A stretch of DNA of 64,000 nucleotides from Patescibacteria group bacterium (GTDB lineage: Bacteria; Patescibacteriota; Saccharimonadia; CAILAD01; BJGX01). Location of the stretch: NCBI GenBank assembly GCA_026397045.1, contig JAPLVO010000014.1, positions 724-64,723 of the forward strand, in the 5' to 3' direction. This document shows, piece after piece, positions 1 to 64,000 of this stretch (positions within the stretch are counted from its first letter, which is position 1; the number at the start of each line of letters is the position of its first letter). The notes beneath the pieces were generated by a model. The model made no database searches and was not told the origin of the DNA. It saw only the letters and a program-made list of their open reading frames with translations. Position numbers and translations under genes: made by a program.

Positions 1-1177
1 GATTATCCATCCTGAGCGAGAACGAATAGGGTCTATCAAGATTCCCCGGGGCACTAGCAACGATTGTCTTATTTAGATCCCCAGCATCAGGAGATATATT
101 GCTGAATTGGAATCTGATACTTGGAGCAGTGTTTGGCTGAGTACCGTCATATGCACTTCCGTTAAAGTAATATGCGTCATTGGATTTAGCGCAATATATA
201 GTGCCCTTGAGGTTTCTTTCTAGCTCGAAAACGACATTTACCTCCTGCCCATCGGCTAGGCCGATGCCACCAATGCTGCAGTTGCCTGTGTTGCCTGCAG
301 CAGTACATGCTAGAGTACCCCCCTGTGACGATTTAACACGATACCCAATTGGTACGGTGAGGGTACTTGTGTATTTAACATTGGATTCCGTACCTTTTAT
401 ACTATCTTTATTAATCCATAAAGAGCCCCTCTGCCAGGGATTATCAGATGAAGAATCGGACCAGGAGTTGATATTATTGGTGAGCTTCACATTGGTTGAT
501 ACCGGGGCTGTCCCTGAAAAGTTTCTGGTGGTGGTAATTTTACCGACACGGTCTGGGGCATCTTCTACAAAAACAAAAAATACAAAAGTCTTATACGGGT
601 TTAACGCTGGCACCCTAGCCGACTTGCCATCAAAAAACTCTTTCTCGCCCAGAGTGCCGGGGGCTTCAAAATTCCAGAAACCCCTCCATTTGCCTTTAAT
701 ATCAACCCCTCCTATGCTTATTGTCTGGGCGTCAGCAGTAGCATAGGCCACGCTGACATCTAGCTCGAATTCCTTGTCTGGCACATCAGCTAATTTACCG
801 CACCAAATAAGATTGTCGAGGGTGGTACTATAAAATGTTCCCCCACCGATAAGATTGTCGTATGTTTCTGGGCCTATACCGAATGAGTAGCTATTTTCAT
901 CTGGGCTATCATCGTTGTTGGTGTCGAGGTGATTACCGCCGTATGGGCTTGCTTTGATAGGTATGGCTATACCATTACTGGTAGTCTTAGAAACTACATC
1001 TACCTTTCCGCCATAATTTAAAGGCTCAGTACCAGATATGCCGTACCGCTGCAAGGCCATACCTACCGCCAAATCAGCGGGGGCGGCTGCCTCAGCGCGC
1101 CCTACAGATAGAACTGTAATACCTAAAAACGCGAGAATAAATAACGGTAATGCAAATAAATATTTGATTTGTTTCAC
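1..1177 (-). CDS. Secreted/surface protein with N-terminal signal peptide (partial; C-terminus lies beyond window start)
   Basis: Minus-strand ORF read by eye: GTG at 1177 gives MKQIKYLFALPLFILAFLGITVLSVGRAEAAAPADLA... (hydrophobic core + AEA cleavage-like site), then a long Gly/Thr/Ser/Asn-rich open frame running off the window edge. The GTG overlaps the stop of the upstream gene. Not in the ORF track because it is open at the edge. Confidence 0.5.
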   Translation of the reverse strand, partial: MKQIKYLFALPLFILAFLGITVLSVGRAEAAAPADLAVGMALQRYGISGTEPLNYGGKVDVVSKTTSNGIAIPIKASPYGGNHLDTNNDDSPDENSYSFGIGPETYDNLIGGGTFYSTTLDNLIWCGKLADVPDKEFELDVSVAYATADAQTISIGGVDIKGKWRGFWNFEAPGTLGEKEFFDGKSARVPALNPYKTFVFFVFVEDAPDRVGKITTTRNFSGTAPVSTNVKLTNNINSWSDSSSDNPWQRGSLWINKDSIKGTESNVKYTSTLTVPIGYRVKSSQGGTLACTAAGNTGNCSIGGIGLADGQEVNVVFELERNLKGTIYCAKSNDAYYFNGSAYDGTQPNTAPSIRFQFSNISPDAGDLNKTIVASAPGNLDRPYSFSLRMDN

Positions 1178-2223
1178 CTTGTTTTACCTCTAGCAATCAC
1201 CATTTGCCTATTAAACTCATCAATCGACTCCGTTCCTTTCAATACAACATCCAAATATATTGCAAAATACCCGACTTCTCTTTTTTTACCACTTTTCGGT
1301 ATACCGGGGTCTGCATTAATTACGCCAATTCCGCTAATACCAGGGCTAGTAAGATTTTTTAGAAAGCTGTTTACAGATTCTGCTCGCCCGTCGTCTTTAG
1401 TAGGCTCATTACTCAGATAATTAGAAGAGAAAAATATAGAACCATTTGCCTCGTCGTTAAGGGTTAACCTCAAATCATTTTTAAGATTTTCTTGTAGCTT
1501 TTGAGGCGTAATTGTACCATTTTTAAGCTGGCCAATAGCTTCTTCAGCTCTTTGCTTAGCATAGTTTCTGTCCTCCTCTAGTGTTTTGGGGTCTCCATAA
1601 TTAGGGATGGTTTCGCCATCTACTTTGTTAACAATGGTATTACCGAACCAGAAATAAAAAATATAGCCCTCGTAGTAACCACTGCCCAATGCTAGTTTTT
1701 TCTTCGAATCAATAATACTACTTATGTATGAAGCAATTGAGTTCTGGGCTGGGGTTTGGCCTAATAAGAACTTGGCCCCTTCAATATCATTGTCATTTGG
1801 CCCAAACCCCGTGACATATCCTGCCAAATATTCCGCCTGGGTTGACTGTACGAGCTTATTTTTTTCCTCTACGCTTAATGAACTTACTCCTGGGAAATTA
1901 TTAAATGAGCTTAGAGCTTTATCAAAGGTCTGCTTGTCATCCAGGCTCTTGTTTTGTTGGCTTGGTTCTTGCTGCTTGCCGCCCAAACCAAGCTTGGAGA
2001 TGATGTCGTTGCCGAAGTTAGTTTTAGAGAGTAAAAATAATGATAATACCACCAACCCCACTATAAGTGCGGCAATAGCAGCCAATTTAAGCCCCTTCTT
2101 GGGGCTAGAGCCGCCAGCAGGAGCCCCACTGCTAGCCTGGTGACTGTGGGGCTGAGCTTGGGGTGGATGCTTTAGGCCAGGATGGCTAGCCAAATGCTTA
2201 TCGACATTGGGTTTTGGGTTCAT
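1174..2223 (-). CDS. Hypothetical membrane-anchored protein (His/Pro/Gly-rich N-terminus, single TM, extracytoplasmic domain)
   Basis: 349-aa ORF; TM helix LKLAAIAALIVGLVVLSLFLL after a basic stretch; no family recognised; co-oriented and overlapping by start/stop with the downstream secreted protein gene. Confidence 0.55.
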   Translation of the reverse strand: MNPKPNVDKHLASHPGLKHPPQAQPHSHQASSGAPAGGSSPKKGLKLAAIAALIVGLVVLSLFLLSKTNFGNDIISKLGLGGKQQEPSQQNKSLDDKQTFDKALSSFNNFPGVSSLSVEEKNKLVQSTQAEYLAGYVTGFGPNDNDIEGAKFLLGQTPAQNSIASYISSIIDSKKKLALGSGYYEGYIFYFWFGNTIVNKVDGETIPNYGDPKTLEEDRNYAKQRAEEAIGQLKNGTITPQKLQENLKNDLRLTLNDEANGSIFFSSNYLSNEPTKDDGRAESVNSFLKNLTSPGISGIGVINADPGIPKSGKKREVGYFAIYLDVVLKGTESIDEFNRQMVIARGKTR

Positions 2224-2278
2224 GATTTACTCATAACAATTTTCATTATACCCCATACGCTTGGAAAATAAATAATTA

Positions 2279-2308
2279 TTGGCTGCTAACCTGTGAAAAT
2301 GGTATAAT
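2279..2308 (+). promoter_or_regulatory. Putative sigma-70 promoter for ychF (TTGGCT-18 nt-TGgTATAAT, extended -10)
   Basis: TTGGCT at 2279-2284, TGGTATAAT at 2300-2308, about 25 nt upstream of the ychF ATG at 2334. Confidence 0.4.
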
Positions 2309-2333
2309 TAAACCTTATGGAAAAGCACAAACT

Positions 2334-3407
2334 ATGTCGCTGAGTATCGGTATTGTCGGCTTGCCCAATGTCGGCAAATCAACCCTATTTAATGCCCTCA
2401 CCAAAAATCGCGTGCTGGCGGCCAACTACCCATTTGCCACTATTGAACCGAATGTTGGTGTTGTTAATGTACCCGACGAGAGGATAAATAGACTTTCAGA
2501 AATTTCCGGGAGCGCCAAAACCATCCCCGCTAGCTGCACATTTGTGGATATCGCTGGAATTGTTAAAGGAGCTAGCGAAGGTGCAGGGCTGGGCAATAAA
2601 TTTTTGAGCCATATCCGCGATAATAATGTCATAGTGCAGGTTGTGCGAGCATTTGAAAACGATGATATCGTGCATGTCGAGGGGCACATCGACCCTAAGC
2701 GAGATATAGATATTATCCGTACTGAACTATGCCTGGCGGATATAAACAGTACCCAGAACAAAATTGCCAGACTAGAAAAAGAAGTTAAGACTGAGCCTAA
2801 GCTAATCGCTAATCTGAATGAACTCAAAAAAGTTGAGCAATTGCTCGATAATAGCGAGCTTATTTCGGAACACGATGAAATTGATATGGAGCTTATAAAG
2901 GACTTGCAGCTATTAACAGCCAAGAAATTTATCTATGTGTTTAATATAGATGAGAATGATTTGGGTAATGATGAAGTTAAAGTGAACCTTGCCAAGCTCG
3001 TTGCACCAAGCCCGAGTGTGTTTTTGAGTGCCGAAACCGAATCCCAGCTAATGGACCTAGAGCCTGCGGAGGCTCATGAGCTGCTCGAGAGCATGGGCCA
3101 AAAGGAATCTGGGCTCAATGCGCTGATACATTTAGGATATGAGACTCTAGGATTTATTAGTTACTTTACTAGCGGAGAGCAAGAAAGCCGAGCCTGGACT
3201 ATCCGTAAAGGCACCCTAGCTCCGCAGGCGGCTGGCGTAATTCATGGGGATTTTGAAAAGGGCTTTATAAAAGCCGAGATAGTCAGCTACCAAGACTTTG
3301 TGGCCGGAAATGGCTGGATCGGTGCTGGCGAATTGGGTAAGACTCGAATAGAGGGTAAGGACTATCAATTCCAAAATGGCGATGTAGCGGTATTTAGACA
3401 TAGCTAG
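2334..3407 (+). CDS. ychF: Ribosome-binding ATPase YchF (Obg-family GTPase)
   Basis: N-terminal P-loop IGIVGLPNVGKSTLFNALT, G-domain plus C-terminal TGS-like region; 357 aa, the typical YchF length. Confidence 0.9.
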   Translation: MSLSIGIVGLPNVGKSTLFNALTKNRVLAANYPFATIEPNVGVVNVPDERINRLSEISGSAKTIPASCTFVDIAGIVKGASEGAGLGNKFLSHIRDNNVIVQVVRAFENDDIVHVEGHIDPKRDIDIIRTELCLADINSTQNKIARLEKEVKTEPKLIANLNELKKVEQLLDNSELISEHDEIDMELIKDLQLLTAKKFIYVFNIDENDLGNDEVKVNLAKLVAPSPSVFLSAETESQLMDLEPAEAHELLESMGQKESGLNALIHLGYETLGFISYFTSGEQESRAWTIRKGTLAPQAAGVIHGDFEKGFIKAEIVSYQDFVAGNGWIGAGELGKTRIEGKDYQFQNGDVAVFRHS

Positions 3408-3464
3408 ATCTAAATAAAAAGACCCTAAGCAAATATTGATTACTACTAAGGGCTGTTTATTTTA

Positions 3465-4025
3465 TTACTTGGCGCGCTCTATATAGCTGGCGCTACGAGT
3501 GTCGACCTTGATGATGTCGCCTTTTTTTATAAACTGAGGGGCTTGAATTTTTAGGCCGGTTTCTAGCTCTACTTCTTTAGTGCTGGCAGAAGAGCTATTG
3601 CCTTTGTCGGCACCTGGCGCACTAACTACCTTCAAGGTGACATTTTTGAGCCAATCGAAACCTATTATTTTGTCGTCATACACTAAAGCGTCAATAGTAC
3701 CGCCCTCGACGATATATTTTGGAACATTATCATCGAGCTTATTATCAACCTCAATGGTTTCATAGCTTTCTTGATCCATGACGCTGTAATTGGTGCCAGA
3801 ACTATATAAATATTGCATGGTTTTACGATCTATCTCGGCTGAGGCGACCTTTTCATCATTACGAAAAGTCTTATCGATTACCTGGCCGGTGATCAAATTC
3901 TTTAGCTTGGTGTTTACTATACTACCGCCGCGACCCATCTGCTTCTGGGCATACTCTAGAACTTTGTAAGGTGACCCTTCAAATTCTATAAGCGTGTCCT
4001 TGCGAAGGTCAGTTGGGCTTAGCAT
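3465..4025 (-). CDS. efp: Elongation factor P
   Basis: 186 aa; [44 protein letters not shown]... matches EF-P KOW/OB architecture and length. Confidence 0.9.
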   Translation of the reverse strand: MLSPTDLRKDTLIEFEGSPYKVLEYAQKQMGRGGSIVNTKLKNLITGQVIDKTFRNDEKVASAEIDRKTMQYLYSSGTNYSVMDQESYETIEVDNKLDDNVPKYIVEGGTIDALVYDDKIIGFDWLKNVTLKVVSAPGADKGNSSSASTKEVELETGLKIQAPQFIKKGDIIKVDTRSASYIERAK

Positions 4026-4243
4026 TATTTAACCACAAATGGTAATAGTGCTAAGTGCCTGGCACGCTTTAAGGCAACTGCCAGCATGCGTTGGTGCTTC
4101 ATGCTTGCGCCTGTTTTTTTACGGCCGTCAATTTTGCCTACGCCATTAAGATAGCGCTGGAGCATTTTGACATCCTTGTAATCGATGAAGTTTATCTCTT
4201 CTGCGTATAGTTTATTCTGTTTAGCTTTATAAAAATCTGCCAT
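4025..4243 (-). CDS. rpsR: 30S ribosomal protein S18
   Basis: 72 aa, ...[51 protein letters not shown]; classic S18; part of the rpsF-ssb-rpsR arrangement. Confidence 0.92.
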
Positions 4244-4258
4244 TATTGTTTCCTTTAA

Positions 4259-4744
4259 TTAGAACGGTATGTCGTCTAGGTTAATTTCGCCGTCGCCAAG
4301 GTCGTCTACGGGAGGTGTGTCATCTTTTTTGGCTTTCTTAGTGTCGGCGTTTGAGCCTGCTTCCTGCGGCATATCGGCTGGGATGTCTGGGGCATAATCC
4401 CCGCCCTCAGACTGGCCACCGATGAAGTTAATATCGTTGGCTACTATTTCAGTGCGTTGTCTTTTGGATCCATCTTCTGCATCCCAGTTTCGGGTTTGTA
4501 ATCTACCGGAAACTAATACCTTACGGCCCTTTTTAAGATAACTATCCACTAGCTCTGCTAGCTTGCCCCAAGCGACGATATTGTGATACTCCACTGCATC
4601 TTTCTTTTCGCCACTTTGATCCTGCCAGCTGCGGTTGGTAGCCACGCTAAATGAGGTTACATTTTGTCCACTCGGAGTAGTGCGCATTTCTGGGTCTCGG
4701 GTTAGGTTACCCATAACAATTGCTTGGTTAAAATCTTTTGCCAT
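4259..4744 (-). CDS. ssb: Single-stranded DNA-binding protein
   Basis: OB-fold N-terminus MAKDFNQAIVMGNLTRDPEMRTTPSGQNVTSFSVATNRSWQD..., acidic C-terminal tail ending DDIPF. Confidence 0.92.
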   Translation of the reverse strand: MAKDFNQAIVMGNLTRDPEMRTTPSGQNVTSFSVATNRSWQDQSGEKKDAVEYHNIVAWGKLAELVDSYLKKGRKVLVSGRLQTRNWDAEDGSKRQRTEIVANDINFIGGQSEGGDYAPDIPADMPQEAGSNADTKKAKKDDTPPVDDLGDGEINLDDIPF

Positions 4745-4746
4745 GA

Positions 4747-5154
4747 TTATTTATCCTCGCCTTTTAATACTTTGGTCTCTTTAGCTGGCTTGGCCTCTTT
4801 GCTAGCGACCGGCGCAGCTTTGGGTGCAGCTTTAGGCTTAGCAGTTTCGTTGGGTTTTGTTATGTATCGGATATTTTCTGTAGAAACGATAAGATAACGC
4901 ATGACCTCTTCTGTGATGCGAAGCGCTTGGTTAATATCAGATACTTTGGCAGGGTCTACTTCGATGTTATAAAAAACATAGATGCCCCAATCCTGCTTAT
5001 TGACTTTATATGCCAGCTTGCGCTTGCCCCAGTTATCCTTTTTGACAATCTTGGCATTGCTCTTAGAGATAATTTTTTCTATCTTATCAAGAGCATTGGC
5101 AATGTCTATTTCGAGATCAGGATGTAAAACTACGGATACTTCGTAATTTCTAAT
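4747..5154 (-). CDS. rpsF: 30S ribosomal protein S6 (apparent non-canonical ATT start; Lys/Ala-rich C-terminal tail)
   Basis: Minus-strand translation read by eye: (I)RNYEVSVVLHPDLEID...WGKRKLAYKVNKQDWGIYVFYNIEV..., typical S6. An in-frame TAA lies 9 codons upstream and no ATG/GTG/TTG lies in between; SD AAAGAGAGGAG sits 7 nt before ATT at 5154-5152. Not in the ORF track because it lacks a canonical start. Confidence 0.7.
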   Translation of the reverse strand: MRNYEVSVVLHPDLEIDIANALDKIEKIISKSNAKIVKKDNWGKRKLAYKVNKQDWGIYVFYNIEVDPAKVSDINQALRITEEVMRYLIVSTENIRYITKPNETAKPKAAPKAAPVASKEAKPAKETKVLKGEDK

Positions 5155-5251
5155 TTTAGTACTCCTCTCTTTTGGCCCCGCTTAGCATGTTTGCTAGGCT
5201 TCGGCTCCGACAAATTGTGGGAGCAAAAAGGTTATTTGATTTGACGAATAT

Positions 5252-5280
5252 ATTGTAGCTTATATCTGTAGATTGGTCAA
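5252..5280 (-). promoter_or_regulatory. Near-consensus sigma-70 promoter for rpsF-ssb-rpsR (TTGACC-17-TACAAT) with a roughly 90-nt leader
   Basis: Minus-strand read: TTGACC (5280-5275), 17-nt spacer, TACAAT (5257-5252); the leader contains a GC-rich hairpin region. Confidence 0.5.
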
Positions 5281-5519
5281 TCCCAAGCACTATGGACTGG
5301 CAAAGGCTAGCAACCGCGATGAAGAGGCGGCATGATAAGTATGAGAATCTTGTATAAAAATGATAATATTAGAATTGAATAATGAATAAATATAAATCAC
5401 AATGCATAAACTAGCATCCGGGCTGATTGGGCTTGATATATTTAGTGTTCATATTGGACGAAAAATTGGCAAGGTATCGGGCATGATTAACAACAAGAAA
5501 GACCTTAGGATAGAATGAT

Positions 5520-5873
5520 GTGCGGTCGGTTTCAGGTGATAATATCATAATCGATTCAGAAGACAAATTATCGTTCACCGAAGATCTGCTCAGGCAGAAA
5601 GATATAATTGAGGACGACTTTAGGCTTATAGGCGCGAAAGTAGTGTCTAACTCAGGGGATAAAATGGGCAGGGTAAAGGACTATAGTATCGACTATCAGA
5701 ACTTTAGAACCAGGAAAATACATGTTAGCACTCGCCTGCTCAATAAACTGCTACATGAGAGATTGGTAATCGACCAACAGGATGTCATAGATGTACGCAA
5801 AAACACAATCATAATTAGTGATTCTAGGGTTAAGCTAAAGAATTATGTAGCAAAACTATTGCCTAGCAATTAA
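5520..5873 (+). CDS. Hypothetical protein, possibly PRC-barrel-like
   Basis: 117 aa; LIGAKVVSNSGDKMGRVKDYSIDY resembles the PRC-barrel (YlmC/YmxH-like) core; weak. Confidence 0.35.
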   Translation: MRSVSGDNIIIDSEDKLSFTEDLLRQKDIIEDDFRLIGAKVVSNSGDKMGRVKDYSIDYQNFRTRKIHVSTRLLNKLLHERLVIDQQDVIDVRKNTIIISDSRVKLKNYVAKLLPSN

Positions 5874-5957
5874 TAGCTGCCTATAATTAAAAGCAAATGG
5901 AGGTGTGATTTGCTAGTTGTCGTGGTGTGGGCCGTATTAATGTTAATGGTTTTTAGG

Positions 5958-6581
5958 TTAGTCCTCAAAAAAAACTGAGGCCTGTATAGCTTGCTTTATT
6001 AAGCCATAGGGATAACCTTTACGAGCCAGATATTCAATCAACTTTTGCTTGTTCTGGTATTTGGGCTGCCGGGCCTTGCTCTCGACCAATTGAGACAAAC
6101 ACTCGAGCTGCTTGGCATCTGATACCTTTGCCACGGCCGCTGCAATTGTATCCTTGTCTACTCCTTTGCTAGCGAGCTCCATCCGTAACACCGAAACAGG
6201 CTTAGGGCTAAGGAGCATTCTATTGCGAACCCACATATCAGCGAATTCTATATCATCGAGATACCCCTGCTGGGTAAGCTTGTCGCATGCTGACTTTGCA
6301 TCTTGAGCGTCGTAGCCCTTTCGGGTAGTGAGATAGGCTATAACCTCTGTGGTGCTACGGGGCCTGATGGCCAGAAATCTAATGGCGCAATTATAGCATT
6401 TGGAGCCGCTATGAGCTCGATGTAAATCAGCTAGTGTTGAATCATCGATGGACTGATTTGGAAGCAGCGAGAACAGAGATAGATCAGCTTCGGAAAGAGC
6501 CAGGGCGTACTTACCATCGATGAATATATTATAGTAGCCCTGCCGTTTTGCCTGAGGCTTGACATCAGTGATCAGTGGCAT
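5958..6581 (-). CDS. recX: Regulatory protein RecX
   Basis: 207 aa, helical-repeat protein immediately downstream of recA; N-terminus MPLITDVKPQAKRQGYYNIFIDGKYALALSE is typical RecX. Confidence 0.85.
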   Translation of the reverse strand: MPLITDVKPQAKRQGYYNIFIDGKYALALSEADLSLFSLLPNQSIDDSTLADLHRAHSGSKCYNCAIRFLAIRPRSTTEVIAYLTTRKGYDAQDAKSACDKLTQQGYLDDIEFADMWVRNRMLLSPKPVSVLRMELASKGVDKDTIAAAVAKVSDAKQLECLSQLVESKARQPKYQNKQKLIEYLARKGYPYGLIKQAIQASVFFED

Positions 6582-6587
6582 GGCGAA

Positions 6588-7703
6588 CTAACTACTGAAA
6601 TGCCGCGATCTAATAGTTTTGTCGAGCTCTGCCATGACCTTGGGATTGTCTTTGAGAAATTGCTTGGCGGCTTCCCTACCCTGGCCAATCTTTTCGTCCT
6701 TATAGGAGTACCAAGAGCCAGCCTTGGCTATGAGTTCTTCCTTGACGGCTAGGTCTATCATGTCCCCAGATGTACTTATGCCCTCGTTGTACATAATGTC
6801 GAATTCGGCGACCTTAAAGGGGGCTGCGACCTTGTTCTTGACTACCTTGACCTTAACATGGTTACCTATGATATTATCGCCATCCTTAAGCGCTTCGCTG
6901 CGTCTGATGTCGAGCCTGACAGAAGAATAATACTTTAGGGCGTTTCCACCTGAAGTTGTTTCTGGGTTACCAAACATCACACCTATTTTCATCCTAAGCT
7001 GATTTATGAATATCACAGTAGTGTTGGACTTAGCGATTACGCCCGTGAGCTTTCGTAAGGCTTGACTCATGAGCCTAGCCTGCAGCCCCATATGACTATC
7101 CCCCATATCGCCCTCTATTTCGGCTCTTGGTACTAGTGCGGCCACAGAATCGATAACGATTATATCTACTGCGCTACTTCGTACCAAGGTCTCGCATATC
7201 TCTAAAGCCTGCTCCCCCGTATCGGGCTGAGATATTAGCAAATCGTCGAGTCTTACGCCTATTTTGGCCGAGTACTCAGGGTCCATTGCGTGTTCGGCAT
7301 CTATAAATGCTGCCAACCCGCCATTTTTCTGAACTTCTGCTACAGCGTGAAGCGCGAGTGTGGTTTTGCCACTCGATTCTGGTCCATATATTTCTACTAT
7401 TCTGCCCTTGGGGAGCCCCCCTCCAAGTGCGAGATCGAGCGAAAGGCTGCCTGTCCGGATAGTTTCTATAGCTACTTTCATTCCCTCGCCAAGTTTCATG
7501 ATTGAGCCTTGCCCAAACTGGCGCTCTATTTGTTCTACAGCCAGATCGACGGCTTTTAGCCTAGCTGACTTCTCGTTTGCTGCGGCTGCTTTCGATGTTG
7601 CGGATTTGTCCTTTGGGGTTGGTGTATTAGTCAATTTGCTCTCCTCTTTAATGATTGTTTTTGTGCTCATTATCCTCCTTGTTCGGTTAGTGTTTGTATC
7701 CAT
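6588..7703 (-). CDS. recA: Recombinase RecA (about 30-40 aa low-complexity N-terminal extension)
   Basis: Walker [14 protein letters not shown], ...IDAEHALDP-like and L2-loop regions; the canonical RecA N-terminus ([25 protein letters not shown]) begins around residue 48. An alternative start lies at internal Met-12. Confidence 0.93.
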
Positions 7704-7793
7704 GATACCGAACGCAGTACGAACATGTCAATAACTTTTTAGTACTTTTAATTGTACTTGTTGCTGCAGTCTATGTACAACAGATTAAAATAC

Positions 7794-8291
7794 CTAGCGG
7801 TAATTATCAAAGCTCACCGGAAACTCAAACTTAGCAGACTTGAGGGCAGCCATTACAGCCTGCAAGTCATCACGGCTGGCCGATGTTACCCGTACTGCTT
7901 CACCTTGAATTTGTGTCTTCACCTTAGGGAATTCTGATCTAATAAGTGCAGTAATTTCTTTGGCCTTTGTCTGATCTAACCCCTGAACTAATGTCAGAGT
8001 CTTGCGAGAAACCATATTGCTTTCGTTAATCTCGCTGCTCTTGTCTAAAAACTTCAAGCTCAAGCCAGCCTTGATAAATTTGCTTTCCAGCACGCCCTCT
8101 ATAGCCTCGAGCTTAAGTTCGCTATTGGCCTCGATTTTGATCTTGTTGTCTTCTCTATCGTAGACTAGTTTTGCACCGGTTCCCTGAAAATCATAGCGGG
8201 TAGCTATCTCGCGGCTGGCTTGGTCGCAAGTGTTTATCATGGTACTTAGGTCATATTCGCTTACGACATCAAATGAAGAATCTTTTGCCAC
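7794..8291 (-). CDS. yajQ: YajQ-family nucleotide-binding protein (UPF0234)
   Basis: 165 aa; SFDVVSEYDL...ASREIATRYDFQG...QIQGEAVRVTSASRDDLQAVMAAL aligns closely with E. coli YajQ. Confidence 0.85.
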   Translation of the reverse strand: MAKDSSFDVVSEYDLSTMINTCDQASREIATRYDFQGTGAKLVYDREDNKIKIEANSELKLEAIEGVLESKFIKAGLSLKFLDKSSEINESNMVSRKTLTLVQGLDQTKAKEITALIRSEFPKVKTQIQGEAVRVTSASRDDLQAVMAALKSAKFEFPVSFDNYR

Positions 8292-8345
8292 TTATTTAAG
8301 TCCTCCTTATTAAGATTAGATTATAGCAGCTTTAAACGCGCTCAA

Positions 8346-8858
8346 CTAGTTAGAGTACTCTCTTATCTCAGTCTTAGCGACATCAATAGTACCGCCGTAA
8401 AGCACATGCGGCGCGTAACCATAAATTAAGATCTGCCTACCCTCCTCAATACACTCTCTGTAATAAGCTTTTGTTCTACCGGGTAAGTGACAATGATTTG
8501 CGTAATTCTCTTCGGTGAATGGCAAATAGACATCTTTGTTGTTTACAATTGCTTTGATAATCAACCGAGATTTGTCGAGCATATTGGCATTGATACAAAA
8601 TACTTTCCAGGGTGGGTCTTTGACAAGATCAGCATCCTGAAGAGCTTGCCTGGTCTCGCTTGGCTCAATTGGTGACAAGTGAATAACATCGTTCCATTTA
8701 CCAAGGCCGGGTATTTCGGTTTCCTTAACCCCCTCTCTGTCCTGATACTTTTTAGATTGTTGCTTGAATACCTCTGGAAGTGTATTCCTCAAAGTGTTGA
8801 GAGGGTAAAGAATTGTGCCGACCATCTTCTTGGGTACAAAGTGATATAAATACATCAT
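8346..8858 (-). CDS. Hypothetical protein (orphan, no recognised family)
   Basis: 170-aa ORF with good coding appearance; N-terminal MMYLYHFVPKKMVGTILYPL and C-terminal KTEIREY. See finding for a speculative ART-like reading. Confidence 0.5.
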   Translation of the reverse strand: MMYLYHFVPKKMVGTILYPLNTLRNTLPEVFKQQSKKYQDREGVKETEIPGLGKWNDVIHLSPIEPSETRQALQDADLVKDPPWKVFCINANMLDKSRLIIKAIVNNKDVYLPFTEENYANHCHLPGRTKAYYRECIEEGRQILIYGYAPHVLYGGTIDVAKTEIREYSN

Positions 8859-9005
8859 GCGAACTTTAGTGTAATGACCACCAATGTGCGCCAGTGCTTT
8901 GGAATAGCGCTTGTCACCTCAAATGAAGAGCCTTTTGTCATATCTTATACCATAACAAAGTAGCTGGCGTTTGCAGTTCAATGTAAAAAAAGCCTAATGA
9001 TATGT

Positions 9006-10031
9006 TCATTGTATATTGGTATCCTTCGCAAATAGTATGTCTTGCTTCGGCTCAGCCTCCGAGCCAATCTGGCCAATATCTTTGCCAGCTACCTTGGAGT
9101 TGGTAACCACTACATTGGTACTTGCGGCGTTGCTTGTAGAGATGCGGACACTTTCCTTCGCCTGAAAAAGCTGCTTTGCGCCAGGCAACATCGTGCCCTT
9201 GAACGCATCTTTGCCATCGACCTTAACAGTGATAAAGCTGGCCTGGGTGGTGATATAAACTTGCAAGTCGACTCCATCAAAGCTGGCTGGCCTAACATCG
9301 GTGGGCAAGGCCAGCTTTGAGCCTTCTATTTTTGCGTCTACAATAATCGTTTTAGAAGATTCCTTACCAAACTTATTTCGGGCGCTGATTTTTATCTGAT
9401 TAGAGCCATCAACAAGCATCACTCGATCGCTGAAGGAGCCATCTGGGGAGCTGAGTATCGGCGAATCATTGATAAAAACATCTGATCCGCTATCGACTTC
9501 GCCGCTAACAATTATGACACTAGTGTTGGTGCTACTTTTGTCTTGATTGGCCAAATTTATAACTGGTGGCACCGATAGCTGTGAAAGCTGTAGCCCCACA
9601 TAGCCGACCATTATAAGAACAAACAGGCTTGTCAGCCCAGCTAGGATTGTCCTGGGGGTTATTACATAGGTTTGTGAATCAATCGGCTTGATCCCTCTCT
9701 TGACCTTAGACGCAGATGGCTTAGCGAGCGTCTGCGTGTCCTTTAGCCTTTCTGTAGAGTACACCTTGAGGATTTGATTGGTATCAAATCCAAGCTGATC
9801 GGCGTAATTTTTGACATAGCCTCGGCTATAGACATCGTCTGGGAGGGATTTGTAGTCACCTGCCTCTATGAGGCGAAGATATTTGACCCTAATATGAGTG
9901 TCTCTCTCGATATCCTCAAGGCTAAGATTTAACTCCTTTCGTCTTCCTGAGAGAATTTGCCCTAGGCTCGAATTGGACGATCTGGACTTCTGGAGTTTGG
10001 ATTTTGGCTTAGGTGATTCATTTGGGGTCAC
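9006..10031 (-). CDS. RodZ-like cytoskeleton protein (XRE-type HTH, TM helix, C-terminal DUF4115-like domain)
   Basis: N-terminal HTH (LNLSLEDIERDTHIRVKYLRLIE), central TM (ILAGLTSLFVLIMVGYVGL), C-terminal beta-rich domain; overlaps the ftsK stop by 14 nt. Confidence 0.7.
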   Translation of the reverse strand: MTPNESPKPKSKLQKSRSSNSSLGQILSGRRKELNLSLEDIERDTHIRVKYLRLIEAGDYKSLPDDVYSRGYVKNYADQLGFDTNQILKVYSTERLKDTQTLAKPSASKVKRGIKPIDSQTYVITPRTILAGLTSLFVLIMVGYVGLQLSQLSVPPVINLANQDKSSTNTSVIIVSGEVDSGSDVFINDSPILSSPDGSFSDRVMLVDGSNQIKISARNKFGKESSKTIIVDAKIEGSKLALPTDVRPASFDGVDLQVYITTQASFITVKVDGKDAFKGTMLPGAKQLFQAKESVRISTSNAASTNVVVTNSKVAGKDIGQIGSEAEPKQDILFAKDTNIQ

Positions 10032-12210
10032 TTTCGCCTCCGTTCACCTGCTCCATGCTATCTACCAGTACCGCGCGCGGCCTGGCGCCATCGGCCGGGC
10101 CAATAATGCTCTTTTCTTCTAGCTGAGAAATTAATCTAGCTGCTCTAGCAAAGCCGATCCTAAACCTCGTTTGAAGCATTGTCGATGAAGCCTTACCGCT
10201 CTCTATGACAAGCTCTGCGGCCTGGTCGAATAGTTCGTCATCATCCCCATCGCTTGGGCCGAATCCACCGGCGCTAGAAAGCCCTTTGATCCTTACCGAC
10301 TGAGCCAAGACCTCGTCGTTGTACTGTGGCTCGCGCTGGGCCTTAAGGAACTTCACTACTTTGGTAACTTCATCTTTTTCTATCAAGACACCCTGGGCTC
10401 GCTTAGGCTTTATAAATGACGACGGGCTCATAAATAACATATCACCGTTGCCCAGCAACTTTTCGGCGCCTGAAGTGTCAATTATGGTTTTGGAATCATT
10501 ATACTGGGGCACTGTAAAGGCAATACGGGTTGGTAGGTTATTTTTAATGGTGCCCGTTATGACCTCCACTCTTGGGGTCTGGGTAGCTAGAACCAAGTGT
10601 ATGCCGGCCTTACGAGCCATAGCTGCCAGGCTGGATATTAGCGACTCCATATCCTTCTTGGCTTTTAACATCAAGCCCGCCAGCTCATCTATTATAATCA
10701 CAATATAGGGCATTTTATCGGTGGTCTTGAGCTTATTGAACTCATCTATATTCAGCACCTGGTTCTCCTGTAGGAGCTTCAGGCGGCGCTCCATTTCGGC
10801 GACTGTCCACTTGAGCGCCGATATTGTTGGCTCTGGGTCATTGATGACTGGGCAGAGCAAATGGGGCAAATTATCATAAAGGGAGAAGTCGGCTCGTGTT
10901 GGATCGACCAGGATAAGCTTAAGCTCACTTGGGCTGTTGCGATAAAGCAGGCTGATAAGTAGACTGTGGATCATTACACTCTTACCGGTCTTGGTGGAAC
11001 CAGCAATAAGTAAATGAGGGGCTTTATCTAGATCACTTGTGATAATTTCACCAGATACATCGCGACCCAAAACAAAATTAAGCTTACCCTTGGTGGCGCT
11101 AAGCTGTGGTGAATCCAGGATATCTCTTAATCTAACCTTAGCGCGAGTTTTGTTGGGCACTTCGACACCGACCAAACTCTTGCCTGGTATCGGAGCTTCA
11201 ATTCGGACATGTTCAGCCTCAAGTGCCAGCGCTAGATTGCGATCTAGGGAGCTAAACTTAGATAGATTCACTCCTCCTGGTGGCTTTAGGGTATATTGGG
11301 AAACTGTTGGGCCAACATCAACCCCCTGCATATCGACTTTATAACCGAAGTCTAGGAAAGTCGATTTAATAATTGCGCCGTTCTTCTTGGCGTCTCCTGG
11401 ATCGGGCTGGGAGGTATTAGACTCTAGTAAATCTAGCGATGGGTATTTCCAATCGGCATCCGAGGCCATAACTATTGGTCCAGAAGGAGATTTTTCTGCT
11501 TCTCGGGCTTTAGCGTCGCCGATAGTACCTCTTACGGGAAGCGAGGTATTGATCTTAAAGCTCTTAGTGTCTAGATCGGCGGTGTCGTCTTTGGGCTTGC
11601 GTAGTGGGGAAACAATCTTAGCTGCTATCTGCTTTAATCGAGCATTAAGTGACACTATCACCGATATAATCATAAGCATTGAGAAAATAAATATAACAAC
11701 CCAGCGAGTTAGGATTGGAGACACTAATGAGTAAACGCCATACCCCACCAGTCCGCCATAGTTACCGATAGTGCTAAGATCCAGGCTAACTTCTGGCGCG
11801 ATAATGGCCTGGATTATTGTACTGGAACAAATGAACAAGCTGATGAGGCCCAGTATATTGTGGAGTCGAATCGGATACCTTTCTTGTGCGAAAAGCATGA
11901 ATGATACCCAAAATAACGCCAAGGGTAAAAGTATTATGCTCTGGCCTATCAATAATCTGAGAGACTCTAGGACCCAGCGACCTAGGCTCCCAGCTACACC
12001 AATAAGTGCCAATATAATAAATACACCTACAGTTATTAAAACTATAGCTAAGACTTCTTTTAAGACCGACCTCTTAAGGCCAGATTCCATCGAATTCGCA
12101 GCTTTAGAGTCTTGCTTCTTCTTTTTGCTTGGTTTGGTTTTGCGTTTTGGCATATCTGTTATTATATCCTTAATAAGTAGACTGTTACTAGAGTATTCTT
12201 TACATAGCAA
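10018..12210 (-). CDS. ftsK: DNA translocase FtsK/SpoIIIE
   Basis: N-terminal 4-5 TM helices, linker, motor domain with Walker A LIAGSTKTGKSV and Walker B region, C-terminal gamma (winged-helix) domain ...TRFRIGFARAARLISQLEEKSII. Confidence 0.93.
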   Translation of the reverse strand: MLCKEYSSNSLLIKDIITDMPKRKTKPSKKKKQDSKAANSMESGLKRSVLKEVLAIVLITVGVFIILALIGVAGSLGRWVLESLRLLIGQSIILLPLALFWVSFMLFAQERYPIRLHNILGLISLFICSSTIIQAIIAPEVSLDLSTIGNYGGLVGYGVYSLVSPILTRWVVIFIFSMLMIISVIVSLNARLKQIAAKIVSPLRKPKDDTADLDTKSFKINTSLPVRGTIGDAKAREAEKSPSGPIVMASDADWKYPSLDLLESNTSQPDPGDAKKNGAIIKSTFLDFGYKVDMQGVDVGPTVSQYTLKPPGGVNLSKFSSLDRNLALALEAEHVRIEAPIPGKSLVGVEVPNKTRAKVRLRDILDSPQLSATKGKLNFVLGRDVSGEIITSDLDKAPHLLIAGSTKTGKSVMIHSLLISLLYRNSPSELKLILVDPTRADFSLYDNLPHLLCPVINDPEPTISALKWTVAEMERRLKLLQENQVLNIDEFNKLKTTDKMPYIVIIIDELAGLMLKAKKDMESLISSLAAMARKAGIHLVLATQTPRVEVITGTIKNNLPTRIAFTVPQYNDSKTIIDTSGAEKLLGNGDMLFMSPSSFIKPKRAQGVLIEKDEVTKVVKFLKAQREPQYNDEVLAQSVRIKGLSSAGGFGPSDGDDDELFDQAAELVIESGKASSTMLQTRFRIGFARAARLISQLEEKSIIGPADGARPRAVLVDSMEQVNGGESDPK

Positions 12211-12295
12211 TCTGCCTTTAACATAACCATTATAGCATATTTATGTAATAAAAACAACGCTTGTCAAACATAGGCTGTTACCAGATAATATAAAG

Positions 12296-14041
12296 ATGAA
12301 AAATATCCTAAAGCTAACAAAATACCTCGGCAAAGAAAAAAGACTCTATATTATTGTTTTTATTCTATCCGCGATTGCTGCCTTAGTTAGCGCCATCCTA
12401 CCCTTCCTATTTAGCAATATCATCAACGATTTGGCCAAATTAGGCTCAGGCGTGGAGCTGGGCTCAATTAGCGATAGCCTAATATTTTTTGTCTTACTGC
12501 TAGTTTTCAATAGAATAATCAGCTTCTTCAACGAGAAATATGGTGATACCTCTAGAATAAATATGGTTACGGGCTTTAGGCCTAAAATATTCAAACATAT
12601 CATAAGCCTTTCAGTGGACTACACCGAAAGGCATCGTGCTGGCAGTATCCTAAGTAAGGTTAATACTGGTATCAATGACTTTTTTAACTGGCTATTTCAG
12701 CTCACAGCCTGGTCGACTTCGCTTATATTTGAAACCCTATTTGTCTTAATCATCCTACTCATAAAGCTCCCCCAGGTTGGTTTGGTATTCGTGGTGATTC
12801 TACCGATAATGGGTCTTATATCTATAAAAAAGATTCAAGCCGCCAAGCAGTACCGTGAAAAAGCTAATAAAAACTGGGAGTACCAGGCTGGGTTTTTAGC
12901 TGAATCAGTCGGCAATCTATCCACCATTAAGGCGATGAGTACTGAAAAAAAGTCGATCAATAAATTTGAGTCCTACCAAAACAAAATCTTAGCCAACAGA
13001 CTAATTCAGTTCAAGTATGATAGATGGTTTAATTTGGGTAGAGACAGCCTCGGAGACATAGCATTACTTATCTCGGTTATTTATGTGTCCTACATGGCGT
13101 ACAACGGCAAGCTCAGTGCTGGTGATCTATTTTTAGTAGTGTTTTATGCTAGGAACTTAATATCTTCAGTGGCGCCACTTAGTAGGTTTATCAATGATAC
13201 AGCTGAGTCTGATATAACTACCGGTCGGTTGGTGGAGCTACTCGAAACCAAGCCATTGGTGACCGATAAGGAACATGCCAAAAATCTAGACAAGCTGGAG
13301 TCTGTAGAATTCAAAAATGTATATTTCGAATATCCTAATTCTAAAAAAGGTGCTATTTTTAACATCAGCTTCAAGATAGGCCCCGGCAAATCTCTGGCTC
13401 TAGTTGGCCCTTCCGGTACTGGCAAATCCACAATCACCAAGCTACTATTTAGATTCTATGAGCCTACATCCGGGCAGATTCTCATTAATGGTCAAGACAT
13501 AACGAATTACAGACAAGATTCGCTCAGGTCGAAGCTGGCTATCGTAATGCAAGATGTTGCACTTTTTAATACCACCGTCAAAGAAAACTTATCAATCGCA
13601 GCCGTCAAAACTTCAGATACAGACATACAAAAAGCAGCTCGCTTGGCTAATGCCGATGAGTTTATTTCTAATTTTGATAAAGGCTACAACACTCTCGTAG
13701 GTGAGCGTGGTATAAAGCTAAGTGGTGGGCAAAAACAGCGCATCGCAATCACCAGGGCAATACTCAAAAACCCAGATATGATTGTGCTTGATGAGGCCAC
13801 TAGTGCACTCGACAGCGAGACAGAACAGCAGGTACAGGAGGCTTTAGGCAAACTACTCTTCCACAAGATGTCGCTTATTATTGCCCACCGACTCAGCACT
13901 GTTAGGCATGTTGATGAAATAATTGTTATGAAAAATGGACGAGTCCATGAGTCTGGTAGCCACGCTAGCTTACTACGCAAAAAAGGACTGTATGCCAAGC
14001 TATTTAACATACAGTCCAAAACCGGAAAAGTTGATTTGTAA
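12296..14041 (+). CDS. ABC transporter, fused permease/ATP-binding protein (MsbA/lipid-exporter-like)
   Basis: Six TM helices then NBD with Walker A GPSGTGKST, signature LSGGQKQRIAITRA, Walker B IVLDEATSALD. Confidence 0.9.
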   Translation: MKNILKLTKYLGKEKRLYIIVFILSAIAALVSAILPFLFSNIINDLAKLGSGVELGSISDSLIFFVLLLVFNRIISFFNEKYGDTSRINMVTGFRPKIFKHIISLSVDYTERHRAGSILSKVNTGINDFFNWLFQLTAWSTSLIFETLFVLIILLIKLPQVGLVFVVILPIMGLISIKKIQAAKQYREKANKNWEYQAGFLAESVGNLSTIKAMSTEKKSINKFESYQNKILANRLIQFKYDRWFNLGRDSLGDIALLISVIYVSYMAYNGKLSAGDLFLVVFYARNLISSVAPLSRFINDTAESDITTGRLVELLETKPLVTDKEHAKNLDKLESVEFKNVYFEYPNSKKGAIFNISFKIGPGKSLALVGPSGTGKSTITKLLFRFYEPTSGQILINGQDITNYRQDSLRSKLAIVMQDVALFNTTVKENLSIAAVKTSDTDIQKAARLANADEFISNFDKGYNTLVGERGIKLSGGQKQRIAITRAILKNPDMIVLDEATSALDSETEQQVQEALGKLLFHKMSLIIAHRLSTVRHVDEIIVMKNGRVHESGSHASLLRKKGLYAKLFNIQSKTGKVDL

Positions 14042-14042
14042 A

Positions 14043-14729
14043 TTATTTTGTATCCGAGATGTATTTGTAAGCAAAGGCTCCAATAATACCACCGATAATC
14101 GGTGCTACAAAAAACAGCCAAAGCTGGCTTGTGGCCTGACCGCCAACAAAAATGGCGACACCCATACTACGGGCAGGATTTACCGAAGTATTATCGACAG
14201 GAATACTGATCATATGAACAAGCGCCAGCATAAAGCCAGCCGCTATTCCGCCAAAGCCTGGTGTGAATTTCTTATCGGTAGTCGATGCAACCGCAAAGAC
14301 CAAAAGTGCCGTCATGACGATCTCAGTAAAGAATACAGTTCGTATGCCCACTCCTGTTGGTGATAGCTCGCCCCAGCCATTAACAGCAAAAGTCTGCGCA
14401 GACAGCACGAACCCTGGTGTATGGGTGGCGATTACATATATAACCAGCCCTCCAAGTATCCCGCCAATAATTTGTGCGGTGATATAACCTGGAACTTTGT
14501 TCCAATCGAACTTCTTAATAGATGCCAGTCCGATTGTAACGGCTGGGTTAATATGCGCGCCAGAAATATGCCCAATCACATAGGCCATAATTAGTAACGA
14601 TAAGCCAAATGCTAGTGATACACCCAAAACTCCAACTTTGTTTGCAGCTAGTACAGCCGTACCGCAACCGCCCAGAACTAGAATAGCTGTGCCAAGCGCC
14701 TCTGCAATGTATGGCTTCAAGTCCTTCAT
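14043..14729 (-). CDS. MIP-family aquaporin/glycerol facilitator
   Basis: Two NPA motifs (SGAHINPAVT and SVNPARS) in a 228-aa six-TM protein. Confidence 0.9.
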   Translation of the reverse strand: MKDLKPYIAEALGTAILVLGGCGTAVLAANKVGVLGVSLAFGLSLLIMAYVIGHISGAHINPAVTIGLASIKKFDWNKVPGYITAQIIGGILGGLVIYVIATHTPGFVLSAQTFAVNGWGELSPTGVGIRTVFFTEIVMTALLVFAVASTTDKKFTPGFGGIAAGFMLALVHMISIPVDNTSVNPARSMGVAIFVGGQATSQLWLFFVAPIIGGIIGAFAYKYISDTK

Positions 14730-14801
14730 AAAATCTCCTTAGTTATGAATTTAATATACTACCAAGCATAGTGCCATGCAAGAATAATATTCGGACTACT
14801 A

Positions 14802-16856
14802 CTAAACCTCGATAACAACCGGCAATACGATTGGATTACGCTTAGTTATTTTGTAGAGATAGTTACTAAGTTCATCGCGCATACGAGCCTTGAATATAGG
14901 AGAGCTAGCAGGAACCCCCGGGCTTTTATTGGCAAAAATGTTTTTAACAATCTTACGCGAATTATTTAGTATATCAGCGTTGTCTTTGACATAAATGAAG
15001 CCTCGGCTAATAATGTCTGGGCTAGTGACTAGCTTGCCGGTTTTTTTATCGACCGTGGCAACCACCATAAAGACACCATCGCTACTCATAGCCAATCGAT
15101 CCTTAAGAACGATTTCTTGGACATCGCCAATACCAGCTCCGTCGATCAACACTTCGCCCGTCTGGACTTTCTTGCCAAGCTTAATTACTTCTTTGTCCAT
15201 TTCTAAAGTTTGGCCATTTTCTACTACGAATACATTTTTAGGGTCATAGCCCATGTCGAGCGCAATTTTAGCATTGTGCTTCATATGATGAAGCTCGCCG
15301 TGGATTGGCAAATAATACTTCGGTCGAACTAGCTCGATCATCTCCTTAACCTCATCAACATTAGCGTGCCCTGAGATATGGAATATGCCCAAATCATCAA
15401 TCGCTTTGGTTCCATCCTGATAAACATAAGCACCCCAGCGGAATAGATTATCCACCATGCCAAAAATGGACTTTTCATTGCCTGGGATCATTGAGGCAGA
15501 AAGTACCACAATATCGCCTTCTTTCAATTTAACATCACGGTGTTCGCCTCTGCCCATGCGTTGCAGCGCCGAGAATTCTTCACCCTGTGAGCCTGTAGTA
15601 AGTACGGCTAATTGACTATCTTGGTAGCTCTTCATATCCTGAGCCTTAACGATAAGCCCTGGTGGGACTTTGACATAGCCAAGCTTTACGGAAAGCTCAA
15701 GGTTATTAACCATACTTCGACCAGCAACAACCAGCTTACGATGGGCTTTTTCGACAGCATTAATTATAATTTGCATTCGCGTAATCTGACTTCCGAATGA
15801 AGAAATTATTACACGCTTGTTATAATTACGCACCATAATCTCATCAAGCGTTTTGATTATTTCTGTTTCTGATGGAGTACGGCCAGGATTTTCACAGTTC
15901 GTGGAATCGCACATCAAAAGTGCAACGCCTTCATCGCCTATTTCCTTTAATCTACCCTTATCAGATAGCTTGCCGTCTAATGGCTGTTCTTCGAAGCGCC
16001 AATCGCCGGTGTTGATGATTGTACCAACAGGAGTGTGGATCGCCAACGCACAGGCGTCGGGGATAGAATGATTTATGCGTATAAACTCTACCGTGAATAC
16101 ACCGAGTTGGATTTTATCATGAGTGTCTTGATTTATAGTGTGTAGTTCGGGCTTAAAATCTAGATGGTACTCTTCAAGTTTGCGCTCTATAAACTTAATG
16201 GTAAATTTAGCGGCGTAAATAGGGGCCGGGATCTTAGGTAGTAAGAATGGAATACCACCGACATGGTCTTCGTGGGCATGTGTAATGACGATTCCACGGA
16301 TCTTGTGCTTGCGCTCCTCTAGATAGGTAATATCTGGGACTACTAAGTCAATTCCAGGCTGGTCTTCGTTCGGGAAAGTAAAGCCCATATCCATAATGAT
16401 AATGTCATTTTCGTACTCTAGGGCCATTAGATTTTTACCAATCTGGCCAAGGCCACCAAGCGGGACAATCTTGAGCTTTCCAGCGTCTATCTTGCTCATA
16501 CCTACTGGAGCGGCTATGACTGGCCTGGTGTCAGTTGGCTTACCGTTTTGATTGAAACTACCGACGGCATACTGAGTCGGGCGCTTATCGAAGCGTCTAT
16601 TGTTATTATTACGGGGCCGTTGGAACTTTTGGTTTTTGTTATGAGGATTACGCCCTGCATTACCTGCCGGTGTGGGCTTTGAGGCATCCCTCGACTGCTC
16701 TGTGGTTGCAGAACTAGGGGTGGCAGTTGGCGAACTTGAGGCTGAGCCAGCGGAGGCCGGAGTGGCTTGTTTGGCTTGGCCTGCTTGGTTGTTAGGTTTT
16801 GTAAAACCTAGGTCTTGAGCCGTTAGTGGACGGCTTTTTAAATCATCTTTTGACAT
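14802..16856 (-). CDS. rnj: Ribonuclease J (about 120-aa disordered N-terminal extension)
   Basis: Metallo-beta-lactamase motif HAHEDHVGG, beta-CASP and C-terminal domain; the RNase J core starts at ...KLKIVPLGGLGQIGKN. The N-terminus is S/T/A/N/R-rich. Confidence 0.92.
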   Translation of the reverse strand: MSKDDLKSRPLTAQDLGFTKPNNQAGQAKQATPASAGSASSSPTATPSSATTEQSRDASKPTPAGNAGRNPHNKNQKFQRPRNNNNRRFDKRPTQYAVGSFNQNGKPTDTRPVIAAPVGMSKIDAGKLKIVPLGGLGQIGKNLMALEYENDIIIMDMGFTFPNEDQPGIDLVVPDITYLEERKHKIRGIVITHAHEDHVGGIPFLLPKIPAPIYAAKFTIKFIERKLEEYHLDFKPELHTINQDTHDKIQLGVFTVEFIRINHSIPDACALAIHTPVGTIINTGDWRFEEQPLDGKLSDKGRLKEIGDEGVALLMCDSTNCENPGRTPSETEIIKTLDEIMVRNYNKRVIISSFGSQITRMQIIINAVEKAHRKLVVAGRSMVNNLELSVKLGYVKVPPGLIVKAQDMKSYQDSQLAVLTTGSQGEEFSALQRMGRGEHRDVKLKEGDIVVLSASMIPGNEKSIFGMVDNLFRWGAYVYQDGTKAIDDLGIFHISGHANVDEVKEMIELVRPKYYLPIHGELHHMKHNAKIALDMGYDPKNVFVVENGQTLEMDKEVIKLGKKVQTGEVLIDGAGIGDVQEIVLKDRLAMSSDGVFMVVATVDKKTGKLVTSPDIISRGFIYVKDNADILNNSRKIVKNIFANKSPGVPASSPIFKARMRDELSNYLYKITKRNPIVLPVVIEV

Positions 16857-16895
16857 ACTTTTATAATATATCCTTTCTTATTTTTTAATAGATTA

Positions 16896-17519
16896 TTAAC
16901 TGATTAGTTCTAATATTTTAGGTATTTTTGTAAAATCCTGTATCAATACCTGGCGCATGGAGCCATTATATAGGGCTGCGGCTGGGTGATATAGCGGCAA
17001 AAATGTGCCCTCGATTATAAGCTTACTACTAAATTTTACCCTGGCCTCAATATGCTCGCCATGGACTTGGCCTATCTTGAGATTTGGGAAAAATACATTC
17101 ATTGAATGTCGGCCTAAAAATACAATCAGCAAGGGGCTGATTACTTCTACTTGGGCGAGCAAGCTCGGGAGGCAGGCTTTGATTTCGGAGGGCTTGGGGT
17201 CGCGATTTTTAGGAGGTCGAAACTTCACGATATTAGTAATGAATACATCCTTTCGCTTCATACCAATTCCTTCGAGCATCTCATCTAAAAACCTACCGCT
17301 AGCACCGATAAAGGGCTTACCTAGCTTGTCTTCTTGAGCCCCTGGGGCTTCACCTATAAACATTAGTTTGGCGTTGGGATCTCCTTCGCCAGGTACGGGG
17401 TTTTGGCAGTTTTGGGCTATTTTGATATCTATATCACGATTCGTAATAGATTTGGCGATGATATCTAATTCGCGTCTCTTTTGCTTAAGATCCATATATC
17501 CCCCCAGTCCTACCCGCAT
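16896..17519 (-). CDS. Uracil-DNA glycosylase, family 4
   Basis: Motif GEAPGAQEDKLGKPFIGASGRFLD, typical of family-4 UDG / phage SPO1 DNA polymerase-related proteins. Confidence 0.85.
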   Translation of the reverse strand: MRVGLGGYMDLKQKRRELDIIAKSITNRDIDIKIAQNCQNPVPGEGDPNAKLMFIGEAPGAQEDKLGKPFIGASGRFLDEMLEGIGMKRKDVFITNIVKFRPPKNRDPKPSEIKACLPSLLAQVEVISPLLIVFLGRHSMNVFFPNLKIGQVHGEHIEARVKFSSKLIIEGTFLPLYHPAAALYNGSMRQVLIQDFTKIPKILELIS

Positions 17520-17549
17520 TAATGTGGGTAGACTCTGGACTGACAGTGT

Positions 17550-19715
17550 CTACTGCTTAGCGGCTTTAATGGAAAGGTTTAATCTTCCCCGATCGTCTAT
17601 CTCGGTAAGCTTGACCTTAACTTCATCACCTTCACTTAATTCCGAGTGTATATCCTCGACTCGTTCGTCGCGTATCTGGCTGACATGAACCATTCCTTCT
17701 TTGCCTGGTAGGATCTCTACGAATGCTCCAAATTCCATCACCTTAACTACTCTACCGTCATAGATCCTTCCAACCTCTGGATCGGCCACTATTGATTCGA
17801 TCATTTCTTTGGCTACCTTGGCTGCTCCCGCATCAGAGCCCGATATCATTACAAGGCCAGAATCTTCTATGTCGATATCGACACCTGTTTCTGAAGTAAT
17901 ACGCTGGATGGTCTCGCCACCCTTACCTATTACTTCTCTAATCTTACTCGGGTCAATCTGGAGTTTGGTTATTATAGGTGCAAAGGGGCTTAGTTCCTCG
18001 CGAGGCTTAGAAATGACCTTAAGCATGGCATCTAGTATTTCAGAGCGGCCTAATTTGCTCTGCATAAGTGCAGATGTGAGTATCTCATGACTAAGGCCCT
18101 TGAGCTTAATATCCATTTGCAAAGCAGTGATACCCTTAGCTGTTCCGGTTACCTTAAAGTCCATATCGCCAGCAAAGTCTTCGGCGTCTTGAATATCAGA
18201 CAATATCACATATTCGCTAGGCTTAGAGTGGTTGACCATAAGCCCCATCGCTATACCACTAACTGGGCTCTTGATAGGAACTCCTGCATCCATCAGGCTC
18301 AGTGTACTGGCGCAAGTTGCGGCCATAGAGGTAGACCCAGCACTGCTTAGTATCTCCGTAACCACCCTGACAGTGTAAGGGAAATCTTCCTTCTCGGGCA
18401 TGACTGGCAAAAGGGCTCGCTCGGCGAGATTACCATGGCCTATTTCTCGGCGGCTAGTTGACCGCATTGGCCTAGCTTCGCCTATTGAGAAAGATGGAAA
18501 ATTATAGTGGTGCATATAGAATTTTTCGGTATCCTCTTCCATCGACTCTATTTGCTGGGCTGCCCCAGCTGGAGCCAAGGTCGTGAGTGTTAAGCCTTGT
18601 GTTGCTCCCCTGGTAAACAAGCCGCTGCCGTGGGTGCGCGGGATTAAACCCACCTGCATGCTTAAGGGTCGTATTTCAGTACTCTTACGATTATCAGGCC
18701 TAGCAGAGTCCTCTAGGATAGATCGGCGAATCTCTTTATCTATGATTTTCTCAAATACGACCTCGATATCTGGATGTCCATAGCGCTTTTTGCCATCATC
18801 CTCGACATCATTAGGCAATATCCCAAACTCAGCCATGACTTCATCATGAAGCTCATCTATCGCTTCGTGGCGCTTGGTCTTATCGGCATGTCGGACTCGA
18901 TCCCCTAGGCGATCTGAAAGATACTCATAGACCTTTTCTTCGGCTTCTTTACTGGGTACAAATAGCTCATATTCCTTAGTCTTAATACCAAGTTCCTTGA
19001 TCATTTTATTTTGGATATCAATCACTGGCTGCCACTCTTTAATGGCCAGTTCGAAGCCTTCGAGGATTAAATCCTCGGATACTTCGTCGGCAATAGACTC
19101 CACCATTAGTATGGCTTCCTTCGTACCGGCAACAGTTAGATTCAAATTGCTACCTTCCTGCTCGCTAACTGTAGGGTTTACTACTAGTTTGCCATCAATC
19201 TGGCCTATTCTGGCAGCCGCCACTGGGCCTTCAAAAGGTGTACCAGCCAACATTAAGGCGGTTGATGCAGCGATAATTGCGATTACATCTGGCTCGTTTT
19301 GAAGATCGGTGCTCAGTACGGTAACCACTACCTGCACATCATTGCGGTAGCCTTTAGGAAATAGTGGCCTAATCGGCCGGTCTATCAGCCTAGAAGTAAG
19401 GATTGCTCGATCCGACGGTCGGCCTTCGCGCTTCACATAGCGAGATCCAGAAACCTTGCCCGAAGCATACCAGCGCTCCTCATAATCAATAAGCAGGGGG
19501 AAGAAATCGGTATCTGGCTTTGGCTTAGGTTCAACAACAGCTGTCGCCAGAACCATAGTGTCGCCACACCTTACAGTAACTGAGCCATCGGCTCTAAAGG
19601 CCATATTGCCTGTTTCAAATATTAATTTTTTACCTGCAAAATCTGTTTCAAACCTAGATGTTTTGCCTCCAAAGGGATGGATTATTTCCATATTATTATG
19701 CCTTTCTATAGCCAT
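17550..19715 (-). CDS. pnp: Polyribonucleotide nucleotidyltransferase (PNPase)
   Basis: 721 aa, two RNase PH domains, KH and C-terminal S1 domain; the rpsO-pnp arrangement. Confidence 0.95.
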   Translation of the reverse strand: MAIERHNNMEIIHPFGGKTSRFETDFAGKKLIFETGNMAFRADGSVTVRCGDTMVLATAVVEPKPKPDTDFFPLLIDYEERWYASGKVSGSRYVKREGRPSDRAILTSRLIDRPIRPLFPKGYRNDVQVVVTVLSTDLQNEPDVIAIIAASTALMLAGTPFEGPVAAARIGQIDGKLVVNPTVSEQEGSNLNLTVAGTKEAILMVESIADEVSEDLILEGFELAIKEWQPVIDIQNKMIKELGIKTKEYELFVPSKEAEEKVYEYLSDRLGDRVRHADKTKRHEAIDELHDEVMAEFGILPNDVEDDGKKRYGHPDIEVVFEKIIDKEIRRSILEDSARPDNRKSTEIRPLSMQVGLIPRTHGSGLFTRGATQGLTLTTLAPAGAAQQIESMEEDTEKFYMHHYNFPSFSIGEARPMRSTSRREIGHGNLAERALLPVMPEKEDFPYTVRVVTEILSSAGSTSMAATCASTLSLMDAGVPIKSPVSGIAMGLMVNHSKPSEYVILSDIQDAEDFAGDMDFKVTGTAKGITALQMDIKLKGLSHEILTSALMQSKLGRSEILDAMLKVISKPREELSPFAPIITKLQIDPSKIREVIGKGGETIQRITSETGVDIDIEDSGLVMISGSDAGAAKVAKEMIESIVADPEVGRIYDGRVVKVMEFGAFVEILPGKEGMVHVSQIRDERVEDIHSELSEGDEVKVKLTEIDDRGRLNLSIKAAKQ

Positions 19716-19846
19716 GAGATAATTACATTTTACTATTAGTTTCGGAATTAATTGATCAAGTTTTTTAGGATCAATCTGTTCCGCTACTAAAATGAATAAT
19801 CAAATTATGCTAAATTTTTAAAATACTGTTAAACGAAATCAAATAG

Positions 19847-20113
19847 CTATCGTCGGAGCTTCAGCTTTTTAACCAATGCCTCATAACGATTATGGTCTTT
19901 TTTGCTTAGGTAGTCGAGCAGCCTTCTGCGCTTACTAACCATCGCGAGCAGCCCACGGCGGCTGTGGTTGTCTTTTTTGTGGGTCTTAAGGTGGTCGGTA
20001 AGAGATTTAATATTCTCTGTAAATAGCGCAACCTGAACTTCGGCCGAACCAGTGTCCTTGCTGTGGATACCGTTATCCTTCATCACTTTAGCTTTGATAG
20101 TTTTTTGAATCAT
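19847..20113 (-). CDS. rpsO: 30S ribosomal protein S15
   Basis: 88 aa ...[50 protein letters not shown]. Confidence 0.93.
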
Positions 20114-20143
20114 ACTCGAATTATATTAGCAGAAATTGGCATA

Positions 20144-20779
20144 TTAATCAAGTGGCATTGCGTTTTTAAGCTGGTTTTGGCCTATAGAAGTACGCACTAT
20201 CTGGGTGCAATAAGCCCCTGTTGCTAGTTTTTTACCAAGGTCTTCACCTAGCGCGCGAATATAAGTTCCACTGCTGACATCAGCTCGCAGCGTAAGCTCT
20301 GGGTAGCTGTATTTGAGTAGTTCTAGCTTACTAATTGTGACTTTTCTGGGCTTAATCTTTACCTCTTCGCCTCTTCTGGCCCTCTTGTAGGCCCTGACAC
20401 CATCTATTTTTATAGCACTGTACTTGGGGGGGACTTGCTCTATAACCCCCTTAAAGTCTTCTAGTGCTTCTAGAATAGCCTTTTTGGTGGGTACAGTATC
20501 AGATATAGATGTTTTTTCACCTTCTTGGTCGCCTGTATCTGAATTTTCACCTAGTTTTAGGCTAAATTCGTAGCTCTTATCGAGCTTGAGATAGCTATCT
20601 GATAGCCGAGTGTAATCTTTGCCTACCAGAACGATCAAAAGACCTTCGGCTTCTGGGTCTAGAGTACCAGCGTGCCCTACTTTCTTAATACCGCTAAGTC
20701 GGCGCATTTGAGCCACCATACTGAAGCTACTACGGCCGCGGGGTTTGTTTATTAGATATATTCCTGGGTTGTATTGCAT
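20144..20779 (-). CDS. truB: tRNA pseudouridine(55) synthase TruB
   Basis: Catalytic motif GHAGTLDPEAEGLL. Confidence 0.9.
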   Translation of the reverse strand: MQYNPGIYLINKPRGRSSFSMVAQMRRLSGIKKVGHAGTLDPEAEGLLIVLVGKDYTRLSDSYLKLDKSYEFSLKLGENSDTGDQEGEKTSISDTVPTKKAILEALEDFKGVIEQVPPKYSAIKIDGVRAYKRARRGEEVKIKPRKVTISKLELLKYSYPELTLRADVSSGTYIRALGEDLGKKLATGAYCTQIVRTSIGQNQLKNAMPLD

Positions 20780-20931
20780 TTTAGTGTCTAAGACAATCTT
20801 AGCAGATTAGGCCAAATACCAGCGATAAATTCATGCTTCCTAGGCTGAAGCTATCTTGGCACTAGGGCCTATTTTGCCCTGAAAGGGACCTGGGCTAAAC
20901 TTCTCGGCTTCAAACTCCCCTTTAGACCAAA

Positions 20932-21855
20932 TTAGATCTTTTTTTTTGAGCCTTCTTCGGTACTATGCACGACTGCTTCTGCTTGGCTGAGCTTTTTGGC
21001 CTCTTCTAAGGCCTCTTTTATAGAAGTGGGGGCCGACTCGTCGGGGACCTGAACCTTTGGGGCAGCTTGAGGGGCTGGGCTGAGGCTGGGTTTCGAGCTT
21101 TTAGATTGCATTATCCTAACAACATCCTGATGCTTCGCACCGGCGGCTAGCATTTGAGCAGCGACTGTCATGGCCTTTGCAGTGGTACCTGGAATAGTAA
21201 AATTATGAGTGGCACTTGTGATGCCCGTATATAGTGCGGTGGCAATTGATTCATCAACACTCCCCTGGGCGATTGATTCGAACAACGATACCAGCATTTC
21301 GCAAACTGAGCTAGCGTTTTGATCTATATAATTTACGCTACCAAAGTTCTCATTAATCCTGTGGTAGTCAATGTTTATTAGGTGAAGCCCATCGAATATA
21401 GTCGGGTTCTGCTCTACTATCCTATCTAATTTGGCAATCTGGGGGACGCCTAAGGATATTATGAGGTCAAACTTTAGTGGGCCCTGGCTAAAGCTAACAT
21501 CATTGGATTTGAAGTTGCCATTAAGCGGGGTTATGGTCACATCTAGGCGCTCGCCTTCGACATTATATTTGAGCTTGTCCACTACCACCGACTTCATATC
21601 GATGCTAACAATAAAATCTCTAACGCCATCCAGTTGCTTACTAATAAATTGCGTATCGAAAAGCTCAGCACTCTTGGGGAGGCTGTCGGTAACTACTACG
21701 CTTGCCTGCTTCTGGAGTTTATTTATTACTCTTTGCGTAGCAATAGCGGCTGACAACTGGTCGTTATTAGGCTCGCGACCTGTAATTATCAATATATTAT
21801 GAGCTTGCTTAATGAGCTCGCTGGCCTGTTGTTTTGGGGTTAATTCGTTTTGCAT
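20932..21855 (-). CDS. DHH/DHHA1-family phosphoesterase (NrnA-like) with degenerate catalytic motifs
   Basis: Overall NrnA-like length and layout upstream of truB, but motif I is TGREPNNDQ (HxxxxDxD expected), motif III is DYH (DHH expected), and GGGH is replaced by GAKH. Confidence 0.6.
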   Translation of the reverse strand: MQNELTPKQQASELIKQAHNILIITGREPNNDQLSAAIATQRVINKLQKQASVVVTDSLPKSAELFDTQFISKQLDGVRDFIVSIDMKSVVVDKLKYNVEGERLDVTITPLNGNFKSNDVSFSQGPLKFDLIISLGVPQIAKLDRIVEQNPTIFDGLHLINIDYHRINENFGSVNYIDQNASSVCEMLVSLFESIAQGSVDESIATALYTGITSATHNFTIPGTTAKAMTVAAQMLAAGAKHQDVVRIMQSKSSKPSLSPAPQAAPKVQVPDESAPTSIKEALEEAKKLSQAEAVVHSTEEGSKKKI

Positions 21856-22098
21856 ATGTATAAAAATTATTTAATTACGATATTATACACATGATAAGCA
21901 TTATTGTCAAGAGCTGAGGGCTGTCTAGCTCAGTGGGCTTGCTAAAATACAGAATTATAGTAAAATAATATTATGAATAACCAAAGCAAAAATACCTTCC
22001 CGATTTATTCGCGGATGTCTACCCGTACAGCGGTGGGGTTTGCTTTGGCTTATCGAATGATCTAACCGGTTACTAACAGTTTCTGATATCCGATGAGC

Positions 22099-22126
22099 CT
22101 CCATTCAAGAAGATGGAGTTTTTTAT
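22099..22126 (+). terminator. Rho-independent terminator-like hairpin (CTCCAT-N8-ATGGAG + TTTTTTAT) in the intergenic region
   Basis: Stem-loop followed by a T-run on the + strand; the only upstream + strand candidate is a 31-codon ORF/sRNA (21974-22069). Confidence 0.4.
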
Positions 22127-22165
22127 CTTAATACAAGAAACGCCACTTCGCTAGGAGGCCCATCG

Positions 22166-22186
22166 GGTCTCGGAAATTCCGAGATC
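22166..22186. promoter_or_regulatory. Operator-like palindrome GGTCTCGGAAaTTCCGAGATC upstream of the GNAT gene
   Basis: Near-perfect 10+10 inverted repeat with a 1-nt centre (too short a loop for an RNA hairpin, which suggests a dimeric DNA-binding site), 30 nt upstream of the SD AAGGGAG and ATG 22216. Confidence 0.4.
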
Positions 22187-22215
22187 TGCACCTAACTACC
22201 TCTAAGGGAGTAGCT

Positions 22216-22896
22216 ATGGCCTATGGATTGCCAATGAGCTTCAGCAATGGCGTTGAGAATAAGCAAGAACCCCGCATTATCATGCGAGGCTACCAAGAAG
22301 GCGAAGGTACGCTTATGGCGAAGGCCATAAGCCGAGTAAATATACAGCGTTACATTATGCTCTCTGCCACACAAACTCCAGCAATGGAAGAAGCGTGGAT
22401 GGAGCAGGCAGCTACACTCAAGGATGATTGCACATGGGCGATTTGTATCGCTCAAGACAGCTCAGATGAGCTTGGCACACCGATTGGTAGCACTGGCTTG
22501 CACCGCATTGAAGACGGCAGAGCGCATTCGGGTATTGTCATTTATGACGACTCATTCTGGCACCAGGGCATCGCCAGTGCCTGCCATCGCGCCAGAAGCC
22601 TCTATGCTCACCAAGTACTAGGCATTCGTGCCGTCGATAGCTATGTCATCAGTGGCAATGATGCCAGCCTAAACGCCCTACAGGGCGTCGGTTATACGCG
22701 CACAGGTACTCAATACAGCCACAGCATTGTCGGCGGCAAGGTCTGTCATGTTGATAATCTGACATGGGTCAATCCGTACCGGCACCAGTGGGATTATTTT
22801 TGGGGGGATAATGAGCCTCCCGAGGAGTTTAATATCTCGCGCCGTAAAGCAGAATTGGCTATTGAGCGAGCCAGAGCAGATGTCACCTTTATGTGA
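22216..22896 (+). CDS. GNAT-family N-acetyltransferase (GC-rich, likely horizontally acquired)
   Basis: 226 aa; GNAT motif-A-like HSGIVIYDDSFWHQGIASACHRARSLYAHQVLGIRAV. GC content and codon usage are visibly higher than in flanking genes. Confidence 0.65.
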   Translation: MAYGLPMSFSNGVENKQEPRIIMRGYQEGEGTLMAKAISRVNIQRYIMLSATQTPAMEEAWMEQAATLKDDCTWAICIAQDSSDELGTPIGSTGLHRIEDGRAHSGIVIYDDSFWHQGIASACHRARSLYAHQVLGIRAVDSYVISGNDASLNALQGVGYTRTGTQYSHSIVGGKVCHVDNLTWVNPYRHQWDYFWGDNEPPEEFNISRRKAELAIERARADVTFM

Positions 22897-22916
22897 CGAC
22901 GGGTATGTTATTGCAT

Positions 22917-22952
22917 GGGGCCAGGTTTTTACCTGGCCCCATTTACTTTGAC
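22917..22952 (+). terminator. Rho-independent terminator (GGGGCCAGGT-TTTT-ACCTGGCCCC + T-rich tract)
   Basis: Perfect 10-bp GC-rich stem directly after the GNAT stop. Confidence 0.7.
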
Positions 22953-23088
22953 ATTTTCCACCACAGTATAGATCCCTGGAATGATATTGTTTATCAATGC
23001 CTAGTTACGGCTAAGCTCAGAGTCTTTACAGATACGGCTAAATAAGCTATACTACTCTCTATAACTTTTTAGAAAGACATATTTAAAC

Positions 23089-23487
23089 ATGCCAGTAATC
23101 AAATCCGCAATTAAGAGAGTTCGCCAGGCAAAAAAGCGCAAAGCCTACAATGTTAGTGTAAAATCTTCTGTTAAAGCTAAATTCAAGGCCGTACGCGACG
23201 AAATTGCCACAGGCAAAATTGAAAACAGCCAAGAACTTATCGCTGCTATCAAAGAAATTGATGTAGCTGTCCGCAAAGGCGTTATCAATAAGCACTCTGC
23301 TGCTCGCAAAAAGAGCCGTCTAGCCAAGAGCTATAACTCAGTTGCCGCAAAACCATATGGCACAGAAGCCCCGGGCAAACCAGGCGAGAAGAAAAAAGCC
23401 ATCAAAAAGCCAGCGGCCAAAAAGACTCCAGCAAGCAAAGCTAGCACTAAAAAGCCAGCGGCCAAAAAGTCCCCTCTAAAGAAGTAA
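23089..23487 (+). CDS. rpsT: 30S ribosomal protein S20 with Lys/Ala/Pro-rich (histone H1-like) C-terminal extension
   Basis: N-terminal about 85 aa MPVIKSAIKRVRQAKKRKAYN...KGVINKHSAARKKSRLAKS is typical S20; followed by about 45 aa of KKPAAKK repeats. Confidence 0.88.
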   Translation: MPVIKSAIKRVRQAKKRKAYNVSVKSSVKAKFKAVRDEIATGKIENSQELIAAIKEIDVAVRKGVINKHSAARKKSRLAKSYNSVAAKPYGTEAPGKPGEKKKAIKKPAAKKTPASKASTKKPAAKKSPLKK

Positions 23488-23524
23488 CTATTTAACCCCT
23501 CCAACCAAGAGGGGTTAAATACTA

Positions 23525-24439
23525 CTAATTTTCACACAATCTATAGATGAGTTCTGTTACAGCCTCAGGCGAGGCTAGCTGACCCGTCTTGATAGCTATA
23601 TCGGCCCTAGCGATCAATGCATAGGCTTTTTTTATGTCAGCTATTTCTAGCCCCCCAGATATTGCTCTTGCCTTCTGCAGCGGATAAGGAGACAGGCGAT
23701 ATGCCTTGGTGAGTTCGGGATTATTTATTACAACTACCATTAGCACCCTGAACTGATATGTTATAGCCCCGATAATTAGCTGGTCTGCTACGCCTTGAGT
23801 TGTCAGCTGCTTGTACAAAATAATGCAGCGCCTAATATCCTTGCCAACCAAGGCTTCGGCCAGATCAAATGAAGTACTTTCTATGCTTTCTGTGGCCAGC
23901 TCGGCGATTGTTTCTTTTGTTATAGTCTTACTATAGCTACTGAGCTTAATCAGCTCATTGTGCAGCGTCCATTGGTCCTGCCCTACATAATCTATAAGGT
24001 AACTCACGACCTTAGGATCGATAATTGCGCCGAGACGGCTAGACTCTAGCTTGACCCATTTGATCAAATCATACCTTTCCAGAATTTTATACTCCTTTGC
24101 TCCGTCTAGCTTACTAAGCTGCTTAAAAACAGCTGTGCGTTTGTCGGGGTTGGCATCTATAAGTACCAAATTAGTGCTAATTGGTGTTGAATCTACCAGC
24201 TGACCCAGCTGCTCGGAGGTTGGCTTGGCCAGACTTATGCCGTCGACCAATATAAGCCTGCTACTTACAAACATCGGCACGGTGGCAAGGTTTTCGAGTA
24301 ACCCCCCTATCCCCTTGCTGGCAATATCGACCCTGCTGTAATCACCTTCCTGGCCTGTCTTAGAAAGGTATCTAGACTTAATTAACCCCAGCTGACGATT
24401 GATAGCAAAGCTGTTTTTACCATATAAATATATAACCAT
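23525..24439 (-). CDS. holA: DNA polymerase III subunit delta
   Basis: 304 aa; N-terminal MVIYLYGKNSFAINRQL... and an AAA+-like clamp-loader delta fold; weakly conserved but typical size and context. Confidence 0.7.
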   Translation of the reverse strand: MVIYLYGKNSFAINRQLGLIKSRYLSKTGQEGDYSRVDIASKGIGGLLENLATVPMFVSSRLILVDGISLAKPTSEQLGQLVDSTPISTNLVLIDANPDKRTAVFKQLSKLDGAKEYKILERYDLIKWVKLESSRLGAIIDPKVVSYLIDYVGQDQWTLHNELIKLSSYSKTITKETIAELATESIESTSFDLAEALVGKDIRRCIILYKQLTTQGVADQLIIGAITYQFRVLMVVVINNPELTKAYRLSPYPLQKARAISGGLEIADIKKAYALIARADIAIKTGQLASPEAVTELIYRLCEN

Positions 24440-24510
24440 TAGCTACAGTTCTCCATTGGATAATTATACCTGAAAGATCCAGCCATCCAAACCTATTGAT
24501 CTTCGGGTCT

Positions 24511-25398
24511 TTAGAGTCTGTCTCGAGGTGGGCGCTGACAATGCTCGCAAATATGAGTGCCTCGGCCGGCAACCCGAATTTTTATGATTTGTCTTCCGCA
24601 GACTGGACAGCTAGTGCCTTCCCTTCTAAAAACTTTTGCAAACTTAAGGTAGCTACCCTTATTACCATTGGCATCTACATAGTTTTTATCGCTACTGCCG
24701 CCCAATTCAATGCTCAACTTCATAATTGCCCGCAAACTAGAATAAAGCCTTTTTAGCTTGATGGTACTGACATCGCCCACTTTTGTAGCTGGGTGAATTC
24801 TAGCTGAAAAAAGCCCTTCATCGGCATAGATATTGCCCACGCCCGCCAGCACAGTTTGGTCCAATATGGCAGCCTTAATAGTAGTATTCTTTCGGCGCTG
24901 GAGCGCACTATTGAATTGTTCAAAAGTATAGCTATCGCTTAGTGGCTCTGGCCCTAGCTTGCTCAAAAACGAATTAGAATCATATAAACCCTTAGATTTT
25001 TCTAGCTTTACCCAACCAAACTTTCGCTGATCATTAAAAAATAATGTTCCGCGACCAAAATTGATGGTTACGCGAGTAGATTTATTGGGCAATTTATCTA
25101 TCAGGCTATCGTTGGGATGGCCGCCCCCAAAGCCCTTACCATTGTTTGGCCGATACACTAGCTGACCGGTCATTTTCAGATGAATCAATACACTATACCC
25201 AGACGATAGTGGAATAATAATAACCTTACCCCGGCGATTTACAGCCTCTACCGTGGCGCCAATAAGCACCCTATCTACTAGGGCCTGGCTATTAGGGAAG
25301 CCTTTTGGCCAATCAAAAGTCAGGCTCTTAGCCTGTAATCCTGGCAAGAAGCCCTGCAACCCCAGCCTGACAGTTTCAACTTCTGGTAACTCTGGCAT
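24511..25398 (-). CDS. mutM: Formamidopyrimidine-DNA glycosylase (Fpg/MutM)
   Basis: N-terminal MPELPEVETVRLGL (Pro2/Glu3 catalytic), H2TH domain, C-terminal zinc finger CPVCGRQI...CEHCQ. Confidence 0.92.
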   Translation of the reverse strand: MPELPEVETVRLGLQGFLPGLQAKSLTFDWPKGFPNSQALVDRVLIGATVEAVNRRGKVIIIPLSSGYSVLIHLKMTGQLVYRPNNGKGFGGGHPNDSLIDKLPNKSTRVTINFGRGTLFFNDQRKFGWVKLEKSKGLYDSNSFLSKLGPEPLSDSYTFEQFNSALQRRKNTTIKAAILDQTVLAGVGNIYADEGLFSARIHPATKVGDVSTIKLKRLYSSLRAIMKLSIELGGSSDKNYVDANGNKGSYLKFAKVFRREGTSCPVCGRQIIKIRVAGRGTHICEHCQRPPRDRL

Positions 25399-25546
25399 AG
25401 CGAAAGTATGACAGAGTCAAGCGTCTGTAACAACTAGATGCAGGCATATGGGCGTGTTACTGTTGGCTACTGTACCTCTAAGGGCTTGATTATATGATGT
25501 AATAATTGTATATTACAAAAAGTTCATCGACAAAAGGAGAAAAGCA

Positions 25547-25645
25547 GTGAATAAGGTACTAAGATATTGGCTAGAGCTTATATTCGCCGTTATGGCTGTA
25601 AGTGTTGCGGCTGGCACTGTAATGGTGGCCATTATCGCGATGAGG
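25547..25645 (+). CDS. Small hydrophobic peptide (32 aa), translationally coupled to the downstream gene
   Basis: GTG start 7 nt after SD AAGGAG; VNKVLRYWLELIFAVMAVSVAAGTVMVAIIAMRP; the stop TAA is 1 nt before the ATG of the next ORF. Found by eye; below the ORF-track size cutoff. Confidence 0.4.
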
Positions 25646-25652
25646 CCATAAA

Positions 25653-25988
25653 ATGGCTTTGTTCAGGAACCACAGCTGGAATTACGATGATAAATTATTA
25701 GCATCAGAAATGTCTAAAAGCATTCACTACCACCTATGCAGCAAACAAATCGTTACTCATAGCGTGGGTGAAAAAAAGTATACTTTATACTTTTTGAGGG
25801 CAGGAGATGTGTTTTATTTCTCCCTTGATGGCTTCGAAGACTTGTTTGGTATTAAAGCCAGGCTTGAAGAGCAGGAGGCAGTCCTAGTTGAAGGATTTAT
25901 ATCAAACATGAATGATGTCACACTTTACTGCCCTACCGATAAACTCCAAACGATTAAATTCGTTGTAGGACCTAGCCTTTCTGGCTAG
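25653..25988 (+). CDS. Hypothetical protein (111 aa)
   Basis: ORF directly following the small peptide; no family recognised. Confidence 0.5.
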   Translation: MALFRNHSWNYDDKLLASEMSKSIHYHLCSKQIVTHSVGEKKYTLYFLRAGDVFYFSLDGFEDLFGIKARLEEQEAVLVEGFISNMNDVTLYCPTDKLQTIKFVVGPSLSG

Positions 25989-25995
25989 GTCCTAT

Positions 25996-28740
25996 CTATT
26001 TTAGTTCACCCCAGCTAGTTCCGATTTTTACACCCACCTCAATTGGTACTGCAAACTTATGAACTGCAATCATTTCTTGCGATACTATTTCAATCACAGC
26101 TTTCTCTTGGTCTTTGGGGCACTCCACAATGAGTTCATCATGTATTTGTAAAATTAGCTTGGCATTCTTTGGTAGTTTTTTGTGAATACTTATCATTGCC
26201 AGCTTCATCATGTCTGCAGCTGTACCTTGAAGCGGCATATTCACAGCAGCTCGCTCGGCAGCAGATCGAACCAAGAAGTTGCTCGAGGCTACATCTGGGC
26301 AGGGTCGCCTTCTGCCAAAAATTGTTTCGGTGTAGCCCTCGTCATGAGCAAATTTTTTAACACTAGCGATATACTGCGCTACGCCTTTGCGAAGCTCAAA
26401 ATAGCGGTCGATAAAGTCTTTTGACTGGGCGTAATCAAAGCCAGTGGCCACAGATAGCCCGTGGGTATTCATGCCATATAAAACACCAAAATTTATCGCC
26501 TTGGCGGCATAGCGCTGTTCTGGCGTAACTTCTTCTGGCTTAATTCCAAACATCTCAGCACTGGTGAGAGTATGAATATCTGCCCCCTCTACAAAAGCTT
26601 TTATTATTGGCTCGTCGTTGGCTAGCGCGGCTGCCAGCCTAAGCTCTATCTGGCTATAATCTGCAGACACCAAAATATTGCCCTCTGATGCCACGAATGC
26701 CTTGCGTATCTCTCGGCCGGTTTCTGTGCGAGTAGGAATATTTTGCAGGTTTGGATTGGTGCTACTTAAGCGCCCTGTCTGGGCGATTGTTTGGTTGTAG
26801 CTTGTGTGAATTCTAGAATTGGGTTTAACCAGCTTGGGCAAAGCATCTACATAGGTGCTGGTCAGCTTGGTGAGCTCTCGGTACTCAAACATCATATCGA
26901 CAATCTTATGCTTGCCGCGCAGCTTCTCAAGCTCGCTAGCCGCCGTACTTATACCGGTCTTGGTCTTTTTTAAGCCCTGGCTATCTATTTTAAGCTTTTC
27001 AAAAAGCACCACTTGCAGCTGAGCCGGTGAGCTAATATTAAATTCCTCACCTGCAAGGCCCCATATACTAGCCCTTAATTTATCTATCTCTAGGTGGTAT
27101 TGAATTGATAATTTGTTCAAAAATTTTGAATCTAACTCAACACCCTGATATTCCATATCGCCTAGTACTTCTATAAGCGGCCACTCCATTTGAGCAGCAA
27201 GGCTAGCCAGCTCGCCAATAGAATCTAGCTGCTTTTCTAGCTTCTTATAGAGCCTCCAGGTAATGTCGGCGTCTTCGGCAGCATACTGTGAGGCCTCTTT
27301 GATATCAATCTTATCGAAGGTTTGTTGGCTCTTTCCCTTGGTGCCAATTAGCTCTTCAATCTCAATCATAGATATACCCAGCTCATTGTAGGCTAGCTGG
27401 CTCAAGCTCTGGGCCCTACCAATAGGGTTAATTAGAAATGCCGCAACCATCGTGTCAAACACAATTGGCCCAAGACGCATCTCATCATGTGGTCGCATCA
27501 CCACATAGTCGTATTTGATATTATGGCCAACTTTTCCTATCGCTGGGTCTTTCAAAATAGGGCCAATAACATCATAGTATTGGTCGTAGCCAATTTCGGT
27601 CTTCTGGCTGTGAGCCAGCGGCACATAGTAGGCCTCGCCTTCTTGAAAGCTAAAAGAAGCCCCAACCAAACTAGCGTCAATGGCATCTACGCTGGTTGTT
27701 TCAGTGTCGTAGGCAAAGACCTTTTGGGCTTTGAGTTTGGTGGCTAGCTGCTTGAGCTCACTGAGCTTAGTTATTAAATGGTACTTGGCGGTCTTTAGAT
27801 GTTCGCGGTTAAACTCAGCCGCAGCCTCTGCCCCACCCTGCTGGGCGTCTTGTGTAGGGGCATCTTCTGAAAGTGACTGAGTTGGTAATTTGGAAAGTAG
27901 ACTTTTAAACTCTAGCTTGTGAAATAAATCAAAGACCTTTTTTTTGTCATAATCGTGCAGGGCCGAATCAGCAAGCTTAAAATCAAACTCAACATCACGC
28001 TTTATTGTTGAAAGATCAAGGCTCAAATAAGCACTTTCTTTGCCAGCTGCGAGCTTTTTGGCCAGAGCTGGTTTAATTAGCTCAATATTTTCATATATTT
28101 TATCGAGGGTCTTATACTCACTCACTAGATCTGTCGCACCCTTGTCGCCAATACCTGTAACCCCCGGAATATTATCGCTGGTATCGCCTTTCAGTGCCTT
28201 ATAGACAATAAACTCTTCTGGAGTAACGCCATATTTATCATAGACGGCCTTTTCATCATAAATAAATGTATCGCTAAAGCCTTTGCGCATAGTATAGACT
28301 GCTACATTTTCAGAAACCAGCTGGAGTTCGTCCATATCGCCCGTGACCACGACTACATCTAGAGAATCTTGATACGATTTGGCGAGAGTGCCAATAATAT
28401 CGTCGGCCTCGTAGCCCGGTGCCTCAATAAGTGGAATATTAAAGGCAGCTACAAGCTCCTTGGTAAGTGGCATCTGTGCGTATAGTTCGTCTGGGGCTTT
28501 TTTACGGGTGGCTTTGTAATCCGAATACTGGTCATGACGAAAAGTCTTTCCAGGTGCATCCCAGGCAACAATAGCATAGTCTGGCTTGAGCTCCCGCAGT
28601 GCTAGTAGCATCATCATGGTGAAGCCATAGACAGCATTGGTGGGCGTGCCGTCTTTGGTGGTGAGGTGAGGAATAGCGTGAAACCCCCTGTGCACCAAGG
28701 CGTGACCATCAAAGATTACGAGCTTTTTTCTTTTAATCAT
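25996..28740 (-). CDS. polA: DNA polymerase I
   Basis: 5'-3' exonuclease N-terminus (LVIFDGHALVHRGFHA), 3'-5' exo-like domain, polymerase motifs incl. DYSQIELR and ...QIHDELI...; start set at MIKRKK (28740), not at the upstream ORF-track Met. Confidence 0.93.
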   Translation of the reverse strand: MIKRKKLVIFDGHALVHRGFHAIPHLTTKDGTPTNAVYGFTMMMLLALRELKPDYAIVAWDAPGKTFRHDQYSDYKATRKKAPDELYAQMPLTKELVAAFNIPLIEAPGYEADDIIGTLAKSYQDSLDVVVVTGDMDELQLVSENVAVYTMRKGFSDTFIYDEKAVYDKYGVTPEEFIVYKALKGDTSDNIPGVTGIGDKGATDLVSEYKTLDKIYENIELIKPALAKKLAAGKESAYLSLDLSTIKRDVEFDFKLADSALHDYDKKKVFDLFHKLEFKSLLSKLPTQSLSEDAPTQDAQQGGAEAAAEFNREHLKTAKYHLITKLSELKQLATKLKAQKVFAYDTETTSVDAIDASLVGASFSFQEGEAYYVPLAHSQKTEIGYDQYYDVIGPILKDPAIGKVGHNIKYDYVVMRPHDEMRLGPIVFDTMVAAFLINPIGRAQSLSQLAYNELGISMIEIEELIGTKGKSQQTFDKIDIKEASQYAAEDADITWRLYKKLEKQLDSIGELASLAAQMEWPLIEVLGDMEYQGVELDSKFLNKLSIQYHLEIDKLRASIWGLAGEEFNISSPAQLQVVLFEKLKIDSQGLKKTKTGISTAASELEKLRGKHKIVDMMFEYRELTKLTSTYVDALPKLVKPNSRIHTSYNQTIAQTGRLSSTNPNLQNIPTRTETGREIRKAFVASEGNILVSADYSQIELRLAAALANDEPIIKAFVEGADIHTLTSAEMFGIKPEEVTPEQRYAAKAINFGVLYGMNTHGLSVATGFDYAQSKDFIDRYFELRKGVAQYIASVKKFAHDEGYTETIFGRRRPCPDVASSNFLVRSAAERAAVNMPLQGTAADMMKLAMISIHKKLPKNAKLILQIHDELIVECPKDQEKAVIEIVSQEMIAVHKFAVPIEVGVKIGTSWGELK

Positions 28741-28818
28741 AGTTAAATTATACCTTATGTTATAAAATATAAGATAATTTGTGATCAAATAAACTAATTA
28801 AGAGGATTTAATTTACTT

Positions 28819-29292
28819 ATGAACAAGCCATCAGGGCCATCAAAGCCAACACACGACGGAGAAGAATCAGAGCCACTACACCATGGAGAAGAAGCTGCAA
28901 CTAGGGCATATGAAAAAAAACTGGCCATCGAACGAAGTATCGAACCTTCAGATAACAGTGACCAGCCTTTTTTGCCCGATCCGTCTGATGAAACTGGAGC
29001 CGAACCCAGTGGAGGTGGCTATGGTGCCGCTGTGCCTGAAAATATCTCACCGCCCGCCGTTATCCCACCGACCCCCAATCCTCCCGCCGAGCCACCTAGG
29101 GATGGCGACTTCGTGCCCGTAACTGAGGTAGAAACAGCTGCTGGAAAAATAGGAGTGGAAGCGAGCCAAATAGAGCTGGAAGCTGCCGCGGTTCGCAAAA
29201 AGCTTATAGATGACGAGGTTCGCGCAGCAGCCGAAGCGGCTCGCGATGAAGCCCTAAAAGCTGCCAATAACCAACCCCCCAAAAACCCCTAG
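28819..29292 (+). CDS. Hypothetical Pro/Glu/Ala-rich (disordered) protein
   Basis: 157-aa ORF with SD AAGAGGA before ATG; low-complexity composition; its stop overlaps the rpoD stop (convergent). The coding status is uncertain. Confidence 0.4.
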
Positions 29293-30413
29293 CTAATATA
29301 ATCCTTGAGTCTTTTGCTATCTTTGTGCTTACGAAGCTTTGTTAGTGCCTTGGCTTCAATTTGTCGGATTCGCTCGCGGGTTACACCGAACTCCTGCCCG
29401 ACCTCTTCGAGGGTGTGGCTGCGTCCATCTTCTAGGCCAAAGCGCATGCGCAGAATCTTTTGCTCTCGAGGAGTAAGCAGCTCCAATGTGTCATCGATAT
29501 GCTCTTTTAATAACTCATATGTCGCAGCCTCTTCGGGGCTAACAGAGTCCACATCTTTGATAAAGTCTCCAAGGCTGGAATCCTCATCCTCGCCAACTGC
29601 TGCATCCAAACTCGTGGTGTCTTGGGATATTTTAAGGATGTGATTAACCTTATCGACATCAATTTCCATTTCTGCAGCTAGTTCCTCTGGCAGCGGCTCG
29701 CGTCCGAGTTCTTGGGTAAGACGGCGCTGAGTACGGATAAGCTTATTGATTGTTTCTACCATATGTACTGGGATTCGGATAACTCTGGCTTGGTCGGCAA
29801 TGGCTCTGGTGATAGCCTGGCGAATCCACCAGGTAGCATAGGTACTGAACTTAAAGCCTTTATGATAGTCGAATTTTTCAACCGCTCTGAGTAGCCCTGT
29901 GTTACCTTCCTGGATAAGATCCAATAGGTCCAACCCACGGCCGATATATTTTTTGGCAATACTCACCACGAGTCGCATATTGGCCTCGGCCAAAGCGTCC
30001 TTTGCAGCCTTGTCGCCCTTTTCAATTCGCTTGGCTAGCGACACTTCCTCGTCAGCTGTGATGAGAGGTATCTTACCTATCTCTCGCAAATACAGCCTTA
30101 CTGAATCGTCGGCGATATCTTTTATATTAGCTTCACTGGTAGCGCTCTCAACATCTTCTTCTGGCTCGGTTTCCCAAAGCTTGTCCTTTTGATCCGTAAC
30201 CTCGATACCTTTGTCGATAAGTTTGGAGTACAAATCATCGAGCAAATCTACATTTTCCTCGGCTTCCGGAACCGTCGACTGGATCTCCTGCTGAGTAACA
30301 AAGCCCTGCTGTCGACCCTTTGCGATAAGTTTGTCTATCTCGACAGTAAAATCATTATTTTCTACTGGCTTGTCTTTAGGGCTTTCGATTGGGGCTTTAG
30401 ATTTCTTTGGCAT
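29289..30413 (-). CDS. rpoD: RNA polymerase sigma factor RpoD (sigma-70 family, primary)
   Basis: Regions 1.2-4 present; region 2.4 [27 protein letters not shown]; region 4 [27 protein letters not shown]. Confidence 0.93.
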
Positions 30414-30415
30414 AG

Positions 30416-32194
30416 TTATTTATCCTCGTTTATTAGTGCTTGATACTGTCTTAAAAGTTCCTTAGATAGCTTGATATCGCCGCTCGACTCGGCTTCGTAG
30501 AGCTGTCTTGCGAGCTTTTGTTTTACAGACTGCCTATTTGTTTCTTGAACCCTTGCGACCTGGGTGAAGGCTTCGAGCCTTATATCGTGCGCCGAGAAAT
30601 CGGCGTATTGTTGTTCACCCCTTAATGCTAGTATTTTAACATAATTTTCTTGTTCAGGCAATCCTTTAACAATGCTGTCAAATTTGGCATCGGTGTTATT
30701 CTTAATCCCTTCAAAAATCGACTGATGCAGATCGGTGATTTGATCTACTTCGAGATCGTCTAGAGCTGGTGCAGCAATTGGGAAGGCCAGGCACAGCTCC
30801 AGCAGTTCTTGCTCGAGTTTTTCTGGACGAGTAAGCTTACGCTTGTCTTCTATGGGGCCATTGTCGCTATCCGCGCCGGGTAGATCTAGCGTAGAAGATA
30901 TTATTGCGGGTGCTGTGGTTTTGGTGATACTTGAATTTAGTAGCTTAAAAATGTGCTCTTCTGCTACATCGACAATCTGCGCAACTGTCTTGATATAATG
31001 CTGTGTCTCTATATCGTCTGTAAAAGATCTGATCATCGGCAAAATAAAGCTAATAAACTGCTTCTTCCCTGGAGCTGTAAGGGTGCTATATTTGGTTTTG
31101 CCTAAAGAAATCAAATAGTCAGGTGCATACATGGCCGAATCCAATGCTCTCTGCCAGCTAGTTTTATCTTTTTTTAGCATTTCATCTGGATCCTTGGCAT
31201 CATTTAAGCCAATGATGTCGATCCTTACTTCTTGCTTGCTAGCTAGCTCTATGGCGCGTAGGGTGGCGTTGACCCCTGCTTCATCGGCATCAAAGCATAA
31301 TTTAATGTTTTTGCTGAGCCTACTCAGCTGACGGACCTGCATATCAGTGAGTGCAGTGCCACTGCAGGCAACTACATTTTTATATCCAGCATTGGCCAGT
31401 GCCAGGACATCCATATTGCCCTCGACAACAACGACGCCGTCGGCCTGTCTGATTGCCTCTTTTGCCTGAGTAAGGCCATAAATAGCTAGGCTTTTATTGT
31501 ATATTGCTGTTTGAGGAGTGTTGATATATTTAGCTATTTTCTGGCTGGACAGCGTTCTGGCGCTAAAGCCGATTGTCCGGCCTTGAGCATCAAACACAGG
31601 GAACATAACACGGCCTCTAAATAGATCATAAACACTACTGCTTTTAGGGCTTTTGGCACACAACCCAGCGGCGACAAGCTCATCGTCACTAAAGCCCTTA
31701 GATCGAAGGTGGACGGTGAGAGAGTCCCAGGTATCGGGAGAAAAGCCAAGCTTAAAGTGTTTTATGGTGTCTCTTGATAAGCCTCGCTGATTGATAAAAT
31801 AACTCTTTGAATCAGCATCCTTGGACAGAGCCATGTGGAAGTAAGCCATTGCCGAATCGTTAGCCTCGAAAAGTCGATTCTTTATGCTAGTTTCCTTATT
31901 ATTGCCAAATTTGCGTGGCTTCAAGGCCACCCCCGCCCTTTTGGCTAGCATTTCAAGAGCCTCAGGGAAGCTCACACCTTCAACCTCCATAACAAAGCCA
32001 ATAACATCGCCTCCCCTATTAGAGCTAAAATCATGCCAGATATTCTTTTCTGGGCTGACAATAAATGATGGAGTCTTTTCAGTCTTAAAGGGGCTTAACC
32101 CCTTAAAGCTTCGTCCCATCTGCTTAAGCTGGACATAACCCCCAATCACCTCCACAATATCTAGCCTACTTTTTACTTCATCTACATCGTTCAT
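30416..32194 (-). CDS. dnaG: DNA primase DnaG (zinc-binding domain lacks all four Zn ligands)
   Basis: TOPRIM domain (…[13 protein letters not shown]…) and RNA-polymerase domain. The N-terminal ZBD-like motif is [11 protein letters not shown]...HDFSSNRGG where CPFHxEKTPSF...CFGCGxxG is expected. Start set at MNDVDEV because the upstream part of the ORF overlaps a terminator hairpin. Confidence 0.88.
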
Positions 32195-32253
32195 AGAACC
32201 ATTATAACCTTTTATCCGAAATAGGATGAAATATATTACTCTCAACCAAATTA

Positions 32254-32290
32254 AATACCGGCCCACAATGAAGTAGGCCGGTATTTTTTG
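32254..32290. terminator. 10-bp hairpin AATACCGGCC-N12-GGCCGGTATT + T-run between the 183-aa gene and dnaG
   Basis: Perfect inverted repeat followed by TTTTTTG on + and a T-rich tract on the minus strand; likely terminates the upstream minus-strand gene. Confidence 0.45.
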
Positions 32291-32295
32291 AACTG

Positions 32296-32847
32296 CTAAT
32301 CTTGAATGCCCTGCATAAGCCTGCGACGATTACGGACTTTGCGATCCCTTCGGTCGGCAGCTTTAGACACTACGGCATCATTTCGGCTTCGGGCAATAGC
32401 GTCTTTGGCTTTGCCCAAGTCCTTGGTATCGATAGACAGTATTGTGAAATTACTATTGTGGTATCTATTACGGGTTCCTCTGTACAGAAACCCCAAGATC
32501 AGATCCAGTTCTTTATTGGTATAATTGTCTTTCTGATCCCACTCAGATACATACAGCCGAGCAAAATCCATAGCGGTGTTGTCGATATCATAGCTAGATG
32601 CTTTGATATAACGGCCTCTATATTGGAGTTGTTCAAGCAATGAAAGTACTTTTACTTTATCGTTATCGGTAACTCTGATTTCCCCGCTATCTTCGTAGCG
32701 ACTAAATATCACTGATAGCAAAAGACTGCGTATTATATCTTTATCAGCAGAATGGTAGTTGGTGATATCTGGCCAGCTATTAAGCCAGCGGTCGATGAAG
32801 CAAAGTGTAACTTCATTAAATGAATTAGCTATATATTTTTTGGACAT
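32296..32847 (-). CDS. Hypothetical protein with Arg-rich C-terminal tail (upstream of dnaG-rpoD)
   Basis: 183-aa ORF; C-terminus ...AADRRDRKVRNRRRLMQGIQD; no family recognised. Confidence 0.5.
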   Translation of the reverse strand: MSKKYIANSFNEVTLCFIDRWLNSWPDITNYHSADKDIIRSLLLSVIFSRYEDSGEIRVTDNDKVKVLSLLEQLQYRGRYIKASSYDIDNTAMDFARLYVSEWDQKDNYTNKELDLILGFLYRGTRNRYHNSNFTILSIDTKDLGKAKDAIARSRNDAVVSKAADRRDRKVRNRRRLMQGIQD

Positions 32848-32924
32848 TTAGCCCCCCGTTGGTTCGAGTGAATACACTGTTGTTTCCACCTGATAACAAA
32901 GTTACTATATTTGCTGCACCTTTA

Positions 32925-32975
32925 CAATAAAAACTGAATAAATTTTTAGGGCGCCTGGGAAATCCAGGCGCCCCG
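32925..32975 (-). terminator. Strong rho-independent terminator (GGGCGCCTGG-GAAAT-CCAGGCGCCC followed by a U-rich tract on the minus strand)
   Basis: Perfect 10-bp GC stem at 32949-32973 in an AT-rich context, immediately downstream of the 99-aa minus-strand gene. Confidence 0.75.
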
Positions 32976-32981
32976 GCGGGA

Positions 32982-33281
32982 TCATCTAAAACTTGGCAAT
33001 ATTTCTGCCTCCTTGTTTCTGAATTTGTCCTTTAGGAACCTAAGCTCCCTTCGCAAGTCGTCCTCTGTAATAAAGTATCTTTGGGTGATCTCCCAATTTC
33101 TCTTTACTACTCCAGTTACACTCGAGCACAAATGCTCAAAAACTTGCTCTTCCCCAATCTTTGCTACTATCTTGTCAAACAGAGCCTTAATCTCTAGGGT
33201 TTTACCCTTGAGGGCCTCAACTTTAGCCTTCACGGCTTTTTTGCCTTCCTCTTCTATATAAAAGGTATTTACCATGGACAA
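32982..33281 (-). CDS. Hypothetical helical protein (99 aa)
   Basis: ORF with its own terminator; Lys/Glu-rich, likely coiled/helical; no family recognised. Confidence 0.5.
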   Translation of the reverse strand: MSMVNTFYIEEEGKKAVKAKVEALKGKTLEIKALFDKIVAKIGEEQVFEHLCSSVTGVVKRNWEITQRYFITEDDLRRELRFLKDKFRNKEAEILPSFR

Positions 33282-33341
33282 AAATTCCCTTCCTTATGGG
33301 TGAACAAAAATATTACCACATGCAAGAGGAATCGGCAATGA

Positions 33342-34721
33342 CTATTTCCAGCGCCAGGTATCGAGGATATTCTTGGTTACTGTCTTGTCGAACTCTTCCT
33401 GATAAGAAGTGACAATATCTGTACCTGTCACTGCCTTACCCTCCTGCTGATATGTCTTACCAAGCACCAAGGATATAACTCTGGAATATGTACGCCCATC
33501 AGTAGATTTATATATAAACTGCTTAGCGTCTGAGCCATCTAGCTTTATAATTTCTTTTGACAAAACAGTGATAGAAGGCTCTACGATGGCGGCAAACTCA
33601 TCTAGGTTCTTATAATCATCTGTGATTGTATTTACAGTAATTTTGCTAGTTTTGAATTTACCAAAAGTGGCATCCTCAAAACTACAAACTGTATCTGTAG
33701 GAACAGTGTTGGGGTTATATATTGCGAAAGTATAACATTGCTTGTCGATTGTTACATATCCTTCAGGAGGAGTGGCAGGTGGCGATACTGTAGGCGTTTC
33801 TACTGCTGGTTCTTCAGCCGGTGGAGGCTCTACTACCTGGGGAATATCCTGGACATCAGATTGCTTTGGTCCAGAGCTAGCGATAACGACAATTGCTATG
33901 ATAATAATAACCAAGCCCATGATTGCTCCAGCTATTATAAATATTATTTTCTTGTTACTACCGGCCGAAGAGTCCTGAGGCATTTCGGTTTCCATATTAG
34001 CCATAAGAGGATCAATACCACCTAAATTTGGATCCATTCCGCTTGATTGTATTGGCTGATCCATAGAAGCTACGGCTGGCCCAAGATCAGATGCACCTGG
34101 AAGCCCACTATAGCTCACGGGCTGGACCGGCAAATCTTGTTGAGGCCCAGGCATTGGCACAAAAGGAACTGGTTCGTTGGGTGGTAGCTGGGGTGCCAAT
34201 GCAGGTTCGGCTGAAGGCACCGGTAAAGGAGCCGGAGCTGGAAGTGGCGGAAGGATGGCTGGCTGCCCAATAGCAGGGTCTGCAGATGGAGCCTCAACTC
34301 CCGGCGCTGGCACTGAGGCTTGCTCAAAGTCATTGTTCATCGCTGTTAAGCCTGGATCCGAGGCTGGAGGTTCAATAGTATTTGGAATTGGTGATTCGGT
34401 AGGCACACCCAAAACATTTGGAGCAGCTTGCGGGGTACCTGGCACCGTGCCCTCAACACCCTGTTCTGGCTTAGCATAAAGCGCCGAGGTATCAGAGGCA
34501 GCTGTTTGTTGCCATTCGGGCTGAGGCGAAGTATCTGGCTGAAAAGTAGTGCCAGCAGACACAGGGGCTGGCTGGCCATCAGTAGCATCAGCTTGGGGGC
34601 TAGCAGCTGTTGGCTGGGGAATAGAAGTTAGAATGATCCCAGAATCGGAAGGATCTACTTGGGGAGTAGATGTGTTCGATTGCACTTGGCTAATTGGGAA
34701 GTCATTATCTTGCGGTTGCAT
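33342..34721 (-). CDS. Bitopic membrane protein: long Pro/Gln/Ala-rich disordered N-terminus, single TM, C-terminal globular (extracytoplasmic) domain
   Basis: 459 aa; TM KKIIFIIAGAIMGLVIIIIAIVVIASS preceded by KK (N-in); a C-terminal roughly 190-aa ordered domain. Confidence 0.6.
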   Translation of the reverse strand: MQPQDNDFPISQVQSNTSTPQVDPSDSGIILTSIPQPTAASPQADATDGQPAPVSAGTTFQPDTSPQPEWQQTAASDTSALYAKPEQGVEGTVPGTPQAAPNVLGVPTESPIPNTIEPPASDPGLTAMNNDFEQASVPAPGVEAPSADPAIGQPAILPPLPAPAPLPVPSAEPALAPQLPPNEPVPFVPMPGPQQDLPVQPVSYSGLPGASDLGPAVASMDQPIQSSGMDPNLGGIDPLMANMETEMPQDSSAGSNKKIIFIIAGAIMGLVIIIIAIVVIASSGPKQSDVQDIPQVVEPPPAEEPAVETPTVSPPATPPEGYVTIDKQCYTFAIYNPNTVPTDTVCSFEDATFGKFKTSKITVNTITDDYKNLDEFAAIVEPSITVLSKEIIKLDGSDAKQFIYKSTDGRTYSRVISLVLGKTYQQEGKAVTGTDIVTSYQEEFDKTVTKNILDTWRWK

Positions 34722-34765
34722 AGTTAGGTACTAGTATAAACAACCTTTGTGTATTTCGCTAGTGC

Positions 34766-35560
34766 TTAGATCAAATTTAGTGTTAAGCACTTGACTCCTC
34801 CACCCGATTTTCGGAATTCCAGTATTGATGTTCCGATTACCACAAACCCCGCAAGCCGGTATTTATCGAGTAAGCTGTGCGATTCATCGCTAGTAATGAT
34901 GGTTTTACCATCGCTTACGGCGTTCAAGCCAAAGCCTTTGGCCTCCTCAAGAGTGGCTTCGATAATGTTAGGTATTGCATCTTTTAGCTTTTTCTGGCTA
35001 TCTTCATCGAGTGCGCCAGGATAATACGCCACCGTGTCATCAGATAATACTGCAAGCGAAGTATCGAGATGATAGAAGTTTGGATCTATAATCTTCAAGC
35101 TCACCACTTCACAGCCAAAGTATTCGCGCATTTCGTCGGCAGCTTTGATGTCCGAGCGAAAGCCATGCCCAGCCAGAATCTTATCTCCGCACAGTAAGTT
35201 ATCTCCTCCACCCTCGAATAAATTTTCGGCCTGTTTGGTATTCGTAAAGCCATTGCCCTGTAGCCACCTGCTAAAATGAGCTGTCTCGGGCTGCCGCTCT
35301 GGGTATCGAAACCTACTCAAGAGAATCTTGCCGTCTTTTATAAGGCAGCAGTCGGTCGCAAACACCATGTCCGGTAAACCCTTGATTGGTTCAATAAGAT
35401 TTACATTCCAGCCAAGCTTATTTTTATAAATACTATATAAATCTTGCCACTGCTTTGCTACCAAATCATCATTAACCTCATTATTGGTATGCATCCAAGA
35501 GTTAATCTCATATTCGATGCCAAAGTATTTCGGTGCACACATTAGGATATTTTTTTTCAT
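34766..35560 (-). CDS. Amidinotransferase-superfamily hydrolase (DDAH/arginine-deiminase-like)
   Basis: 264 aa; C-terminal nucleophile motif SGGGVKCLTL and ...HLDTSL..., characteristic of the guanidino-group-modifying enzyme fold. Confidence 0.55.
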   Translation of the reverse strand: MKKNILMCAPKYFGIEYEINSWMHTNNEVNDDLVAKQWQDLYSIYKNKLGWNVNLIEPIKGLPDMVFATDCCLIKDGKILLSRFRYPERQPETAHFSRWLQGNGFTNTKQAENLFEGGGDNLLCGDKILAGHGFRSDIKAADEMREYFGCEVVSLKIIDPNFYHLDTSLAVLSDDTVAYYPGALDEDSQKKLKDAIPNIIEATLEEAKGFGLNAVSDGKTIITSDESHSLLDKYRLAGFVVIGTSILEFRKSGGGVKCLTLNLI

Positions 35561-35578
35561 CTTGCCAATTATAACAGC

Positions 35579-36937
35579 TTGGGCTTTATATATAAGTGGC
35601 TATCAGGCTATAATAGAGGCATGAAAAAGACACTTAAAAAAGTTGTTCAGCCAATCATTCCCAAATCATTGATCAACTTTTTTCATTACACTGAATCCAT
35701 TGCGGCTGCTCAGAAGTACAAAAAGCCTAGCGAAGGCATGATAGTTATTGGTATTGTCGGCAGCAAAGGCAAAACCACTACTGCCAATATGCTTTGGTCC
35801 ATACTTAGTGCCGATGGCAATAAGGTTGGCCTAATCGGCACTGCAAACATTCGCTACGGCAACAAAGAAGAAATGAATCCCTACCATATGACTCTGCCCG
35901 GGGCGTTTGTCACTCAAAAGATCCTAGCCAAGATGGCTAGCATGAAATGCAAGTATGTGGTTATGGAAGTCCCCTCCGAGGGCCAGACTCAATATCGGCA
36001 TGTTGGAATTAATTTTGATGTTTTGGTATTTACCAATGTCACCAAGGAACTAATGGCGGCACACGACTTTAGCATGGAAACTTTGCACAAACACAACAAG
36101 CGTGTGTTTAAGCACCTCACCCACTCCAAGCGAAAGACCATTGATCTTGCCCGCACCCCCAAGATGATTATCGCTAATACCGACAACAAGCACGCCAAAG
36201 ATTATTTAATTTTCCAGGCAGATAAAAAGCTAACATTCGGAACCAAGGCCGATGCCGATTACAAAATTACTAGTCTAGCCGACACCCAAAGTGGAATTAG
36301 CTTTGACATCGACAAGTCCAGCTATAAGGTAAAGATATTAGGTAAAATAAACGCCATTAATGCTGCCGGTGCAATCGCTACCGCATCGGCCCTAGGTACT
36401 AACAAAAAAGCCATTTCTACAGGCCTGAGCAAGCTCCCAACCATACCTGGCCGCATGGAAGTTATTGAAGGCAAACAGCCCTTTACCGTGGTGGTCGATT
36501 ACGCCCACGAGCAAGCCAGCATGACTGCACTTATGGAAAGTGCTAAAGATATCAAACCCAAAAGCGCTAAAGTCATTACCCTACTCGGTGCCGAAGGTGG
36601 TGGCCGCGATAGTGCCAAGCGCCCCGCAATGGGCGAAATCTGTGCCAAGGGTTCGGACATAATTATCTTAAGCAATGTCGACCCATACGAAGACGACCCG
36701 ATAGACATTATTAATGACATCAAAAAAGGCGCCCTTAAGGCTGGTGCCAAAGAAGGCAAAAGTATGTTTATAGTCCCCGACCGCCGTGAAGGTATCCGCA
36801 AAGCCCTGCAGCTAGCCAAAAAAGATGATTTAGTTTTAATTACCGGCAAAGGCGCGGAACAATCAATTGTGATTGGTGGCAAATCCAGCCCTTGGGATGA
36901 CAGAAAAGTTGTTCGCGAAGAATTAAAAAGCTTATAA
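35579..36937 (+). CDS. Mur ligase family protein (MurE/MurT-like)
   Basis: ATP-binding P-loop GIVGSKGKTTTANML, central and C-terminal Mur ligase domains. ORF-track start is TTG 35579; an alternative is ATG 35621 immediately after a TATAAT box (possibly leaderless). Confidence 0.75.
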   Translation: MGFIYKWLSGYNRGMKKTLKKVVQPIIPKSLINFFHYTESIAAAQKYKKPSEGMIVIGIVGSKGKTTTANMLWSILSADGNKVGLIGTANIRYGNKEEMNPYHMTLPGAFVTQKILAKMASMKCKYVVMEVPSEGQTQYRHVGINFDVLVFTNVTKELMAAHDFSMETLHKHNKRVFKHLTHSKRKTIDLARTPKMIIANTDNKHAKDYLIFQADKKLTFGTKADADYKITSLADTQSGISFDIDKSSYKVKILGKINAINAAGAIATASALGTNKKAISTGLSKLPTIPGRMEVIEGKQPFTVVVDYAHEQASMTALMESAKDIKPKSAKVITLLGAEGGGRDSAKRPAMGEICAKGSDIIILSNVDPYEDDPIDIINDIKKGALKAGAKEGKSMFIVPDRREGIRKALQLAKKDDLVLITGKGAEQSIVIGGKSSPWDDRKVVREELKSL

Positions 36938-37315
36938 ATTAGAGTCTAAGAATACTTTTAACTCTTTTAGGTCTCGCTTCGAACAATCATAAAACATCGT
37001 TTTAATACCAGCCTGCGTAGCAACTTCGGCAGCTTCTTTATTGTGTTCAAAATAAACAACTTCACTGGGCTTTAAATTATATTTATTAAGTAATATTTCA
37101 AAATATTTTGAGTCCGTCTTTTCTGGGTCATGCTTAAGAGTAAAAACTTCGTAAGGAGATCTGTTCAAATTAAACTCTTTGAACTGTTCATCGTTAGCAC
37201 CCGTCAAAACTAATTTTGGATTTGGATATTTTTCTAAAAGTTGATGCATTTCTTCAAAGACAGTTCCGTCTTTAAGTATAAGGCCATCGATTGCATCTAC
37301 GAGTATTGTTTTCAT
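36932..37315 (-). CDS. Small HAD-like/hypothetical protein
   Basis: 127-aa ORF, 4-nt overlap with trhO upstream; weak HAD-like pattern. Confidence 0.4.
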   Translation of the reverse strand: MKTILVDAIDGLILKDGTVFEEMHQLLEKYPNPKLVLTGANDEQFKEFNLNRSPYEVFTLKHDPEKTDSKYFEILLNKYNLKPSEVVYFEHNKEAAEVATQAGIKTMFYDCSKRDLKELKVFLDSNL

Positions 37316-38181
37316 TTTTTTGCTAGATCCTTAATAGCTGCAGGGCAGAGTCCATTATGCAACTCGTCGCAGCCCTTGCAGCAAATGAATAACTGGTGGC
37401 AGTCTGGCTTGGCACAATCAATGTAGCGATCGCTCGCCTTTTTACAATGTGTGCATGTGCCTAAAACCTTTTCGCCGCTTTTGGTGTCGGTATTAGTAAC
37501 CATTCGGTCATCAAACACGAAGTTTTTGCCCTTAAAGTAACCATCTGGATACTTCTCGAGATACTTTACAATTCCGCCCTCGAGCTGGTAAACATCGGTA
37601 AAACCCTCTTCGGCAAGAAGTGCTGTGGCCTTTTCGCAGCGGATTCCACCAGTGCAATAAGTTACAACCTTTTTATCTTTATCTATCTTGAGGTTTTTAA
37701 CCTTTTCGGGTAACTCATAAAACTTGACCGTACCAGGCTGAATCGCACCGTCAAACCTACCCACCTCGTACTCATAATTATTACGCATATCCACCATTAC
37801 CACATCTTCGCCCTGTTCGAAAAGCTCATGCATTTGTTCGGGGCTAAGATACTTGCCAGTCTTTTTAAGATCCACATCTTTTCCAAGCGTCACAATTTCT
37901 GAGCGGTATTTAACGATCATTTTCGGAAACGGCATTTTTGGTGCGGTTGATCGCTTGAATACAATACCCCTAAAGTCTGGGTGCTTATCCATATATTCGG
38001 TATATTCGTTGAGCTGGGCGCGAGTTCCAGCCACGGTTCCGTTGATGCCTTCATCGCCAATAAGGATTCGGCCCTTCAGGCCAATCCCCTTGCAAACTAG
38101 CTTGTGCTGTTTGGCTTCAAACTTCGCATCTTTTAGCGGAGTGAATTTATAATATAGTAGTACAAAAATATTGCTCGACAT
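37312..38181 (-). CDS. trhO: Rhodanese-domain tRNA uridine(34) hydroxylase TrhO (UPF0176/YceA)
   Basis: Rhodanese active-site loop CTGGIRCEKA; UPF0176 N-terminal domain; Cys-rich C-terminus. Confidence 0.85.
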   Translation of the reverse strand: MSSNIFVLLYYKFTPLKDAKFEAKQHKLVCKGIGLKGRILIGDEGINGTVAGTRAQLNEYTEYMDKHPDFRGIVFKRSTAPKMPFPKMIVKYRSEIVTLGKDVDLKKTGKYLSPEQMHELFEQGEDVVMVDMRNNYEYEVGRFDGAIQPGTVKFYELPEKVKNLKIDKDKKVVTYCTGGIRCEKATALLAEEGFTDVYQLEGGIVKYLEKYPDGYFKGKNFVFDDRMVTNTDTKSGEKVLGTCTHCKKASDRYIDCAKPDCHQLFICCKGCDELHNGLCPAAIKDLAKK

Positions 38182-38223
38182 AATGTGCGATTATAGCAAA
38201 ATACCAGCTTTAAGGCCAGGCAG

Positions 38224-38949
38224 CTACTTGATTAGCTTCTGCTCAAGGTCTGTCGAATAAACTCCAGTTTCTATTAGCCAAGCCTGCAGGGCCCTATCTA
38301 GGCCTGCGAGTATCGCAAGCCCTACTATTATCAGAAATACCCCTAGGAGTCTTTTGAATAAGCCATTAGGGTCCTCTAGCCAGCTGAACTTGCGTATTAA
38401 TACCTGCCCAAACTTAGCCACCAGAAGAAGTACTAAACACAAACCAAATGCATAGGCCATGACATATAATAATCCCTTGGCGAAGTTGGCGGGTAATGCC
38501 ACTGATAGTATTAATAAATATACAGGGCTGCAGCTACTAAATACCGGCCCAAGCGCTGCTCCAACCATAATTGCTCCTACTAAACCACCCTTTTTGTATC
38601 CTTTGCCGAGAAACTTATTGGAACTAGCATAGAGACCTAATCGTGATTGGAGTTTTTCCCATAACATAGGCAATGCCATTGAAACACCAAATAATACAAT
38701 GATTGAGCCCGAAAGGTAGCTCCAGAATGCGGTTGGTACGCCTATCAGGACGGTACTGGCCTTGAGTATTAAGGTAAATACTATAATTGACACAAACAGC
38801 GAGAGTACAATAATAAAAGGTCTGTTTTTATCCTTGCTAGCCACCGAACCTCCTAAGATAACCGGCACAATAGGTAGTACACAAGGGGCAAATGCAGTAA
38901 GCATCCCCGCTAAGAGCGATATAAAAAGGAAGCTAATTAGCTCTAGCAT
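38224..38949 (-). CDS. ccdA: Cytochrome c-type biogenesis / thiol-disulfide electron transporter CcdA (DsbD beta domain)
   Basis: Six-TM protein with the conserved Cys pair (…AFAPCVLPIVPV… and …FSSCSPVYL…). Confidence 0.85.
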   Translation of the reverse strand: MLELISFLFISLLAGMLTAFAPCVLPIVPVILGGSVASKDKNRPFIIVLSLFVSIIVFTLILKASTVLIGVPTAFWSYLSGSIIVLFGVSMALPMLWEKLQSRLGLYASSNKFLGKGYKKGGLVGAIMVGAALGPVFSSCSPVYLLILSVALPANFAKGLLYVMAYAFGLCLVLLLVAKFGQVLIRKFSWLEDPNGLFKRLLGVFLIIVGLAILAGLDRALQAWLIETGVYSTDLEQKLIK

Positions 38950-39554
38950 CAGCTCTTTATTTGGCTGGCTACTTCATTGGCAGTATCACTACCAGACCAT
39001 TTATTTATTAGCTTCCCATCGCTATCTACCTGGACAAAAGTGTGCTGAAATGTAACGCCGTATTTTTTTCTAAGTTCGATGTTCTTGTCATAATCAACGC
39101 TAAGGATTGTAAGATTATTGGGTATGGGGTTACTACTAAAGCTCGCATTTGCTTTCTGACACTCGGAGCACCATTTGGCATTAAAAAACAACACCACGCT
39201 AGAATCACTAGCCTTGGATAACTTCGAGCTGTCATATTGCTCATATACTCCAGGACTATCGGCCTTAGCACTACTAGCTATTGGCTCATCGGATTTGGGC
39301 GATTCCGAAATGGTGCCCTCAGAGATCGTATTGCTGTCTTTGGGATCTGGCTTATTGGTGCTAGAACTCACAACGATAAATCCCCCAACCAATAACAGCA
39401 GGGCAAATGCAGCCACCAAGGCATATTTATTTCTCTTCAAAATATTTTTAATCTTATTCATAGCGCGTATTATACATGAGAAGTACTGATAAAACGAACT
39501 ATACTTAGCTTGAAACTTAGCTGTATTTCTGTTAAAACTATTAGCGATGCTCAC
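38949..39554 (-). CDS. Membrane-anchored thioredoxin-like thiol-disulfide oxidoreductase (TlpA/ResA-like)
   Basis: N-terminal TM, then a thioredoxin fold with the WCSECQ active site; adjacent to ccdA (its expected redox partner). Confidence 0.8.
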   Translation of the reverse strand: MSIANSFNRNTAKFQAKYSSFYQYFSCIIRAMNKIKNILKRNKYALVAAFALLLLVGGFIVVSSSTNKPDPKDSNTISEGTISESPKSDEPIASSAKADSPGVYEQYDSSKLSKASDSSVVLFFNAKWCSECQKANASFSSNPIPNNLTILSVDYDKNIELRKKYGVTFQHTFVQVDSDGKLINKWSGSDTANEVASQIKS

Positions 39555-39573
39555 AAAACCCTAAAGGAGTAGC

Positions 39574-40362
39574 ATGGAACACTTACAAAAAGAACTATTC
39601 GCCAACGAACAGACCGCACTATTTGAGGATTTGGATTTGGATTTGGAGATACCCGAGAGCAAGTTTAGCCGAATTCTACTCAAGCTAAGTGGTGAAGCAC
39701 TTATGGGTAAGGCCGGTTCTGGGCTTGATGATATTGTCTTAGATAGATTTGCCAATGATATTGTCAAGGCTCGCCTTGAGCACGATGTTGAAATTGCAAT
39801 AGTCGTTGGCGGGGGTAATTTCTGGCGCGGCGCCAAGCATGCTGAAATGGACCGTTCTGCTGCAGATTTTTGCGGGATGCTGGCAACAGTCATCAATGCA
39901 ATTGCCTTGAAGGATCGCCTAGAAAAATTGGGGCAACCGACAAGGGTCATGACAGCAATCCATATGAACCAAGTTGCCGAGCCATATATTCGTGGTAAAG
40001 CAATGCGGCACCTGGAAAAAGGGCGAGTTGTTATTTTTGCTGGCGGGACTGGAAACCCGTTTTTCACAACTGATACCGCCGCGGCACTGCGCGCCGCAGA
40101 AATCAATGCAGACGCCCTGCTTATGGCAAAAAATGGCGTCGATGGTGTTTATGATTCAGATCCCAAGCTGAACTCTGACGCAATTAAGTATGATGAGCTT
40201 GATTACCTCGACATCATCAACAACGACCTTGGCGTTATGGACTCAACAGCCGCAACACATGCCATGGGTAACGATTTGCCAATTGTCGTCTTTGACGGGC
40301 TTAAAGAGGGCGGACTTCAGGAGGCTCTATGCAGCCCAGAATTGGGCACAATCATCACATGA
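39574..40362 (+). CDS. pyrH: Uridylate kinase
   Basis: ILLKLSGEALMG..., ...VVGGGNFWRG..., amino-acid-kinase-family UMP kinase motifs. Confidence 0.92.
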   Translation: MEHLQKELFANEQTALFEDLDLDLEIPESKFSRILLKLSGEALMGKAGSGLDDIVLDRFANDIVKARLEHDVEIAIVVGGGNFWRGAKHAEMDRSAADFCGMLATVINAIALKDRLEKLGQPTRVMTAIHMNQVAEPYIRGKAMRHLEKGRVVIFAGGTGNPFFTTDTAAALRAAEINADALLMAKNGVDGVYDSDPKLNSDAIKYDELDYLDIINNDLGVMDSTAATHAMGNDLPIVVFDGLKEGGLQEALCSPELGTIIT

Positions 40363-40405
40363 GTTAATATTTAGTCGTTTATGGCAATTTGCTATAGACG
40401 ACTAT

Positions 40406-40687
40406 TTATTTAGGCTTTATTATCCGATGCTTATTTTTATTCAACATGTAGCCTACAAATATCCCAACCACCAACAAGAAAAGCCCGACAACAAACACCT
40501 GCCCCGCAGCAGGAACGAGGAAGTAAAATGGGATGACAAAGACTAAGCCGAGTCCAAGAATTAGGAGGCCTATAATAATATCCCCTAGAAACCCTGCATG
40601 ATAATCCTCATGGGGCTTTTCATAGCTCATGTCCTGCTGTTTTTTCTTATTCTTGTGTTCATGCTTAACATGGCTATTTTTGCTCAT
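40406..40687 (-). CDS. Small membrane protein (2 TM, His/Lys-rich N-terminus)
   Basis: 93-aa ORF, two hydrophobic helices; no family recognised. Confidence 0.45.
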   Translation of the reverse strand: MSKNSHVKHEHKNKKKQQDMSYEKPHEDYHAGFLGDIIIGLLILGLGLVFVIPFYFLVPAAGQVFVVGLFLLVVGIFVGYMLNKNKHRIIKPK

Positions 40688-40722
40688 TTTATTGTCTTTC
40701 GTATTATTTATATACTTATATT

Positions 40723-41688
40723 CTAACTCTTTTTCAGGATTAATTCTATTGTATCGAGGGCCTCTTGGGCTGAATGAGTCGCCATTAGTTTGGCTCGAAC
40801 TTGGGCCGAACCGTCGAATCCATTGATATAGAGCTTGAAGAATTTTTTAAGTGGCTCAAAAGACTTGCCATCTCCCCAAGTTTCTTGATAAAGGCTAATA
40901 TGCTCCAGCAAAATACCTAGCATCTCAGCTAGATTATGGTCTGCTTGAATTTTGTCGAATACGAATAAATTATGGAATACCCCTCGGCCAATCATAATGC
41001 CATCGACACCGGTTTCCATAGCCTTATCATCACCTTCTTGACGGCTCAGAATATCGCCGTTACCAACAACCACAGTATCGGGAGATATATTGTCCCGTAG
41101 TTGTACCGACTTGGCTACTTCTTCCCAATGAGCAGGGACTTTGCTCATTTCTTTGCGCGTTCTGCCATGAACAATTAATGCATCCAGTTTTTGTTCTAAT
41201 AAAAATCCAATCCAGTTTTCGGTATCAATATTATCAAATCCTATTCGGGTTTTAACACTCACAGGCAAGCTACCTGCACCTTCTTTGGTGGCAGCGATAA
41301 CTTCAGCTGCCAGAGAAGGGTTTTGGATCATGGCACTACAGGCACCCTTTTTGATCATATCTTTAACAGGACAGCCCATATTTATATCAATCCCAGCAAA
41401 GCCCATAGCTTTAATATCTTTAGCCATCGTGAGGTAGTTTTTTGGATCAATCCCCCATATTTGGGCAATAACAGGTCCTTCGATTGGTTCGTATTTGAGC
41501 CGGCTACTGATCGCCTGCTTACCGGGACTACAATAGCCATCTGCATTAGCAAATTCTGTCATCATCAAATCAGCCGGTGCGTGTTTTGCGACAATTTGCC
41601 TAAACACCGTATCGGTCACATCATCCATAGGAGCCAAAACATAAAATGGTTGATTTGATTTTTTTAGATTTTGCCAGATGTGATTCAT
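40723..41688 (-). CDS. dus: tRNA-dihydrouridine synthase
   Basis: LAPMDDVTDTVFRQI..., INMGCP (catalytic Cys), TIM-barrel Dus family; 321 aa. Confidence 0.88.
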   Translation of the reverse strand: MNHIWQNLKKSNQPFYVLAPMDDVTDTVFRQIVAKHAPADLMMTEFANADGYCSPGKQAISSRLKYEPIEGPVIAQIWGIDPKNYLTMAKDIKAMGFAGIDINMGCPVKDMIKKGACSAMIQNPSLAAEVIAATKEGAGSLPVSVKTRIGFDNIDTENWIGFLLEQKLDALIVHGRTRKEMSKVPAHWEEVAKSVQLRDNISPDTVVVGNGDILSRQEGDDKAMETGVDGIMIGRGVFHNLFVFDKIQADHNLAEMLGILLEHISLYQETWGDGKSFEPLKKFFKLYINGFDGSAQVRAKLMATHSAQEALDTIELILKKS

Positions 41689-41693
41689 ATATT

Positions 41694-42512
41694 CTAGGCT
41701 AAATAATGGGAATGATTGGAATATTTTTTAAGTATTAAGCTATGCACTATAGTCTTGTCGTCGCCGTAGACCTTGCTCTGCTGGGTAAAATGTTCTAGCA
41801 AATCGTCGTTGGCTGGCTCATAAATAAACTCTCTTAGCCCTTCGACGCTACGACACACCACTACCGCATCAACATGCATGGTATCGCATATTTGACGCAA
41901 GATCGCTTGCTTTGGCCTGGCTAAGGCCGCCATAACTATATGAGTATAGCCCGAGTAGTCATGCTCGGAAGCATCACAATATCTAATTTTAATATTCTTA
42001 TCTAGGCCGAGCTCCGATATTATTTTGGTCGATAGAACAACAGCTTCGGCATTATTATCTAGGACAGTGATTTCACAATTATTCTGTTTGCTATAAGCAA
42101 TCGCAGTTTCGGGAAATGGCCCACCACCGATAAATATAACTTTTGATTCGGCATTAAAACCAGCTTCGAGGGATTCCTTTTGGGCAAACTCAAAAGTACG
42201 ACCGATGAATTGGTCTTTGAGAAAGTCTCTACCGCCAGCAAGTACATCCAGATAGGTAGATGTCTCTAAAAAAACCTCGAAAAGTTCGTAAATGCGCCTG
42301 GTCTGATGAGCTAGATTACGAAAGTGAGCCGTGTTTAAAAGCTCTCTTGAAAGTTCATTGTACTGAGGATCTCGAACGATATGCTCAAGACGCTCTATTA
42401 GAGTGGCAAAATCTTTACTTAAAAAAATCACTGGGGACTTTTCGGCATTACATAGCTCGGTGGTGATTTCTTCGATGTCAGATTTGAAATTATTATAAAG
42501 ACTATTTTTCAT
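41694..42512 (-). CDS. Rossmann-fold (class I SAM-methyltransferase / nicotianamine-synthase-like) protein
   Basis: VIFIGGGPFPETAIAYS...CEITVLDNNAEAV resembles the GSGPLPLT-type NAS-like / MTase nucleotide-binding motif; function uncertain. Confidence 0.4.
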   Translation of the reverse strand: MKNSLYNNFKSDIEEITTELCNAEKSPVIFLSKDFATLIERLEHIVRDPQYNELSRELLNTAHFRNLAHQTRRIYELFEVFLETSTYLDVLAGGRDFLKDQFIGRTFEFAQKESLEAGFNAESKVIFIGGGPFPETAIAYSKQNNCEITVLDNNAEAVVLSTKIISELGLDKNIKIRYCDASEHDYSGYTHIVMAALARPKQAILRQICDTMHVDAVVVCRSVEGLREFIYEPANDDLLEHFTQQSKVYGDDKTIVHSLILKKYSNHSHYLA

Positions 42513-42557
42513 CGGGATACCATAGCATAAAAATGCTTTTAATTCCAGTCACATTAA

Positions 42558-44072
42558 TTGCTCAAAAGCGTTATAATAGTCTGTATGCAATATAAAGATC
42601 CCGAGTCAAAATCAAAGTCAAAGGCTTCTAAGCATGACACTAAGCCTGATTTTGTATATGACCCAGACAACAAGGACCAAAATAACAGCGATGAGGAGAG
42701 CCTGCTGGCAAGCCAACTTGATCCCATGGGAAAAGAAGACCAAATTATAGACCCCAAATTAGAAAAGCGCGCCAGAAGACGCAAAAAAGCCAAACGCATA
42801 ATATTATTCGTTTTGCTTTTTATATTCTTAGCTGGCGGTGGAGCTTTTGCCTACCTATTTAGTAGAGCTAACAAAATTAGTACCAACCCCTTCAATTTCT
42901 CTACAAAACTTAAGGGCGAATCTGAAGGCCGAGTGAATATCCTCTTGCTGGGAGTGGGCGACCCTGGGCACGACGGAGAGACATTAGCCGACACGAACAT
43001 GGTAGTAAGCCTAGACACCAAAAATAACAAAGTAGCCATGATTAGTGTCCCCCGCGATACACGCGTCTTCATACCATCAGAGGGCTATGTAAAAATAAAT
43101 AATGCGCATGCCATAGGCCAAGCCAAGACTCCCCCCAAGGGTATCGAACTGGCACAAAAGACTGTCGAGGATACCCTTGGAATACCTATCCAATACTATG
43201 TCAGAGCTAATTTCTCTGGCCTAAAAGATGCCGTCGATGCCGTTGGAGGAATAGAGGTAGATGTTAAGGAGCCCCTAAATGACCCCGAGTACCCCTGTGA
43301 TAAAAACCAATATAAAAGCTGCGGATTTAAAATCAGTGCCGGACCCACCAAGATGGACGGCTCAACTGCTCTAAAATATGCCCGTTGCCGAAAAGGAACT
43401 TGTGGCGATGATTTCGGACGCGCTATAAGGCAGCAAGAAGTCTTGCAGGCAGTGCGCACCAAAGCAGTAAGCTCGGAAACACTGACTGATCCAAAAAAGC
43501 TGGCATCCCTTATTGATGCAGCCGCAAACAACATAACTACCAACATGAGCCTAAGTGAAATACAGAGAGCCTATGAACTTAGCAAAAAGGTGCCAACTGA
43601 AAACATAACCAGCATTGTATTCTCAACCAACCCAAATGGCTTCCTTAAGCAGGATCCAAGCAGCAGTGATTTGCTTCCTGTCGGTGGTAACTTCGATGAA
43701 ATTAAAAAATTCGTAAAGGAAATATTTACTGTGGGGGCTCTTTGGTCCGAGGATGCTAAAATAATTGTAGAAAATGGCACTGCAACAGTCGGCCTGGCTG
43801 GCAAATTCGAAGCGAAGTTAGCAAATGCAGGTGTGCCAATCCAGATACTAGCTATACAGAATGCAACCACCAAAGACTACTCGACTAGCCAGATAATAGA
43901 CTACTCTGGTGGCAAGAAGCCCCAAACGATAAAGTATCTCGAAGACCTCCTGGGAGTTAAGGCTACACTTCCCGCAGAAGCAAGTAAATCTACTGGCAGC
44001 CAAGATATAACGGTGATACTGGGTAGCGACTATGCAGACAAAGTATCCCAGACAGGAACTGCTTCAGAGTAG
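42558..44072 (+). CDS. LytR-CpsA-Psr (LCP) family cell-envelope phosphotransferase with C-terminal LytR_C-like domain
   Basis: N-terminal TM, LCP core RVNILLLGVGDPGHDGETLADTNMVVSLD...ISVPRDT; 504 aa. Confidence 0.85.
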   Translation: MLKSVIIVCMQYKDPESKSKSKASKHDTKPDFVYDPDNKDQNNSDEESLLASQLDPMGKEDQIIDPKLEKRARRRKKAKRIILFVLLFIFLAGGGAFAYLFSRANKISTNPFNFSTKLKGESEGRVNILLLGVGDPGHDGETLADTNMVVSLDTKNNKVAMISVPRDTRVFIPSEGYVKINNAHAIGQAKTPPKGIELAQKTVEDTLGIPIQYYVRANFSGLKDAVDAVGGIEVDVKEPLNDPEYPCDKNQYKSCGFKISAGPTKMDGSTALKYARCRKGTCGDDFGRAIRQQEVLQAVRTKAVSSETLTDPKKLASLIDAAANNITTNMSLSEIQRAYELSKKVPTENITSIVFSTNPNGFLKQDPSSSDLLPVGGNFDEIKKFVKEIFTVGALWSEDAKIIVENGTATVGLAGKFEAKLANAGVPIQILAIQNATTKDYSTSQIIDYSGGKKPQTIKYLEDLLGVKATLPAEASKSTGSQDITVILGSDYADKVSQTGTASE

Positions 44073-44141
44073 CCCTACTTGACTTGCTCTTTATGCCCAG
44101 CTCAATTATATGTATAATAGACCTATAAATTAAGGAGACTA

Positions 44142-44759
44142 ATGGACATCGTAACAACCCCGACCCGTAATTCGCTCATAGCCAGGTCGATAGCTAATGT
44201 AATTTTCGGATCCCTAATACTGCTATTCCCCGGGATAACGCTAGCAGTGCTAGCGGTGGCATTTGCTATTAATATACTCATTGTTGGGCTCTTCATGCTC
44301 TTCGAACCAGCTTTTGACTCAACCAATAAGCATGCCCTACTAACTGTTATATCAGGCCTACTAGCGATTGGGGCGGGAGTTTATGTGCTATCAAGGCCGC
44401 TAGCCGGAGTTGTTATCTTGAGTATTATAATTGCTGCTTGGGCGCTACTATATGGGCTCATGGATCTATTTATAGGTTTCAAACTTTCTGAAAATAAGCT
44501 TCAGGGGTCCTGGATATATATTCTCATTGGTATATTATCTCTGATGTTTGCTGTATACCTAGCATTTAACCCTCTTGAAGGTAGCTTGGCGCTAGTGGGC
44601 GTTGTAGGTATATACTCACTTTTAATTGGATTTATTTTTGGCTTCCAGGCCTTCAAGATAAAGCCAGAGAAGGCAATAAAAGCTAAGACAACTACTCCTA
44701 AAACATCCGGACCCATCAAAAAACCAGCCAAGAAAATCGTCAGGAAAACCTCCAAATAA
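44142..44759 (+). CDS. HdeD/DUF308-family membrane protein (paralog 1)
   Basis: Repeated short TM hairpins; IANVIFGSLILLFPGITLAVLAVAFAINILIVGLFMLFEP; paralog of 45520-46068. Confidence 0.7.
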   Translation: MDIVTTPTRNSLIARSIANVIFGSLILLFPGITLAVLAVAFAINILIVGLFMLFEPAFDSTNKHALLTVISGLLAIGAGVYVLSRPLAGVVILSIIIAAWALLYGLMDLFIGFKLSENKLQGSWIYILIGILSLMFAVYLAFNPLEGSLALVGVVGIYSLLIGFIFGFQAFKIKPEKAIKAKTTTPKTSGPIKKPAKKIVRKTSK

Positions 44760-45448
44760 TGGAAACCAAGGTTGTAAAGCCTCAATCAGAACACATAGAT
44801 ACATTTAGCAACTATTTATCAGGGATATTTGCCTGGATGTTTGCAGGCTTATCGATAAGTGGGGCTATAGGCTATATAATCTCCCAAAGTGGCGACTCAA
44901 TCAAATTGCTATTTTTAAACCCGATATCGTTTCTGATAATAATTGTATTACAGCTAGGATTAGTAGTTTTCTTGAGTGCTAGGGCTACCAAATTGAGTGC
45001 CAACACAGCTAGGCTAGCTTTTTTAGGCTATGCACTAACCGTAGGCATAACTCTTTCTACGATATTTTTGACCTACACCTCGACTTCCATAATGAGAGTA
45101 TTCTTCATAGCTGGGAGTATGTTTCTAGTTATGGCAATAATTGGCTACACTACCAAGGTAGATCTAAGTAAAATTGGTACGATCCTGCTGATGGGCCTAT
45201 TTGGCATTATAATCGCGACAGTAGTGAATTTTTTTCTAAATTCAAATGCCCTCCAGATGGCGGTTTCTTACATTGGCGTAGTAATATTTCTAGGGCTTAC
45301 AGCCTACGATATACAAAAAATTAAGTCTATCTATAGCCAATTCGGTAGCGCTGGCAATATGGCTATTCTTGGTGCTCTAAGCCTCTACCTCGATTTCTTA
45401 AATCTTTTCTTGTTCTTGCTCAGGATTTTTGGAGCAGGTAAAGACTAG
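44759..45448 (+). CDS. Bax-inhibitor-1/YccA (TMBIM) family membrane protein
   Basis: Seven-TM protein of about 230 aa with the typical C-terminal ...GALSLYLDFLNLFLFLLRIFG. Confidence 0.8.
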   Translation: METKVVKPQSEHIDTFSNYLSGIFAWMFAGLSISGAIGYIISQSGDSIKLLFLNPISFLIIIVLQLGLVVFLSARATKLSANTARLAFLGYALTVGITLSTIFLTYTSTSIMRVFFIAGSMFLVMAIIGYTTKVDLSKIGTILLMGLFGIIIATVVNFFLNSNALQMAVSYIGVVIFLGLTAYDIQKIKSIYSQFGSAGNMAILGALSLYLDFLNLFLFLLRIFGAGKD

Positions 45449-45519
45449 CGATAATTTGCCTTGCTAACGGTTATTGGGGTATTATAATTATATTATAATA
45501 ATCTAATTTAGGAGGTCCC

Positions 45520-46068
45520 ATGGATGTAATTGTTATGCCGTCAAAAAAGAGTTTACTGCTAAGATCCATTGTAAATATAATTGTAGGATTAATAATTGTT
45601 GCCTGGCCAGCAGCGACACTTGTCGTGCTAGTTTATGCTTTCGCTATCAATATACTAATTATTGGTATTGCAACACTATTTGAGCCTGTATTTAATAAAT
45701 CTAGCCACAGCAACATTGGTGCCGTTATACTAGGAGTAATAGGAATCGCTGCAGGTATATACCTGATTGCAAGACCAGTCGTCACGGGCGAAATAATTGC
45801 GCTTCTGATTGCTTTCTGGGCTATCTTGTTCGGCATTACAGACCTCTATATTGGCTTTACCAGTAAGACAAAAGAAGGTGGGAGTCTTCTATTCATACTC
45901 GCCGGTGTTATATCCTTGATATTTGGAATATATGTACTAAACAGCCCGCTCGAAACAATCCTGTCTCTAATTTTTGTTATCGGATTATACAGCATTATCG
46001 TAGGTGCTGTACTCGGCTGTGTAGGCCTGTTCTTTTACCCAGCAGCAAAAAAATCTTCCAAAGCTTAG
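45520..46068 (+). CDS. HdeD/DUF308-family membrane protein (paralog 2)
   Basis: IVNIIVGLIIVAWPAATLVVLVYAFAINILIIGIATLFEP, clearly paralogous to 44142-44759. Confidence 0.7.
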   Translation: MDVIVMPSKKSLLLRSIVNIIVGLIIVAWPAATLVVLVYAFAINILIIGIATLFEPVFNKSSHSNIGAVILGVIGIAAGIYLIARPVVTGEIIALLIAFWAILFGITDLYIGFTSKTKEGGSLLFILAGVISLIFGIYVLNSPLETILSLIFVIGLYSIIVGAVLGCVGLFFYPAAKKSSKA

Positions 46069-47070
46069 ATGGAAATCACCCCCGTGCCTGTCAAATCGCA
46101 TAAGTTCTGGAACAAATTAATACTAATTCTCCTTGCTGTGCTACTTGTCCTAGCTAGCTATATGACAATACTCCGAGACAACTTTGCCTCTGGAGCCAAG
46201 ACATACTTGTTTTTAAAAGAGGCAAGGGCTTATGAAAACATTGCCGATCTAGCTAAGATAGAAATCAGATCCAATCTTCCTGAGAATATCAAAAACAACT
46301 TCGTAAAGCGTGCTGTGGTAGAAAAGATAATGGAGATAGTAATAACTCCTGAAAATGTCTCAAAAGTCGCGGAGCCAGGTTTGATTGCCCTTTACAAACT
46401 TTCCGATAAAGCCGCATCGTTAGCTGGCGAAAAGATCGTAATAGACACTGCTGAGTTCAAGAAGCAAGCCAATGAATACCTACCGGCACTTGGCCTGCCA
46501 GCAGGTTTTACTGAAGCTACTAATGACTTCGTTAAAGCTGTGCCGAATCAAATAACCATCATTGATGTAGATAAAAACCCCAACTCCCCTATTGCGGCAT
46601 TTGTTAAGATCCGTGAAGCCTATAAAGGTCTAAACACCGCTACAAATGTACTGTGGGTACTAATAATTACAGCTCTGGCTGCGCTGGTGGCTATAAATAT
46701 TCGCGCAGGGCGAAAAATACTCTCCACAATCACTTGGTCCTTCGGTGTGGCTGGTGGCCTGATGCTTGCTATGTCCTACGCCATAACCCCAATCGTCGTG
46801 TCGATTATTCCACAGAATCCTAGCCCTGCCATTAATAGCGCCACAACCAACTTAGTGGCTGATGCTCTAGACTACTTCCTGATGGTATCGAGAAGCTATG
46901 GATGGACAATGATAGTAATCGCATTATTAGCTCTTGGTGGCAAGCTACTACTATCAAACGATAGTGTTAAGACAGCCCTAAAGGGTGGCTACCAGAAAAT
47001 AGTATCGACTGCTAAAGGAACTAAGCCAAAAACCAAATCAGAGCCGAAGCGTACACCAAAGAGCAAGTAG
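46069..47070 (+). CDS. Hypothetical membrane protein (N-terminal TM, soluble middle domain, C-terminal TM bundle, Lys-rich tail)
   Basis: 333-aa ORF whose start abuts the preceding gene's stop (operonic). Confidence 0.5.
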   Translation: MEITPVPVKSHKFWNKLILILLAVLLVLASYMTILRDNFASGAKTYLFLKEARAYENIADLAKIEIRSNLPENIKNNFVKRAVVEKIMEIVITPENVSKVAEPGLIALYKLSDKAASLAGEKIVIDTAEFKKQANEYLPALGLPAGFTEATNDFVKAVPNQITIIDVDKNPNSPIAAFVKIREAYKGLNTATNVLWVLIITALAALVAINIRAGRKILSTITWSFGVAGGLMLAMSYAITPIVVSIIPQNPSPAINSATTNLVADALDYFLMVSRSYGWTMIVIALLALGGKLLLSNDSVKTALKGGYQKIVSTAKGTKPKTKSEPKRTPKSK

Positions 47071-47380
47071 TTTTGCCCTTACGGGGGTGTATTAATATTT
47101 TGAGCAGGCAACAATACCCCACCTCAGAACTTCTATCCGATCTACCAAGACCCAGCGATATTGGGTTCGTTACAGCGTAGAGCAAGCTACTAGCTAAGGA
47201 CAAGCTCCCGATGCCTTCTATGTGTCCTTTATCTCCAAAAAATGCCTACCAGCCTCTTAAGAGAGCCTGAATACTAGCCTGGAGCCAAATGGCAGGCTGA
47301 GTTTAAGAACCTAGTAAAGTTTATGCCCAGTAAATTATGGTGTAGATATATACTGGCAGCCCCTAATAGCCGGCCTTTAT

Positions 47381-47893
47381 CTAGAAACCTAGATTGCTAA
47401 ACTCTGGGACATACAGAGTTACATCATCTAAAAATGGCCTAATAGAGTTGGCAAATATAGGATTTGCATCTGTAGTAAATGTAGAACCATCATTGTATCT
47501 AACACTAATGGTAAATTGTTTACCTCCAAGCGGGGGCTCAGACGAAGGCTTTTGGGATATGATCTTATCGACCACGCCATAGGCTATGAGGCTCTTTTGG
47601 ATTTCACTAAATTTACCTGGCTGAATCTGGCAGTCTGTATACTTAGTATCAGTATCTATCTGTTTTTTAACCGATAGTTGGCAGCTGTCCTTACTTATTG
47701 TCAAAGTGCTGGTCTGCTGGTATTGGGGAGAAACCGGCCCAGAGCTGACACTAAAAGATATTTCAGCAATCTTATGAGAGTACTTACTTTGGATAATCAT
47801 CATTGCCACTGCCAATATAATTACCGAGCCGATTATGACTGATAATATAAACAATGTATTAATATATGGCTTTTTAGCACCTTTACTTAACAT
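47381..47893 (-). CDS. Hypothetical N-terminally anchored extracytoplasmic protein
   Basis: 170 aa; TM LFILSVIIGSVIILAVAMMII followed by a Ser/Thr-rich soluble domain. Confidence 0.5.
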   Translation of the reverse strand: MLSKGAKKPYINTLFILSVIIGSVIILAVAMMIIQSKYSHKIAEISFSVSSGPVSPQYQQTSTLTISKDSCQLSVKKQIDTDTKYTDCQIQPGKFSEIQKSLIAYGVVDKIISQKPSSEPPLGGKQFTISVRYNDGSTFTTDANPIFANSIRPFLDDVTLYVPEFSNLGF

Positions 47894-47969
47894 ATAGCTA
47901 CATCATATCACCTTTATAGTACTGTAAAAATATATTATATGTTAAAATTAATACATTAAGGAGTATGAA

Positions 47970-48347
47970 ATGAAGAGAGTAAGCTTTATACAAATAGGCC
48001 TTTCATTGGTCTTTCTAGTAATTGCCTTGGTTGTACTAGGCGACCTTGTGGGTCTCATAAAGGCCAATAATATATTTGGCCAATACTGGCCGGCTTTATT
48101 AATTCTATTAGGGGTTATGCTGATAGGCCCGAATTCCAGAAATAATGGTATTTCGTTTGGCATAATAATACTAGGTATTTTGCTACTAATGAATACATTC
48201 AACCTCTTCGCTACCCAGGGCGGAAAAGTAGTTCTGATAATGCTCTTATCATTTAGTGGGCTAGCCATGCTAGTTTTCGCTACCACTAAAAAGCACAAAG
48301 GCTCTAACCCTAGTAGTACTTCAACCGACAAAGAGCTTTATTTTTAG
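47970..48347 (+). CDS. Small 4-TM membrane protein
   Basis: 125-aa ORF with SD AAGGAG; its stop overlaps the stop of the convergent GyrI-like gene. Confidence 0.5.
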   Translation: MKRVSFIQIGLSLVFLVIALVVLGDLVGLIKANNIFGQYWPALLILLGVMLIGPNSRNNGISFGIIILGILLLMNTFNLFATQGGKVVLIMLLSFSGLAMLVFATTKKHKGSNPSSTSTDKELYF

Positions 48348-48973
48348 ATTCTGACTATAGGCTGCCTAATAATTGTCTTTACTCTCCCCGACTTACTCCT
48401 AGTTGGATCGCTTAAATAGATCTCATGATGCCTTAAGACAGCCTTGTAGCCACGCTTTTTTATGTAGCTAGCGAGCGTTTTAATATCCCCGATGGCAGTG
48501 GAATAAGAGCCAAAGTGTAGTATCTGAGCCGATTTCTTTTCTTGGAGGCTCGAGATGTGAATATCATTATATCTAGGGTTTGGCTTAATCCCTAAAGTCA
48601 TGCTAACTGCCATATTAACTACACCCTGGGTGACAAACCCTGGTACGACAATAAAAACCTCCCAGATAAGATTACCGCCATCGCTGGCATCGTATGGCTT
48701 GCCATTCTTCATGCTCCACAAAGCCTCTAGGGCAGAAACCCTAAAGCTCACAAAGCCCTCGGGGGTATTGCCTTTTTTTGGCATAAAATTAATTGCATAG
48801 GCGATGGAATATAGCGCCTCGACGGAATCTCGGAATCTAGGACCATTGGGCTCACCTTCCCCGCTGATGGCCATTATTCTTAGGGCTGGGACATCGATTA
48901 TCGAGGCCTTCGCGACTTTAGCGCTATAAATTAATGGATAGATATCTGATATATTAAACTTCTCAGATTCCAT
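48344..48973 (-). CDS. GyrI-like small-molecule-binding domain protein
   Basis: C-terminal motif ...ILHFGSYSTAIGDIKTLASYIKKRGYKAVLRHHEIYLSDPTRSK, typical of the GyrI/AraC effector-binding fold. Confidence 0.65.
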   Translation of the reverse strand: MESEKFNISDIYPLIYSAKVAKASIIDVPALRIMAISGEGEPNGPRFRDSVEALYSIAYAINFMPKKGNTPEGFVSFRVSALEALWSMKNGKPYDASDGGNLIWEVFIVVPGFVTQGVVNMAVSMTLGIKPNPRYNDIHISSLQEKKSAQILHFGSYSTAIGDIKTLASYIKKRGYKAVLRHHEIYLSDPTRSKSGRVKTIIRQPIVRI

Positions 48974-49021
48974 AGCGACCCAATACTCCTAAGATAGCCA
49001 ATTTGTAACGCAATGTTATGT

Positions 49022-50272
49022 TCATAGTTTCATTTCCTCAAATGCCCAGACTAACACCTCTAGCATTTCATCGTAATTTATTAATACCCCTGGTGCATAG
49101 ATATACAATACATTATCAACTACTTCTATGTTAATTTCAAAGTTTAGCGAATATATCTTTTCCATAAAGTTGGGTGCTAGCAGCTCGAAGCTAGTGGCTC
49201 GGTCAGGCTTAGCTGCCCAGACAGCAAATTTCTTATTAAAGTCGTTACTTTCGGTTGATACCTTAATAAGTCCCTTGGCCTTTGGTTTAAAGCCATACCA
49301 GCTTTTTTCGGTTACAAGTATATCATCATAATGTTTTGGCAATATAGACTGGGCTATTGTCATCGTTTCCATTGTAGACCCAGCCCTAGGCTGGTAGCTA
49401 TAGAACTCTACAATCTTTCCAGAATAGTAGCCTGAAACATGATTGTTGATATCGGCATTGCCAAAGCCTGCTGGACCAAATATTGCACCTCTGGTAGGCA
49501 TCATTAACCATCCGAAGTCTGGATTAAAATAAAATCCTTTTTTGCTAGCAAACTCTGCTATCGCCTTATCATACTTCCCTACATCCTCTGTAGACTGGCT
49601 GATACTATCGAGCACAAATACGCCCTGAACCTTTACAAAGAACCAAATTTCGGCAAAAGCAGAATTATCAATAAATATATCCTTGCCGGTTTTAAGGTCA
49701 TGAAGCCTGTCTTTACAGCTAGCCTGAATATGTGCGCTGAAAGAGTCACTTTTAGATTTGCCATCTTGTATTCTGATATCAATTATTTTAATATTTTCTA
49801 TTATATTCTGACGCTGATAGTTTTTTAATATATTCAACTGTAGCGTAATATTCTTGAAATAATTCGGTGATAATAACAACTTTAATTTTTTTAAATCAAA
49901 GTCGGACCAAGCTGACTGGAAACCTAAAAAGGTGTTTCTTGCTATCAAGGCCTTTGCCTTATCGCCTTGGCTAGTTAGTTTATTATCCGTGCTGCTAAAG
50001 CTACCACTTGTACCTGGGCTGAGGCCTTTAGTTTTGTACTTTTTAAGAATATATATAAATATTATGCCTACCCCGAAAAATAATAACGCTACAGGCCATA
50101 GCGATCCAGACCCTCCATAGCCAGATGGGTTACTACTCGATGAATAACCTGAGGAAAAGCCAGTGCCAGAATAAGAACCCCCACTTGAGCCCCCAGAGCT
50201 AGACCCGCCTCCACCGCCACGAGCCAACACGGAATTATTACTGGCTAAGGTCTGCTCGTAGTTGATTGTCAT
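49022..50272 (-). CDS. Membrane protein with Gly/Ser-rich N-terminus, single TM and Tim44-like/unknown C-terminal domains
   Basis: 416 aa; poly-G/S (GGGGGSSSGGSSGGSYSG...), TM LWPVALLFFGVGIIFIYIL, then a globular region (…ALIARNTFLGFQSAWSDFDLKKL… reminiscent of Tim44-like domains). Confidence 0.5.
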   Translation of the reverse strand: MTINYEQTLASNNSVLARGGGGGSSSGGSSGGSYSGTGFSSGYSSSSNPSGYGGSGSLWPVALLFFGVGIIFIYILKKYKTKGLSPGTSGSFSSTDNKLTSQGDKAKALIARNTFLGFQSAWSDFDLKKLKLLLSPNYFKNITLQLNILKNYQRQNIIENIKIIDIRIQDGKSKSDSFSAHIQASCKDRLHDLKTGKDIFIDNSAFAEIWFFVKVQGVFVLDSISQSTEDVGKYDKAIAEFASKKGFYFNPDFGWLMMPTRGAIFGPAGFGNADINNHVSGYYSGKIVEFYSYQPRAGSTMETMTIAQSILPKHYDDILVTEKSWYGFKPKAKGLIKVSTESNDFNKKFAVWAAKPDRATSFELLAPNFMEKIYSLNFEINIEVVDNVLYIYAPGVLINYDEMLEVLVWAFEEMKL

Positions 50273-50305
50273 AGATGCGTCTTACTCGGCTCTATCAAGA
50301 GCGGC

Positions 50306-50725
50306 TTACTTGGCGTATTTATTAAGGTTAGACTGGAAATAGTATATTGGAAGCAAAGACACTGCAACTAGTATCAGCGTAGAGCCTAGCTTTGGGGCAT
50401 TATTGAGCATAGCGAAGCTGTAGGGTTGATAAGTGATAGCCACAAACAGTGATCCAAGATAGCCAAGTATTATCGGAGCCAAAAACGCCGTAATTCGGCT
50501 GACATTACCCTTGGTAGTCTTCTCTATTGCACCTGCAAATCTCCAGAACCACCAGATATTCACCACTGGTATAAAAAACCAAAGGAAAAATGGCACTTTT
50601 TTAGCCTTGCCATTAATGACATTCATCTCAGTCTTAGTAATAAAGTACCAGTAGATATGGTAAACGCCAAATGTAAGAAGTGTTAACAATGTGATGGCTA
50701 AAAGTGATCTGTGTTTTACTCTCAT
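50306..50725 (-). CDS. DUF4234-like small membrane protein
   Basis: 139 aa, 4 TM, motif FGVYHIYWYF. Confidence 0.5.
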   Translation of the reverse strand: MRVKHRSLLAITLLTLLTFGVYHIYWYFITKTEMNVINGKAKKVPFFLWFFIPVVNIWWFWRFAGAIEKTTKGNVSRITAFLAPIILGYLGSLFVAITYQPYSFAMLNNAPKLGSTLILVAVSLLPIYYFQSNLNKYAK

Positions 50726-51045
50726 ATATTGCTCCTTATGATACTTTAATTATATGTCTATATTGCTTGGTAGTCTACCAAATCAAGCCGATGATAGCAA
50801 AAATCGCTATCCCCGCCCAAAAAATATTTAAAATAACTGTCTGCGCTGTTCTCTTGTATAAAGCTACTATGAGAATACCAATAGCACCAGTAAGATTTAG
50901 TAGCTGATAAAATAAGCTCGATGAACTGATCAAATTAACACTAATCAAGAAATAGGCTGCAATAATTGCTAGGGCACCATACCAGCCAGCTATTTCAGTG
51001 AAAATATTTATTTTAAGGGTTTTTTTGGGGGGTGATTTTTTGATA

Positions 51046-51519
51046 CTAACAAGCTCCGAGGTTTCTCTTGCGCAAATACTGCTGATGATACTCTTCGGCT
51101 CTCCAGAAAGTACTTGCGGCCACCAGCTGGGTTACTATTGGGTCGCTGTATTTTTTTGATTTTGTAAGCTCAGCTATTTTATGTTCGGCTAGTTTCTTTT
51201 GATTAGCATTGTGATAAAAAATAACACTCCGGTAGCTATCCCCTACATCTGGGCCTTGCCTATCGAGCTGAGTTGGGTCGTGTTTATCAAAAAAAATGTC
51301 TAGTAGCTCTGTGTAGCTTGTCTTGGCAGAGTCAAACTCTATTTGAACCGTTTCGGCGTGTCCAGTTGTGTGGCTACAAACTTGCTCGTAGGTGGGGTTG
51401 TCTACATTTCCACCTTCATACCCGACTGTGGTCTTGAGAACCTTAGCTTTAGTGCGAAAAGCTTCTTCTACTCCCCAAAAACACCCCCCACCAAAGTCTG
51501 CTAACTCAATATTACTCAT
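51046..51519 (-). CDS. msrA: Peptide methionine sulfoxide reductase MsrA
   Basis: Active site GGGCFWGVE. Confidence 0.92.
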   Translation of the reverse strand: MSNIELADFGGGCFWGVEEAFRTKAKVLKTTVGYEGGNVDNPTYEQVCSHTTGHAETVQIEFDSAKTSYTELLDIFFDKHDPTQLDRQGPDVGDSYRSVIFYHNANQKKLAEHKIAELTKSKKYSDPIVTQLVAASTFWRAEEYHQQYLRKRNLGAC

Positions 51520-51555
51520 TATGCCTTGCCTCCCATTAAGTAGTAGTATACTGGC

Positions 51556-52263
51556 CTAGCCAAGAAGTTGCGACTCATGCTGGCCTACTCCTACTTCCCA
51601 CACTTTAATGTCCTCACCACTTTCCTTGCCATAGCCGTCTTTTGCAGTCTGGACCACTACCTCTGCAACGCGATGGGCGGGCATTCCGTGGAAATTTGTC
51701 ATTTCGGTTGATGTCATGGTAGGGCTTACTGAATAAATATTGAGAGCTGGAGTCTCTAGTGCCAACACCTCAGTAAAAGATCTGACGGCGGCCTTTGTGG
51801 CACTATAGACGCTTAAATCTATAGTCGGGTTAGATCGTGATCCACCCACTATATTAATGATAGATTTCCTGACATGAGGCAAAAAAGCCTTGGTCATGAT
51901 AATCAAGCCTAGGAAATTCACATTTATTTGTTCCTCGATATCTTCATAAGTAAGATCTGTAAATTTTTTCCATCGCATCACCGCCGCGTTATTAACCAGA
52001 ATATCGACGCCGCCATACTTAAGTACGACAGTTTTTTGTAACGCTCTAATACTGGACTCGCTCCTAACATCTAGCTGGGCTAAAAATGTCGATTTCGCAC
52101 CCAGAGCAAGGCATTTATTCGAGACAGTCTCGGCCTGACCTATCTCGTCCAGGAAGGTTATTATCACATTGCAACCTTGCTTAGCAAAAGCTTCAGCTGT
52201 CTCAGCACCTATTCCCCTGCTTGATCCTGTTATGAGAACTGTTTTACCGATTATTTTTTGCAT
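51556..52263 (-). CDS. Short-chain dehydrogenase/reductase (SDR)
   Basis: TGSSRGIG cofactor motif, catalytic YSATK. Start set at MQKIIGKTVLITG (52263), because the longer ORF-track N-terminus overlaps msrB on the opposite strand. Confidence 0.85.
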   Translation of the reverse strand: MQKIIGKTVLITGSSRGIGAETAEAFAKQGCNVIITFLDEIGQAETVSNKCLALGAKSTFLAQLDVRSESSIRALQKTVVLKYGGVDILVNNAAVMRWKKFTDLTYEDIEEQINVNFLGLIIMTKAFLPHVRKSIINIVGGSRSNPTIDLSVYSATKAAVRSFTEVLALETPALNIYSVSPTMTSTEMTNFHGMPAHRVAEVVVQTAKDGYGKESGEDIKVWEVGVGQHESQLLG

Positions 52264-52306
52264 AATTCTATTATAAAGCATTACAATAGTAAAGTAGGAG
52301 AATATA

Positions 52307-52696
52307 ATGGATAAAAAAGAACTTAAAAAAAAGCTGAGCCCGATGGCGTTTAGAGTTACGCAGGAACACGGCACCGAACCTGCCTTTACGGGCGTATATG
52401 TCGACAACCACGCCGAAGGCACATATCGCTGCGTGGTATGTGGGCAAAAACTTTTTGAAAGCGATACTAAATTCGACAGCGGAACTGGCTGGCCTAGCTT
52501 CGATAAGGCCATACCAGGATCTACGGTAATGAACTCAGACGACAGGTATGGAATGAATCGCATTGAAGTTAGCTGCAGTAAATGCGGTGCTCACCTGGGG
52601 CATATGTTCGATGACGGTCCAAGCAAAACAACTGGGGAAAGATTCTGTATTAATTCCTGTGCACTAGATCTAAAAAAGAAAGAAGGCAAACAATGA
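52307..52696 (+). CDS. msrB: Peptide methionine sulfoxide reductase MsrB (Zn-type, two CxxC)
   Basis: CVVCGQKLF...CSKCGAHLGHMFDDGP...RFCINSCAL; SD AGGAG upstream. Confidence 0.92.
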   Translation: MDKKELKKKLSPMAFRVTQEHGTEPAFTGVYVDNHAEGTYRCVVCGQKLFESDTKFDSGTGWPSFDKAIPGSTVMNSDDRYGMNRIEVSCSKCGAHLGHMFDDGPSKTTGERFCINSCALDLKKKEGKQ

Positions 52697-53346
52697 CGAG
52701 TAACCTAAAGGCTGTATTCCTTAATTGCACACTAAAAAAATCACCTAAAAAATCAAATACAGATGCATTAATTCAAAAGGCTGTGGATGTATATGAAGAA
52801 ATTAAAGTCGATAGCACTGTGATCCGTGTGGTTGACCACAATGTAGCTACTGGGGTTAGCTCAGATGAAGGACATGGTGACGAGTGGCCACAAATTTACA
52901 AAAAAGTCTTAGAAGCCGATATTATAATAATTGCTACTCCGATATGGTTTGGGGTGCGCGGTTCAGTCTGCCAGCAGGTAATGGAGCGGCTAAGTGGCGG
53001 CTACGACGAAGCAGACCCAAAAACAGGGCAATTCCCACTCTACGGCAAAGTTGGTGCATGCATTGTGACTGGTAATGAAGATGGTGCACATGATGTTTGT
53101 GCTAACACGCTATTTAATCTGACCCACATAGGATGCACTATTGCTCCTAACTCCGATAGCTATTGGGTTGGCGAGGCAGGCCCAGGGCCAAGTTACATCG
53201 AGGTCGGCCAAAAAAGCCTTTATACCAATAGAACAATCAGATTCTTAGCCCACAACACTGCCTGGATGGCCCAAATGCTCAAAAATAATCCGATACCAAC
53301 AAATCTCAAAGAACTCGAAGAGAAAGCAAAAAAAGTCAGCACCTAA
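52693..53346 (+). CDS. Flavodoxin-like NAD(P)H-dependent FMN reductase family protein
   Basis: 217 aa; flavodoxin-fold pattern (…IIIIATPIWFG…); 4-nt overlap with msrB, so co-transcribed. Confidence 0.6.
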   Translation: MTSNLKAVFLNCTLKKSPKKSNTDALIQKAVDVYEEIKVDSTVIRVVDHNVATGVSSDEGHGDEWPQIYKKVLEADIIIIATPIWFGVRGSVCQQVMERLSGGYDEADPKTGQFPLYGKVGACIVTGNEDGAHDVCANTLFNLTHIGCTIAPNSDSYWVGEAGPGPSYIEVGQKSLYTNRTIRFLAHNTAWMAQMLKNNPIPTNLKELEEKAKKVST

Positions 53347-53732
53347 TGCTTGATAAATTTCTTACGCACCCACTATTGGCGCTAAATTTTGCTATCGAGC
53401 TAACCCTCGGCCTAACTATGGTTATCTATCCTCAGCTCATTACAAGCCTGGGAGGAGTTGATATTTCAGAAGTCCTACTACGGACATGCGGCATGTTAGC
53501 TCTTTCGGTATCGGCTTTCTCTCTACTATCAATTTATTTTATTATAAACACAACCGAGAAGCACAAAGTTAAAAATTTTGTATACTTAAATTTATTGATA
53601 TTTAATTTAGCCCTAACTATTGGCCTGCTTTATGCAGCGATAACAGGAGAGATATCTTATTTAGGTGCAATTGTTCACGCGCCTTTAGCATTGGCTTTCG
53701 CTGTGTCGCTATATCTTAGTTATAAGCGGTAA
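53346..53732 (+). CDS. Small 4-TM membrane protein
   Basis: 128 aa, TAATG start/stop overlap with the preceding gene. Confidence 0.5.
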   Translation: MLDKFLTHPLLALNFAIELTLGLTMVIYPQLITSLGGVDISEVLLRTCGMLALSVSAFSLLSIYFIINTTEKHKVKNFVYLNLLIFNLALTIGLLYAAITGEISYLGAIVHAPLALAFAVSLYLSYKR

Positions 53733-54108
53733 AGCCTTCTATAGTTGCCAGGGTATGTTTATCAAATAGAACAGCTTTAACCCCCAGCTTAGCTGCTACA
53801 TCCAAGTAGTGCTGGGTATCATCGACAAAAATTGCTTCGTGCGGCCTTAACTTCAATTTCTCTAAAGCGGACTCGTAGAATCTTGGGTCCGACTTGGCAA
53901 TCCCGAGCTCGTTGGTGGTTTGAACAAGATCAAAATATCTATCTATGTTATTTTGCTGAAGCCACGGATGTAAATCTACATCCGATGCAGATAATATTGC
54001 AAATCTATACTCATCCTTATTTCGCTTAATAAATTCTGCTAATTCTGGATTAAGCTGGCCCTGGATATTGATGACGCCATAAAAATCCCAGAAGATTGCC
54101 TTTATCAT
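53716..54108 (-). CDS. Small HAD-like hydrolase fragment/protein
   Basis: 130 aa; N-terminal IFWDFYGVI (motif I-like, second Asp replaced by Tyr) and C-terminal FVDDTQHYLDVAAKLGVKAV (motif IV-like). Confidence 0.45.
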   Translation of the reverse strand: MIKAIFWDFYGVINIQGQLNPELAEFIKRNKDEYRFAILSASDVDLHPWLQQNNIDRYFDLVQTTNELGIAKSDPRFYESALEKLKLRPHEAIFVDDTQHYLDVAAKLGVKAVLFDKHTLATIEGFTAYN

Positions 54109-55877
54109 AAGGTTTCGAGTTCATCTTGCCAGTGCTTAATGAGTTCAAAACTTCCCTGCCAAAACTCTGCTGAACTCATGTCAATTCCGACCTTCTGGAG
54201 TATTATTCTGGGGTCCTCAGAGCCCCCTGCGGCGAGAATTTCCTCGATTTTTGGTACGAAGCTTTCGCCTTCACTCTTATATTTGGCATATAGAGCCATG
54301 CTAAGTAGTTCGCCAAAATTGTATGCATAGCAATAAAATGGGGTATGAATTATGTGCGGTATATAAGCCCATTCGTACCTAAACATTTCATCGACATCGA
54401 CACTATCTCCAAATTGCTCTTTAAGATTATCGAGCCACATTTGGCTAAGGTCTTTCTCTTCAACTCCGCTTTTGAGTGCTTCATGCGCTGCTATCTCAAA
54501 TTTAACGATAAAGTTCTGGCGGCAAACGGTTGCATAACTATCGGCTAACTTTTCACTCAATAATTTTTTCTTGGCATCATTAGTTTTGGCCCTAGAAAGT
54601 AATTTTTCAAATAATAACATCTCCCCAAATGTCGAGGCTGTCTCGGCAAGTGGCAAAGTGGCATGCTGAGCAGATATGGTGTGATTATTGGCATAAATAC
54701 TATGAACACCATGGCCCAGTTCATGGGCTAGAGTGCTCACATCTCGGCCCTTGCCATCGTAATTGAGCAAAACATATGGTGTCACCGATGGCGCTACAGT
54801 CATACAAAACGCCCCACCGCGCTTGGTATCACCGGGGTGGGTATCTACATGATTTTGGTCGGTAATCAGCTTAGCATTATCGGCAAACTTAGGGCTAAAC
54901 TCCCTAAATGACTCATCCACTAAAGCAAGTGCCTCGTCGTATTTATAGTTCTCTACGGAATCACCAATTGGGGCATAGAGGTCAAACCTACTAAGCTTTT
55001 CCACTCCCAGCTGGCGGGCCTTAAACCCAAAATACCTTTGGAATACACCAACATTACTAGAGCAGACCTTCATGAGGGTGTCTATGACTTCATCTTGTAT
55101 ATGATTGGCCGTATTTCGCATTCCTATCGCAGACCCATAGCCCCTTAAATCATATTCATAGTTCCAGTCCTTCACTACTGCCTGGTATGCCACAAAGAAT
55201 TTATCAATGTTTTTTGAGTACTGGTCAAACCTAGCCTTAAAAGCTGCCCTTCGCTCTTCGGGCTTAGCTGAGTAGGCATAGCTGCTTAGCTCGGCATTAT
55301 TTGAAATTTTCTTAGGCTCCCCACCCTCTGGCTGAAAATCGTAGACCATCTCTGTCTCTATCATATCTCTTAGATCAATAATTACGCTCACGCCGTTTGC
55401 ATCTTTGGCGGTAATGATATTCTCAGAATTTTCATCTAGGCTGTGGTGGCTCATAAGCCTAGAATAAGTGTATTGATACTCGTTGTCAGGATTCAACCTA
55501 AAAAGTCGCATTGCATTTTCGTCGTCTAGCAGCTTCTTGCCAGCCACACTTTTCCCTTTAAGCCAAAGGCTAATAGGGCGTACATTCTTACTAAATTCAA
55601 TCTCTAAATCCTTTACTTGGTTCTTTAGCTTTAGCGCGAGGCTATCTTTCTGATCGGCAGATTCCATAAGGCTGGGCCTACAACTAAGTCGGTGCATGCC
55701 CTCGATGGTAGTTTCATGATGCTTTGTGAAGTCAAGAAAATCATCGTCCGACATATCAGGCGACATCTTTTTAAAATGCCCCGGGAACTGAGCAATCTGA
55801 GATTTAGTGAGATTATACAGTTCATCGAAGTTATCCAAGCTAACTACATCGTCTAAGTTCCAGTTTTTTGATTCCAT
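54105..55877 (-). CDS. pepF: Oligoendopeptidase F (M3B metallopeptidase)
   Basis: Zinc motif HELGHGVH, 590 aa, M3B length and architecture. Confidence 0.88.
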   Translation of the reverse strand: MESKNWNLDDVVSLDNFDELYNLTKSQIAQFPGHFKKMSPDMSDDDFLDFTKHHETTIEGMHRLSCRPSLMESADQKDSLALKLKNQVKDLEIEFSKNVRPISLWLKGKSVAGKKLLDDENAMRLFRLNPDNEYQYTYSRLMSHHSLDENSENIITAKDANGVSVIIDLRDMIETEMVYDFQPEGGEPKKISNNAELSSYAYSAKPEERRAAFKARFDQYSKNIDKFFVAYQAVVKDWNYEYDLRGYGSAIGMRNTANHIQDEVIDTLMKVCSSNVGVFQRYFGFKARQLGVEKLSRFDLYAPIGDSVENYKYDEALALVDESFREFSPKFADNAKLITDQNHVDTHPGDTKRGGAFCMTVAPSVTPYVLLNYDGKGRDVSTLAHELGHGVHSIYANNHTISAQHATLPLAETASTFGEMLLFEKLLSRAKTNDAKKKLLSEKLADSYATVCRQNFIVKFEIAAHEALKSGVEEKDLSQMWLDNLKEQFGDSVDVDEMFRYEWAYIPHIIHTPFYCYAYNFGELLSMALYAKYKSEGESFVPKIEEILAAGGSEDPRIILQKVGIDMSSAEFWQGSFELIKHWQDELETL

Positions 55878-55916
55878 AATACTATTTTACTATAAAGAAA
55901 CCAGATTATCCTACAT

Positions 55917-56312
55917 TTAATATGCCAAAACACACATTAGAGTAATAATCACCGAGCAAAAGTGCCACATACCATGGTAAACATCATATTTGTGATCCTT
56001 ACCAGACAATAAGAAATAAAAAGCGATAACCACAAAAATTAAAGCAATCGGAAAATACGGCAGCTTTAAGCCTGACAAATATAATATGTAAAGATTAGCG
56101 GTTATTACACTATATGCTAAAATTTTATCTAGTCGCTTCAGCTCCTTTTCATTGGACAAATGATAATATAGCGACACACTGGCAGCCAGTGCGATGAGCA
56201 GTCCGTAAGCCCAAAGACCTTTCGTAAAAGCCAGCCCCGCTGGAATGTAAAATGGCACATTGCTCCAGATGGGGATAATTTCTTTATCGGATAGTAGCTT
56301 AGATAACCTCAT
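55917..56312 (-). CDS. Small membrane protein (4 TM)
   Basis: 131-aa hydrophobic ORF. Confidence 0.45.
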   Translation of the reverse strand: MRLSKLLSDKEIIPIWSNVPFYIPAGLAFTKGLWAYGLLIALAASVSLYYHLSNEKELKRLDKILAYSVITANLYILYLSGLKLPYFPIALIFVVIAFYFLLSGKDHKYDVYHGMWHFCSVIITLMCVLAY

Positions 56313-56393
56313 ATTATTATAATATCAAGGTTGTACGAAAAAATCATTGATAGCCTGCTACCCAATATAAGTTGCTCTTTATGGTCTACGGCG

Positions 56394-57182
56394 TTATCTG
56401 CCAAATATTCTACCGAGCTGAGAACCGGCGGCTTGCCACCACGGCGCAGTGTAGCGCAGGCGAGGCTTGTCGGCCTCTACTGCTGCAACAATCTTTTTGA
56501 CTATTGAGCTATTACTTTTTCTCTCAAACAGAGCAAATCTTGCCTCTTCATTTTTCTTGATCTTATCTATTACTTTATTAAAATAAGAAGATTTGTCCAT
56601 CCAGGCGTATTTGCTATTCATCACCCTCTGATTGAAGCCCGTGGCGTAGGTGCCAGGCTCGACTACAATAATATTGACATTTTTGGTTACTAGCTTAAGC
56701 TCTTGGCGCATAATGTCGGCAGCAGCCGAAAGCGAGAATTTGGTCATGCAATAGGCTCCCCAAAAAGCTATCGGCATACGCCCAGCTAATGAGCTAATGA
56801 TAATAACTTTGCCAGAATCTTTTTTGATCATTTTTTTGAGTACACCCTGGGTTAGTTCAAGGGTGCCAAAAACATTAGTTTCAAAGTTTTTTCTAACATT
56901 AGACATTGGTATTTCGGCCAGTGAGCCTGATTCGCCAATAGCGGCGTTGTTTATTAGTACATCGATATCAAGCGCCAGTGCTTTGTCTCTATCTTGTTTC
57001 ATGGTGATATCGAGTTTGAATATTTCAAGTCTTATGCCCTGCTGCGCGGCAAAGGTCTTAAGTTCTTCTACCGACTTTTCTCTATGTACGGTGGCATATA
57101 CCTTGTAGCCAAGCCTTGCGAGGGCCACTGCACTGTCTAAGCCTATGCCGCCGCGGCATCCGGTTATTAATACTTTTATCAT
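56394..57182 (-). CDS. Short-chain dehydrogenase/reductase (SDR)
   Basis: ITGCRGGIG nucleotide-binding motif, YCMTK catalytic motif. Confidence 0.85.
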   Translation of the reverse strand: MIKVLITGCRGGIGLDSAVALARLGYKVYATVHREKSVEELKTFAAQQGIRLEIFKLDITMKQDRDKALALDIDVLINNAAIGESGSLAEIPMSNVRKNFETNVFGTLELTQGVLKKMIKKDSGKVIIISSLAGRMPIAFWGAYCMTKFSLSAAADIMRQELKLVTKNVNIIVVEPGTYATGFNQRVMNSKYAWMDKSSYFNKVIDKIKKNEEARFALFERKSNSSIVKKIVAAVEADKPRLRYTAPWWQAAGSQLGRIFGR

Positions 57183-57261
57183 GACACTCCTTTTGCGGTT
57201 TTTTAGCTATTTACAACTTTTATTATAGACCTTTTAGTGCCCATTATCGCAACAAACATTC

Positions 57262-57315
57262 TCATAATAAAAACCCGAGGCAAGCTCGGGCATTTATTAT
57301 GGCGGAGAGAGGGAT
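57262..57315. repeat. Direct repeat copy A: terminator hairpin + partial tRNA-Ser 3'-end (about 53 nt)
   Basis: cataataaaaacccgaggcaagctcgggcatttattatggcggagagag(ga)gggat is shared with 57427-57482, with only a 2-nt GA indel. Confidence 0.8.
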
Positions 57316-57426
57316 AGCGGCTTGCGCCTTTTCCGCTTCAATCATGCTCGAAGTAAACTTCTGCGCGTGCTTTCGCTCCACCGAACCCTGCTGCAAGCAG
57401 CAGTAGGGTTCTCATTATATCTATTC

Positions 57427-57482
57427 CATAATAAAAACCCGAGGCAAGCTCGGGCATTTATTATGGCGGAGAGAGAGGGATT
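57427..57482. repeat. Direct repeat copy B (overlaps the genuine 3' end of tRNA-Ser plus its terminator)
   Basis: See copy A; this copy covers the last 19 nt of the tRNA (CCA, the acceptor 3' strand and part of the T-stem) plus the downstream hairpin CCCGAGCTTGCCTCGGG+U-run. Confidence 0.8.
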
Positions 57483-57553
57483 CGAACCCTCGAGACGGTT
57501 GCCCGCCTACACGCTTTCCAAGCGTGCTCCTTCAGCCACTCGGACACCTCTCC
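57464..57553 (-). tRNA. tRNA-Ser (anticodon GGA), class II with long variable arm, CCA encoded
   Basis: Minus strand: GGAGAGGTGTCCGAGTGGCTGAAGGAGCACGC-TTGGAAA-GCGTGTAGGCGGGCAACCGTCTCGAGGGTTCGAATCCCTCTCTCTCCGCCA; GTTCGAATCC T-loop, 7-nt anticodon loop TTGGAAA. Confidence 0.85.
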
Positions 57554-57630
57554 GTGCGGGGTATAGTTTAGCAAAAAAAGCCCGTTTTGGGAAAACCTCG
57601 TAGCACAAAGTTTGACCCCAATAATACTGC

Positions 57631-58677
57631 TTAGCCGAGTTCTTTTTTGAGCTTTTCTACCAAATCCACTGGGGTTGGATTAATTCCATTAGCAATTCCA
57701 ACATAGGCTGAGACATAATCGCCTAGCAAGATAGTAGAAAGCAACTGCTCTATAAGTGTCTGGCCTTGGGCTTCTATAACTATTGGCTCAAAGCCTTTGT
57801 CTTTTAAGATATTTTTGGTGATGTCCATGCGCTTTTGCATTTGAGCGCTTTCCAAGCTAGATTCCAGCTGTACAGATACAACATCTTTCTTTTCAGGGAA
57901 CATCCAGCCCTGGAATTCATTATGATTTAGCTCCGGGTAGGTATTATAAAAACACAATTGCTTGCCATTTTCGTTGATATCTATCTTCCATTTATAGGCG
58001 GCCGAGCCAAGTACTGAGCCTGAGTAAATAATCCCGATCTTTCCCGCTAACTGCTCGGCGATTTCCATTGCCCGGTTACTGGTATCATTATCCGGGCTCA
58101 TCTCAAATTTTAATTTATCTAAAAAGTCTGCAGCATTAATAAGCTGCCCACGCAAATCTGTGGAGGAGGATAGCCTCATGTCCTCAAATAAGCACGCTAA
58201 GGCCTTTAGCCCAGCGAATACAGCTAATCTTGGCTGAACCCCTGCAGGTAGCTCTAATAGGCCGTGGTGTTTCTGCTGGGCGAGGTCCATCAGCTCGCCA
58301 CCAGCTGTCATAATGACTATCCTAGCATTCAGGCCCAAGGCCTGCTTGTAGCAGCTAAGAGCCTCTTCGGTATTGCCGGAATGCGATGACACCACAACTA
58401 AGGTGTCTGGGCCTACATAGCTAGGCAAATTGTACCCTCTAGTTATTTCAAAAGGCACCACCAGACTACCGTAAAGCCAGCTTTTAATTATATTTGCAGC
58501 CAGTGCCGAGCCACCCATCCCAGCTAGCACTATGCCCGATATACCCACCCCATCTTCGGCAGTGATATCCTCATGCATGGTGTCGGCATAATTGCGCCTC
58601 AACTGCTCGGGCTGAGCTCCAATCATGTCGAATATGCGATCTTTATCCAGTTCATTTATTTTAGCTATATCTATCAT
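57631..58677 (-). CDS. Bifunctional phosphoglucose/phosphomannose isomerase (SIS-domain, PGI/PMI family)
   Basis: 348 aa; two SIS-like halves (…LVVVSSHSGNTEE…). Confidence 0.7.
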   Translation of the reverse strand: MIDIAKINELDKDRIFDMIGAQPEQLRRNYADTMHEDITAEDGVGISGIVLAGMGGSALAANIIKSWLYGSLVVPFEITRGYNLPSYVGPDTLVVVSSHSGNTEEALSCYKQALGLNARIVIMTAGGELMDLAQQKHHGLLELPAGVQPRLAVFAGLKALACLFEDMRLSSSTDLRGQLINAADFLDKLKFEMSPDNDTSNRAMEIAEQLAGKIGIIYSGSVLGSAAYKWKIDINENGKQLCFYNTYPELNHNEFQGWMFPEKKDVVSVQLESSLESAQMQKRMDITKNILKDKGFEPIVIEAQGQTLIEQLLSTILLGDYVSAYVGIANGINPTPVDLVEKLKKELG

Positions 58678-58805
58678 GTTTCCTCCTAATAGCTATATTG
58701 TACCACTTATAATGCCTACATATCAGCTAGGCAAAGTACCTAAGGCCATATTCCACTCGCTTATTAGCCCAACCAAAATATAATATTTATTCTTATAAAG
58801 ACTTA

Positions 58806-58985
58806 GGGCCAGAACTTGCGTCCTGGCCCCGGTATTTTATTTACCCACAGATACCACCTGTGCTTCTGAGGAGGAAAGGAGTCCTCAGAAGAAATCGGGC
58901 CCTGAGGCTAGAGAGTTCTACGACAGTAGAATAAAGCTTCAAAAGCCTACTCTCTAGCCTCCCCTTGGCTCCCGCGTTTTTTTGG
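58806..58985. other. Highly structured intergenic element (three strong hairpins incl. a 12-bp perfect stem), candidate ncRNA/regulatory region
   Basis: H1 GGGCCAG-N10-CTGGCCC + T-run; H2 CTTCTGAGGA-GGAAAGGAG-TCCTCAGAAG; H3 GAGGCTAGAGAG...(inner TTCTAC-GACA-GTAGAA)...CTCTCTAGCCTC followed by GCGTTTTTTT. Confidence 0.4.
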
Positions 58986-59050
58986 CTTGTGCCAGAATTA
59001 AATAATATCATAATTATAGTATTATGTCAATACTATAATATAACTAAATT

Positions 59051-59088
59051 ATAAAAATAACCCCCAACTTTACGGGGGTTATTTTTTT
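59051..59088. terminator. Bidirectional rho-independent terminator downstream of groEL (AACCCCC-N8-GGGGGTT flanked by A/T runs)
   Basis: Inverted repeat with T-run on + and ATTTTTAT on the minus strand, 30 nt after the groEL stop. Confidence 0.7.
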
Positions 59089-59119
59089 AATCTTTAAGCC
59101 ACTGGCTACCGGAAGGGAG

Positions 59120-60766
<1,647 letters not shown>

Positions 60767-61027
60767 TTATTTTATCACCGCGAGGATATCTTCCTCTTTG
60801 GCTATCATATAATCTTTATTATCTACCTTTACTTCATCTGGGCCATAGCTCTTATAGAGCACTGTGTCGCCCGCAGCTACTTCTTTGACTTCCTTACCGA
60901 CTTCAAGAACCTTGGCCATCTTGGGCTTCTCCTGGGCACTGTCGGGCAATATAATGCCACTCTTGGTCTGTTCTAACTGTTCAAGTTGTTCTAACACAAT
61001 ACGATCTGCTAGTGGTTGGATCTTCAT
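60767..61027 (-). CDS. groS: Co-chaperonin GroES
   Basis: MKIQPLADRIVLEQ...TKSGIILPDSAQEKP...; start set at MKIQPL (SD GGGAGG 6 nt upstream); the longer ORF-track N-terminus is rejected. Confidence 0.9.
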   Translation of the reverse strand: MKIQPLADRIVLEQLEQLEQTKSGIILPDSAQEKPKMAKVLEVGKEVKEVAAGDTVLYKSYGPDEVKVDNKDYMIAKEEDILAVIK

Positions 61028-61062
61028 CTGCCTCCCTGCTTTAAAATTTAGTATAGTCAGTA

Positions 61063-61089
61063 TTAGCACTCTATACATATGAGTGCTAA
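61063..61089. promoter_or_regulatory. CIRCE operator (HrcA binding site), perfect consensus TTAGCACTC-N9-GAGTGCTAA
   Basis: Exact match to the CIRCE inverted repeat, located in the groES 5' leader. Confidence 0.9.
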
Positions 61090-61097
61090 TTGATATT

Positions 61098-61128
61098 AAT
61101 ATACATCTGGCAAAAGTTACTTGTCAAG
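61098..61128 (-). promoter_or_regulatory. Putative groESL sigma-70 promoter (TTGACA ... TATATT) between the two CIRCE copies
   Basis: Minus-strand read cTTGACAagtaacttttgccagatgTATATTaat; the -35 overlaps the second CIRCE. Confidence 0.5.
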
Positions 61129-61151
61129 CACTCTACCTATTAGACTGCTAA
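61124..61151. promoter_or_regulatory. Second, slightly degenerate CIRCE-like element (TcAAGCACTC-N9-GAcTGCTAA)
   Basis: One mismatch per half-site relative to the CIRCE consensus; overlaps the promoter -35 and the stop codon of the upstream NTase gene. Confidence 0.6.
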
Positions 61152-62056
61152 ATGTTATCTCTTATACTCCGCCACTGGGTGGCTAATTGGGCGGATGTAC
61201 CTTTATGGTGAAGATTAATAATATCTGGGCGAACCCGGATAAAAGCATCTGGGTGGTGGCTCTTAGGCTGGGCTGCGGTATGTCGCAAATGTCGGTGATA
61301 GCCGATATCGTCAAGCCTGTCGATAATTCTAAAGCCAGAACTATAAATTCGCATTGGAAGCTTGGGCCAAACAAAGTTTGGTAACTTTTCTTGAATGTAT
61401 GGGTCGCACTTTAGTATCCCGTACCAAATACTCGCCCCGTATATCGGCTTGGCACAGATCATGGCATAAACCAGCCCAGGCTCATTGACCTTCATTATAT
61501 CCTTCTGCATCTTAACCCCCTTGGTAGTCAAAAACATACCCAGGCTAAATCTACCTGCAGACACAAATTGATCCTCCAGCTGATGCAGAAGCTTAAGCAC
61601 GCCCATAAGTATGCCCTTGGAGACAAAAATACGGTTTGGAGAGGTAACTATTAGCAAATCAATATCGCTCTGATCGTGGGCATTCCCGAGAGCAACACTA
61701 TTTACCACTACTATAGATTTAACAAATGGCAGCATCCCGATAGCTCGAGCCCAGCGAAGAGCTTTTTTGAGCAATATCTGTTGCTGACCCAACATCTTCT
61801 TCTGATTAGGATATTTATGAGCCGATAATCCATATTTTCCATCGACCAAAGAAACCTTACCCCGCTTTTCCAAATTTACCAGCTGTTTCTTTATGGCCAA
61901 ATGGCTTGTTCTTATTGATACCAGGCTAAATATAGTATTAAAGTCTACGCGTAGCCCCCAAACAGCATAGTAGGCTAGTAGATCCAGGCAGGCATGGCTA
62001 ATTTGCGACTCTCTTTGCTTAGTTTTATAAACACTCATAGATACAGTATATCTCAA
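61148..62056 (-). CDS. Winged-helix + Pol-beta-superfamily nucleotidyltransferase fusion protein (possible HEPN-like C-terminus)
   Basis: 302 aa; N-terminal wHTH-like segment (…LVSIRTSHLAIKKQLVNLEKRGKVSL…), NTase signature VVVNSVALGNAHDQSDIDLLIV (G[SN]x9-11DxD), C-terminal helical region with R-x6-H (RLDDIGYH). Confidence 0.55.
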   Translation of the reverse strand: MRYTVSMSVYKTKQRESQISHACLDLLAYYAVWGLRVDFNTIFSLVSIRTSHLAIKKQLVNLEKRGKVSLVDGKYGLSAHKYPNQKKMLGQQQILLKKALRWARAIGMLPFVKSIVVVNSVALGNAHDQSDIDLLIVTSPNRIFVSKGILMGVLKLLHQLEDQFVSAGRFSLGMFLTTKGVKMQKDIMKVNEPGLVYAMICAKPIYGASIWYGILKCDPYIQEKLPNFVWPKLPMRIYSSGFRIIDRLDDIGYHRHLRHTAAQPKSHHPDAFIRVRPDIINLHHKGTSAQLATQWRSIRDNI

Positions 62057-62070
62057 ATAAAAGCAGAATG

Positions 62071-62280
62071 ACCCAGAGCTTTAAAAACTCTGGGTCTACT
62101 ATTGGGTGGGAGGCTGGGCCCACGATCTAAGCAATGTTTGCTTTTTACCCCATCAAAGGCAAACATCTATCACACAGGGCTCATTTCTCAATTTACGAGA
62201 GCGAGAAGCTATGTGGGTGGGCCCAGCCAAATGTTGCGGTAGTAGCTAGATAAAAAATTTGCTATCTGCTACTACCGCGT
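62071..62280. other. GC-rich, highly structured roughly 300-nt leader/intergenic element ending in a terminator-like hairpin 15 nt before the NTase start codon
   Basis: Minus-strand hairpin GACCCAGAG-N9-CTCTGGGTC followed by AUUCUGCUUUUAUUUGAG; long-range 12-bp stem GGCTGGGCCCAC/GTGGGCCCAGCC enclosing nested hairpins; 17-bp near-perfect hairpin at 62236-62278. Confidence 0.4.
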
Positions 62281-62421
62281 TATTCAACAAACAACACTAT
62301 TCAGCAGTATTCTGCAAGTGATCAGGCAAAATACCGGAATCATGCTGTTTGTTAAAATTGAAAAGTTCGTTCTTATTTTGCTCTAAGAATGAGCTAATAT
62401 TAAACCCTTACTGGCCAAATA

Positions 62422-63762
62422 TCAAGCAATTTTGTGGATGATTTCCTTTATCTTCTGTAAGCTGGCTTCTGCCGTGGCCCGATCTAGAGCCTCTAAATTT
62501 ACCCTTAGCAGGGGCTCGGTATTACTGGACCTAATATTGGCCCACCAGGACTTGTTATAAATACTCAGGCCATCTATGTAATCTAGCCGATCGGCTGTAA
62601 TATTTTGTCGTACCAAATCAATAGCATTTTGTGCGTCTGGAACCTCAAATGTCTGTTCAGCCAGAGCGTAGTACCTACGATAAGGCCGAACTAGCTCGGA
62701 AAGCTTTTTGCTAGATTTAGATAAAATAGAAAGAGCCCTCAGGCATGCTATTAACCCACTAGTATCGTTGTTAAATTCAGCAAAGTAATAGTGTTGGGCT
62801 TGCTCAATTCCAAGTACCGCGTGGTGCTTAGCCATAGCCTGCTTCATGCTCGGGCGGCCAACTTTTACTTCTATTGCGATCCCGCCTAGTCTTCCAATGA
62901 TCTCTGGTAGCGCTCTAGAGCATGAGGCATTATAGACAATACTGGATTTCTTTTGCGCCAAAGCCTGATGGGCAAAAACCAAGCCAAGTTCGCTAGCCGA
63001 GATAGTTCTACCGGTTTCATCAACCAGCATAGCCCTGTCCGCATCTCCATCAAATGCAACGCCGCAGTCAAACCCGCCGGAGCTAACCTTGCTCTTTAGA
63101 TCTACCAAATTGGCCTCTATCATGGGATTAGGATGATGGTGGGGAAAGTTACCGTCGGGAGTTAAATACAGCCCAACGATGTTTAGGTTGGTCTTTTTGA
63201 GTAGGCTCTCCACGACAATACCCCCCATGCCGTTACCGGCGTCCCAGGCTACCTTCAGCGGACGGTCAATGCTGCCTGCCGCCTTAATAGCGAAGTCAAC
63301 CCACAGGTTGGTAATATCAATCTTTTCCACGCTACCGATATCCACGGCTGGTGAAAACACCATATCCTTAGCCATAGACCTTATAATTTCTAGGCCCGAC
63401 CCCATACCTATCGGTGCTCCACCCTTACTGGTCAGCTTAATGCCATTATAGCCACGGGGATCGTGACTGGCTGTAACCATGGCGCCTCCAGCAAGCCCTT
63501 TGGATTCAATGGCATAGTAGAGCATATCTGTGCTTACCTGGCCAATATCCAGGACATCCCTACCCTGCTCAGTCAGGCCTCGGACGATATTATCTGCCAA
63601 ATCAATAGAATCCAGCCTCATGTCCTTGCCTACAGCGACTTGGCCTGGAGGCAAATACTGTGCCATCGACTGCCCCACTCTGTAGGCAAGCTCGGGAGAC
63701 ACACCCTTGGCGCTTTCGCCGCGGATGTCATAAGCCTTAAATACAGATGGATTAAATAGCAT
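62422..63762 (-). CDS. Phosphohexomutase (phosphoglucosamine mutase / phosphomannomutase family)
   Basis: Active-site Ser loop TASHDPRGYNGIKL, Mg-binding DGDADR; 446 aa. Confidence 0.85.
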   Translation of the reverse strand: MLFNPSVFKAYDIRGESAKGVSPELAYRVGQSMAQYLPPGQVAVGKDMRLDSIDLADNIVRGLTEQGRDVLDIGQVSTDMLYYAIESKGLAGGAMVTASHDPRGYNGIKLTSKGGAPIGMGSGLEIIRSMAKDMVFSPAVDIGSVEKIDITNLWVDFAIKAAGSIDRPLKVAWDAGNGMGGIVVESLLKKTNLNIVGLYLTPDGNFPHHHPNPMIEANLVDLKSKVSSGGFDCGVAFDGDADRAMLVDETGRTISASELGLVFAHQALAQKKSSIVYNASCSRALPEIIGRLGGIAIEVKVGRPSMKQAMAKHHAVLGIEQAQHYYFAEFNNDTSGLIACLRALSILSKSSKKLSELVRPYRRYYALAEQTFEVPDAQNAIDLVRQNITADRLDYIDGLSIYNKSWWANIRSSNTEPLLRVNLEALDRATAEASLQKIKEIIHKIA

Positions 63763-63771
63763 AACTATATT

Positions 63772-64000
63772 CTACCAGAATAAGTTCTTTCGTATTCTGG
63801 CATATAGCCTAAGAAAATACTCTTCTTGGTTAGCCCATAGCTTATACTTAGTAGAATTTATGGGCATATCCCAGCAACCGACAAACTCCACGACATTATC
63901 GCTAAAACTACGCTTAAATTGATACAGGCCAGATTGGGGATGCTTGCTGTCAGACAATTTGGCTATAGGCGGCACCCCAACCATATCATAGAGCTTATCG
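63772..64000 (-). CDS. FemAB-family peptidoglycan branch aminoacyltransferase (partial, C-terminal part only; N-terminus beyond window end)
   Basis: C-terminal ...GLYQFKRSFSDNVVEF... resembles the FemX/FemAB conserved C-terminal motif (GLYRFKKGFG); the ORF is open at the window edge. Confidence 0.5.
   Translation of the reverse strand, partial: DKLYDMVGVPPIAKLSDSKHPQSGLYQFKRSFSDNVVEFVGCWDMPINSTKYKLWANQEEYFLRLYARIRKNLFW

Follow-up and report, generated by a model that had tools for sequence, protein, structure and literature searches.

What does a second copy of the 3′ end of a tRNA gene, placed a short distance behind the gene itself, represent in a Saccharibacteria genome? The question is raised by the tRNA-Ser(GGA) locus in the 64-kb stretch of DNA analysed here, which is referred to below as the window. 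The original prediction regarded the duplicated end either as the att scar of an integrase, with the neighbouring 13 kb (44–57 kb) as an old island, or as the remains of a second, decayed tRNA-Ser gene. The host group consists of ultra-small, host-dependent bacteria, and its mobile elements are poorly known.

Organization of the tRNA-Ser(GGA) locus

The window has a GC content of 43.6%, and tRNA-Ser(GGA) is the sole tRNA gene detected in it by ARAGORN. The gene order on the minus strand is groES/groEL, the bifunctional PGI/PMI gene, tRNA-Ser(GGA), and the genes for an SDR oxidoreductase, a DUF3522 protein, an M3 oligoendopeptidase and a HAD hydrolase. The second tail copy had been placed downstream of the tRNA; with the tRNA on the minus strand, downstream means lower coordinates. 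The locus contains the following features:

57464–57553, minus strand: tRNA-Ser(GGA), intact, CCA encoded (ARAGORN; Rfam RF00005, 52.1 bits)
57464–57481, minus strand: copy 1, the last 18 nt of the tRNA, ATCCCTCTCTCTCCGCCA, from T-loop position 59 to the CCA; an att-core-like block
57427–57463, minus strand: hairpin T1, 37 nt, terminator-like, 3′ of the tRNA; GCCCGAG-CUUGC-CUCGGGU and a U-run, with an outer AU-rich stem
57414–57423, minus strand: possible −10 box TAGATATAAT, just 5′ of the module, read from the sequence
57316–57413, minus strand: conserved module body, with homologues in the related loci L003/L014/L025, L002 and L042 and a shortened one in L171
57300–57315, minus strand: copy 2 of the tRNA tail, ATCCCTCTCTCCGCCA (ATCCCTCTCTC--CGCCA), shorter by one TC unit
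57263–57299, minus strand: hairpin T2, identical to T1
57183–57262, minus strand: SDR upstream region with its own TATAAT (57222–57227) and a ATGTTTGTT block, outside the repeat, read from the sequence
56394–57182, minus strand: SDR-family oxidoreductase gene, the first gene past copy 2

The relatives used for comparison were retrieved via the PGI protein. They are metagenome-assembled genomes of Candidatus Saccharibacteria / Patescibacteria with a protein identity of 72–79%.

Duplication of the tRNA tail and its boundary

A repeat search of the window revealed an exact 49-nt direct repeat at 57263–57311 and 57427–57475, with a spacing of 164 nt. If one TC slip is allowed, the repeat matches at 53/55 nt. 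The sole difference between the copies is one TC unit of a (TC)n run. A 25-mer taken from the repeat occurs exactly twice in the 64 kb, against 0 occurrences expected from shuffles. The tandem repetition of the tRNA 3′ end and its terminator, as originally predicted, is thus real. Apart from the strand, the layout was also described correctly, and the GA indel reported on the plus strand is the TC unit; the length of the shared tRNA part needs correction, from 19 to 18 nt. The copies are separated by a spacer of 111 nt (57316–57426), which is referred to below as the module.

The repeat matches the 3′ part of the tRNA from within the T-loop through the 3′ end, which is the extent expected of an att duplication. 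The identity with the tRNA has a sharp left edge between AT and CCC, at T-loop position 59, and this edge is the same in the window, L003 and L042. Integration sublocations within tRNA genes, T-loop sites among them, have reportedly been described by Williams in 2002. The second copy tracks the tRNA in L042, where both read CCCAC. No such tracking is seen in L002, in which the tRNA has C66 and the copies retain T.

The hairpins T1 and T2 each score as intrinsic-terminator-like on the minus strand. They are identical in the window, and the terminators of L003 are diverged homologues of each other (p = 0.0005). Hairpin T1 is not conserved between the lineages, though the module is.

The tRNA tail in integrase-bearing viral contigs

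The 18-mer ATCCCTCTCTCTCCGCCA is present in at least 120 IMG/VR contigs, and 87 ORFs of 280–480 aa lie within 400 nt of it in these contigs. All five clustering ORFs tested belong to the Pfam family Phage_integrase (PF00589); the sixth ORF tested, located in contig L054, encodes a DUF4062 protein. The same core is used elsewhere by integrase-bearing elements. About 40 distinct viral copies are partial, and their identity with the tRNA stops 0–6 nt left of ATCCC, inside the T-loop. This is the boundary at which the tRNA identity of the module ends in all three lineages. In the viral contigs, the CCCAC form of the tail that L042 has is common as well.

The motif CGG(A/G)G occurs in the 14 nt upstream of 18 of 50 partial copies, compared with 2 of 50 in a control window. 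At least eight viral contigs show the layout CGGAGAGA-ATCCCTC-TCTCTCCG, in which inverted repeats surround 7 bp, and in 14/14 contigs of the CGGAGA class that were checked an integrase ORF lies within ~100 nt. Inverted repeats around ~7 bp are the layout of lambda-type, or tyrosine-recombinase, core sites. The CGGAGAGA-ATCCCTC-TCTCTCCG dyad offers a concrete candidate for the core site at which a family of integrases targets tRNA-Ser. The module carries the same dyad, CGGAG...CUCCG (CGGAGA/TCTCCG), interrupted by a 13-nt GGC-NNNN-GCC hairpin. The locus resembles a lambda-type att core in its identity from the T-loop to the CCA and in keeping both arms of the dyad. It differs in that the 13-nt hairpin parts the left arm from the spacer and would displace a core-binding site. 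No arm-type repeats were identified for the module.

Module-specific sequence gave no true match in IMG/VR and none among the INPHARED phages and PLSDB plasmids, so that no parent element bearing the module was found in these viral, phage and plasmid collections. The sequence ATGAGAACCCT is common to the module and the viral contig L054; there is no further similarity between them, and the match is taken as a coincidence.

Distribution of the arrangement among relatives

The arrangement of tRNA-Ser, hairpin, homologous module, second tail copy and hairpin is also found in L003, L002 and L042 (NCBI GCA_029781735.1). L003 is identical to L014 and L025, which originate from other samples. A search of all fetched loci with nhmmer and the covariance model R1 gave nothing beyond the known instances and the shortened copy in L171 (6663–6701). 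A metagenome scan with module-specific patterns returned only L014 and L025; the other 15 matches are chance. In L171, ~940 nt with a C39 peptidase gene are inserted between the tRNA and a remnant that consists of TCCGCCA, the hairpin and half of the module.

Additional tail copies are present in several relatives. L002 has a third partial copy (4473–4495), which matches the module end rather than the tRNA end, and it diverges from L003 immediately after the second copy. L042 contains an 11-nt third copy (5974–5984). In the more distant L034, a tail copy that matches at 17/20 positions lies behind the tRNA-Ser(GGA) gene, at a distance of 2964 nt downstream. The segment enclosed there encodes Ham1, an SDR homologue and a phage-type KilA-N regulator (phrog_2657, E = 7e-48), and no integrase.

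The presence of the module is patchy. L040, L004 and L006 have the tRNA without the module and with different DNA behind it; they are other species (PGI 76–79% identical). If the truncated copy in L171 is counted with these, roughly half of the relatives have lost the module or part of it. An empty site within the same species was not observed, and contig L038 ends before the tRNA. In this clade of Saccharibacteria, the tRNA-Ser(GGA) gene is best read as a hot spot of integration.

Origin of the duplicated tail

We regard it as an even call that the locus represents a mini-element of ~150 bp which is bounded by att-type sites, lacks an integrase and occupies a hot spot of integration. The edge of a 13-kb island is not supported. 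Integrase-type recombination is proposed on four grounds: where the repeat stops, the dyad, the additional tail copies of the relatives, and the occurrence of this core in elements that do carry an integrase. The two tail copies would represent the attL-like and attR-like junctions produced when the tRNA gene received an insertion of the tyrosine-integrase type, with the crossover taking place around the T-loop and the 3′ strand of the T-stem. The remnant would comprise ~150 gene-free bp, namely the hairpin that terminates the rebuilt tRNA and, behind it, the conserved 111-nt non-coding module. The module end beside copy 2 would bear the left half of the att-core-type dyad (CGGAG...CUCCG). A gene-free segment between two such junctions would thus be a remnant of very small size, att-bounded and without an integrase, similar to a ‘cis-mobilizable element’. 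The duplicated tail would have arisen by recombination, and the module may be a former att arm or a regulatory leader.

The integrase itself is missing. No match at E ≤ 1 was obtained with a profile of 58 tRNA-Ser-linked integrases, either in the window (395 six-frame pieces) or in loci L001–L045; in a control, six integrases that had been omitted when the profile was built were all detected. Neither an integrase nor a transposase was found with Pfam/NCBIfam among the ORFs tested in the 44–62 kb region. The families detected in these ORFs include DUF308, Bax1-I, GyrI-like, MsrA, SDR, M3 peptidase and HAD. The att scar proposed from the sequence is supported by the T-loop edge, the 18-mer in integrase contigs, the dyad, the extra copies and the hypervariable flanks; no integrase accompanies it.

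Elements of a comparable kind are known, and so are repeated tRNA or tmRNA tails in tandem (PMC5704250, PMC3146451). CIMEs are decayed remnants of ICEs or IMEs that keep attL and attR without the genes for integration and transfer (PMC5704250, reviewing Pavlovic et al. 2004). Both att-type sites are likewise kept at the tRNA-Ser locus, and integration and transfer genes are absent. The likeness extends to the segment lying between a tRNA 3′ end and a direct repeat, to the accretion site and to the extra repeats in relatives. However, the known CIMEs are kilobases long and contain genes, whereas the segment with the module is ~150 bp, non-coding and conserved across species. A second parallel is offered by Dehalococcoides, in which tandem arrays of direct repeats of the ssrA 3′ end occur, with a conserved non-target motif just upstream of each repeat (PMC3146451). 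Here too, several tail repeats follow one small-RNA gene, the insertion point lies in the T-loop, a non-target motif abuts the repeat, and many bounded segments lack an integration module. The Dehalococcoides islands differ in their multi-copy serine recombinase DsiB and in their kilobase size with rdhA genes; at the tRNA-Ser locus no recombinase was found and the segment is tiny.

Some observations fit poorly with a dead scar. Conservation of the module far exceeds the neutral expectation, and the helices are kept. The repeat spans the terminator, 37 nt past the tRNA, which an att core does not require. Hairpin T1, which would derive from the same element as the module, is not conserved between the lineages. 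The terminator inside the repeat would be accounted for if a captured tRNA with its terminator had served as attP. The conservation could reflect either selection on the non-coding module, possibly as a mimic of the tRNA tail, or recent visits of related mobile elements to these lineages. The feature is an att-type duplication of a tRNA tail at a hot spot, which is a known kind; its miniature, conserved form is what is unusual. If it were only a scar, the locus would be ordinary, yet it would still mark tRNA-Ser(GGA) as an integration hot spot. A gene-less att-bounded segment of ~150 bp that is recognisable across species with saturated silent sites, and whose helices are preserved, is not.

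The module as a conserved, structured element

The original prediction overlooked that the spacer is itself a conserved, structured element. The following elements were recognized in it:

57383–57411, minus strand: P1 hairpin
57376–57382, minus strand: GGUGGAG
57365–57372 with 57340–57347, minus strand: long-range helix P2′
57350–57361, minus strand: P3 hairpin
57332–57335, minus strand: CGGA
57319–57328, minus strand: GGC-GCAA-GCC hairpin

Instead of a remnant, the module together with copy 2 might function as a gene of ~115 nt for a small RNA, linked to tRNA-Ser and ended by T2. Its transcription would start at a promoter of its own or continue through from the tRNA. This explanation is possible, though on balance improbable, and it would agree with either an att-type origin of the locus or an origin by duplication. 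It draws on the conservation of the module. The identity over aligned columns is 82% between the window and L042, 87% between the window and L003 and 76% between L042 and L003. Silent sites are saturated between these lineages, with an identity of 0.31–0.45 at 4-fold sites of the adjacent PGI gene, and the conservation of the module is thus well above neutral. The differences cluster in the hairpins, and pairing is retained. The tip of P1 reads CUGCUG/CAGCA in the window and AGCAGC/GCUGCU in L042, and is missing in L003. P3 reads GAAG-UUUA-CUUC in the window and GAAA-CUUG-UUUC in L042, and is replaced by a 33-nt AU hairpin in L003. The lengths of P1 and P3 therefore vary while the base of each hairpin is kept. 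In the P2′ helix four pairs are changed on both sides.

In an alignment fitted by hand to only three independent sequences, so that the pair counts lean towards structure, 94% of the cells are paired and 10 pairs show two-sided changes. None of 500 shuffles matches these values, and slid controls on the same alignment give 31–46% paired cells. RNAalifold, applied to this hand alignment, predicts P1, P2′/P3 and a CGGAG/CUCCG 3′ stem unaided. The single-sequence folds have z = −3.35, −3.42 and −2.09 in the three lineages. The conservation with two-sided helix changes is more readily explained by an RNA under selection than by a dead remnant.

These structural data are, however, open to a DNA-level reading. 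The complementary strand folds equally well (z = −3.99, −2.96 and −3.27). Because the asymmetry of G-U versus A-C is balanced at 3:3, neither strand is favoured, nor is RNA pairing over DNA pairing. Moreover, template-switch mutation in inverted repeats can imitate covariation at the DNA level. The loss or truncation of the module in about half of the relatives also speaks against a working gene, as does the lack of a matching Rfam family: a search of the locus, the window, L042 and L003 against Rfam 15, with E-value and gathering thresholds, returned only the tRNA and sub-threshold matches overlapping it.

A terminator-like hairpin follows the module in the window and L003. In the window only, a perfect TATAAT lies 2 nt 5′ of the GAACCC that opens P1. 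In L042, the tRNA-Ser promoter has the 10-mer TAGATATAAT as its −10 region; as a −10 box of the module it was not called by the promoter scan, and its counterpart is absent in L003. No convincing promoter is present in L003 and L042, and the scan called none.

Two other functions were considered for the module and rejected. A small ORF is not supported: the ATG-AGA-ACC starts in the window and L042 yield unrelated peptides, L003 has no ATG, and the indels are not multiples of three. The module is also not a 5′ leader or riboswitch of the SDR gene. This gene has its own conserved promoter after T2, with the TATAAT and the ATGTTTGTT block both kept in L003. Furthermore, the module occurs without the SDR gene in L002 and L042, and the SDR gene without the module in L008, L027, L031 and L034.

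For the 3′ part of the module, a structural relation to the tRNA is predicted. In the RNAalifold prediction, CGGAG(A) pairs with (U)CUCCG of the second copy inside a 3′ domain. The predicted stem recreates the pairs G1:C72, G2:C71, A3:U70, G4:C69 and A5:U68 of tRNA-Ser, together with C(−1):G73, and leaves the CCA free. Five acceptor-type pairs would be formed in L003 and L042 and four in the window, where the fifth pair is mismatched. The GGC-NNNN-GCC hairpin sits within the loop of this stem. Given these acceptor pairs and the inner hairpin, the last 37 nt, which end in the tail copy (GGAGA...UCUCCGCCA), would resemble a tRNA-Ser of which only the acceptor stem and a variable-arm-like hairpin are left. 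The acceptor-like 5′ strand is only 25 nt from the 3′ strand, and the D, anticodon and T arms are absent. Comparable structures are the tRNA-like domains of some small RNAs and the acceptor-stem minihelices of tRNAs, which serve as substrates of RNase P and aminoacyl-tRNA synthetases. The predicted 3′ domain is like such a minihelix in its ability to form G1:C72 to A5:U68 of tRNA-Ser with G73 and the CCA. It is unlike one in that C(−1) would pair with G73, in having no T-arm and in the mismatch at the fifth pair of the window copy. As a modelled mimic of the tRNA-Ser acceptor, the 3′ domain of a small RNA could compete for RNase P, for CCA or 3′ trimming enzymes or for SerRS, and its CU-rich tail could pair with Shine-Dalgarno-like sequences. 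It is conceivable, but doubtful, that the module is a new Saccharibacteria small RNA that travels with, or was born from, the tRNA-Ser att site. Its 3′ end would form an acceptor-stem minihelix with a free CCA. This would allow the RNA to be processed, bound or even charged as the tRNA is, or to draw off integrases or enzymes acting on tRNA ends as a decoy; the identity of the tail would then be kept for its function.

Comparison of the module with a tRNA gene

The duplication might also have arisen without an integrase, if unequal crossing-over or replication slippage had duplicated the whole tRNA-Ser gene with its terminator in tandem. The downstream copy would then have lost its D, anticodon and 5′ T-arm parts and drifted. 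We consider this unlikely. It would explain why the repeat block includes the terminator, with the two hairpins identical in the window and homologous in L003, and the 164-nt period suits a leader, a tRNA and a terminator. The last 37 nt can also be read in this manner, as (A/G)C-GGAGA (tRNA −2 to +5), the variable-arm-like AGGCG..GCC and the 18-nt tail.

The sequence comparisons nevertheless gave no sign of a tRNA in the module. ARAGORN, whose use on the spacer had been suggested, found no tRNA, and the Rfam model RF00005 gave no match to the spacer at E ≤ 10 in the window and at E ≤ 1 in L042 and L003. Local alignment of the spacer with the first 72 nt of the tRNA, whether or not 40 nt of upstream sequence were included, resulted in p = 0.27–0.46 in the three lineages (1000 shuffles). 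The weak similarity of the spacer to tRNA-Ser that had been noticed by eye is therefore no better than chance (p ~0.3). In the reverse direction, the genuine tRNA-Ser scores only 12.6 bits (E = 0.32) under a covariance model built from the module. Since ARAGORN, the tRNA covariance model and the alignment with shuffles were all negative, a hidden or decayed tRNA is rejected; what the 3′ 37 nt keep are the acceptor-stem-like and variable-arm-like hairpins. A drifting pseudogene would not hold 76–87% identity where silent sites are saturated, and the identical left boundary in three lineages is not expected of it. The partial copies in L002, L042 and L034 would need another mechanism.

The 44–57 kb region

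The second tail copy had further been taken as the internal or left boundary of a large old island at 44–57 kb, the far end of which had eroded. This is very improbable. The two copies bracket only the 111 nt and a hairpin, and the 44–57 kb genes lie outside. No third copy of the tail, the expected distal end, exists in the 64-kb window with up to 3 mismatches. The GC content shows no anomaly, staying at 0.37–0.47 throughout without a step. Relative to L040, where the tRNA is followed by the DUF3522 gene and then by the M3 peptidase gene, the window does have the module and the SDR gene inserted, and in L034 the SDR homologue lies inside the 3-kb segment between the tRNA and the degenerate tail copy. 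The SDR gene follows the module in the window and L003, is missing in L040 and has other locations in further relatives. The part that varies relative to L040 is at most ~1.2 kb (module and SDR gene). Behind the SDR gene, the M3 peptidase and HAD genes follow in unchanged order in the relatives. Because there is no integrase, no third copy and an even GC content, and because SDR–M3–HAD is syntenic in relatives, the idea of a 13-kb island is not supported.

Chance or an assembly artefact is a negligible explanation, since no exact repeat of 49 nt is expected by chance and the same architecture recurs in the independent assemblies L003, L014, L025, L002 and L042.

Assembly breaks at tRNA-Ser(GGA)

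The contigs of eight loci (L001, L038, L041, L043 and L172–175) end at or inside tRNA-Ser(GGA). Contig ends at this position are expected at a hot spot because strains differ there. Integration at tRNA-Ser(GGA) would explain the repeated assembly breaks at this gene in these genomes.

Tail copies and a candidate integrase core site

In the second copy of the tRNA-Ser(GGA) tail in the window (57300-57315), the (TC)n run is shorter by one TC unit. The third tail copy of L042, a locus of a Saccharibacteria relative (5974-5984), is likewise one TC unit shorter. Tail copies that are not part of the tRNA appear to undergo microsatellite-type slippage.

A larger arrangement bounded by tail sequences is present in the Saccharibacteria locus L034:

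L034, 2010-5072: segment of about 3 kb with tRNA-Ser(GGA) at one end and a degenerate tail copy at the other
L034, 5055-5072: the degenerate tail copy, GAATC--GCCTTCTCCGCAA

The segment contains a Ham1-like gene, an SDR oxidoreductase gene and a gene for a KilA-N phage-type regulator, and no integrase was found between positions 2010 and 5072. It looks like an islet of the CIME type (cis-mobilizable element, an att-bounded remnant without an integrase) in a more distant Saccharibacterium.

The tail of tRNA-Ser also occurs twice, 186 nt apart, in the viral contig L054 (IMGVR_UViG_3300042934_001332, 2915-3163). The first copy contains the variable arm and the T-arm and lacks the 5′ half, and GGAGAGGTG, a tRNA 5′ end, is located about 150 nt upstream of the second. 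This is a short-range tail duplication of the same kind as that of the window, but in an unrelated element. The 383-aa ORF adjoining the L054 copies does not encode an integrase; its product is a DUF4062 protein.

The dyad CGGAGAGA-ATCCCTC-TCTCTCCG, which is the equivalent of the tRNA-Ser acceptor stem with a 7-nt closure, adjoins an integrase gene in the IMG/VR contigs L065, L080, L082, L089, L121, L131, L132 and others, with the integrase gene oriented either divergently or co-directionally. The dyad is a candidate core site for a tRNA-Ser(GGA)-targeting integrase family.

Variability on both sides of the tRNA

The PGI protein encoded by the metagenome contig L038 is 100% identical to that of the window. 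When window 57598-57630 is compared with L038 3560-3619, the two sequences part directly after aactttgtgcta, some 45 nt 5′ of the tRNA, and L038 then ends. In the relatives L002, L004, L006, L040 and L042, PGI and the tRNA are separated by one to three additional genes without a match in Pfam or PHROG. Variability thus extends to the 5′ side of the tRNA. Nine contigs from different assemblies (L001, L038, L041, L043, L044 and L172-L175) end at, inside or just before tRNA-Ser(GGA), which suggests strain-level heterogeneity or assembly-breaking repeats at the locus.

Between the window (SDR gene at 56394-57182) and the relative L003, the SDR protein shares 86% identity, whereas PGI, whose gene flanks the tRNA on the opposite side, shares 76%. 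At least five distinct gene neighbourhoods contain close SDR homologues. The higher conservation and the diverse contexts together hint that the SDR gene is itself mobile between genomes. In another lineage, a tandem array is located upstream of an SDR homologue:

L031, 1444-1740: tandem array
L032, 1205-1501: tandem array
L033, 28-252: tandem array

The array is built from a 56-nt unit, ACAAACTAAAGCTTGAACTACGG...GTAGACCACGCTTCAG, repeated about 3.9 times, and the copy number varies among the three contigs. On the contig carrying P0001, a gene caller placed a 67-aa ORF upstream of SDR.

Other genes and ORFs of the window

Window, 44142-46068: Bax1-I family protein between two DUF308 membrane proteins
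Window, 57322-57603, plus strand: 93-aa ORF with a TTG start, antisense through the conserved non-coding element, hairpin T1 and the tRNA

Several ORFs neighbouring the former (46069-47070, 47381-48331 and 52693-53732) gave no family match. The 93-aa ORF is almost certainly spurious.

Follow-up and report, generated by a model that had tools for sequence, protein, structure and literature searches.

The 383-nt spacer between pgm and a nucleotidyltransferase (NTase) gene in the window, as we call the whole 64,000-nt stretch of Patescibacteria DNA that was analysed, is probably a free-standing non-coding RNA gene with its own promoter and terminator, with the NTase gene being transcribed separately and leaderless. 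The RNA would be approximately 330 nt long and run on the minus strand from about 62390 to about 62057. In 5' to 3' direction the gene would comprise a sigma-70-type promoter, a stem P1 that encloses a hairpin P2, a hairpin P3, a three-way junction P4, a C-rich linker and an intrinsic terminator, and the NTase mRNA would be initiated from a -10 box between this terminator and the ATG. As far as sampled, the RNA family is confined to one freshwater clade of the Saccharimonadia, and the window copy is a divergent, AT-rich member of it.

Fold, covariation and distribution of the RNA family

The minimum free energy (MFE) of 234 nt of the minus strand is -101.6 kcal/mol, compared to -58.6 +/- 4.5 kcal/mol for shuffled sequences (z = -9.5; none of 200 shuffles matched it), which confirms that the hairpins noticed in an earlier, sequence-only reading of this DNA are real. 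All domains lie on the minus strand. The P1-P2 domain (62283..62356) was delineated by the match to our covariance model R1 and by MFE helices. It consists of the 15-bp closing stem P1 (62342-62356 / 62283-62297 in the MFE structure), which encloses the P2 hairpin (62326-62340 / 62299-62315) bearing the conserved UCCG...UGCUGA motif of the family. The domain corresponds to the first, AT-rich third of the spacer; it is part of the same RNA and had been overlooked so far. The near-perfect 17-bp hairpin at 62236..62278, which had already been described, is domain P3 according to both its R1 alignment to the P3 of the family and the MFE helix. P4 is a three-way junction (62112..62228) with hairpins at 62171-62215 and approximately 62129-62166, closed by the 12-bp stem GCUGGGCCC/GGGCCCAGC (62217-62228 / 62112-62123), which is in register with the GCCGGGCyC/GrGCCCGGC of the family. 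The long-range stem and its two nested hairpins had thus been recognized correctly, apart from one arm that had been given as 62213-62228. In a first hand alignment we equated this stem with P1 of the family, an assignment that was overturned by R1, which identifies the stem as P4 and locates P1-P2 in the AT-rich 5' portion of the spacer.

P4 is separated from the terminator by a C-rich single-stranded linker, UCCCACCCAAUAGUA (62097..62111), which is unpaired in the MFE as well as in the centroid structure. Relatives carry GCCAyCC-type linkers at this place, and in the loci L002 and L178 the linker is absent and the terminator directly abuts P4. The P4 stem is followed by N-CCA in 11 of the 19 members. 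The spacer as a whole is not GC-rich in comparison to the genome, as had been assumed: its GC content is 40.8% vs 43.6% for the window, and within the spacer only the 117-nt P4 domain reaches 50.4%.

The entire spacer is collinear with a structured RNA that 18 related loci carry between pgm and the NTase gene. An alignment of 15 relatives made with MAFFT only revealed compensatory changes in 14 of 24 pairs. When 19 distinct members including the window copy were aligned with the fitted model, 95.1% of the cells were paired, a value equalled by none of 500 shuffles, and 20 of the 24 pairs had changed on both sides. Sliding the partner by 1-3 columns, as a control, left 32-53% paired. The P4 stem also covaries among the relatives. 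The sequence-only reading had made its structured region dependent on conservation or covariation in related genomes; the RNA is indeed conserved there and covariation is abundant. The compensatory changes indicate selection on the RNA fold, and the strand is fixed by G-U pairs (pair 34-71, for instance, is G-U in 17 of 19 members).

R1 detects the window copy at 62361..62224 with 26.5 bits (E = 2.8e-5). This is the sole match in the 64 kb and it is found at the syntenic position and on the syntenic strand. As a negative control, 719 kb of decoy loci carrying the primary motif, which a motif scan of viral contigs had picked up as chance matches, gave no match to R1. With scores of 34-134 bits in the other members, the window copy is the most divergent one, and the interior of its P4 is not alignable with the remaining members. 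The P4-only model R2 (9 pairs) finds the window P4 as the best, albeit weak, match in 4 kb with filters switched off (10 bits, E = 0.067), and yields no match with default filters. A BLASTN comparison of the spacer with upstream sequences from 28 orthologous loci gave nothing significant, so that the homology of the spacer is seen by the covariance model only. Among 11 near-identical strains, 3.4% of the sites segregate in the spacer vs 6.6-12.6% of the neighbouring four-fold sites. The species of the window is present in many GROS21 and SRR samples.

The gene order FemAB-pgm-NTase-groES-groEL represents a conserved housekeeping synteny across the Saccharimonadia. The comparison of gene neighbourhoods proposed in the sequence-only reading shows that pgm-NTase-groES-groEL is kept, and this arrangement does not mark a defence module. 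Wherever the NTase shares at least 57% identity with that of the window, the pgm-NTase spacer measures 345-845 nt, with the exception of L005, a close relative in which the NTase is kept and the RNA is deleted, leaving a spacer of 68 nt. The RNA is therefore dispensable in at least one lineage. In more distant clades pgm and the NTase gene are directly adjacent (gap of 2-6 nt) and lack the RNA, and another clade (L015, L019, L023) harbors an apparently unrelated structured insert of approximately 650 nt at the same junction. The insert of the L019 type is not detected by R1 or R2 and shows no BLAST similarity to the 5' extension module of the family. Within the family, the length of the RNA ranges from ~300 to ~800 nt due to gain and loss of whole modules, and its distribution tracks the phylogeny of the NTase. 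All members were collected beside NTase homologues (at least two of the close loci stem from a metagenome scan with NTase alignment, among the matches listed), and for this reason the constant place and orientation upstream of the NTase gene still fit a role in cis.

Promoters, terminator and the NTase gene

A promoter scan of the minus strand identified a -35 hexamer TTGATA (62420..62425), which overlaps the pgm stop codon TGA (62422-62424), and a -10 hexamer TAATAT (62397..62402) at a spacing of 17 nt. The pattern TTGACn-17 nt-TAnTAT spans the pgm stop in every RNA-carrying relative, wherever the stop codon falls, and would set the start of RNA transcription near 62390. At the other end, an intrinsic terminator (62055..62096, minus strand) is formed by a hairpin of 12 pairs (62070-62096; dG -18 kcal/mol) and the U-rich tract AUUCUGCUUUUAUUU. 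A terminator-like hairpin with a U-rich tail had been noticed here before, with coordinates that were off by one base (62071-62097). Every family member possesses an 11-20 bp hairpin with U-rich tail at the equivalent place, with energies of -15 to -32 kcal/mol and sequences that are unrelated between the subgroups. As expected for a free-standing non-coding RNA gene, there are thus, as judged from these motifs, an own promoter immediately upstream and an own intrinsic terminator.

The winged-helix-turn-helix (wHTH) NTase gene (61148..62038, minus strand) encodes 296 amino acids, with the ATG at 62038 and the stop codon at 61148-61150. TTG 62056 had been proposed as the start previously, but ATG 62038 is used by nearly all of the more than 100 homologues, most of which have exactly 296 residues. 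With this ATG as start codon, the terminator hairpin ends 31 nt before the gene and not about 15 nt before it, as had been supposed; across the family loci the distance is 25-45 nt. A putative -10 hexamer of the NTase gene, TATACT (62045..62050, minus strand), is located 6 nt upstream of the ATG. A -10 box (TATAAT, AATAAT or TATACT) is found 6-10 nt before the ATG in 19 of 19 distinct close-clade loci, that is, in 18 loci with the RNA and in L005 without it, and a Shine-Dalgarno sequence before the ATG is absent from these loci. Moreover, at least 10 of the 51 genes in the window exhibit a leaderless-type layout. The conserved -10 box, the lack of a Shine-Dalgarno sequence and the commonness of this layout suggest that the NTase mRNA probably starts downstream of the RNA. 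Most likely, the NTase gene is leaderless and has its own promoter between terminator and ATG. The starts of both transcripts and the 3' end of the RNA were placed by such motifs and are to be taken as predicted positions.

The NTase itself is a conserved CPR protein in which a winged helix is combined with a domain resembling adenylyltransferases. The NTase signature proposed before is present as N113-S114-x10-D125-x-D127, with N113, S114 and D127 invariant and D125 at least 90% conserved among 28 homologues. NTP_transf_2 is the sole Pfam match (24.1 bits vs a cut-off of 21), the Pol-beta superfamily pattern h[GN]S-x9-13-DxD is found on an alpha-beta-alpha-beta-alpha-beta core, and the fold matches ANT, MNT and GlnE. 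The nearest systems are adenylyltransferases of the ANT/AadA type and the GlnE/DrrA type as well as the minimal NTases of the MntA type. The R-x6-H motif, from which a HEPN-like region had been deduced, is not conserved, and neither an all-alpha HEPN domain nor a HEPN partner with a conserved R-x4-6-H was found. The NCBIfam model for MntA gives 14.1 bits vs a cut-off of 60, matches from PADLOC span just 27-51 residues of the NTase core at E >= 1e-4, and the models for AbiEii (DUF1814), MNT-HEPN, CD-NTase and SMODS recover nothing beyond the generic NTase core. As regards CD-NTase and SMODS, the protein resembles cGAS/DncV-like enzymes neither in fold nor in sequence. The suggestion of a defence module could therefore not be upheld, since no defence model matches beyond the generic NTase core and the synteny is that of housekeeping genes.

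Alternative explanations and possible function

The sequence-only reading regarded the structured region as a riboswitch or attenuator, i.e. as a cis leader whose terminator governs read-through into the NTase gene. The location of the RNA directly upstream of the NTase gene and on the same strand in all 19 distinct loci, the short way from terminator to ATG and an aptamer-like, multi-helix conserved core with invariant unpaired nucleotides are in line with this, and a covarying sensor domain, as expected of a riboswitch, exists. However, a competition between terminator and antiterminator was not detected: in 17 members, pairing of the 5' arm of the terminator with the preceding 90 nt is at chance (mean z +0.33; window +0.33), and the best such duplex is no better than those of shuffled arms and far weaker than the very stable terminator hairpin. 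In silico, an open reading frame on the same transcript with a ribosome binding site after the terminator was not found either; the conserved -10 box without Shine-Dalgarno sequence lies at this place instead. The missing linker in L002 and L178, the turnover of whole modules and the lack of an Rfam riboswitch or T-box match speak against a cis leader as well, as does the fact that L005 and other clades keep, and presumably express, the NTase gene while lacking the RNA. We consider this explanation unlikely; the NTase gene adjoins the RNA, yet apparently is not under its control. More generally, the combination of structured leader and terminator can mislead, because, where leaderless genes abound in a genome, the promoter of the next gene may lie unnoticed within the 30 nt that follow the terminator.

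The structure might also be mainly the 3' UTR of pgm, either with a stabilising or regulatory effect or as a precursor from which an sRNA is processed. The RNA is always located immediately 3' of pgm and no terminator separates it from the pgm stop codon, so that pgm transcripts must enter the RNA and end at its terminator. In this respect a 3' UTR and a separate gene are not mutually exclusive. On the other hand, the near-consensus promoter with its fixed 17-nt spacing is conserved also at loci in which the stop codon is displaced relative to it, and an RNA serving as UTR only would have no need of it, which makes this reading quite unlikely. It is very unlikely that the RNA is what remains of a mobile or selfish element (MITE-like or a degenerate intron) that inserted between pgm and the NTase gene and is devoid of a cellular function. 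The presence/absence polymorphism, the apparently unrelated insert at the same junction and the modular size of the element would fit such an origin, but the 64-kb window contains no further copy of the long-stem sequence above chance, the compensatory changes reflect selection on the fold, promoter and terminator are conserved, and the distribution follows the NTase phylogeny. Strong promoter, terminator and large conserved structure are also what one would expect of a very divergent housekeeping RNA (6S, SRP, RNase P or tmRNA) that is missed by the Rfam models in CPR. We regard this as extremely unlikely, since Rfam searches stay empty even at E <= 5-10, ARAGORN detects no tmRNA, and neither SRP domain IV, RNase P CR-I/CR-V nor a 6S-type central bubble is recognizable by eye. 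In addition, most Saccharimonadia lack the RNA at this locus and L005 has lost it, which would be unexpected for an essential RNA.

If the spacer encodes a free-standing RNA, as we suppose, our best guess is that it acts in trans, binding a protein or ligand in its folded form much like raiA or OLE, and not as a cis switch. The invariant internal-loop nucleotides UCCGA / UUGCUGA, CAUCGGGAAG and CAUCGUGCC might then form the contact surface. It is improbable, yet worth mentioning, that RNA and wHTH-NTase form a lineage-specific functional pair or that the RNA represents a new ornate catalytic or self-assembling class. In the first case the NTase could bind the RNA via its winged helix or nucleotidylate it, and the N-CCA after P4 recalls an acceptor end. 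Either case would mean a new RNA-protein or RNA-only machine in organisms with minimal genomes.

The genomes of CPR/Saccharibacteria comprise approximately 1 Mb, and we know of very few non-coding RNAs in these organisms besides the universal ones. That genomes of such small size retain a strongly covarying RNA of 300-800 nt, together with a promoter and a terminator of its own, argues for a function that is worth its cost. The large RNAs raiA, OLE, ROOL and GOLLD have repeatedly been found to have unusual biochemistry or architecture. Since the family described here is compact, modular and well supported by covariation, it should be tractable for Rfam curation, structural work and metatranscriptome checks.

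Comparison with known RNAs

At gathering thresholds, Rfam 15 (including T-box, 6S, SRP, RNase P, tmRNA, raiA, OLE, ROOL, GOLLD and HEARO) gave no match, neither for the spacer of the window nor for 15 related loci, and in E-value mode the best hits of four members were chance matches to microRNA and lncRNA models far below threshold. This agrees with the visual impression, stated in the sequence-only reading, that T-box, RNase P, tmRNA and SRP motifs are absent, and ARAGORN detected no tmRNA. As candidates we dismissed 5S rRNA (suggested by the 117-nt three-way junction), SRP, 6S, RNase P, tmRNA, T-box and a MITE, for which no Rfam or ARAGORN match, signature motifs or repeats were found. Our literature searches did not turn up an RNA of this kind from Saccharibacteria or CPR bacteria. 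The family is thus without counterpart in Rfam.

With terminating riboswitches and T-boxes the RNA shares the succession of promoter, structured domain, intrinsic terminator and a gene on the same strand. It differs from them by the lack of an antiterminator partner, by unusually strong terminators, by a -10 box in place of the ribosome binding site, by its module-wise variation in length and by the absence of a match to any riboswitch or T-box model of Rfam. OLE, ROOL and GOLLD are ornate large RNAs (PMC12286853). The long variants of our family (600-850 nt; L001, L171, L172, L177, L179) resemble them in being GC-rich, modular and heavily structured. In contrast, there is no Rfam match to these RNAs, the window copy has a length of just ~330 nt, and we saw neither signs of oligomerisation nor the gene contexts in which those RNAs occur.

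The raiA-motif RNA is a large orphan structured non-coding RNA of Bacillota and Actinomycetota, whose orientation and distance to neighbouring genes vary and which usually misses terminator stems (PMC10861870). The RNA from the window has no sequence or structure match to it (Rfam). Furthermore, the family has a far narrower range, i.e. one Saccharimonadia clade, is fixed upstream of one gene at all sampled loci and always ends with a terminator. Nevertheless, both are large multi-domain RNAs with strong covariation, conserved unpaired nucleotides and an own promoter and terminator, both take their name from a neighbouring gene, and both look like a riboswitch at first sight.

Gene order at the locus and properties of the NTase

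The window stems from a member of the Saccharimonadia (Saccharibacteria, CPR), and the closest loci all belong to Saccharimonadia as well. On the minus strand, the genes are arranged in the order FemAB, FemAB, the phosphohexomutase gene pgm (62422-63762), a spacer of 383 nt, the gene of the NTase, groES, groEL and pgi, and the order pgm-NTase-groES-groEL is kept across Saccharimonadia. The pgm-NTase spacer measures 345-845 nt in loci that share 57% or more NTase identity with the window, with locus L005 as the single exception, and in most of the more distant clades only 2-6 nt lie between the pgm stop and the NTase ATG. The start codon of the NTase gene is ATG 62038, which gives a protein of 296 aa. 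A start at TTG 62056, as assumed in the sequence-only reading, is wrong, since the homologues support the ATG: the majority of more than 100 are exactly 296 aa long and the close-clade members start with MS(V/I/L).

The AlphaFold model of the NTase, built from 28 homologues, is confident (pLDDT 91.5). It reveals a core of the Pol-beta type with N113-S114-x10-D125-x-D127 and a C-terminal region of helices together with an invariant F-x-R-x-R-P-D-x-x-N beta-hairpin. This hairpin (F-x-R-x-R-P-D-I-I-N-L-H, residues 266-277, invariant in the NTase family) has no counterpart in the retrieved structures of ANT, MNT and GlnE, and may be the substrate-binding or second catalytic element of this CPR-wide NTase family. 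The residues of the R-x6-H motif, to which attention had been drawn, are not conserved among the homologues. Sequence models match only about 40 core residues of the protein. Its family is found widely among CPR phyla, in a synteny typical of housekeeping genes. Nothing points to the suspected role in defence or as a toxin.

Just past the NTase stop and upstream of groES, there is a perfect CIRCE operator (TTAGCACTC-N9-GAGTGCTAA) downstream of a TTGACA-18-TATATT promoter (61063-61089 and 61098-61127, minus strand). The groESL genes thus have an HrcA-type heat-shock control that is separate from the regulation of the NTase.

A covarying four-domain RNA in the spacer

The hairpins described earlier are real and were placed correctly to within a base or two. 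On either strand, the fold of the spacer is far more stable than the folds of shuffles (minus strand, z = -9.5; plus strand, z = -7.9). It is not richer in GC than the genome, as had been supposed (40.8% vs 43.6% for the window); the GC content reaches 50% in the 117-nt junction domain (P4) only.

By BLAST, the spacer of the window has no similarity to the spacers of related loci. The spacers of the relatives have obvious motifs and helices in common. For 15 of them, the 5' two-thirds were aligned with MAFFT, and the RNAalifold structure of this alignment has compensatory double changes in 14 of its 24 pairs. R1, the covariance model derived from this alignment, has one match in the whole 64-kb window (62361..62224, minus strand; 26.5 bits, E = 2.8e-5), which is syntenic in both place and orientation, and none in 719 kb of unrelated viral loci that were picked for containing the primary motif of the family. 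Fitting 19 distinct members, the window among them, to the model gives an alignment with 95.1% of the cells paired and variation on both sides in 20/24 pairs. No shuffle attained these values, and the pairing falls to 32-53% when the partners are slid by 1-3 columns. Covariation across the homologous spacers is therefore strong. The frequent G-U pairs identify the strand of the NTase as the transcribed strand of the RNA.

According to the R1 alignment, the elements recognized in the sequence-only reading are the two 3' domains of a four-domain RNA, all on the minus strand. P1 is a 15-bp stem (62342-62356 / 62283-62297), which contains the hairpin P2 with a near-invariant UCCG...UGCUGA internal loop. 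P3 (62236-62278) is the 17-bp hairpin and P4 the 12-bp long-range stem (62217-62228 / 62112-62123) described before, which closes a three-way junction. The stem at the base of P4 is in register with that of the relatives (GCUGGGCCC/GGGCCCAGC in the window vs GCCGGGCyC/GrGCCCGGC), and the differences are compensatory. With a P4-only model, the P4 of the window is the top, albeit weak, match in the surrounding 4 kb (10 bits, E = 0.067); its interior could not be aligned with the relatives. The RNA of the window is the most divergent and most AT-rich of the family. Directly after the P4 stem, 11 of 19 members carry N-CCA (e.g. GGCAC-G-CCA, L003:3911-3916), which resembles an acceptor stem with discriminator and CCA. 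This feature is not universal, and the window reads GCC-U-CCCA instead (62105-62111).

Among 11 near-identical contigs of the same species, 3.4% of the spacer sites segregate, as do 12.6% of the four-fold degenerate sites in pgm and 6.6% in the NTase gene. The few spacer substitutions lie mostly in loops or strengthen hairpins; position 62142, for instance, is A in the window and G in most strains, where it completes a 12-bp hairpin in P4. These population data are weak evidence of constraint on the spacer. In one of these contigs (L085:4282-6029), gene calling splits groEL into two ORFs, one of 294 aa without Pfam match and one of 259 aa, and the locus exceeds that of the other ten contigs by about 110 nt. 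The cause could be an insertion, a frameshift or faulty assembly.

Transcription of the RNA and its relation to the NTase gene

Every family member has a near-consensus promoter (TTGACn, 17 nt, TAnTAT) across the pgm stop codon, and its internal spacing is constant even where the stop sits elsewhere within the promoter. In the window, the -35 motif is TTGATA (62425-62420) and the -10 motif TAATAT (62402-62397, both minus strand). At the 3' end of every member there is a hairpin of 11-20 bp (-15 to -32 kcal/mol) with a U-rich tract behind it, and the hairpin sequences of different subgroups are unrelated.

In the 19 close-clade loci, there is no Shine-Dalgarno sequence between this terminator and the NTase ATG, and in all 19 a -10 hexamer (TATAAT, AATAAT or TATACT) ends 6-10 nt before the ATG (TATACT at 62050-62045, minus strand, in the window). 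The same arrangement, with a -10 box only a few bases in front of the ATG and no Shine-Dalgarno sequence, is found in at least 10 of the 51 long ORFs in the window, pgm included; a TATAAT-like box lies 6-8 nt from the ATG at, e.g., the gene starts 35560, 35621, 38181, 39461, 42585 and 63762. Another 20 genes of the window, such as groEL, have a clear Shine-Dalgarno sequence. Judged by these motifs, leaderless mRNAs appear to be common in the source genome, and the NTase next to the RNA appears to have its own leaderless promoter; its mRNA would start 3' of the RNA terminator. In clades without the RNA, the NTase likewise lacks a Shine-Dalgarno sequence and is coupled to the pgm stop codon. Insertion of an RNA gene with its own terminator at this junction would have forced the NTase onto its own promoter.

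The proposal that the RNA is a riboswitch or attenuator gating the NTase in cis is most likely wrong. A terminator-type switch requires an alternative pairing in competition with the terminator. Across 17 members, the real 5' arm of the terminator has no advantage over shuffled arms in pairing with the 90 nt in front of it (mean z +0.33; also +0.33 for the window's own arm), and the best alternative duplex is in every case far weaker than the terminator hairpin. Further points argue against a sensor. The terminator directly abuts P4 in L002 and L178, and the RNA differs in size by whole modules, with 3' extensions in some members and a 5' extension of about 330 nt in six (L001:3239-3585, L171:738-1080, L172:745-1088, L173:892-1200, L177:656-1028, L179:823-1163), of which L173 is missing P1-P2. 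This conserved extension of the long variants, with the core ...GGGGGAGGUAGGGCGUGC...GCACGUAUCCGrGG..., lies between the shared promoter and P1. Moreover, a clean deletion has removed the RNA from L005, which is closely related to L007; everything between the -10 box of the RNA promoter and the 3' half of the terminator is gone. Its spacer of now 68 nt (L005:3933-4000) keeps the RNA promoter, the terminator 3' half and the NTase -10 box, and the NTase itself is kept. This natural loss is evidence that NTase expression can do without the RNA.

What speaks for a cis function is that position and orientation relative to the NTase are fixed in all members. However, all of them were found by searching beside NTase homologues, so that this could be partly an ascertainment effect, or else reflect a real link to the NTase. 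The earlier observation is real and richer than described, but the mechanism proposed for it is most likely wrong. The spacer is most likely a gene of its own, encoding a structured RNA that is specific to one clade and belongs to none of the known families.

Identity of the RNA and comparison with known RNAs

With Rfam 15, the spacer of the window and four representative relatives matched no family at gathering or permissive thresholds, ARAGORN found no tmRNA, and by eye there was no SRP domain-IV motif, RNase P CR-I/CR-V or T-box sequence. An essential housekeeping RNA is argued against by the loss in L005 and by the absence from the locus in other clades.

Two further regions may hold non-coding RNAs. 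At the pgm-NTase junction of a more distant Saccharimonadia clade (L019:3301-4000, L023:3311-4000, L015:1427-2125), there is a different, GC-rich structured insert of about 650 nt (53% GC), equipped with a TTGACA-17-TACTAT promoter of its own and a strong terminator. Neither BLAST nor the covariance models show any similarity between it and the RNA family, and Rfam has no match for it. Perhaps ncRNA genes favour this junction, or both RNAs may be very distant relatives. The groEL-pgi spacer (58678-59119, minus strand, 442 nt) also folds far more stably than expected by chance (z = -8.7). Besides the terminator of groEL, it holds a TTGACA/TATAAT-like stretch and about 200 nt of GC-rich sequence with another terminator-like hairpin at the end. 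Its Rfam matches do not rise above noise and BLAST finds nothing similar in related loci, so that it may be another unclassified ncRNA.

Literature searches retrieved no description of the spacer RNA. Since it matches nothing known and has analogues in kind only, we regard it as a new family of the orphan structured kind. Among its nearest analogues is the raiA-motif RNA, likewise an orphan structured RNA, which took its name from a gene next to it and is today considered to act in trans (PMC10861870). By this analogy, the RNA most likely acts in trans as a folded binding RNA, although we hold this view with low confidence. Its long variants come closest in kind to the ornate large RNAs (PMC12286853).
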